In this document: positions 1 to 17,827 of the stretch, piece by piece
Layout: every line of letters begins with the position of its first letter
Position numbering within the stretch: position 1 is the first letter of the stretch
Assembly: GCA_034722435.1 (NCBI GenBank)
Contig: JAYENX010000011.1
Coordinates: 1-17,827 of the forward strand
Reading direction: 5' to 3'
Length of the DNA stretch: 17,827 bases
Origin: Nanobdellota archaeon
GTDB taxonomy: Archaea; Nanobdellota; Nanobdellia; Woesearchaeales; JAHWHD01
Notes under the pieces: model-generated
Told to the model about the DNA's origin: nothing
The model's input: only the letters and a program-made list of their open reading frames with translations
Databases searched by the model: none
Translations under genes and position numbers: made by a program

Positions 1-1
1 A

Positions 2-340
2 TACAAACAAGTAATCTTGGTAAGACAAGATTTGAAACTTCCTAAAGGTAAATTGGCAGCACAGGTTGCGCATGCTTCTGTTGATGCAGTTCTTAAGACC
101 GGAAAATTGAAAGTTGATGCATGGAGAGCTGAAGGTATGAAGAAGGTTGTGCTCAAGGTTAAAGATAAAAAAGAACTTCTTGATTATCAGCAATTGGCAA
201 AAGGGGAAGGTTTAGTAGCGGCAGTTATTACTGATGCTGGAAAGACTGTAGTTGCGCCAGGAACAATGACTTGTGTAGCTATAGGCCCTGATAGAGAAGA
301 TACGATTGATGGAATTACTAAAGATCTTAAAATGGTTTAA
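2..340 (+). CDS. pth2: Peptidyl-tRNA hydrolase, archaeal/eukaryotic Pth2 type (5'-partial)
   Basis: The frame is open from base 2 (YKQVILVRQDLKLPKGKLAAQVAHAS...KKVVLKV...DAGKT...TCVAIGP), which contains the Pth2 signature motifs. The true start lies upstream of the window; the TTG at 17 is an internal Leu. Confidence 0.96.
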   Translation, partial: YKQVILVRQDLKLPKGKLAAQVAHASVDAVLKTGKLKVDAWRAEGMKKVVLKVKDKKELLDYQQLAKGEGLVAAVITDAGKTVVAPGTMTCVAIGPDREDTIDGITKDLKMV

Positions 341-355
341 TTTTTAATTCATTAT

Positions 356-382
356 ATTATTATTATTATTATTATTATTATT
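356..382. repeat. (ATT)9 trinucleotide microsatellite between convergent genes
   Basis: Nine perfect ATT units read directly from the sequence. Confidence 0.95.
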
Positions 383-417
383 TCTTTTTAAATTATAATT
401 ATATTGTAGAATTATTT

Positions 418-927
418 TTATTCTTTTTTATATGTAATTAGAAGGTATATAATTACTGCAATTGCTGCGCTAATAAGAATATAGAAAACTAATGGACTAG
501 ATCCTTCTAAATTTTCAGTAGGTGATTGGGAAGTTAATGTTTCGGTATTTTCAGTTGAAGGATTTATTGTTGTTTCTAGAGGACAATCTGCATCCTGATT
601 TTTATTGATTAATTCTTTTAATCCTTGGATTATAGGCGTATCCCCCATAAGATAATCTTCTCCTACAAAAACTGCAGGTACTCCTGCTCTTGTAATTCCA
701 TATTTTTGTAAAGTTTCATGAAAGATTCCTGCATTTGCTTCGTTGCTCCAGGTTTCAAACTTGTGAAGATTTACTTCTGGATAATTTAGTTTAATATCTT
801 CTAATAATGGAACGACATTAGAACAGTGCGGGCAGCCGTCACCATAGAAGTAATATATGCATGTGCTACTTACCATAGGTATTATGAGTAACATCATAGC
901 AAATATAAGGATGATTATTTTTTTCAT
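418..927 (-). CDS. Exported thioredoxin/glutaredoxin-fold protein (CPHC) with signal peptide and C-terminal membrane anchor
   Basis: MKKIIILIFAMMLLIIPMVSS signal peptide; YYFYGDGCPHC active site; GVPAVFV cis-Pro loop; T/S/E/P-rich linker; hydrophobic C-terminal helix followed by KKE. Start moved from 972 to 927 because of the signal peptide and an upstream TATA box. Confidence 0.85.
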   Translation of the reverse strand: MKKIIILIFAMMLLIIPMVSSTCIYYFYGDGCPHCSNVVPLLEDIKLNYPEVNLHKFETWSNEANAGIFHETLQKYGITRAGVPAVFVGEDYLMGDTPIIQGLKELINKNQDADCPLETTINPSTENTETLTSQSPTENLEGSSPLVFYILISAAIAVIIYLLITYKKE

Positions 928-950
928 GAGTATATTAAATTCTATATTAA

Positions 951-958
951 TATATAAA
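951..958 (-). promoter_or_regulatory. Putative TATA box (TTTATATA) for the thioredoxin-fold gene
   Basis: Lies 24-31 nt upstream of the ATG at 927, consistent with a leaderless archaeal transcript. Confidence 0.5.
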
Positions 959-1044
959 TCTTGTGAATACAATTGGCTCGTGTATATACTTAATATCTAA
1001 CTATTTTATATACTCAAAAAACTATATATTATTTGGGTGGTCAA

Positions 1045-1131
1045 ATGGATATTGAATGGGAAAGATTTTGTTATGAAATTCCAAATGCTACGGTTGAAAT
1101 TATTAGAGAAATTATTGTATTTGACGAATAA
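1045..1131 (+). CDS. Candidate 28-aa small protein MDIEWERFCYEIPNATVEIIREIIVFDE
   Basis: ATG at 1045, TAA at 1129-1131; GGGTGG SD-like motif at 1035-1040; TTTTATATA at 1004-1012. Below the ORF-track length cutoff. Confidence 0.5.
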   Translation: MDIEWERFCYEIPNATVEIIREIIVFDE

Positions 1132-2392
1132 TAAATACTTTATCGTTAGGTCTGGCCTGGAACTCTAATTTCATAGCTATTCTTGTTCCTTTCTTAGCTT
1201 TTTTGATTTTGTTATGATCAAGTTCCATTGAATCTAGGGTTTGATATTTGGCTCCTGTAGTAGGTCCAGTGAAAAGAAGTTGATCTCCAGTGTTAAGTTC
1301 TCCGGATTCAACTTTGATTTCTGCAACATTAATCTTTTGGTAGAAATTTTTTACAATTCCAATATATACTTTTTTTGTTGTAGATGCTGATCCGTAAATG
1401 TTGGTTATATCTTCATTTGTAGGGGTCCCCATATAGAAACCGGTTGAAAATTTTCTGTTGAATACTTGTTTAAGCTTTTCCAAGCCTTTTTCTTTGAGTT
1501 CTTTGAATTCTTGGTTTTTCTTATTTTGATTATTATCTTGATTATTATTATTATTATTATTATTTAAATCGTTTTTATTATTTAGAAAGAATTCAATAAC
1601 TTCTTTATAGACTTTAATGATTGTTTTTACATATTCGGGTCCTTTATGTCTGCCTTCTATTTTGAAAGAATCAATACCTGCATCAACGAGTTGTTCTATG
1701 AATGGTAAAGTGCAAAGGTCTTTAGCTGAAAGAACGAAATTATTGTTTATTTCGAGTTCGTGACCTTCTTCAATATCGGTTGCTTTATAGGCTCTTCTGC
1801 AAGTTTGTAAGCAGTTTCCTCTGTTAGCTGATTTGCCGAAAAGGTCTTGGGATAAGAAACATCTTCCTGATACTGCAACGCACATTGCGCCGTGAATAAA
1901 AGTTTCAATTTCCATATCAAGATTTTCTTTTTTGATTTTAGTTTTTATTGACTTAATTTGTTCAAGAGAGAGTTCTCTGGCAAGGATTACTCTTCTAACT
2001 CCAAGTTTATAATATTCTTTAAGTGCTTCAAAGTTTGCGACTGATGCTTGTGTTGAGAGGTGTATTTCGAGATTATATTCTTTTGCAAGTGTGATGGTTG
2101 CCATGTCCCAACAAATGATTGCGTCAATATTTGCTTCTTTAGCGGACTCTAAAATTTGGCGTACTTTATCAATTTCGTCATCAAAGACAAGAGTGTTGAC
2201 TGTTAAGTATGCTTTAACATGATGTTCATGGCATTTTTCTACAACTTTTTTAAATTCGGTTAGTTGGAAATTATTACAGCTAATTCTCATGGTTAATTGT
2301 TTAGTGCCGAAGTATACTGCATCAGTTCCTGCTTCAATAGCGGCGGATAACATTTCCCAATTTCCTACGGGCGCGAGTATTTCTGGTTTCAT
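1112..2392 (-). CDS. Peptidase U32 family protein (TrhP/RlhA-like Fe-S RNA hydroxylase) with C-terminal beta-barrel domain
   Basis: EILAPVG...GTDAVYFG N-terminus; HGAMCVAVSGRCFLS...NRGNCLQTCR four-Cys motif; LSAKDLC; FKIEGR; C-terminal U32_C-like domain. Confidence 0.92.
   Translation of the reverse strand: MKPEILAPVGNWEMLSAAIEAGTDAVYFGTKQLTMRISCNNFQLTEFKKVVEKCHEHHVKAYLTVNTLVFDDEIDKVRQILESAKEANIDAIICWDMATITLAKEYNLEIHLSTQASVANFEALKEYYKLGVRRVILARELSLEQIKSIKTKIKKENLDMEIETFIHGAMCVAVSGRCFLSQDLFGKSANRGNCLQTCRRAYKATDIEEGHELEINNNFVLSAKDLCTLPFIEQLVDAGIDSFKIEGRHKGPEYVKTIIKVYKEVIEFFLNNKNDLNNNNNNNNQDNNQNKKNQEFKELKEKGLEKLKQVFNRKFSTGFYMGTPTNEDITNIYGSASTTKKVYIGIVKNFYQKINVAEIKVESGELNTGDQLLFTGPTTGAKYQTLDSMELDHNKIKKAKKGTRIAMKLEFQARPNDKVFIIRQIQ
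1541..1564. repeat. (ATT)8 microsatellite encoding poly-Asn within the U32 gene
   Basis: Eight perfect units; on the minus strand (AAT)8 encodes N8 in DLNNNNNNNNQDNNQNKKNQ. Confidence 0.95.
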
Positions 2393-2470
2393 GTTATTTT
2401 TATTATTACTTTTTAATATAAAGGTTATGGTATGGATAACTTTTTAAAATTTAATTTTATAATTTTATTA

Positions 2471-2866
2471 ATGATTGCAGGAATTGGAGATTCTTTGGAT
2501 ATTTCTGTATTTTTATCTTCTGATGAAATCGATAGACTTAAGGCTGGAACTTTAGATGGTGTAATGGTATATTGGAGTCATCCAAAACAGCAGAAAAGGT
2601 TGTGTGTGGGCGTTGATACAAATAAATCTGGGGAATTAGTTAGTTCAAGGCTTTCAGTTGTTGCAAGTGATGGTAATTATAAAATTTATCTTGGAGAAAA
2701 CTGTTATGAGGAACTGGTTCGTGATCGGCAGTTTCATTGTAGGTATGATACATTTGGGTCGAAGATAGAGTTGTTGGATGTAGCTAGTTTACAAGGATTT
2801 AGTGATAGGGACCGATTTGAAAGTTTGAAATTTTATAAAGAGCATAAAGGCGAATTAAGATTTTGA
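2471..2866 (+). CDS. Hypothetical protein (start 2471 preferred, 2432 possible)
   Basis: Open frame with protein-like composition. The AT-rich 13-codon extension looks like promoter sequence (TTTTAAAA about 25 nt before 2471). No family recognised. Confidence 0.7.
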   Translation: MIAGIGDSLDISVFLSSDEIDRLKAGTLDGVMVYWSHPKQQKRLCVGVDTNKSGELVSSRLSVVASDGNYKIYLGENCYEELVRDRQFHCRYDTFGSKIELLDVASLQGFSDRDRFESLKFYKEHKGELRF

Positions 2867-2916
2867 ATTGAATATAAGAAAAAAAGAATATAAAAATTAA
2901 AAAATAATTTTAAAGT

Positions 2917-3927
2917 TTATGTGCAATATCCCATTCCTGATTCTTGGATTAATAGGGTTCCAGTATAGCATCTATCGTTGTTACAGGCTTGGCCGCCTTT
3001 ATCACCGCATAATCTGTTAAAGCAGTATCCGTCAGGTTTGCATTCGCCGAAACTTGTTCCTGGACAGTAATTTCCAAATTCATCAGGTTTGTCACAACAT
3101 TTTTGTCCTTCATTGCCACAGTTTTCTGATTTTGCAGTTGTACTTTCTACACATGTCCATTTATTGTCTTTGAATTCAGGTGAACCTGAGTAACATGTTG
3201 TTGCGTCGCATACTGGTTCTCCAATTTCGCCGCATCCTATTTTATCACATACATTTCCTGTTTTACAACTAAGGCCTGTTCCAGGGCATAATGTCCCATA
3301 TCTACAGCATTTAGAACCTATAGCGTAACCACAATCACCTTCAACGCAGATATTGTTTTCACATGCTATGTTTGGATTAATACACTTTGTTTCTGATTCG
3401 GTTTCTTTACAACATGCTTGGCCTACACTTCCACATAAAATATTTTTGGTTTCTTCTTTTTTATCATCAATTAATCTACATCTGTAATATTGGTCGCAAA
3501 ATAAGTCAGTATCGCAGTTATTGTTATAGCAGCAAGCTTGAAGGTATTCGCCGCATTCTTTTTCGCCTTTGACTGCTTTTTCACAATCTCCGGGGTCAAG
3601 GTCTTCATAAATGTCATCATTTATTGCGCTAAGAACTGGATCATTGCACCATGCAGGGTCTTTTGTTTCTTTTGCAATTTCTAAGAGGCATTTAGCTTTT
3701 CTTTCATCTCTTTGGATTTCTTCACATGTATGTGCGTTTAGTGATGTTCTTCCTTCAGATAAAAGGCAATGGTCTAGTTTATTGAAATCGTTTGCATAAT
3801 CTTCAAAACACTTTGCGAAAATGTCGTCTGCATCTCTTGCTCGAGCACTTGTCGAACATCCGCAACCGCTAATAATTATAATTGATACTAATAGAATTCC
3901 TATAATGAGCATTGTTTCATTTTTCAT
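2917..3927 (-). CDS. Cys-rich secreted/lipoprotein with six CG-x-G-x-CC repeat modules
   Basis: Hydrophobic signal ending in lipobox-like IISG-C; 40 Cys in 336 aa by hand count; GAGGTG SD upstream of the ATG. Confidence 0.85.
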   Translation of the reverse strand: MKNETMLIIGILLVSIIIISGCGCSTSARARDADDIFAKCFEDYANDFNKLDHCLLSEGRTSLNAHTCEEIQRDERKAKCLLEIAKETKDPAWCNDPVLSAINDDIYEDLDPGDCEKAVKGEKECGEYLQACCYNNNCDTDLFCDQYYRCRLIDDKKEETKNILCGSVGQACCKETESETKCINPNIACENNICVEGDCGYAIGSKCCRYGTLCPGTGLSCKTGNVCDKIGCGEIGEPVCDATTCYSGSPEFKDNKWTCVESTTAKSENCGNEGQKCCDKPDEFGNYCPGTSFGECKPDGYCFNRLCGDKGGQACNNDRCYTGTLLIQESGMGYCT

Positions 3928-3985
3928 AAAAACACCTCTTTTAGTATTAGTTAATGAGAATTAATATTTTATTATATTTAAATTT

Positions 3986-4660
3986 TTACTTCATTAAGTT
4001 AATTTCATCAATATTAACTATAGGTCTTTCGATGTTAATAGTGTCATCATATGCAATTCTTGGGCACATAGTGTTTACCCAGCATTGAATATAGTTGAAG
4101 TTTATCAGTTGAGAGAAGTCTGCTGTATTACATAAGAATATTTGTGATTGTTTGTTTGTAGTATCTAATCTTTTTTTTAGTTCGATTGCGTCTTGTAACC
4201 TTTCTTGGCCGGGTTTAGTTGTTACTATGATTCCAATCTTTTCAGCTTGGTTATATTTATTTTTATTTTCTTTTAGACCCTTTTCAAATTTGTCAACATA
4301 ATCTTTTTCAAGAGGTTTTAGTTGGTTCATGAACGGGTTGAATACAAAGACGTCTTTATCTTTATTTTTTATCATGAAAGCAATAGGGTGAAAGAGACCG
4401 TCGCCTATATAGAAGAAAGCTCCTTCATCGTCAATTTTATCAATACTGCAACCTAGTACTTGGCCTGGATATTTTTGATGTTTGCCTTTGAATAGTTGGA
4501 CTTGTTTGCCTGCATCTTCTAATTGTTTTTTAATATCTGTAAGAGAATCGAAATATTGTATTGTTGTAGCAAGGATAAGTTTATTTGGAAGTTTAGGTAT
4601 ATCTTCTGTATTCAGTTTTATTTTATTTTTATATCTTGCTTCTACAAATAGTTTTTTCAT
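3986..4660 (-). CDS. dph2: Diphthamide synthesis protein Dph2 (domains 2+3 only)
   Basis: TTIQY, GQVLGC, YIGDGLFHP, GIIVTTKPGQ, WVNTMCPRIAYDD and PIVN motifs. At 224 aa it lacks the N-terminal domain of full-length archaeal Dph2. Confidence 0.88.
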   Translation of the reverse strand: MKKLFVEARYKNKIKLNTEDIPKLPNKLILATTIQYFDSLTDIKKQLEDAGKQVQLFKGKHQKYPGQVLGCSIDKIDDEGAFFYIGDGLFHPIAFMIKNKDKDVFVFNPFMNQLKPLEKDYVDKFEKGLKENKNKYNQAEKIGIIVTTKPGQERLQDAIELKKRLDTTNKQSQIFLCNTADFSQLINFNYIQCWVNTMCPRIAYDDTINIERPIVNIDEINLMK

Positions 4661-4682
4661 ATATTTAATTTAGAATGAGTTG

Positions 4683-4690
4683 TATTTAAA
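4683..4690 (-). promoter_or_regulatory. Putative TATA box (TTTAAATA) for dph2
   Basis: Lies 23-30 nt upstream of the ATG at 4660. Confidence 0.5.
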
Positions 4691-4712
4691 GCTAATTAAT
4701 ATCAAGGTAATA

Positions 4713-4720
4713 TTTATAAA
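4713..4720 (+). promoter_or_regulatory. Putative TATA box (TTTATAAA) for the permease gene
   Basis: Lies 24-31 nt upstream of the ATG at 4744. Confidence 0.5.
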
Positions 4721-4743
4721 CCCTTATATAAACTATATAAACT

Positions 4744-6627
4744 ATGTCTGAATTAAAAAAGGTGTTGAGTTTTCCTGTAATACTTCTGATAACTATAAAT
4801 TCAATCCTTGGTACAGGAATATTTTTCTTGCCAGCTTTAGGTGCGGGTTTTGCAGGTCCTGCCTCTTTAATATCTTGGATAATACTTGCGCTTATAGGGA
4901 TTTATATTTCAATGTGTTTTGCTGAACTAAGTAGCATGTTTCCTAAATCAGGCGGTATATATGAGTTTGTCAAGCAAAGCTTTTCGCGTCCAGTTAGTTT
5001 TTTAATAGGTTGGACAACGCTTGTAGCGGCGAATGTAACAATCGCAATGTTAGTGGTAGGTGCAATACAGTATTTAGCGCCTTACGCGCCTGCACTTGCA
5101 AAAATCATAATTTCTTTAGGGTTTGTGTTCATTTTTAATTACATTGCATATAGAGGTATGAAAACTTCGGCTACAATGTTAGTGGCTTTTGCAGTCATAA
5201 CTTTATCTACATTGTTTGCATTGATAATTCCTGGTTTGTTCAAGGTTCAAACTGTAAATTTTACTCCGTTCTTTGTATTTCCTGCATCGGCTATTTTTGT
5301 TGCAATATTTTTTATTGCAGAAACTTTTTTTGGATGGGAGACGGCAACTTTTCTTTCAGAAGAAACAAAGGATGGGGCAAAGGTAATGCCAAAAGCACTT
5401 TTTTATGGTACGTTGATGATTGCGGGGATTTCATTAGTTTTTGTTTTTGTAGGTTTAGGGGTTGTTAACTGGTCAGTATTTTCAAAGTCAGTAGCACCTT
5501 TAGGGGACATGTCTCAAGTGATTTATGGTTTATGGGCAGTGAAACCTTTCAGATTGGCAGTTTATCTTTCTATCATAGGTTCTGTTGCTGGATGGATTGT
5601 GTCTGCGCCAAGGTTAATATTTGCTCTTGCAAAGGATAAACTTTTCTTGAAAGGGTATACGAAACTTCATAAAAAATATTCAACACCTTATAAAGCTATT
5701 ATTTTACAGACAGTATTGACATCTATCTTAGTTTTTGTAGGTTTTGGAAGTTATGAAACTTTATTGATTATGCTTTTACCAATGGTACTTGTAATGTATT
5801 CGGTTGTGTTAATCAGTCTGGTCAGGCTTAGATATAAAAAACCAAATTTGAAAAGGTATTTCAGGGTTCCATTTGGAAAGATTGGGCCGATACTTGTAGT
5901 ATGTTTTAATTTTGCTTTGATTGTAATGTGGTTGATTGAAGAACCTGGTGCAATGAGTAGTTTTAGACTAGGAATGTCGTTTGTGTTGATAAGTATTCCA
6001 TTATATCTTCTTGTAGAATTTTATCATAATCCTAAGCTTACAATAAAGACAAAGACAGTTTTTGCTAAACTTTTTATCTTGACAGAAAACATGTTTTATC
6101 CTAGAGCAGTTAGAGAGTTGATAATTAAGAAGTTAGGCAGGAAAAGTAAGATGCATATACTTGAGTACGGCTGTACTGTGGGTACGTTAACAAAACATCT
6201 TGTGAAACATGTTAAACCTTTTGGGAAAGTGCATGCGTCTGATATGACTCCAAAACATTTAGAGATTACAAAGAAAAGATTGAAACTGCATCATAAACAT
6301 ATTTTATATTATCAGGATAGGCCTAATAAGGTTCATAAAGATATACCTAAAGTAGATGCAATTGTTTCTTATGATACTCTTGGTGATGTAGAAAAGATTA
6401 ATATTCTTTTGAAAGATATGAATAAACATCTTAAGACTGGTGGTAAAATTGTGTTTGTAGAGTTTACTAAGTTTTTTCATCTTATTCCGAATATCGATTG
6501 GTTACAGGATGATAAAGAAATTCGAATGATTTTTAAGAAAACGGGGTTTGATATTAAATTAGAACGGAAGAACGGTATATTCTTTAACCATATACATATA
6601 TGGGGATCGAAAGTTAAGAAGGTATAA
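4744..6627 (+). CDS. APC-superfamily amino acid permease fused to a C-terminal class I SAM-dependent methyltransferase domain
   Basis: TM1 INSILGTGIF, AGFAGPA, FAELSSMFPKSGGIYEF, FFGWE, EETKD and SAPRLIFALAKD are APC motifs. From about aa 470: ILEYGCTVG, VHASD, DAIVS, LKTGGKIVFVE fit the Rossmann MTase pattern. Confidence 0.9.
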   Translation: MSELKKVLSFPVILLITINSILGTGIFFLPALGAGFAGPASLISWIILALIGIYISMCFAELSSMFPKSGGIYEFVKQSFSRPVSFLIGWTTLVAANVTIAMLVVGAIQYLAPYAPALAKIIISLGFVFIFNYIAYRGMKTSATMLVAFAVITLSTLFALIIPGLFKVQTVNFTPFFVFPASAIFVAIFFIAETFFGWETATFLSEETKDGAKVMPKALFYGTLMIAGISLVFVFVGLGVVNWSVFSKSVAPLGDMSQVIYGLWAVKPFRLAVYLSIIGSVAGWIVSAPRLIFALAKDKLFLKGYTKLHKKYSTPYKAIILQTVLTSILVFVGFGSYETLLIMLLPMVLVMYSVVLISLVRLRYKKPNLKRYFRVPFGKIGPILVVCFNFALIVMWLIEEPGAMSSFRLGMSFVLISIPLYLLVEFYHNPKLTIKTKTVFAKLFILTENMFYPRAVRELIIKKLGRKSKMHILEYGCTVGTLTKHLVKHVKPFGKVHASDMTPKHLEITKKRLKLHHKHILYYQDRPNKVHKDIPKVDAIVSYDTLGDVEKINILLKDMNKHLKTGGKIVFVEFTKFFHLIPNIDWLQDDKEIRMIFKKTGFDIKLERKNGIFFNHIHIWGSKVKKV

Positions 6628-7645
6628 AAGGAGGTAATAGTTTTGGTTTATTAAGTTCTCCTTTTCTGAGCATACCCCTGACCCATACTAAATCTTGGAT
6701 TCCAACTTTTCCTACATATAAAGATTTGAAATCTCCATCTTGTTTTGCAAAAGTTTTGATAAGGTAATATCCTTGTAGATATACTTGATCTTTTGCATAT
6801 CCTCCCCCCCTGTGAGCTCTTAAAGTAAGTTCCCATGAATCTGAGTCATTAAGATTGTGAGATTTTAGTCGATCAAAAGTTTCTTTAAATGTAAAGTCTC
6901 TACACATAGAATCTACAGCAATTAATCGGGCAGCATAACTTATCATTGTTTCAGGCAGCATTGTTCCTGTAATCTCTTCAAAGTAAGTTGTGAGGCCTTC
7001 CTCGGTTGGTAAGTAGCCCGCAGTACATTTGGCAAGTATCGGATATGGTTGTTCATAACCGTTGACGGCCCTTACTGTGTGAACCCAAAATTCGTGAACT
7101 GGGATTCTTTTAAGATCTATATTTGTAAAGTTTCTGTCTTCGCAAACTGCAATTTCTTTATGCTCAGGTTTTGCAGTTGTAGTTTTTCTTTTATGGTATA
7201 TGACTTTCCAATCAAGACCTTGCGCTGTGAATTCTTGTTCTAATGCTTCTTTGATTTGATCTTGCGGTATGATTTTAGGAGCTTTTTTTCTTGAAGTTGT
7301 ACTAAGAATTTTTTCTGCTTGTTGCACTAAAATGGTGCTTGGTTTATTGTAAAGTTTAATGGATGCATCTTTTGCGAGTTCTGTTCCTCTATGTGTGACT
7401 ATTAAGTTTTCTAAAAATATTTCTTTTCTTATATTTTCGTAAACCCATCCAATTATGTTATTAGGAAATCTTAGATTTGAAAGTTTTGTGGCGATAGATA
7501 TAGGCTCATAGTTTAAATCAGAATATTGAAAATTAGGATTATTTCCTTTAAGAAAACTTATTTTTTCTTCATCTGCATTGCAAGGAGTTATATTATTTAG
7601 AATTGATATGGTTTTTCCAGCATTAAGTAGTATTTCATCTATCAT
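6614..7645 (-). CDS. DUF1704 / MATCAP-family (QEGLA-type) zinc carboxypeptidase
   Basis: HEFWVH (HExxxH) followed by RAVNG, TEEGL and RGGGYAKDQVYLQG, the motif set of the DUF1704 family. Confidence 0.85.
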   Translation of the reverse strand: MIDEILLNAGKTISILNNITPCNADEEKISFLKGNNPNFQYSDLNYEPISIATKLSNLRFPNNIIGWVYENIRKEIFLENLIVTHRGTELAKDASIKLYNKPSTILVQQAEKILSTTSRKKAPKIIPQDQIKEALEQEFTAQGLDWKVIYHKRKTTTAKPEHKEIAVCEDRNFTNIDLKRIPVHEFWVHTVRAVNGYEQPYPILAKCTAGYLPTEEGLTTYFEEITGTMLPETMISYAARLIAVDSMCRDFTFKETFDRLKSHNLNDSDSWELTLRAHRGGGYAKDQVYLQGYYLIKTFAKQDGDFKSLYVGKVGIQDLVWVRGMLRKGELNKPKLLPPFIPS

Positions 7646-7684
7646 GTTTGTACTTAATTAAAGAATAATATAAAATTAATGTTT

Positions 7685-8284
7685 TTATCTGCTAGCGTCT
7701 GCTTGTCTTTCCATTTCAAGCTTTTTTGAAATAGCTGCAGAGTTAGGACTTAGCTTGTGAGCGTTGATAATCTCGTCAGCTAGGCATTCTTCAATAGATT
7801 TTTTAGAATTGAATGATTTATGATAAGAAGTTTGTGTGAATAATCTTAAAGCAAAATCTATTCTTCTTTGTGGAGCGCATTCTACAGCTTTAGGGTAACG
7901 AGCGCCGCCATATTCAATTGCGATAATCTCTTCTCTTGGAGCTGCATTAACAAGTGCTTCTACAAAGATTTTGATAGGGTTTTCGCCTGTTCTTTTTTCA
8001 ATAATTTCAAAAGCTCTTTTAACAATTCCATAGGCTGTTGCGCCTTTACCAGTTATACTAGAAGAACTTTTGAAATGGTGTTTACTCTTATGGCCAGGGT
8101 TCATAACTTTGTTGATAAGTCTTTCAACAATGAAGTTCTTGGATTTATGGAACTTTGTGCCTATATGTTTTGCACCTGTTTTTGGAACTATCTTAGCTGA
8201 AAGGTTGATATAGTTCTGAACACCTACATCTTTAATTACAATGCCTGTTACAGGCCATATATTGAAAGCTTTTATTTCTACCAT
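7685..8284 (-). CDS. rps7: 30S ribosomal protein S7 (uS7)
   Basis: IVERLINKVM, ENPIKIFVEALVNAAPREE, VECAPQRRIDFALR, ECLADEII, ERQADASR. Confidence 0.98.
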   Translation of the reverse strand: MVEIKAFNIWPVTGIVIKDVGVQNYINLSAKIVPKTGAKHIGTKFHKSKNFIVERLINKVMNPGHKSKHHFKSSSSITGKGATAYGIVKRAFEIIEKRTGENPIKIFVEALVNAAPREEIIAIEYGGARYPKAVECAPQRRIDFALRLFTQTSYHKSFNSKKSIEECLADEIINAHKLSPNSAAISKKLEMERQADASR

Positions 8285-8721
8285 TATTTTCTTGCCTTTT
8301 CTAGCTTACCGTGAAGTAAAGCTTTTAGTGATTGATCGTTAACTTTGATTACTTGCCATCTTACACCCGGAATATCGCCTTTAGCTCGTCCTTGCTTACC
8401 GCCAATACATTCAACAATAACTTCGTCGTGTTCGTCGCATAGCTTAGTAGCTCCTTCTCCTGGTAAGAATGCTGTAATCTGTTTACCGTTTTTGATAAGT
8501 TGTACTCTTGCGCATTTTCGCATTGCAGAGTTTGGCTGTTTAGCTTCTAATTGAACTTTTTCAAGAACAATACCTTTTGCTTGTGAAGATGTACCTAAAG
8601 GATCAGATTTTTCTTTTAATTTGAAAAGTTTTCTGACAAATTTCTTACTATGCTTTCTACCAACTTTTCTACGTTTCTTGAGCTTACTGCCCGCGCCTAA
8701 TCCTCTTGCTTTTTTAGCCAT
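8284..8721 (-). CDS. rps12: 30S ribosomal protein S12 (uS12)
   Basis: [41 protein letters not shown]; GAGGT SD; TAATG overlap with rps7. Confidence 0.98.
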
Positions 8722-8746
8722 TTTATACCTCTCTGAAAAAAGGTTT

Positions 8747-8754
8747 TATTTAAA
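8747..8754 (-). promoter_or_regulatory. Possible internal TATA box (TTTAAATA) upstream of rps12
   Basis: Located in the 51-nt nusA-rps12 spacer, 26-33 nt before the ATG. Confidence 0.35.
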
Positions 8755-8772
8755 AAGCTTTCTGTTCAGTAT

Positions 8773-9189
8773 TTAAACAACTTTAATTTCATCAAGCTCG
8801 AAATACCTTTTTACTATGGATTCGTTATTTCTTAGTACTTTAGCGTTTTTTCCAATAAGAAGTCCCCTTGAATTTGAGTCGGGACTTGTGATAGTGATTG
8901 TGTTGTCTTTGTGTTCTATGTTTCTTGCTTTTATCGGGAAAATAACGCGTTTTATGAATTCAATCATGTCTTGATTGAATTCGATAATTCTTATCTTCTT
9001 TTTGATCATAGTTTCAATACGTTTTACGTTAACAGCTTTTTTACCTATTGCTTTACCGATTTCGCCTTCCTGTACAACGAAGACTAGGCGTTCTTCTTGT
9101 TCGAAACAATCTTTGACTTTAGATCTTGTGATGTTCTCAAATAGAGATATAAATTTTATAATGTTCATGTCGTACTTGATTTTTATCAT
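8773..9189 (-). CDS. nusA: Archaeal NusA (KH-domain transcription factor)
   Basis: DCFE...LVFVV..GEIGKAIGKKAVNVK and RGLLIGKNA GxxG KH loops; conserved position after rpl30e. Confidence 0.95.
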   Translation of the reverse strand: MIKIKYDMNIIKFISLFENITRSKVKDCFEQEERLVFVVQEGEIGKAIGKKAVNVKRIETMIKKKIRIIEFNQDMIEFIKRVIFPIKARNIEHKDNTITITSPDSNSRGLLIGKNAKVLRNNESIVKRYFELDEIKVV

Positions 9190-9470
9190 TTTAGAACAGA
9201 GATAAGAGAAATAGCAAACGGTTTTTTACAAATAATTCCTAGTTCGTCGTTTGGCTGTTTCAAATGTACAACTTCAACTTTTGCAAGATCTGCGTAATGA
9301 TTGATATCGTTTTTCATGTTTTCAGGGCAGTTAGAGGTTACAAAGATTTTTGAAATTTCTCCTGTCCTGAGTAGTTTAATAGAACGTTCACTGCCTATAA
9401 CGGCTTTACCATTCTTTAAAGCTTCTTTAATTTCTTCAATTGCTTTGCTTATAACAACTTTTTTTGCCAT
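9186..9470 (-). CDS. rpl30e: 50S ribosomal protein L30e (eL30)
   Basis: GKAVIGSERSIK, FVTSNCP, ELGIICKKPFAIS; AGGAG SD; ATGA overlap with nusA. Confidence 0.96.
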   Translation of the reverse strand: MAKKVVISKAIEEIKEALKNGKAVIGSERSIKLLRTGEISKIFVTSNCPENMKNDINHYADLAKVEVVHLKQPNDELGIICKKPFAISLISVLK

Positions 9471-9493
9471 TTTAATATCTCCTTGAATCAGTC

Positions 9494-10627
9494 TTATTTA
9501 AACTTTGTTATTAAATTAGGTAATCCTGTACCTACTGGAACTGGTTGGTTAAGCATAACATTCTCAACAACTGAGTTAAGTTTGTCAACTTCGCCGCTTA
9601 ATGAAGCGTTTATTATGTGACGTATAGGGGTTTCGAAAGATGCTCTTGCAAGAACGGATGCTTTTTCGCTAACAACCCCATACCTCGTAATACCTTTAAC
9701 TGCTCCACCTGCACACATAGTGTCAGCGATAAGCATGATATGTCTGATGTCAACGTTTAGACCTTGACTTTCAATTACTTTTAAAACTTCATTAATAATT
9801 GCTTGTCTTGCTGATTCAATTCCTAGAACGGATGCAACTTCATAAATGTCGTTTGAAGCTGTTCTTTTCTCGTCTACAAATTCAAGTTGAAGGGTTTCTC
9901 TTAGGTTAACTCCTGCCGTGATAATCACGAACTCTTCACCTCGTTTAACAGGTAAGACTTGGGTAATTCCTTTTATGCCCTTTACATATGTCTTTTTTAT
10001 TTTTTCTTTAATCTTGTAAAGTTCATTAATATTAATATCTTTAATCTTTGGTTTGAATACAATCTTATCATCTTTTTTCTTTATAGCAATAGTTTTTAAC
10101 ATTTTTGAGATTGTAGTAATCACTTCGTCATCTTTCATATCTATTTCTGAAACTTTTTCAGAATCTAAAGTAACTTCAATAGTACTTTCAGCAATATTGA
10201 TAGAAATTTCTGATGAGACTTCTTCAAGACTTGTTTCTTTTATTGAAAGTGCAAGTTTTTTGATATCTTTACCTGATTTAAACGGCGATTTAAGATAGAC
10301 TTCCATCATTGGTGTTGAGATAGTTTTTCTTCCGTCAAGTATTTCAATAAGTCTTGGAAGACCCATCGTAACGTTCATCTCTGCAACACCTGCAAAGTGG
10401 AAAGTGTTAAGTGTCATTTGTGTACCTGGTTCACCTATACTTTCTGCAGCTACTAATCCTACAGATTCTCCTGCTTCAACTTTTGAATTTAAGTATTCAA
10501 GATGAACTAGTTCAAGAATTTCTTTAAGTTTTGATTTTGTAATTCCTTTAGGAAGGCTTTCTTTGACATCCTCTAAAATTTTTGCAGGAATTTTGTTTTT
10601 ATATTCTTTGAATAGGCTTTCGTCCAT
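9494..10627 (-). CDS. rpoA2: DNA-directed RNA polymerase subunit A'' (Rpo1C)
   Basis: [57 protein letters not shown]. Confidence 0.98.
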
Positions 10628-13203
10628 TATTTATTCACCACTGAATTAATTATATTTTTGACATTGATAATGCCGTTTTCTGATTTTGAAACATCAACAC
10701 TGTCTTCTCCGTATTCGAATTGAACAATTTTTTTGCTGGCGTCTCTTACAGTATTATCATATTCAACTTTTAAGTCTTGCATTGCATTAGCAAGTCTTCT
10801 ATAAAGGTAACCTGATTTAGGTGTTCTTAATGCAGTATCCATCTGTGAATCTCGACCAGTCATGCTCATGAAAAAGAATTCGTGAGGTCTAAGACCTGAT
10901 TTGAAACCTCGACTGATAAAACCGTGTGCTTCAGGGCTGAGATCATTTTTCTTGAAACATGAAAGAGTTCTTCCTGAGTAACCTTTTTCAATTCTTTTAC
11001 CTCTAAGAGCTTGTTGACCTACACATGCAGACATCTGAGCAATGTTAAGTGAACCTCCTGCACCGCCAGATTTTGTCATTGCAAGCATACCTGTCATTTC
11101 TGTTATGCTTAATGTAACTTTTTTACCAATTTCGTTTCTAGCGTGGTTAAGAGTTTCAAGGATTTTTAGTTCTAAAGTTTCAACTGCTGTTTTACCAGGG
11201 AAAGTTTCTAATTCACCTTTTTGAAATTCTTCAATTAGTTTTTTAACTCCTTTATCTGTTTCTTCGTAGATAGAAGTAACAGTTTTAATAGCTTCAGGAG
11301 GTAAGTCTATATCTGAAAGACATGTTGAAAATCCTTTGTGAATTAAGGTGTTAATACCTAATTGGAATATTTGGTTAAGGAAATTTATTGCAAATTTTTC
11401 GCCGTATTTTTTGTGAAGGTTTCTAATAAGTAAACCTTGGCCTTGACCTAGTAATCCTTTATCCATGGAACCTGATATTAATTTACCTTTTTTGATAATC
11501 ACGTCTTCACCAGTTTTAGATACTCCTTGAAAGTCAAAGTCTTTAGGAATAATGGTAGAGAATAATTCTTTACCTTTGATTATATCTTTATTAGGAAGAT
11601 CTGAAAAATCTGAGAAATTCATATCAGCAAGTATTTGTACTGCTTTTTCTCTTGAAAGTTCAAAGTCTGTAGTAAGGATGAAGTTTCCTGATAAAGCGTC
11701 TTGAATTCCTCCCATAACTGATAAACCGTATCTTGGAGATATGATTTGGGTCTGGATAAGCATTAATATTTCTGCTTCTGCTCTTGCTTCTTCAATTTGT
11801 GGAATGTGAAGGTTCATCTCGTCACCGTCAAAGTCTGCGTTGTAAGGTGCACATACAGCAGGGTTAAGTCTAAATGTTAAGCCAGGGAGAACCCTGATCT
11901 TGTGACACATCATACTCATTCTGTGTAGGGATGGTTGTCTGTTAAATATTGCAATATCGCCATCCATTAGATGTCTTTCAACTATATATCCTGGTTGAAG
12001 TTCTTCAAGAAGTTGTTCTTTTGTTTCATCGGTAATTTTTTTCTTTTTACCATCAGGTCTGATAATGTAGTTAGAACCTGGATACTTTCCTGGTCCTCGT
12101 TCAACAAATTTCTTTAAATGTTCCATGTTCCATTCTGTAGTTCTTTCAGGAATGGTAAGTTTCATTGCAACTCGTTTAGGAACTCCAACTTCGTTAAGTT
12201 TGATTTTTGGATCTGGAGAGATGACTGTTCTCGCAGAAAAGTTTGTTCTTTTACCTGCTAAGTTATGTCTGATTCTTCCTTCTTTACTCTTAATCCTTTC
12301 GGATAAAGTTTTAAGGGGTTGACCAGAACGGTGTCTTGCAGGTGGTAATTGTGAAACGCTATTATTGAAAAATGTTGTCACGTGATATTGTAAAAGGTCC
12401 CATAAATCTTCAATGATGATTTCTGGAGCTCCTGCGTTTATGTTTTCGAATAATCTTTGATTAATTCTTACGATGTCACCAAGTTTGTGAGTAAGATCGT
12501 CTTCACTTCTTTCTCCTGATTCAAGCGTGATACTAGGACGCATTGTTACTGGAGGTATTGATAGTACTGTAAGAATCATCCATTCAGGACGGACAGATTT
12601 TGGATCAAGACCGAATATTAAAAGGTCTTCATCAGGAATTTTTTCAAGTCTGCTTCTTACTTCAATAGGAGATATTCTTTTATCATTCTCTAAGAATGTT
12701 GTAGGTTTTTCTATTGTAATTTTTGGTTGTTTAGCTTTACAATGAGGACATTTAGTGATAGCTTTCAAAGTTGTTACAGTTTTTTTAGCAACTTTTCTTT
12801 TTGTAAGTATCTCTATTTTAGCTTCTCCAGTCTCGTCAAGAAGAATTTTGTTAATTTTACCTCTAGGTAATAAAGCTTTTCCGCATTCTTTACAGGTGCC
12901 TTTCAAAAGGTTAAGTGCGATTTCAACAAAGTTAATATGGACAACAGGTCGAGCGAGTTCAATGTATCCAAAATGACCTATACATTCTTTGAGTTTTGAA
13001 CCGCAAGTTTTACATTTTAGACCAGGGTCAATAACGCCAAGACGAATATCCATTAGACCACCGTCTACAGGGTAACCTTCTTTGTCGTAAAGTTCTGGAG
13101 TGACCACCTTGGCAGATGCCATTTTTTTAATCATCTTTGGTGAGAAAACACTAAACTTAATACTTTCAATTTTTTTGAATACATAGTTTTGTTGGAATTC
13201 CAT
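10627..13203 (-). CDS. rpoA1: DNA-directed RNA polymerase subunit A' (Rpo1N)
   Basis: CKTC...CIGHFG zinc motif, [16 protein letters not shown], catalytic [18 protein letters not shown]. Confidence 0.99.
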
Positions 13204-13213
13204 TTTTCGTACC

Positions 13214-15016
13214 TTAATATTTATTTTTAAGTTTTAGTCTTGGACATATGCCGAGTGTTTTGAACTCGTCAAGGATTAACTTGAAAGCATATGCAATTTC
13301 GATGTTACTTATTTCAACGTTTTCACCACAAATTGGGCAGTAACGTTTATTTTTGTACTCGTCATAAACAGCTATCATTCCGCATTCTTCACAAACTGGA
13401 ACAACTGTTTTGTCAGAGTCGAATCTTTCTTTAAGTAGTAATGAAGCACCGTGAGCTACAAAAGTGTCTTTCTCCATCTCTCCAAGTCTAAGACCTCCTT
13501 CTTTTGCACGACCTTCTGTTGGTTGTCTTGTTAGTAGCTGGATTGGACCTCTAGCTCTTGATTGTAGTTTGTTTGCAACCATGTGTTTAAGTTTGAGATA
13601 GTACATGTTACCTATGAAGATTTTAGCTTGAAGTTGTTCTCCGGTTTTTCCGTTATACAAAGTTTCAGTTCCATTTTCTTTAAAACCAAGGCTAAGAAGT
13701 TCTTTTCTGATATCTGCTTCTTTCTCTGTTTCGAAAAGAGTTCCGTCAATGAATCTTCCTGAAAGTGCACCAGTTTTTCCACCAATAAGTTCAATAAGGT
13801 GTGCAATAGTCATTCTTGAAGGAATACCGTGCGGTGAAAATAAAATGTCGGGTGTTACTCCTGTTGTAGTGAATGGCATATCAGTATCTTTAACAATTCT
13901 TGCAATGACCCCTTTTTGACCGTGTCTGGATGTAAATTTATCCCCAATCTCAGGAATTCTTTGGTCACGTACACGTACCTGGATAAGTTTGTTACCTTCT
14001 TCGTTCTCTGTTAAAAGTACAAAATCGACAATTCCTGCTTCTCCATGGTGCATTGATAAGGATGATTCTCTTCTAGTACTAGATGCAAGATTGTATTCGT
14101 CCATGTTGCTAAGGAATCTTGGAGGAGATGTTTTTCCAATGATAACATCTTCTTCTCCTACTACTGCTTCAGGATATACTATTCCGTCTTCTTCAAGGAA
14201 CCTATAATCTTGTTCACTTTTATACCCTTTAACTTCTTTATCGGGAATACCTACTTCATCAACTAGACCGCCAGTGTATCTTAGTTCTTCTGCGACTGCT
14301 GGTTTAAAGTATGTTGATCGTGACATACCTCTATCTATAGAGGATCTGTTAATAACAATAGCGTCTTCCATATTGTAGCCCTCGTAACTCATGATAGCAA
14401 CGATTATGTTTTGACCAAATGGATGTTTATCGTAATTAGATATCTTTGCCATAAGTGTTTGACATATTGGCATGTGCGGAGTTTGAAGTATATTAACGTC
14501 AGTATCAAGTCTCACGAAATAGTTTGCTGCATACATACCTAAAGCTTGTTTCTGATTTTTGGAACCTTGGTTAAGTCTAACGCTATGATTGAAATTTCCA
14601 AATGGAACTAATGAACCGCAAAGTCCTAGTATTGCCATAGGTGAAATTTCTAAATGTGTATGTTCTTCTGTTAAATCTTCGGGGAAAACTGCCACTAAAG
14701 CGTTTTCTTCTTCAGAAGCGTCAAGATATTCAATAACTCCTTGTTTAATCAGGTCGCTCCAAGTGATTTCGTTTTTTTCAAGTTGTTTAATGTGTTGTTC
14801 TGTGATTAATGGTTGACCTTCTTTAACGACAATGATTGGTCGTCTAGCTCTTCCTTTAGAAGATTCAATGTGAATTTCATTAGAGTCTTCTTTATAGAAT
14901 ATGTTTACGTTATGTGAAAGATTACCTTTTCTTCTTTCATCTTTGAAAGACTCTAAAAATATTTTAGGGTCTTCAACAGTTCCTATGAATTTGTAATTGA
15001 TATATACTTCTGCCAT
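13214..15016 (-). CDS. rpoB1: DNA-directed RNA polymerase subunit B' (Rpo2 C-terminal half)
   Basis: GYNMEDA, GDKFTSRHGQKG, NPH-like SPHGIPSRMT, LKHMV, GGLRLGEME, C-terminal CEEC..CPIC zinc motif; GGTGA SD. Confidence 0.99.
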   Translation of the reverse strand: MAEVYINYKFIGTVEDPKIFLESFKDERRKGNLSHNVNIFYKEDSNEIHIESSKGRARRPIIVVKEGQPLITEQHIKQLEKNEITWSDLIKQGVIEYLDASEEENALVAVFPEDLTEEHTHLEISPMAILGLCGSLVPFGNFNHSVRLNQGSKNQKQALGMYAANYFVRLDTDVNILQTPHMPICQTLMAKISNYDKHPFGQNIIVAIMSYEGYNMEDAIVINRSSIDRGMSRSTYFKPAVAEELRYTGGLVDEVGIPDKEVKGYKSEQDYRFLEEDGIVYPEAVVGEEDVIIGKTSPPRFLSNMDEYNLASSTRRESSLSMHHGEAGIVDFVLLTENEEGNKLIQVRVRDQRIPEIGDKFTSRHGQKGVIARIVKDTDMPFTTTGVTPDILFSPHGIPSRMTIAHLIELIGGKTGALSGRFIDGTLFETEKEADIRKELLSLGFKENGTETLYNGKTGEQLQAKIFIGNMYYLKLKHMVANKLQSRARGPIQLLTRQPTEGRAKEGGLRLGEMEKDTFVAHGASLLLKERFDSDKTVVPVCEECGMIAVYDEYKNKRYCPICGENVEISNIEIAYAFKLILDEFKTLGICPRLKLKNKY

Positions 15017-15023
15017 TGAATTT

Positions 15024-16511
15024 TCACCTAACGCTCTTTAATCCTAAATTTTTGATATTTTTCATGATTTCTTCTTCATTTGTTTTTTGAGATATACTGC
15101 AAAGTAATGCGAGATTTTTTCTTAAACCAATATTTGTACCTTCTGGAGTTTCAACTGGACAAAGTCTGCCCCAATGTGTTGAGTGAAGTTCTCTTGCTTC
15201 AAAGTTTTCTTGTGAAGTGCTAAGAGGTGAAACTACTCTTTGAAGATGTGATAATGTTTGAAGATGGTTAAGTCTAGCAATTCTTTGACTGATACCTTTT
15301 CTTCCGCCAACCCAGTTACCTGTTGCCATAGATGAGTACATTCTTGAAGTAAGAAGTTTCTCTCTGATAATTACTTTTATTGAAGGGAATTTACCTCTCT
15401 TAACAATTCTTTGGAAATTGTATAAAAGGTCTCCAATAAGTACTTTGATATTTACTCTTAGTAAGTCTGCTAAAAGGTCGCCTGAAAGTTTAAGACGTTT
15501 ATTCATATAATGGTCTTTATCGTCAACCTTAATTTCTTTAGTTGAGACCATAATAAATTTCTTAAGGATTTTGCATAAATTGTATGCTTTGAAAATTCTA
15601 TCTTCTTGACTTATGCCTAAATGAGGAATAAGATATTTGTCAAGGATTTCTTGCATCCTTTCAACTCTAATTTCTTTAGCTTGTGTGATGCCTATCTTTT
15701 TTGCAATATAATCTAAAGCGTCTTCTTCTGTTTTAATATCTACAAATTCGAATAAGTTTACAAATATGTCGTCATATTGTTTTTCTTCGGAGATGAATCT
15801 CATAATTTCTTCATCTTTTAATAATCCTAAAGCTTTAATAACGACTATTAAAGGAATTCTTTTTACTCTTGTGAAAGTAAGATAGAAAATACCGTCTTTC
15901 ATTTTTTCAACTGTGTGCGGTATCTTATATGAACCACGTTCAGAGAACAATCTGCCTACATATTCTGATACCCCGATTGAAGCTTTGCTAACAAGAAGTT
16001 TGTTTGCTGCAAGATCTTCAATATTGATGAGTACTTTTTCTGAACCATTAATAATGAAGTAACCACCTGGATCATCAGGATCTTCGTTTTTCTCAATAAG
16101 GTCGTCTCTGGATAATTTGTAAAGGTGACAATATTTAGATTTGAGCATGATTGGCAAGTTTCCTATTTGTGTAGTGAAACTTTCTCTTTGAACTCCGTTA
16201 ATATGTGCAGAAACTTCTATGAACATAGGTGCAGAGTATGTTATTTTTCTTAATCGTGCTTCTGAAGGGTAGATAGGCCTTTTTGAACCATCTGCTTCAG
16301 TAATTTCTGGTTTTTGTACCCATACTTTGTCAAGTTTTATTTTGAATTCGTCTATATCTTGAGGAATGATGGTTGGTTCAACTTCTTTATTTTCATCAAT
16401 GATTTTTTGAAGTTCTTCTTCAACAAGGTTGTTGAATGATTCAATATCTGAATCTATAAATACTTGTTCTTCGAAATGTTTTTTGATAAGAACTTGTCCA
16501 GGCTTATACAT
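15024..16511 (-). CDS. rpoB2: DNA-directed RNA polymerase subunit B'' (Rpo2 N-terminal half)
   Basis: PSEARLRKITYSAP, DPGGYFIINGSEKV, HWGRLCPVETPEG. ATG at 16511 is preferred over the start at 16520 because the GAGGTG SD is correctly spaced; overlaps the rpoH 3' end. Confidence 0.98.
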   Translation of the reverse strand: MYKPGQVLIKKHFEEQVFIDSDIESFNNLVEEELQKIIDENKEVEPTIIPQDIDEFKIKLDKVWVQKPEITEADGSKRPIYPSEARLRKITYSAPMFIEVSAHINGVQRESFTTQIGNLPIMLKSKYCHLYKLSRDDLIEKNEDPDDPGGYFIINGSEKVLINIEDLAANKLLVSKASIGVSEYVGRLFSERGSYKIPHTVEKMKDGIFYLTFTRVKRIPLIVVIKALGLLKDEEIMRFISEEKQYDDIFVNLFEFVDIKTEEDALDYIAKKIGITQAKEIRVERMQEILDKYLIPHLGISQEDRIFKAYNLCKILKKFIMVSTKEIKVDDKDHYMNKRLKLSGDLLADLLRVNIKVLIGDLLYNFQRIVKRGKFPSIKVIIREKLLTSRMYSSMATGNWVGGRKGISQRIARLNHLQTLSHLQRVVSPLSTSQENFEARELHSTHWGRLCPVETPEGTNIGLRKNLALLCSISQKTNEEEIMKNIKNLGLKSVR

Positions 16512-16758
16512 TGATAACACCTCTATAATATTCTGAAGTAATTGCAGTTACACTTTCTCTCACTATTTTCACAACATCTCCTTCTTTAACTTCCATACCT
16601 GCAAGTGAAGGATCGATAAGGTTTATTTTAGGAAGTTCATTGAATGTTATTTTATATTTAGAAAAGAGGTTTTTTCTCTCTTTATCACTTAAAATTGAGT
16701 GTTTAGGTTTTAATATGTGATGTTTGATGACCAATGCCGCTTTTGTTTTTCTTGCCAT
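16504..16758 (-). CDS. rpoH: DNA-directed RNA polymerase subunit H (Rpo5), 84 aa
   Basis: HILKPKH..LPKI..DP..GDVVKIVRESVTA...YYR; GAGGGG SD before ATG 16758. The ORF-track extension to 16848 runs into tRNA-Lys and is an artefact. Confidence 0.95.
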   Translation of the reverse strand: MARKTKAALVIKHHILKPKHSILSDKERKNLFSKYKITFNELPKINLIDPSLAGMEVKEGDVVKIVRESVTAITSEYYRGVINV

Positions 16759-16804
16759 ATAGTTCCCCTCTGTAATATGAAATAATGAAATGGGCCGGAC
16801 GGGA

Positions 16805-16818
16805 TTTTCGTTTGAAAC
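16805..16818 (-). other. tRNA-Lys T-loop intron (59/60), 14 nt
   Basis: GTTTCAAACGAAAA; central helix UUCG/CGAA; bulges AA^G and AA^U. Confidence 0.9.
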
Positions 16819-16840
16819 TTCGAACCCGCGACCACTCGAT

Positions 16841-16853
16841 TTCTTCAATGAAT
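16841..16853 (-). other. tRNA-Lys anticodon intron (37/38), 13 nt
   Basis: ATTCATTGAAGAA; central helix CUUU/GAAG; bulges UA^A and AA^A. Confidence 0.9.
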
Positions 16854-16871
16854 TAAAAGTCGAGTGCTCTA

Positions 16872-16891
16872 ATGCCCGAAGTTTATCTTCT
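16872..16891 (-). other. tRNA-Lys D-loop intron (19/20), 20 nt
   Basis: AGAAGATAAACTTCGGGCAT; central helix GCCU/GGGC; outer helix GAAG/CUUC; bulges GG^A and AU^U. Confidence 0.88.
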
Positions 16892-16927
16892 CCAGGCTGA
16901 GCTACCGGCCCTGTGTTGAGTACAAGG

Positions 16928-16946
16928 CCAAATCAAAATGATTTGG
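16928..16946. repeat. Perfect 8-bp inverted repeat (CCAAATCA-AAA-TGATTTGG) in the tRNA-Asp/tRNA-Lys spacer
   Basis: Read directly; extends by two G-C pairs with a 1-nt bulge. Confidence 0.85.
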
Positions 16947-16970
16947 ACCAGGCTAACGCCCTGGCCGGGA

Positions 16971-16992
16971 CTTTCAGGATCATCACAATCTT
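16971..16992 (-). other. tRNA-Asp T-loop intron (59/60), 22 nt
   Basis: AAGATTGTGATGATCCTGAAAG; central helix UUCA/UGAA; bulges AA^A and AG^U; inner GAUU/GAUC helix. Confidence 0.9.
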
Positions 16993-17032
16993 TTTGAACC
17001 CGGGTCGAAGCCTCGACAGGGCTTCATGATAG

Positions 17033-17052
17033 TTCTCGCATTTAAGCAATGT
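17033..17052 (-). other. tRNA-Asp D-loop intron (20/20a), 20 nt
   Basis: ACATTGCTTAAATGCGAGAA; central helix CUCG/CGAG; outer helix CAUU/AAUG; bulges GC^A and AA^C. Confidence 0.9.
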
Positions 17053-17269
17053 GCCGAGCTACACTACCAGGGCATAAAACATCTTTTTTGTGAGTCGATA
17101 AGCTATAAGAAGCTTATTTAACCCATAAGAAAGATATTTCTAGCATGTTTCGTTGAGAAAAAGTAGTGATATATAAATGTTTCTATTCTTTTCATATTAA
17201 TACATATATTCTATAGATTTTCTAGACTTTATAGTTTATAAATTTTGTGGAAAACTAGGTGGAAAATAA

Positions 17270-17277
17270 TATAAATA
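17270..17277 (+). promoter_or_regulatory. Putative BRE/TATA (GGAAAA...TATAAATA) for the downstream hypothetical gene
   Basis: TATA lies 21-28 nt upstream of ATG 17298, with a purine-rich BRE-like run at 17261-17266. Confidence 0.5.
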
Positions 17278-17297
17278 TATTCTTATTTCTAAATTAT

Positions 17298-17654
17298 ATG
17301 GTAGATGCTAATTATTTTACAAGTGCAAAGTCTTCTTTTTTTTTAGGTTGTGGGTATGGATTTGATAGGTTGATGCATAAACCGGTATTAAATATATATG
17401 TTCCATCTGAAGATATGATTATTCAGACAAGTCATTGTTTGGATCCTTTTGAGAGGGATAGACTACTGTATGATGTTATTATTGGTGACACAGCTACTGA
17501 ATATTTTAAGAAATTTGGGAATGATACAACTAAGTTCGATGTTTCTGAAAATTTAATTAAGTGGGCGAAACAATATCATGCCGCTGCACGGGATTCGCCT
17601 CAAGAGCTTTCTGATTTATTTGAAACAACACCCTTAACTATATTATCTGATTGA
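17298..17654 (+). CDS. Hypothetical protein (start 17298 preferred over GTG 17259)
   Basis: Open frame with protein-like composition; the upstream extension overlaps the TATA box. No family recognised. Confidence 0.7.
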   Translation: MVDANYFTSAKSSFFLGCGYGFDRLMHKPVLNIYVPSEDMIIQTSHCLDPFERDRLLYDVIIGDTATEYFKKFGNDTTKFDVSENLIKWAKQYHAAARDSPQELSDLFETTPLTILSD

Positions 17655-17714
17655 TAAATTTCTTTGTTATTTTAGTTGTAATGTTATATGTATAATGAGT
17701 ATAAAAGAAATATA

Positions 17715-17827
17715 TCCCCGCCGCCGGACTTGAACCAGCAACCTTGCGGTATCGGCTGACTTGTTGTCATAGTGTGTTTGATAACAATCTCAAACAAGTG
17801 ATATAATCTACAGCCGCACGCTCTACC
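17715..17827 (-). tRNA. tRNA-Tyr(GUA), 5'-truncated by the window, with a 57-nt intron at 37/38 (17751-17807)
   Basis: GGTAGAGCG-TGCGG-CTGTAG^ACCGCA-AGGTT-GCTGG-TTCAAGT-CCGGC-GGCGGGG-A. G72 with A73 matches the archaeal Tyr identity (C1:G72, A73); anticodon at 17809-17811. Confidence 0.92.

Follow-up and report, generated by a model that had tools for sequence, protein, structure and literature searches.

A three-intron tRNA-Lys(UUU) gene, of a kind common in Woesearchaeales, in a genome with one detected alpha-type splicing endonuclease

Archaeal tRNA genes can be interrupted by up to three introns, at sites that include 20/21, 30/31 and 59/60, and such genes are known chiefly from Thermoproteales (PMC4033280, PMC4090602, PMC3239211). 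As relayed in two of these sources, Sugahara et al. (2007/2008) described genes with no more than three short BHB-type introns, located at 37/38 and at non-canonical sites such as 59/60 and the D-loop; a considerable proportion of the genome's tRNA genes is interrupted in this way, and these genes escape standard finders (PMC4033280, PMC4090602). The gene that we describe here, and the genome that carries it, are alike in all these respects. Site 19/20, which is occupied in our gene, is not among the sites listed in PMC4090602, while 20/21 is. Thermoproteales belong to TACK and possess an (alpha-beta)2 EndA with the Crenarchaea-specific loop (CSL), whereas the present host is a DPANN archaeon with a single alpha-type EndA devoid of CSL.

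Closer in lineage is ARMAN-2 (Ca. Micrarchaeum acidiphilum), whose pre-tRNA-Cys(GCA) contains a 13-nt hBH intron at 59/60 that is cut in vitro by an epsilon2 EndA (PMC3239211). Our locus resembles it in its DPANN host and in having, at 59/60, a relaxed hBH intron of minimal length (13-14 nt). The epsilon2 enzyme has three units and depends on its ASL loop to handle relaxed motifs (PMC3488258, PMC12397907). The alpha4-type enzymes, according to the literature, do not cut such motifs (PMC3239211, PMC5829648). Kaneta et al. (2018), whose survey includes one Woesearchaeota genome, noted alpha4-type EndAs in DPANN lineages with more disrupted tRNAs, and incomplete predicted tRNA sets that needed manual curation (PMC5829648). 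Their lineages and our host share a single-subunit EndA, many disrupted tRNAs and incomplete standard tRNA sets. The disruption trend was credited there to "L3," a loop specific to Nanoarchaea and ARMAN-2 (PMC5829648; loop located by PMC3488258). The individual tRNA genes and intron sites do not appear to be described in PMC5829648.

The window, i.e., the whole stretch of 17,827 nucleotides that we analyzed, is an entire contig (C11) of a 1.30-Mb genome with 33% G+C, assembled in 60 contigs and 94.5% complete. The RpoB'' encoded by a neighboring gene has relatives at 72-80% identity in Candidatus Woesearchaeota, Nanoarchaeota and Candidatus Nanoarchaeia archaea, and the host is therefore a Woesearchaeales-type DPANN archaeon. 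This agrees with the DPANN-like lineage put forward in an earlier note made from the DNA letters alone, the relatives being recorded as Candidatus Woesearchaeota / Nanoarchaeota archaeon. On the minus strand, a G+C-rich island of 121 nt (16911..16791) has rpoH on one side and another G+C-rich island (17073..16957) on the other. At the level of sequence, we confirmed this island as a real tRNA-Lys(UUU) gene in four exon pieces, with three short introns predicted to be spliced by proteins.

The 121-nt pre-tRNA body (16791..16911) does not encode CCA. All of its parts are on the minus strand. Exon 1 (16892..16911, 20 nt) comprises the acceptor 5′ strand, the D-stem 5′ strand and the D-loop up to G19, and is followed by intron 1 (16872..16891, 20 nt), at position 19/20 in the D-loop. 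Exon 2 (16854..16871, 18 nt) runs from U20 to A37 and includes the anticodon UUU; intron 2 (16841..16853, 13 nt) occupies the canonical position 37/38 in the anticodon loop. Exon 3 (16819..16840, 22 nt), from A38 to A59, provides the anticodon-stem 3′ strand, the variable loop, the T-stem 5′ strand and the T-loop, which is interrupted at 59/60 by intron 3 (16805..16818, 14 nt). Exon 4 (16791..16804, 14 nt) contributes U60, the T-stem 3′ strand, the acceptor 3′ strand and the discriminator A73. In pre-tRNA numbering, the introns are at 21-40, 59-71 and 94-107.

Joining the four exons (20+18+22+14) yields 74 nt, which ARAGORN calls tRNA-Lys(ttt), with stems of 7/4/5/5 bp; a sixth pair that it reports in the anticodon arm is the closing 26:44 A-U. 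Inspection by eye revealed U8, A14, G18G19, U33, a GTTCGAAT T-loop and a discriminator A, with the D-loop AGCCUGGUA, the anticodon loop CUUUUAA, the variable loop UGGUC and the T-loop UUCGAAU. Intron removal thus restores a canonical cloverleaf, collinear with intron-less orthologues. The three insertions of 20, 13 and 14 nt that the earlier note had recognized in the D-, anticodon and T-loops, located at 19/20, 37/38 and 59/60, were borne out by this call on the spliced product. Its junctions (CCTGG|TAGAGC, TTTTA|ATCGAG and TTCGAA|TCCCG) are correct, as is its claim that a cut after the second bulge nucleotide gives the proper tRNA-Lys. Repeated A's allow junction 2 to shift by 1 nt and junction 3 by 2 nt with no change of the product.

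Other splice solutions, with fewer or shifted introns, were weighed against this one: for example, excision of the D- and T-loop introns only, or removal of 15 nt from the variable region in place of the 13-nt anticodon-loop intron. ARAGORN accepts the corresponding products of 87 nt (introns 1 and 3 removed) and 72 nt as tRNA-Lys(ttt). However, the 87-nt product retains 13 extra nucleotides in the anticodon loop, and the conserved 5-nt variable loop UGGUC is missing from the alternative products. Nor do these products agree with the eight orthologues that have no intron, all of which align collinearly with the 74-nt form. Moreover, an intron recurs at 37/38 in 34 of the 89 orthologues described below, with 3-4 of the 4 central pairs. 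We consider such solutions very improbable. A blind enumeration of BHB motifs in the 121 nt, with 4/4 central pairs and an outer helix of at least 3 bp, produced 9 candidates, which could be combined in 15 length-compatible ways; ARAGORN accepted several of these, the three-intron solution among them.

For scoring, the four nucleotides preceding the two exon nucleotides of the 5′ bulge were paired with the four preceding the last two intron nucleotides. By this measure, each of the introns has 4/4 central pairs, together with a 3′ bulge of 3 nt and a predicted cleavage position after the second bulge nucleotide, and their outer helices are the D, anticodon and T stems of the tRNA itself. A 4/4 central helix is expected in about 2% of random placements; here it is seen in 3/3 introns, and in 37/41 orthologous introns at 19/20, far beyond chance. 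In intron 1, the central helix GCCU/GGGC is flanked by the 5′ bulge GG|A and the 3′ bulge AU|U, and an inner helix, GAAG/CUUC, forms 4 bp over a 5-nt loop. An A14.A21 mismatch separates the 3′ bulge from the D stem. The same mismatch is present beside the 3′ bulge in 41/41 orthologous 19/20 introns and is therefore a tolerated feature of this site.

Intron 2 (central helix CUUU/GAAG, 3′ bulge AA|A) has the anticodon stem as its outer helix and no inner helix, its 5′ site lying in a 9-nt loop. In intron 3, the central helix is UUCG/CGAA and the bulges are AA|G on the 5′ side and AA|U on the 3′ side; the T stem serves as its outer helix, and its inner helix has at most 2 bp over a 3-nt loop. A strict hBHBh' motif, which is a 3-4-3 arrangement with helices flanking it on either side, calls for a 5′ splice site within a 3-nt bulge that an inner helix closes, and this is seen in intron 1 only. 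Intron 1 is thus predicted to be close to strict hBHBh', and introns 2 and 3 to be relaxed forms (hBH/BHL for intron 2, hBH for intron 3). The earlier view that each intron has its own BHB motif, with a 4-bp helix and 3-nt bulges, holds for the central helices and 3′ bulges of all three, but the 5′ bulge and the strict motif belong to intron 1 only. The BHB-consistent fold is valid at -37.6 kcal/mol. It is not the minimum, as the MFE fold reaches -50.4 kcal/mol; in the latter, the acceptor, anticodon and T stems and the intron-3 helix are kept, but the D stem is gone, and the helices of introns 1 and 2 are shifted such that their 5′ bulges vanish.

The gene eludes standard tools. The unspliced 121 nt were not recognized by ARAGORN, and neither ARAGORN on the whole window nor Rfam at its gathering threshold found the gene. 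With Rfam at E<=10 on 16650-17200, the sole match was a chance HgcE at 11.8 bits. The expectation that default annotation may miss this tRNA was thus borne out by these ARAGORN and Rfam searches. In the whole genome, the Rfam tRNA model found 10 genes above threshold and ARAGORN -i found 15, some of them spurious; about a dozen tRNAs are all that standard tools call in this genome, although it is 94.5% complete. Annotated Woesearchaeales genomes appear to miss many tRNAs unless a multi-intron search is applied.

The gene downstream is affected as well. rpoH (16504..16758, minus strand, 84 aa) begins 32 nt downstream of tRNA-Lys with an ATG at 16758, just preceded by GAGGGG, and its complete Rpb5_C domain begins at residue 11 of this 84-aa form. 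The longest mechanical ORF (16504..16848) starts with a TTG inside the tRNA gene and covers exons 3-4 and introns 2-3. ORF calling does run rpoH into the tRNA, as had been pointed out: the intrusion amounts to 30 codons, and the Rpb5_C domain fits the 84-aa form. In annotation, rpoH thereby acquires a false 30-codon extension at this locus.

To place the gene in its order, we splice-aligned the spliced tRNA-Lys to 120 loci, consisting of 40 same-order genomes and 80 named loci, for which the search was limited to the stretch just upstream of rpoH/rpoB. ARAGORN confirmed a spliced tRNA-Lys(ttt) at 96 of the 120 loci, representing 89 distinct genes, and in nearly all of the 80 named loci the gene is just upstream of rpoH/rpoB. 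The exons are nearly invariant among the 89 orthologues, exon 1 being identical or near-identical, and the introns are free to vary in sequence and length. Their number ranges from zero (8 genes) through one (28), two (27) and three (23) to four (3 genes), some of the four-intron solutions probably being aligner artefacts. At least three introns are thus found in 26/89 orthologues, and the exact combination 19/20 + 37/38 + 59/60 occurs in nine. A genome of the same genus (G001, locus L002; unpublished, depositors' permission needed) has introns of 16, 12 and 31 nt at the same three sites.

The commonest D-loop site is 19/20, occupied in 41/89 orthologues by introns of 13-89 nt. An intron at 59/60 (13-83 nt) is equally found in 41/89, and 37/38 is used in 34/89, with lengths of 12-48 nt. 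Introns at 20/21 (12/89) and 30/31 (19/89) have 4/4 central pairs in 12/12 and 19/19 cases, respectively, and a few orthologues have introns around 42/43. The earlier note had called three-intron tRNAs rare and position 19/20 unusual; within Woesearchaeales, neither description applies. Going by these predicted structures, a three-intron tRNA-Lys is common in the order and the present gene is ordinary for it, with intron sites that appear to turn over quickly.

Intron helices vary in a compensatory manner. At 19/20, the central helix also occurs as GCUU/GAGC and GUCU/GGAC. At 59/60, a T-loop with UCCG goes with an intron ending in ..GGA in 7/8 cases, UUCG mostly with ..GAA, and UUCA with UGAA; exon position 55 thus covaries with its partner in the 59/60 intron. 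The T-loop UCCGAAU, with C at position 55, is found in many Woesearchaeales tRNA-Lys genes, e.g., at loci L053, L059-L061, L068, L074 and L088. In tRNAs, U at this position (pseudouridine 55) is almost invariant.

The history of the sites was approached by counting minimum state changes on a single-protein FastTree of RpoB'' with 63 taxa, a rough tree, and comparing them with 300 label shuffles. Site 30/31 required 3 changes (shuffled mean about 14), 19/20 required 13 (about 19), 37/38 required 16 (about 20) and 59/60 also 16 (about 21). On this rough tree, which is only indicative, the 30/31 intron appears bound to a clade and 19/20 shows moderate phylogenetic signal. The weak signal of the 37/38 and 59/60 introns suggests, with the same reserve, that they were frequently gained and lost.

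The locus is the only lysine tRNA gene that we found. A genome scan for anticodon arms of Lys tRNAs, which allowed for UUU as well as CUU and for an optional intron at 37/38, returned this locus alone. When Lys(UUU) and Lys(CUU) queries were splice-aligned to all 631 G+C-rich islands (233 kb), no second Lys gene emerged, the next-best matches being tRNA-Ala(UGC) and a three-intron tRNA-Ile(GAU). Neither approach found a tRNA-Lys(CUU); this tRNA may be absent, with UUU reading both Lys codons, or its gene may be within the missing ~5% of the genome. More generally, the sequence absent from this 94.5%-complete genome could include another Lys tRNA gene or a partner of EndA. Two candidates were rejected. 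A "tRNA-Lys(ttt)" with a 1742-nt intron, called by ARAGORN -i on contig C59, is taken to be a false positive, as neither the anticodon-arm scan nor the spliced alignment shows a Lys anticodon arm or Lys-like gene at that locus. A 95% match to exon 1 at C56:47603-47711 is tRNA-Ala(UGC) with a 59/60 intron.

As the sole Lys tRNA found, 16911..16791 is a gene on which the genome depends, which argues strongly against a decaying pseudogene in which the insertions are debris and no tRNA is made. That reading draws on the failure of standard tools to call the gene. It is hard to reconcile with exons that are perfectly compatible with a cloverleaf, with a place before rpoH that is kept across the order, and with compensatory changes that maintain the intron helices. 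An intact tRNA-Lys(UUU) elsewhere, proposed earlier, together with exclusively unspliced transcripts, as the mark of a pseudogene, was not found in the 94.5%-complete genome, and we regard decay as scarcely credible.

The second G+C-rich island is a tRNA-Asp(GUC) gene with two introns (16957..17073, minus strand), 45 nt upstream of tRNA-Lys, whose spliced product of 75 nt is called tRNA-Asp(gtc) by ARAGORN. Intron 1 (17033-17052, 20 nt) is in the D-loop after nucleotide 21, with a CUCG/CGAG central helix and a 4-bp inner helix; intron 2 (16971-16992, 22 nt) is at 59/60. The 20-nt D-loop intron, being consistent with a BHB, was preferred to an automatic solution with a 23-nt excision after nucleotide 15 and a product of 72 nt. 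This gene was also missed by ARAGORN and Rfam. The order Asp-Lys-rpoH is seen in relatives, tRNA-Asp being directly upstream at L010 and L011, the two loci whose alignment shows it, and tRNA-Asp and tRNA-Lys are probably part of one transcript. The 45-nt spacer between them (16912-16956, minus strand) contains a 7-bp hairpin, CCAAATC-ATTTT-GATTTGG, which might act as a signal for processing; a TATA-like box is not evident ahead of tRNA-Lys.

Other tRNA genes of the genome were surveyed by a T-arm/acceptor scan with BHB enumeration, a crude census with many AT-rich false candidates and several ambiguous solutions, which we used only for cleanly resolved genes and not as a count of the introns in the genome. 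The tRNA-Ile(GAU) that emerged from the spliced alignment (G000:C31:35786-35930, plus strand) has three introns, after product nucleotides 20, 38 and about 42-46. A tRNA-Arg(UCG) (G000:C36:29305-29473, minus strand) has three introns of 24, 25 and 46 nt at 19/20, a 37/38-like site and 59/60. In the crude enumeration, Gly(UCC), Ser(UGA), Leu(UAA) and Ala(GGC) each received a solution with two introns, and an intron at 59/60 was proposed for many genes. The multi-intron style of tRNA gene thus appears to be genome-wide.

We then turned to the splicing enzymes. A single gene (G000:C58:50280-50807, minus strand), coding for 176 aa from the first in-frame ATG, matches both PF01974 and PF02778. Its product, EndA, carries both Pfam domains and, by alignment to the M. 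jannaschii alpha4 EndA (PDB 1A79), the catalytic Tyr/His/Lys triad. The best solved relatives are NEQ205 (PDB 3IEY_A; E=7e-36) and 1A79 (E=8e-32); with the latter it is collinear over residues 8-176. A protein search of the genome with EndA detected no paralogue at E<=10. The absence carries weight, since the same query does pick up the structural subunit of N. equitans, at E=9e-14. A second PF01974 match, on contig C22 (E=0.3), looks by eye like an M23-peptidase-like ORF and is not an EndA subunit. Across the order, 39 of 41 genomes have exactly one PF01974 match, including single-contig genomes that are 99-100% complete. The ligase RtcB is present (G000:C25:36993-38276, 566 bits).

None of the loops associated with broad specificity is present in this EndA. 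Crenarchaeal alpha subunits with the CSL exceed it by 6-12 residues over the span that is collinear with 1A79. The alignment shows gaps at the NEQ205 basic loop (residues 90-98), the ARMAN-2 loop (240-247) and the ARMAN-2 ASL region (158-168). Thus, unlike the epsilon2 enzyme of ARMAN-2, the present EndA is made of one unit and has neither ASL nor the 240-247/NEQ 90-98 loop. NEQ205 works with a structural subunit and its basic loop, a loop that the present EndA lacks. In 11 relatives (one of them, L134, from the unpublished G001), EndAs share the segment FRVYDRG[VI]KPG[ED]DHA[KR]W; here as in these relatives, the Tyr-His spacing is 10 as in M. jannaschii, with no insertion, in contrast to the "L3" case set out in PMC5829648. 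The earlier note had called for an alpha2beta2 or epsilon2 endonuclease; the genome instead offers one alpha-type EndA devoid of paralogues at E<=10 and of specificity loops. Gene content suggests that the order uses a plain alpha4-type EndA, which we infer to be a tetramer.

We propose, with a probability of roughly 0.88, that this locus is a functional tRNA-Lys(UUU) gene, the only one found, whose three introns are cut by the single alpha-type EndA and whose exons are joined by RtcB. In each intron, the four nucleotides before the last two would pair with four loop nucleotides just upstream of its own 5′ splice site. The resulting 4-bp helices would lengthen the D, anticodon and T arms and leave a 3-nt bulge at each 3′ splice site; the 5′ site of intron 1 would also lie in a 3-nt bulge, and those of introns 2 and 3 in small loops. 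EndA would cut after the second nucleotide at every site, RtcB would ligate the four exons into the 74-nt tRNA, and CCA would be added later. Splicing at the predicted junctions and the action of EndA alone are both what we infer from sequence.

The M. jannaschii EndA is described as strict for hBHBh', whereas the enzyme here faces the relaxed introns 2 and 3, which it may be unable to process alone. A partner that has escaped detection might do part of the work there, such as a structural subunit that has diverged, an additional RNA-binding protein or some other nuclease. Published assays (PMC3239211, PMC3488258, PMC5829648) tie hBH/BHL cleavage to (alpha-beta)2 or epsilon2 enzymes with a CSL or ASL loop, and an EndA devoid of CSL, ASL and the NEQ/ARMAN-2 loops, in an assembly that is 94.5% complete, leaves room for such a helper. 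The paralogue search and the single PF01974 match per genome described above speak against it, and alpha4-type enzymes have already been noted in DPANN lineages with many disrupted tRNAs (PMC5829648). We find a partner unlikely.

For the order as a whole, we see about an even chance that a M. jannaschii-like EndA, without CSL/L1, ASL/L2 or the NEQ-ARMAN-2 loop/L3, is the sole endonuclease of Woesearchaeales and cuts the relaxed introns of essential single-copy tRNAs. Multi-intron tRNAs are a kind already known; the mismatch between relaxed introns and a loop-less EndA characterizes the whole order and is not peculiar to the present locus. If EndA does act unaided, the loop-based model of co-evolution between EndA and tRNA introns would be incomplete, and a fourth structural basis of broad specificity would have to be added. 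One small EndA and 121-nt substrates with three motif grades make a clean and cheap test system for the substrate range of the enzyme.

The endA gene is arranged head-to-head with a gene for an RNase Z-like metallo-beta-lactamase (L021:1979-2947, plus strand). This divergent neighbor has matches to the Pfam domains Lactamase_B_2 and Lactamase_B and to a tRNase Z domain, placing two tRNA-processing genes side by side.

Follow-up and report, generated by a model that had tools for sequence, protein, structure and literature searches.

Can a tRNA-Asp(GUC) gene that is interrupted in its D loop and again in its T loop give a working tRNA in an archaeon that has only the simplest type of the splicing enzyme EndA? 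The question is raised by a locus close to one end of the 17,827-nt stretch of DNA analysed here (the window), which is one whole contig of a 1.30-Mb genome of 33% GC, 94.5% complete and assembled in 60 contigs. The host is a DPANN archaeon of the Woesearchaeota type, and the closest homologs of its EndA carry the names Woesearchaeota or Nanoarchaeota.

The BHB motif at which EndA acts (bulge, helix, bulge) has a central helix, H, of 4 bp and a 3-nt bulge 3' of each of its strands; the cut lies between the second and third bases of a bulge. Here we describe the parts of the tRNA-Asp gene, fix them by comparison with orthologs, set out the anatomy of the two splice motifs, and consider what enzyme would have to cut them. 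Non-canonical and multiple BHB introns are themselves known from archaea (Marck and Grosjean, 2003; Sugahara et al., 2008; reviewed in PMC4090602 and PMC4033280). Sites 20/21 and 59/60 both figure among the recorded non-canonical positions of tRNA introns (PMC4090602), and tRNAs with multiple introns are well described in Thermoproteales (PMC4033280). The tRNA-Asp gene is in itself one more example of this known archaeal habit; what is unusual is that only the simplest EndA type is present.

Gene structure

The pre-tRNA begins with the acceptor strand GCCCUGG, followed by UA, the D-stem strand GUGU and a D loop that is broken after C20; the anticodon arm, AAGCC-CUGUCGA-GGCUU, is uninterrupted; and the T stem CCGGG leads into a T loop, UUCAAA, that is broken before U60, after which come CCCGG, CCAGGGC and the discriminator G, with no encoded CCA (Table 1). 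Taking both introns out leaves a 75-nt RNA that ARAGORN folds as tRNA-Asp(GTC). Its acceptor stem has 7 bp and its anticodon stem 5 bp, the anticodon loop is CUGUCGA, the variable region has 4 nt, the T loop reads UUCAAAU, and all cloverleaf pairs are intact. Excision of either insert alone gave no tRNA-Asp call, and the unspliced gene gave no tRNA call of any kind with ARAGORN, with or without its intron mode, or with Rfam, at the gathering score or at E<=10. A preliminary description of this locus had placed the gene at 16957-17073, with an intact anticodon loop that lacks a 37/38 intron and with inserts at 20/20a and 59/60, and all of this holds: the gene lies there on the minus strand, its spliced product is tRNA-Asp, and the gaps of orthologs coincide with the inserts.

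Under a strict motif filter, removal of these two inserts is the sole solution. Under loose BHB thresholds the alternative excisions that ARAGORN accepts number 19 here and reach 193 in one ortholog, so that acceptance by this program alone counts as weak evidence. It was dropped as a criterion, and the junctions were chosen by identity to intron-less orthologs.

Table 1. Predicted parts of the tRNA-Asp(GUC) gene, neighbouring and related features, and intron patterns of orthologous tRNA-Asp genes. Positions are those of the window unless a contig or locus is named.
Feature	Position or genomes	Strand	Description
tRNA-Asp(GUC), whole gene	16957..17073	minus	117-nt pre-tRNA, acceptor 5' end to discriminator G73
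Exon 1	17053..17073	minus	5' strands of acceptor and D stem, then the D loop as far as C20 (tRNA positions 1-20)
Intron 1	17033..17052	minus	20 nt, D loop, between 20 and 20a; pre-tRNA nt 22-41
Exon 2	16993..17032	minus	Positions 20a-59: remaining D arm, anticodon arm, variable region, T-stem 5' strand, T loop U54-A59
Intron 2	16971..16992	minus	22 nt, T loop, between 59 and 60; pre-tRNA nt 82-103
Exon 3	16957..16970	minus	U60, T-stem 3' strand, acceptor 3' strand, G73
tRNA-Lys(UUU) gene	16791-16911	minus	45 nt downstream of tRNA-Asp; three introns, of 20 nt (D loop), 13 nt (anticodon loop) and 14 nt (T loop)
Asp-Lys spacer hairpin	16926-16949	minus	About 10 bp, one bulge, -12.3 kcal/mol, z = -2.7
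rpoH and split rpoB	13214-16758	minus	Directly follow the two tRNA genes, same strand: rpoH (84 aa), B'' (498 aa), B' (600 aa)
131-aa ORF	17259-17654	plus	Between tRNA-Asp and tRNA-Tyr; no Pfam match
tRNA-Tyr(GUA), 3' part	17715..17827	minus	About 60-nt 37/38 intron; 5' end lost at contig end
Related T-loop introns	G000 C16:4552-4594, C25:7071-7114, C36:29319-29364, C46:6388-6431		59/60 introns of 43-46 nt at four different tRNA loci
EndA gene	G000:C58:50280-50933		Sole EndA gene; 175 aa; PF02778 and PF01974 (N- and C-terminal domains)
EndA gene (L001)	L001:1474-2001	minus	Divergently adjoins the 322-aa ORF
322-aa ORF	L001:1979-2947	plus	HxHxDH-type motif SHWHGDH
tRNA-Asp orthologs, no intron	11/30 genomes		L013, L015-L019, L021, L022, L027, L028, L030
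tRNA-Asp orthologs, D loop only	2/30 genomes		L009, L012
tRNA-Asp orthologs, T loop only	8/30 genomes		L008, L011, L014, L020, L023-L025, L031
tRNA-Asp orthologs, D and T	4/30 genomes		Own, L006, L007, L010
tRNA-Asp orthologs, 37/38 and T	3/30 genomes		L029, L032, L034
tRNA-Asp orthologs, all three junctions	2/30 genomes		L026, L033

Comparison with orthologs

It is the comparison with orthologs that gives the predicted gene structure its decisive support. A BLAST search with the 117-nt gene matched 34 of 40 relatives, and the ends of exon 2, at query positions 42 and 81, were very often the points at which the matches began and stopped. Orthologous tRNA-Asp genes were extracted from 29 relatives, giving 30 genomes with our own, and in the alignment (A1) the gaps of the intron-less genes fall exactly on both predicted introns. 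Exon 1 is invariant or nearly so in this alignment, exons 1 and 2 are directly joined in the intron-less genes L016 and L027 and also in L008, and exon 3 differs from its counterparts mostly by no or one mismatch, with up to three in one of them. The predicted mature tRNA is identical to the uninterrupted L016 gene at 73 of 75 positions; L016 scores 57.3 bits with the Rfam tRNA model (cut-off 29), and three other intron-less orthologs score 48.5-57.5 bits.

A survey of tRNA-Asp introns in relatives, which the preliminary description had asked for, shows that across these 30 genomes inserts come and go at 20/20a, 37/38 and 59/60. Eleven genes have no intron; the T-loop junction is occupied in 17, the D-loop junction in eight and the 37/38 junction in five. 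T-loop introns range from 17 to 113 nt or more, and the D-loop intron, missing in 22 of the 30, is 17-36 nt long in its carriers. The three junctions are fixed across genomes, and the intron sequences are unrelated between genomes while the helices are retained. The patterns of L014, L024 and L031 (single long T-loop introns) and of L026 and L033 (three introns) were read by eye. Precursors with three introns measure 156 nt in L026 (genome G004) and 218 nt in L033 (genome G028). An unpublished genome of the same genus (G001; L006) has D- and T-loop introns of 20 and 29 nt.

Anatomy of the splice motifs

In the motif of intron 1 the central helix pairs CUCG (C16-G19, 17058..17055) with CGAG (17038..17035), 4/4 pairs, and the bulges are GC|A and AA|C, where the bar marks the cut. 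The inner helix h', CAUU/AAUG, has 4 bp and a 5-nt loop, and the outer helix h consists of the single pair G15.U20b, which is followed by an A14.A21 mismatch and then by the D stem, so that the geometry is H4 h'4 h1. In the motif of intron 2 the central helix pairs UUCA (U54-A57, 16998..16995) with UGAA (16976..16973), again 4/4, and the bulges are AA|A and AG|U. Here the outer helix is the 5-bp T stem, and an A.C mismatch precedes the inner helix, in which GAUU/GAUC forms four pairs, or five with a terminal G.U; the geometry is H4 h'0 h5, with 5 pairs in h' when one mismatch is passed over.

Both introns thus have two 3-nt bulges, and cleavage after the second base of each bulge would give the correct tRNA, with a D loop (AGCUCGGCCUA) and a T loop (UUCAAAU) that are those of intron-less orthologs. 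The helices named in the preliminary description, CUCG/CGAG and CAUU/AAUG in the D loop and UUCA/UGAA in the T loop, are all present, but its designation of the D-loop motif as a strict hBHBh' motif has to be given up on account of the outer helix of one G.U pair. If both flanking helices are to have at least 2 bp and to adjoin the bulges, neither intron qualifies as strict. Both are mildly relaxed BHB forms, each with one weak flank.

When the introns were shuffled, a complete central helix (4/4) arose at the junction in 0.8% of trials for the D loop and 3.3% for the T loop, and a central helix of 4 bp together with an inner helix of at least 4 bp in 0.01%. The MFE fold of the precursor, at -41.0 kcal/mol, lacks the BHB helices, and the conformer that combines them with the cloverleaf, at -33.4 kcal/mol, lies 7.6 kcal/mol above it; thermodynamic folding alone therefore lends the motifs no support.

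Genomic setting

Interruption of this style is not confined to tRNA-Asp. A genome-wide search anchored on acceptor stem and T arm gave 25 clean tRNA genes, and in 17 of them 59/60 is occupied by an insert. Each of these 17 has a central helix of 4/4 Watson-Crick pairs, in which R57 pairs with an intron base, as G-C in 11 and as A-U in six, and the 3' bulge is mostly AG|U. Inserts near position 20 of the D loop occur in about nine tRNA genes. The tRNA-Asp gene is one instance of a genome-wide intron habit.

Four T-loop introns at four different tRNA loci (Table 1) share 70-82% mutual identity (UAGYUGACG...GGAGCUUCGAAAG), which suggests an intron family that has passed from one tRNA gene to another at this site, as has been proposed for Thermoproteales.

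The tandem order of tRNA-Asp and tRNA-Lys is found again in many relatives. The hairpin in the spacer between the two may be a processing or pausing element; at least one orthologous Asp-Lys spacer (L011) likewise contains a hairpin. An ORF listed at 16504-16848 overlaps tRNA-Lys only by way of an upstream TTG; the real start of rpoH is the ATG at 16758.

Is there a second tRNA-Asp gene?

An intron-less duplicate of tRNA-Asp(GUC), which the preliminary description had named as an observation that would tell against it, was looked for in the 94.5%-complete assembly by four routes, and none turned up. ARAGORN with introns found 15 tRNAs in the whole genome, none of them for Asp, and Infernal found ten above its cut-off, none of them at another Asp locus. 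With the tRNA-Asp gene as a BLAST query, the second match in the genome was only tRNA-Glu(UUC), which itself has a 59/60 intron, and a pattern for the GUC anticodon arm, run on the whole genome, met this locus alone in a tRNA context. The tRNA at the contig end, which was considered as a second tRNA-Asp, proved to be tRNA-Tyr(GUA). In a genome of this completeness and in this number of contigs, a hidden intron-less copy keeps a small probability. Since the assembly holds no intron-less duplicate and the one gene found carries both inserts, tRNA-Asp relies on splicing in the D arm and in the T arm.

The splicing enzyme

The 175-residue product of the sole EndA gene has its best matches among solved structures in the catalytic subunit of the N. 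equitans enzyme (3iey_A, 126.7 bits) and in the alpha4 enzyme of M. jannaschii (113.6 bits). With the latter (PDB 1a79) it is collinear over residues 7-175 (169 residues) with one 1-residue gap. Its Tyr (in FRVY), its His (in DHAKW) and its RK(R/K)LL stretch align with the Tyr, the His and RKKLL of the M. jannaschii protein, and Tyr, His and Lys align with residues of the N. equitans enzyme too; as in the M. jannaschii enzyme, these three are taken to be the catalytic triad. Near the C-terminus an acidic stretch, VDDESDVTYY, has its counterpart in VDADGDIVYY of the M. jannaschii alignment and is the sole hint at the level of sequence that the protein is a homotetramer, as which it probably works.

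A second EndA paralog or beta subunit was not found by phmmer or by the family profile on six-frame ORFs. A weak phmmer match on C30 (E=0.067) was considered as a structural beta subunit and rejected, since it is by sequence a PUA-type protein and the family profile found nothing. Exactly one significant EndA match is likewise seen in 39 of 41 genomes of the order, two single-contig genomes among them. The protein is not a three-unit fusion, and its alignment with the loop-less M. jannaschii EndA, with a net difference of one residue, leaves no place for an L1/CSL, L2/ASL or L3 insert; an L3 loop was also sought against N. equitans, and at the site of the lysine-rich insert of that alpha subunit the protein is 6 residues shorter. 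Of the 120 closest homologs, 119 have a spacer of 9 aa (DRGVKPGED-like) between Tyr and His, and in M. jannaschii it is just as long. With one gene, two domains, no paralog and Tyr, His and Lys in place, the enzyme is by its predicted architecture of the alpha4 type, and no recognised broad-specificity type of EndA is encoded in the assembled genome. RtcB is encoded (566 bits). The 322-aa ORF that divergently adjoins the EndA gene looks to us like an RNase Z, a tRNA 3'-end nuclease of the metallo-beta-lactamase kind.

The preliminary description had set the gene against the narrow alpha2 and alpha4 enzymes of euryarchaea and concluded that it depends on a broad-specificity splicing enzyme. The first frame does not suit the host, a DPANN and not a euryarchaeal lineage; the enzyme is collinear with the narrow alpha4 EndA of M. 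jannaschii. As to the second, splicing in both arms is needed, no duplicate having turned up in the assembly, whereas the predicted proteins offer a single insert-less EndA, no beta subunit and none of the recognised broad types. The simple alpha-type EndA would thus have to cope with the D- and T-loop motifs. One possibility, to which we give a little under even odds, is that the insert-less single alpha-type EndA of Woesearchaeales is itself the broad-specificity enzyme and, with neither a beta subunit nor L1, L2 or L3 loops, cuts BHB motifs of D and T loops in which one flanking helix is missing.

Proposed processing and rival readings

We propose that the gene, the sole one found for tRNA-Asp(GUC), is functional, that its two BHB introns are cut by EndA and that its exons are joined by RtcB, and we put the probability of this reading at about 0.9. 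The 117-nt precursor would be transcribed, probably jointly with the tRNA-Lys that follows it, and each insert would pair with neighbouring exon bases to form a BHB motif with its 4-bp central helix and 3-nt bulges. In the D-loop motif the bases C16-G19 of the D loop would provide one strand of the central helix; in the T-loop motif the conserved U54-U55-C56-R57 would do so, with the T stem as outer helix. EndA would then cleave after the second base of each bulge, RtcB would ligate the three exons to the 75-nt tRNA, and CCA would be added after ligation.

Against such splicing one may set that the motifs are relaxed, that the MFE fold lacks the BHB helices and that this class of EndA has been reported as narrow. 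The fold, which disfavours the BHB helices, and the reported narrowness of the enzyme would also fit inserts that EndA does not remove at all, and which are kept as enlarged D and T loops or lost in some other way, for example by self-splicing. At 20 and 22 nt, however, they fall far below the size of a group I or II ribozyme; loops enlarged by the inserts would disrupt the elbow formed by G18/G19 and U55/C56 as well as the fold of the T loop; the same tRNA exists without inserts in related genomes; and the covariation of R57 with the intron, 17/17 in this genome, is sensible only if the BHB helix forms. We regard retention or loss by another route as extremely unlikely. A silent or decaying pseudogene with junk inserts, beside a working intron-less tRNA-Asp in the unassembled 5% of the genome, is very unlikely, even though the genome is incomplete and standard tRNA finders miss the gene, for the three exons are identical or nearly so to those of functional orthologs and keep every cloverleaf pair, both inserts hold precise BHB geometry at their junctions, most tRNA genes of the genome are interrupted in the same style, the order of tRNA-Asp and tRNA-Lys is conserved, and the unpublished genome of the same genus likewise has a two-intron gene, with no other Asp gene found in it.

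A further reading concerns the T-loop intron alone, which might have a second role as a K-turn or box C/D-like element and might bind L7Ae. Within its 22 nt it does contain GUGAUGA (16986..16980) and CUGA (16977..16974), 2 nt apart. Yet no orthologous T-loop intron has the motif, that of the same genus included, CUGA overlaps the UGAA strand that the BHB motif needs, the C box overlaps the inner helix, and since the genome has dozens of introns, it is no surprise that a single RUGAUGA should arise by chance. We have rejected this reading as extremely unlikely, the boxes being unconserved and probably due to chance. The account we retain is excision of both introns by EndA and joining by RtcB.

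Implications and comparison with known systems

For annotation, the consequence of these interruptions is that standard tools find only 10-15 tRNA genes here, and genomes of this kind look short of tRNAs, tRNA-Asp included. The tRNA-Asp precursor offers a clean natural substrate: it has two motifs, both of them non-canonical, and no second copy of the gene was found. How a loop-less, single-subunit EndA deals with relaxed motifs matters for the accepted connection of EndA architecture with the range of substrates cut. If the alpha-type enzyme is indeed broad, either there is a further, unrecognised route to relaxed recognition or the rule that alpha4 means narrow fails. The presence or absence of inserts at three sites of a single orthologous tRNA within one order is also good material on intron gain and loss.

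The introns resemble other archaeal non-canonical introns in that they are short, would be spliced by proteins, are defined by BHB motifs, occur several to a gene and seem to have spread between tRNA genes. They differ in that 59/60 is occupied in 17 of the 25 anchor-found tRNA genes, and the setting differs from that of Thermoproteales in that the host is not a crenarchaeon and the EndA is of a single alpha type, not a heterotetramer with a Crenarchaea-specific loop.

Among DPANN, the epsilon2 EndA of ARMAN-2 (Ca. Micrarchaeum) and the (alpha-beta)2 EndA of N. equitans cut relaxed BHB motifs (PMC3239211; PMC3488258; PMC2761253), and these hosts too have tRNA introns at non-canonical sites; the EndA described here has no three-unit fusion, no beta partner and no specific loop, and it retains the N-terminal domain PF02778 in contrast to the alpha subunit of N. 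equitans, whose lysine-rich insert was defined in PMC3239211. A 2025 paper on the structure of ARMAN-2 EndA mentions neither DPANN nor Woesearchaeota and apparently does not treat the alpha4 enzymes of DPANN (PMC12397907).

The nearest precedent is Kaneta et al. (2018, NAR; PMC5829648), who describe alpha4-type EndAs in several DPANN lineages, with one Woesearchaeota genome in the set. In their account, DPANN alpha4 EndAs go with more disrupted tRNA genes and with tRNA sets that could not be predicted in full, and the association with disrupted genes is ascribed to an 'L3' insert resembling the lysine-rich loop in the alpha subunit of N. equitans. Homotetrameric alpha4 EndAs, of which that of M. 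jannaschii is the example with a solved structure, reportedly cut strict BHB motifs only (PMC5829648). The present EndA differs in lacking the L3 insert, its spacer being 6 residues shorter than that of N. equitans. In domain order and in the alignment of Tyr, His and the Lys-rich stretch it is like the M. jannaschii enzyme (PDB 1a79), and where it would part from the M. jannaschii type of alpha4 enzyme is in being needed for D- and T-loop motifs that are each short of one good flank.
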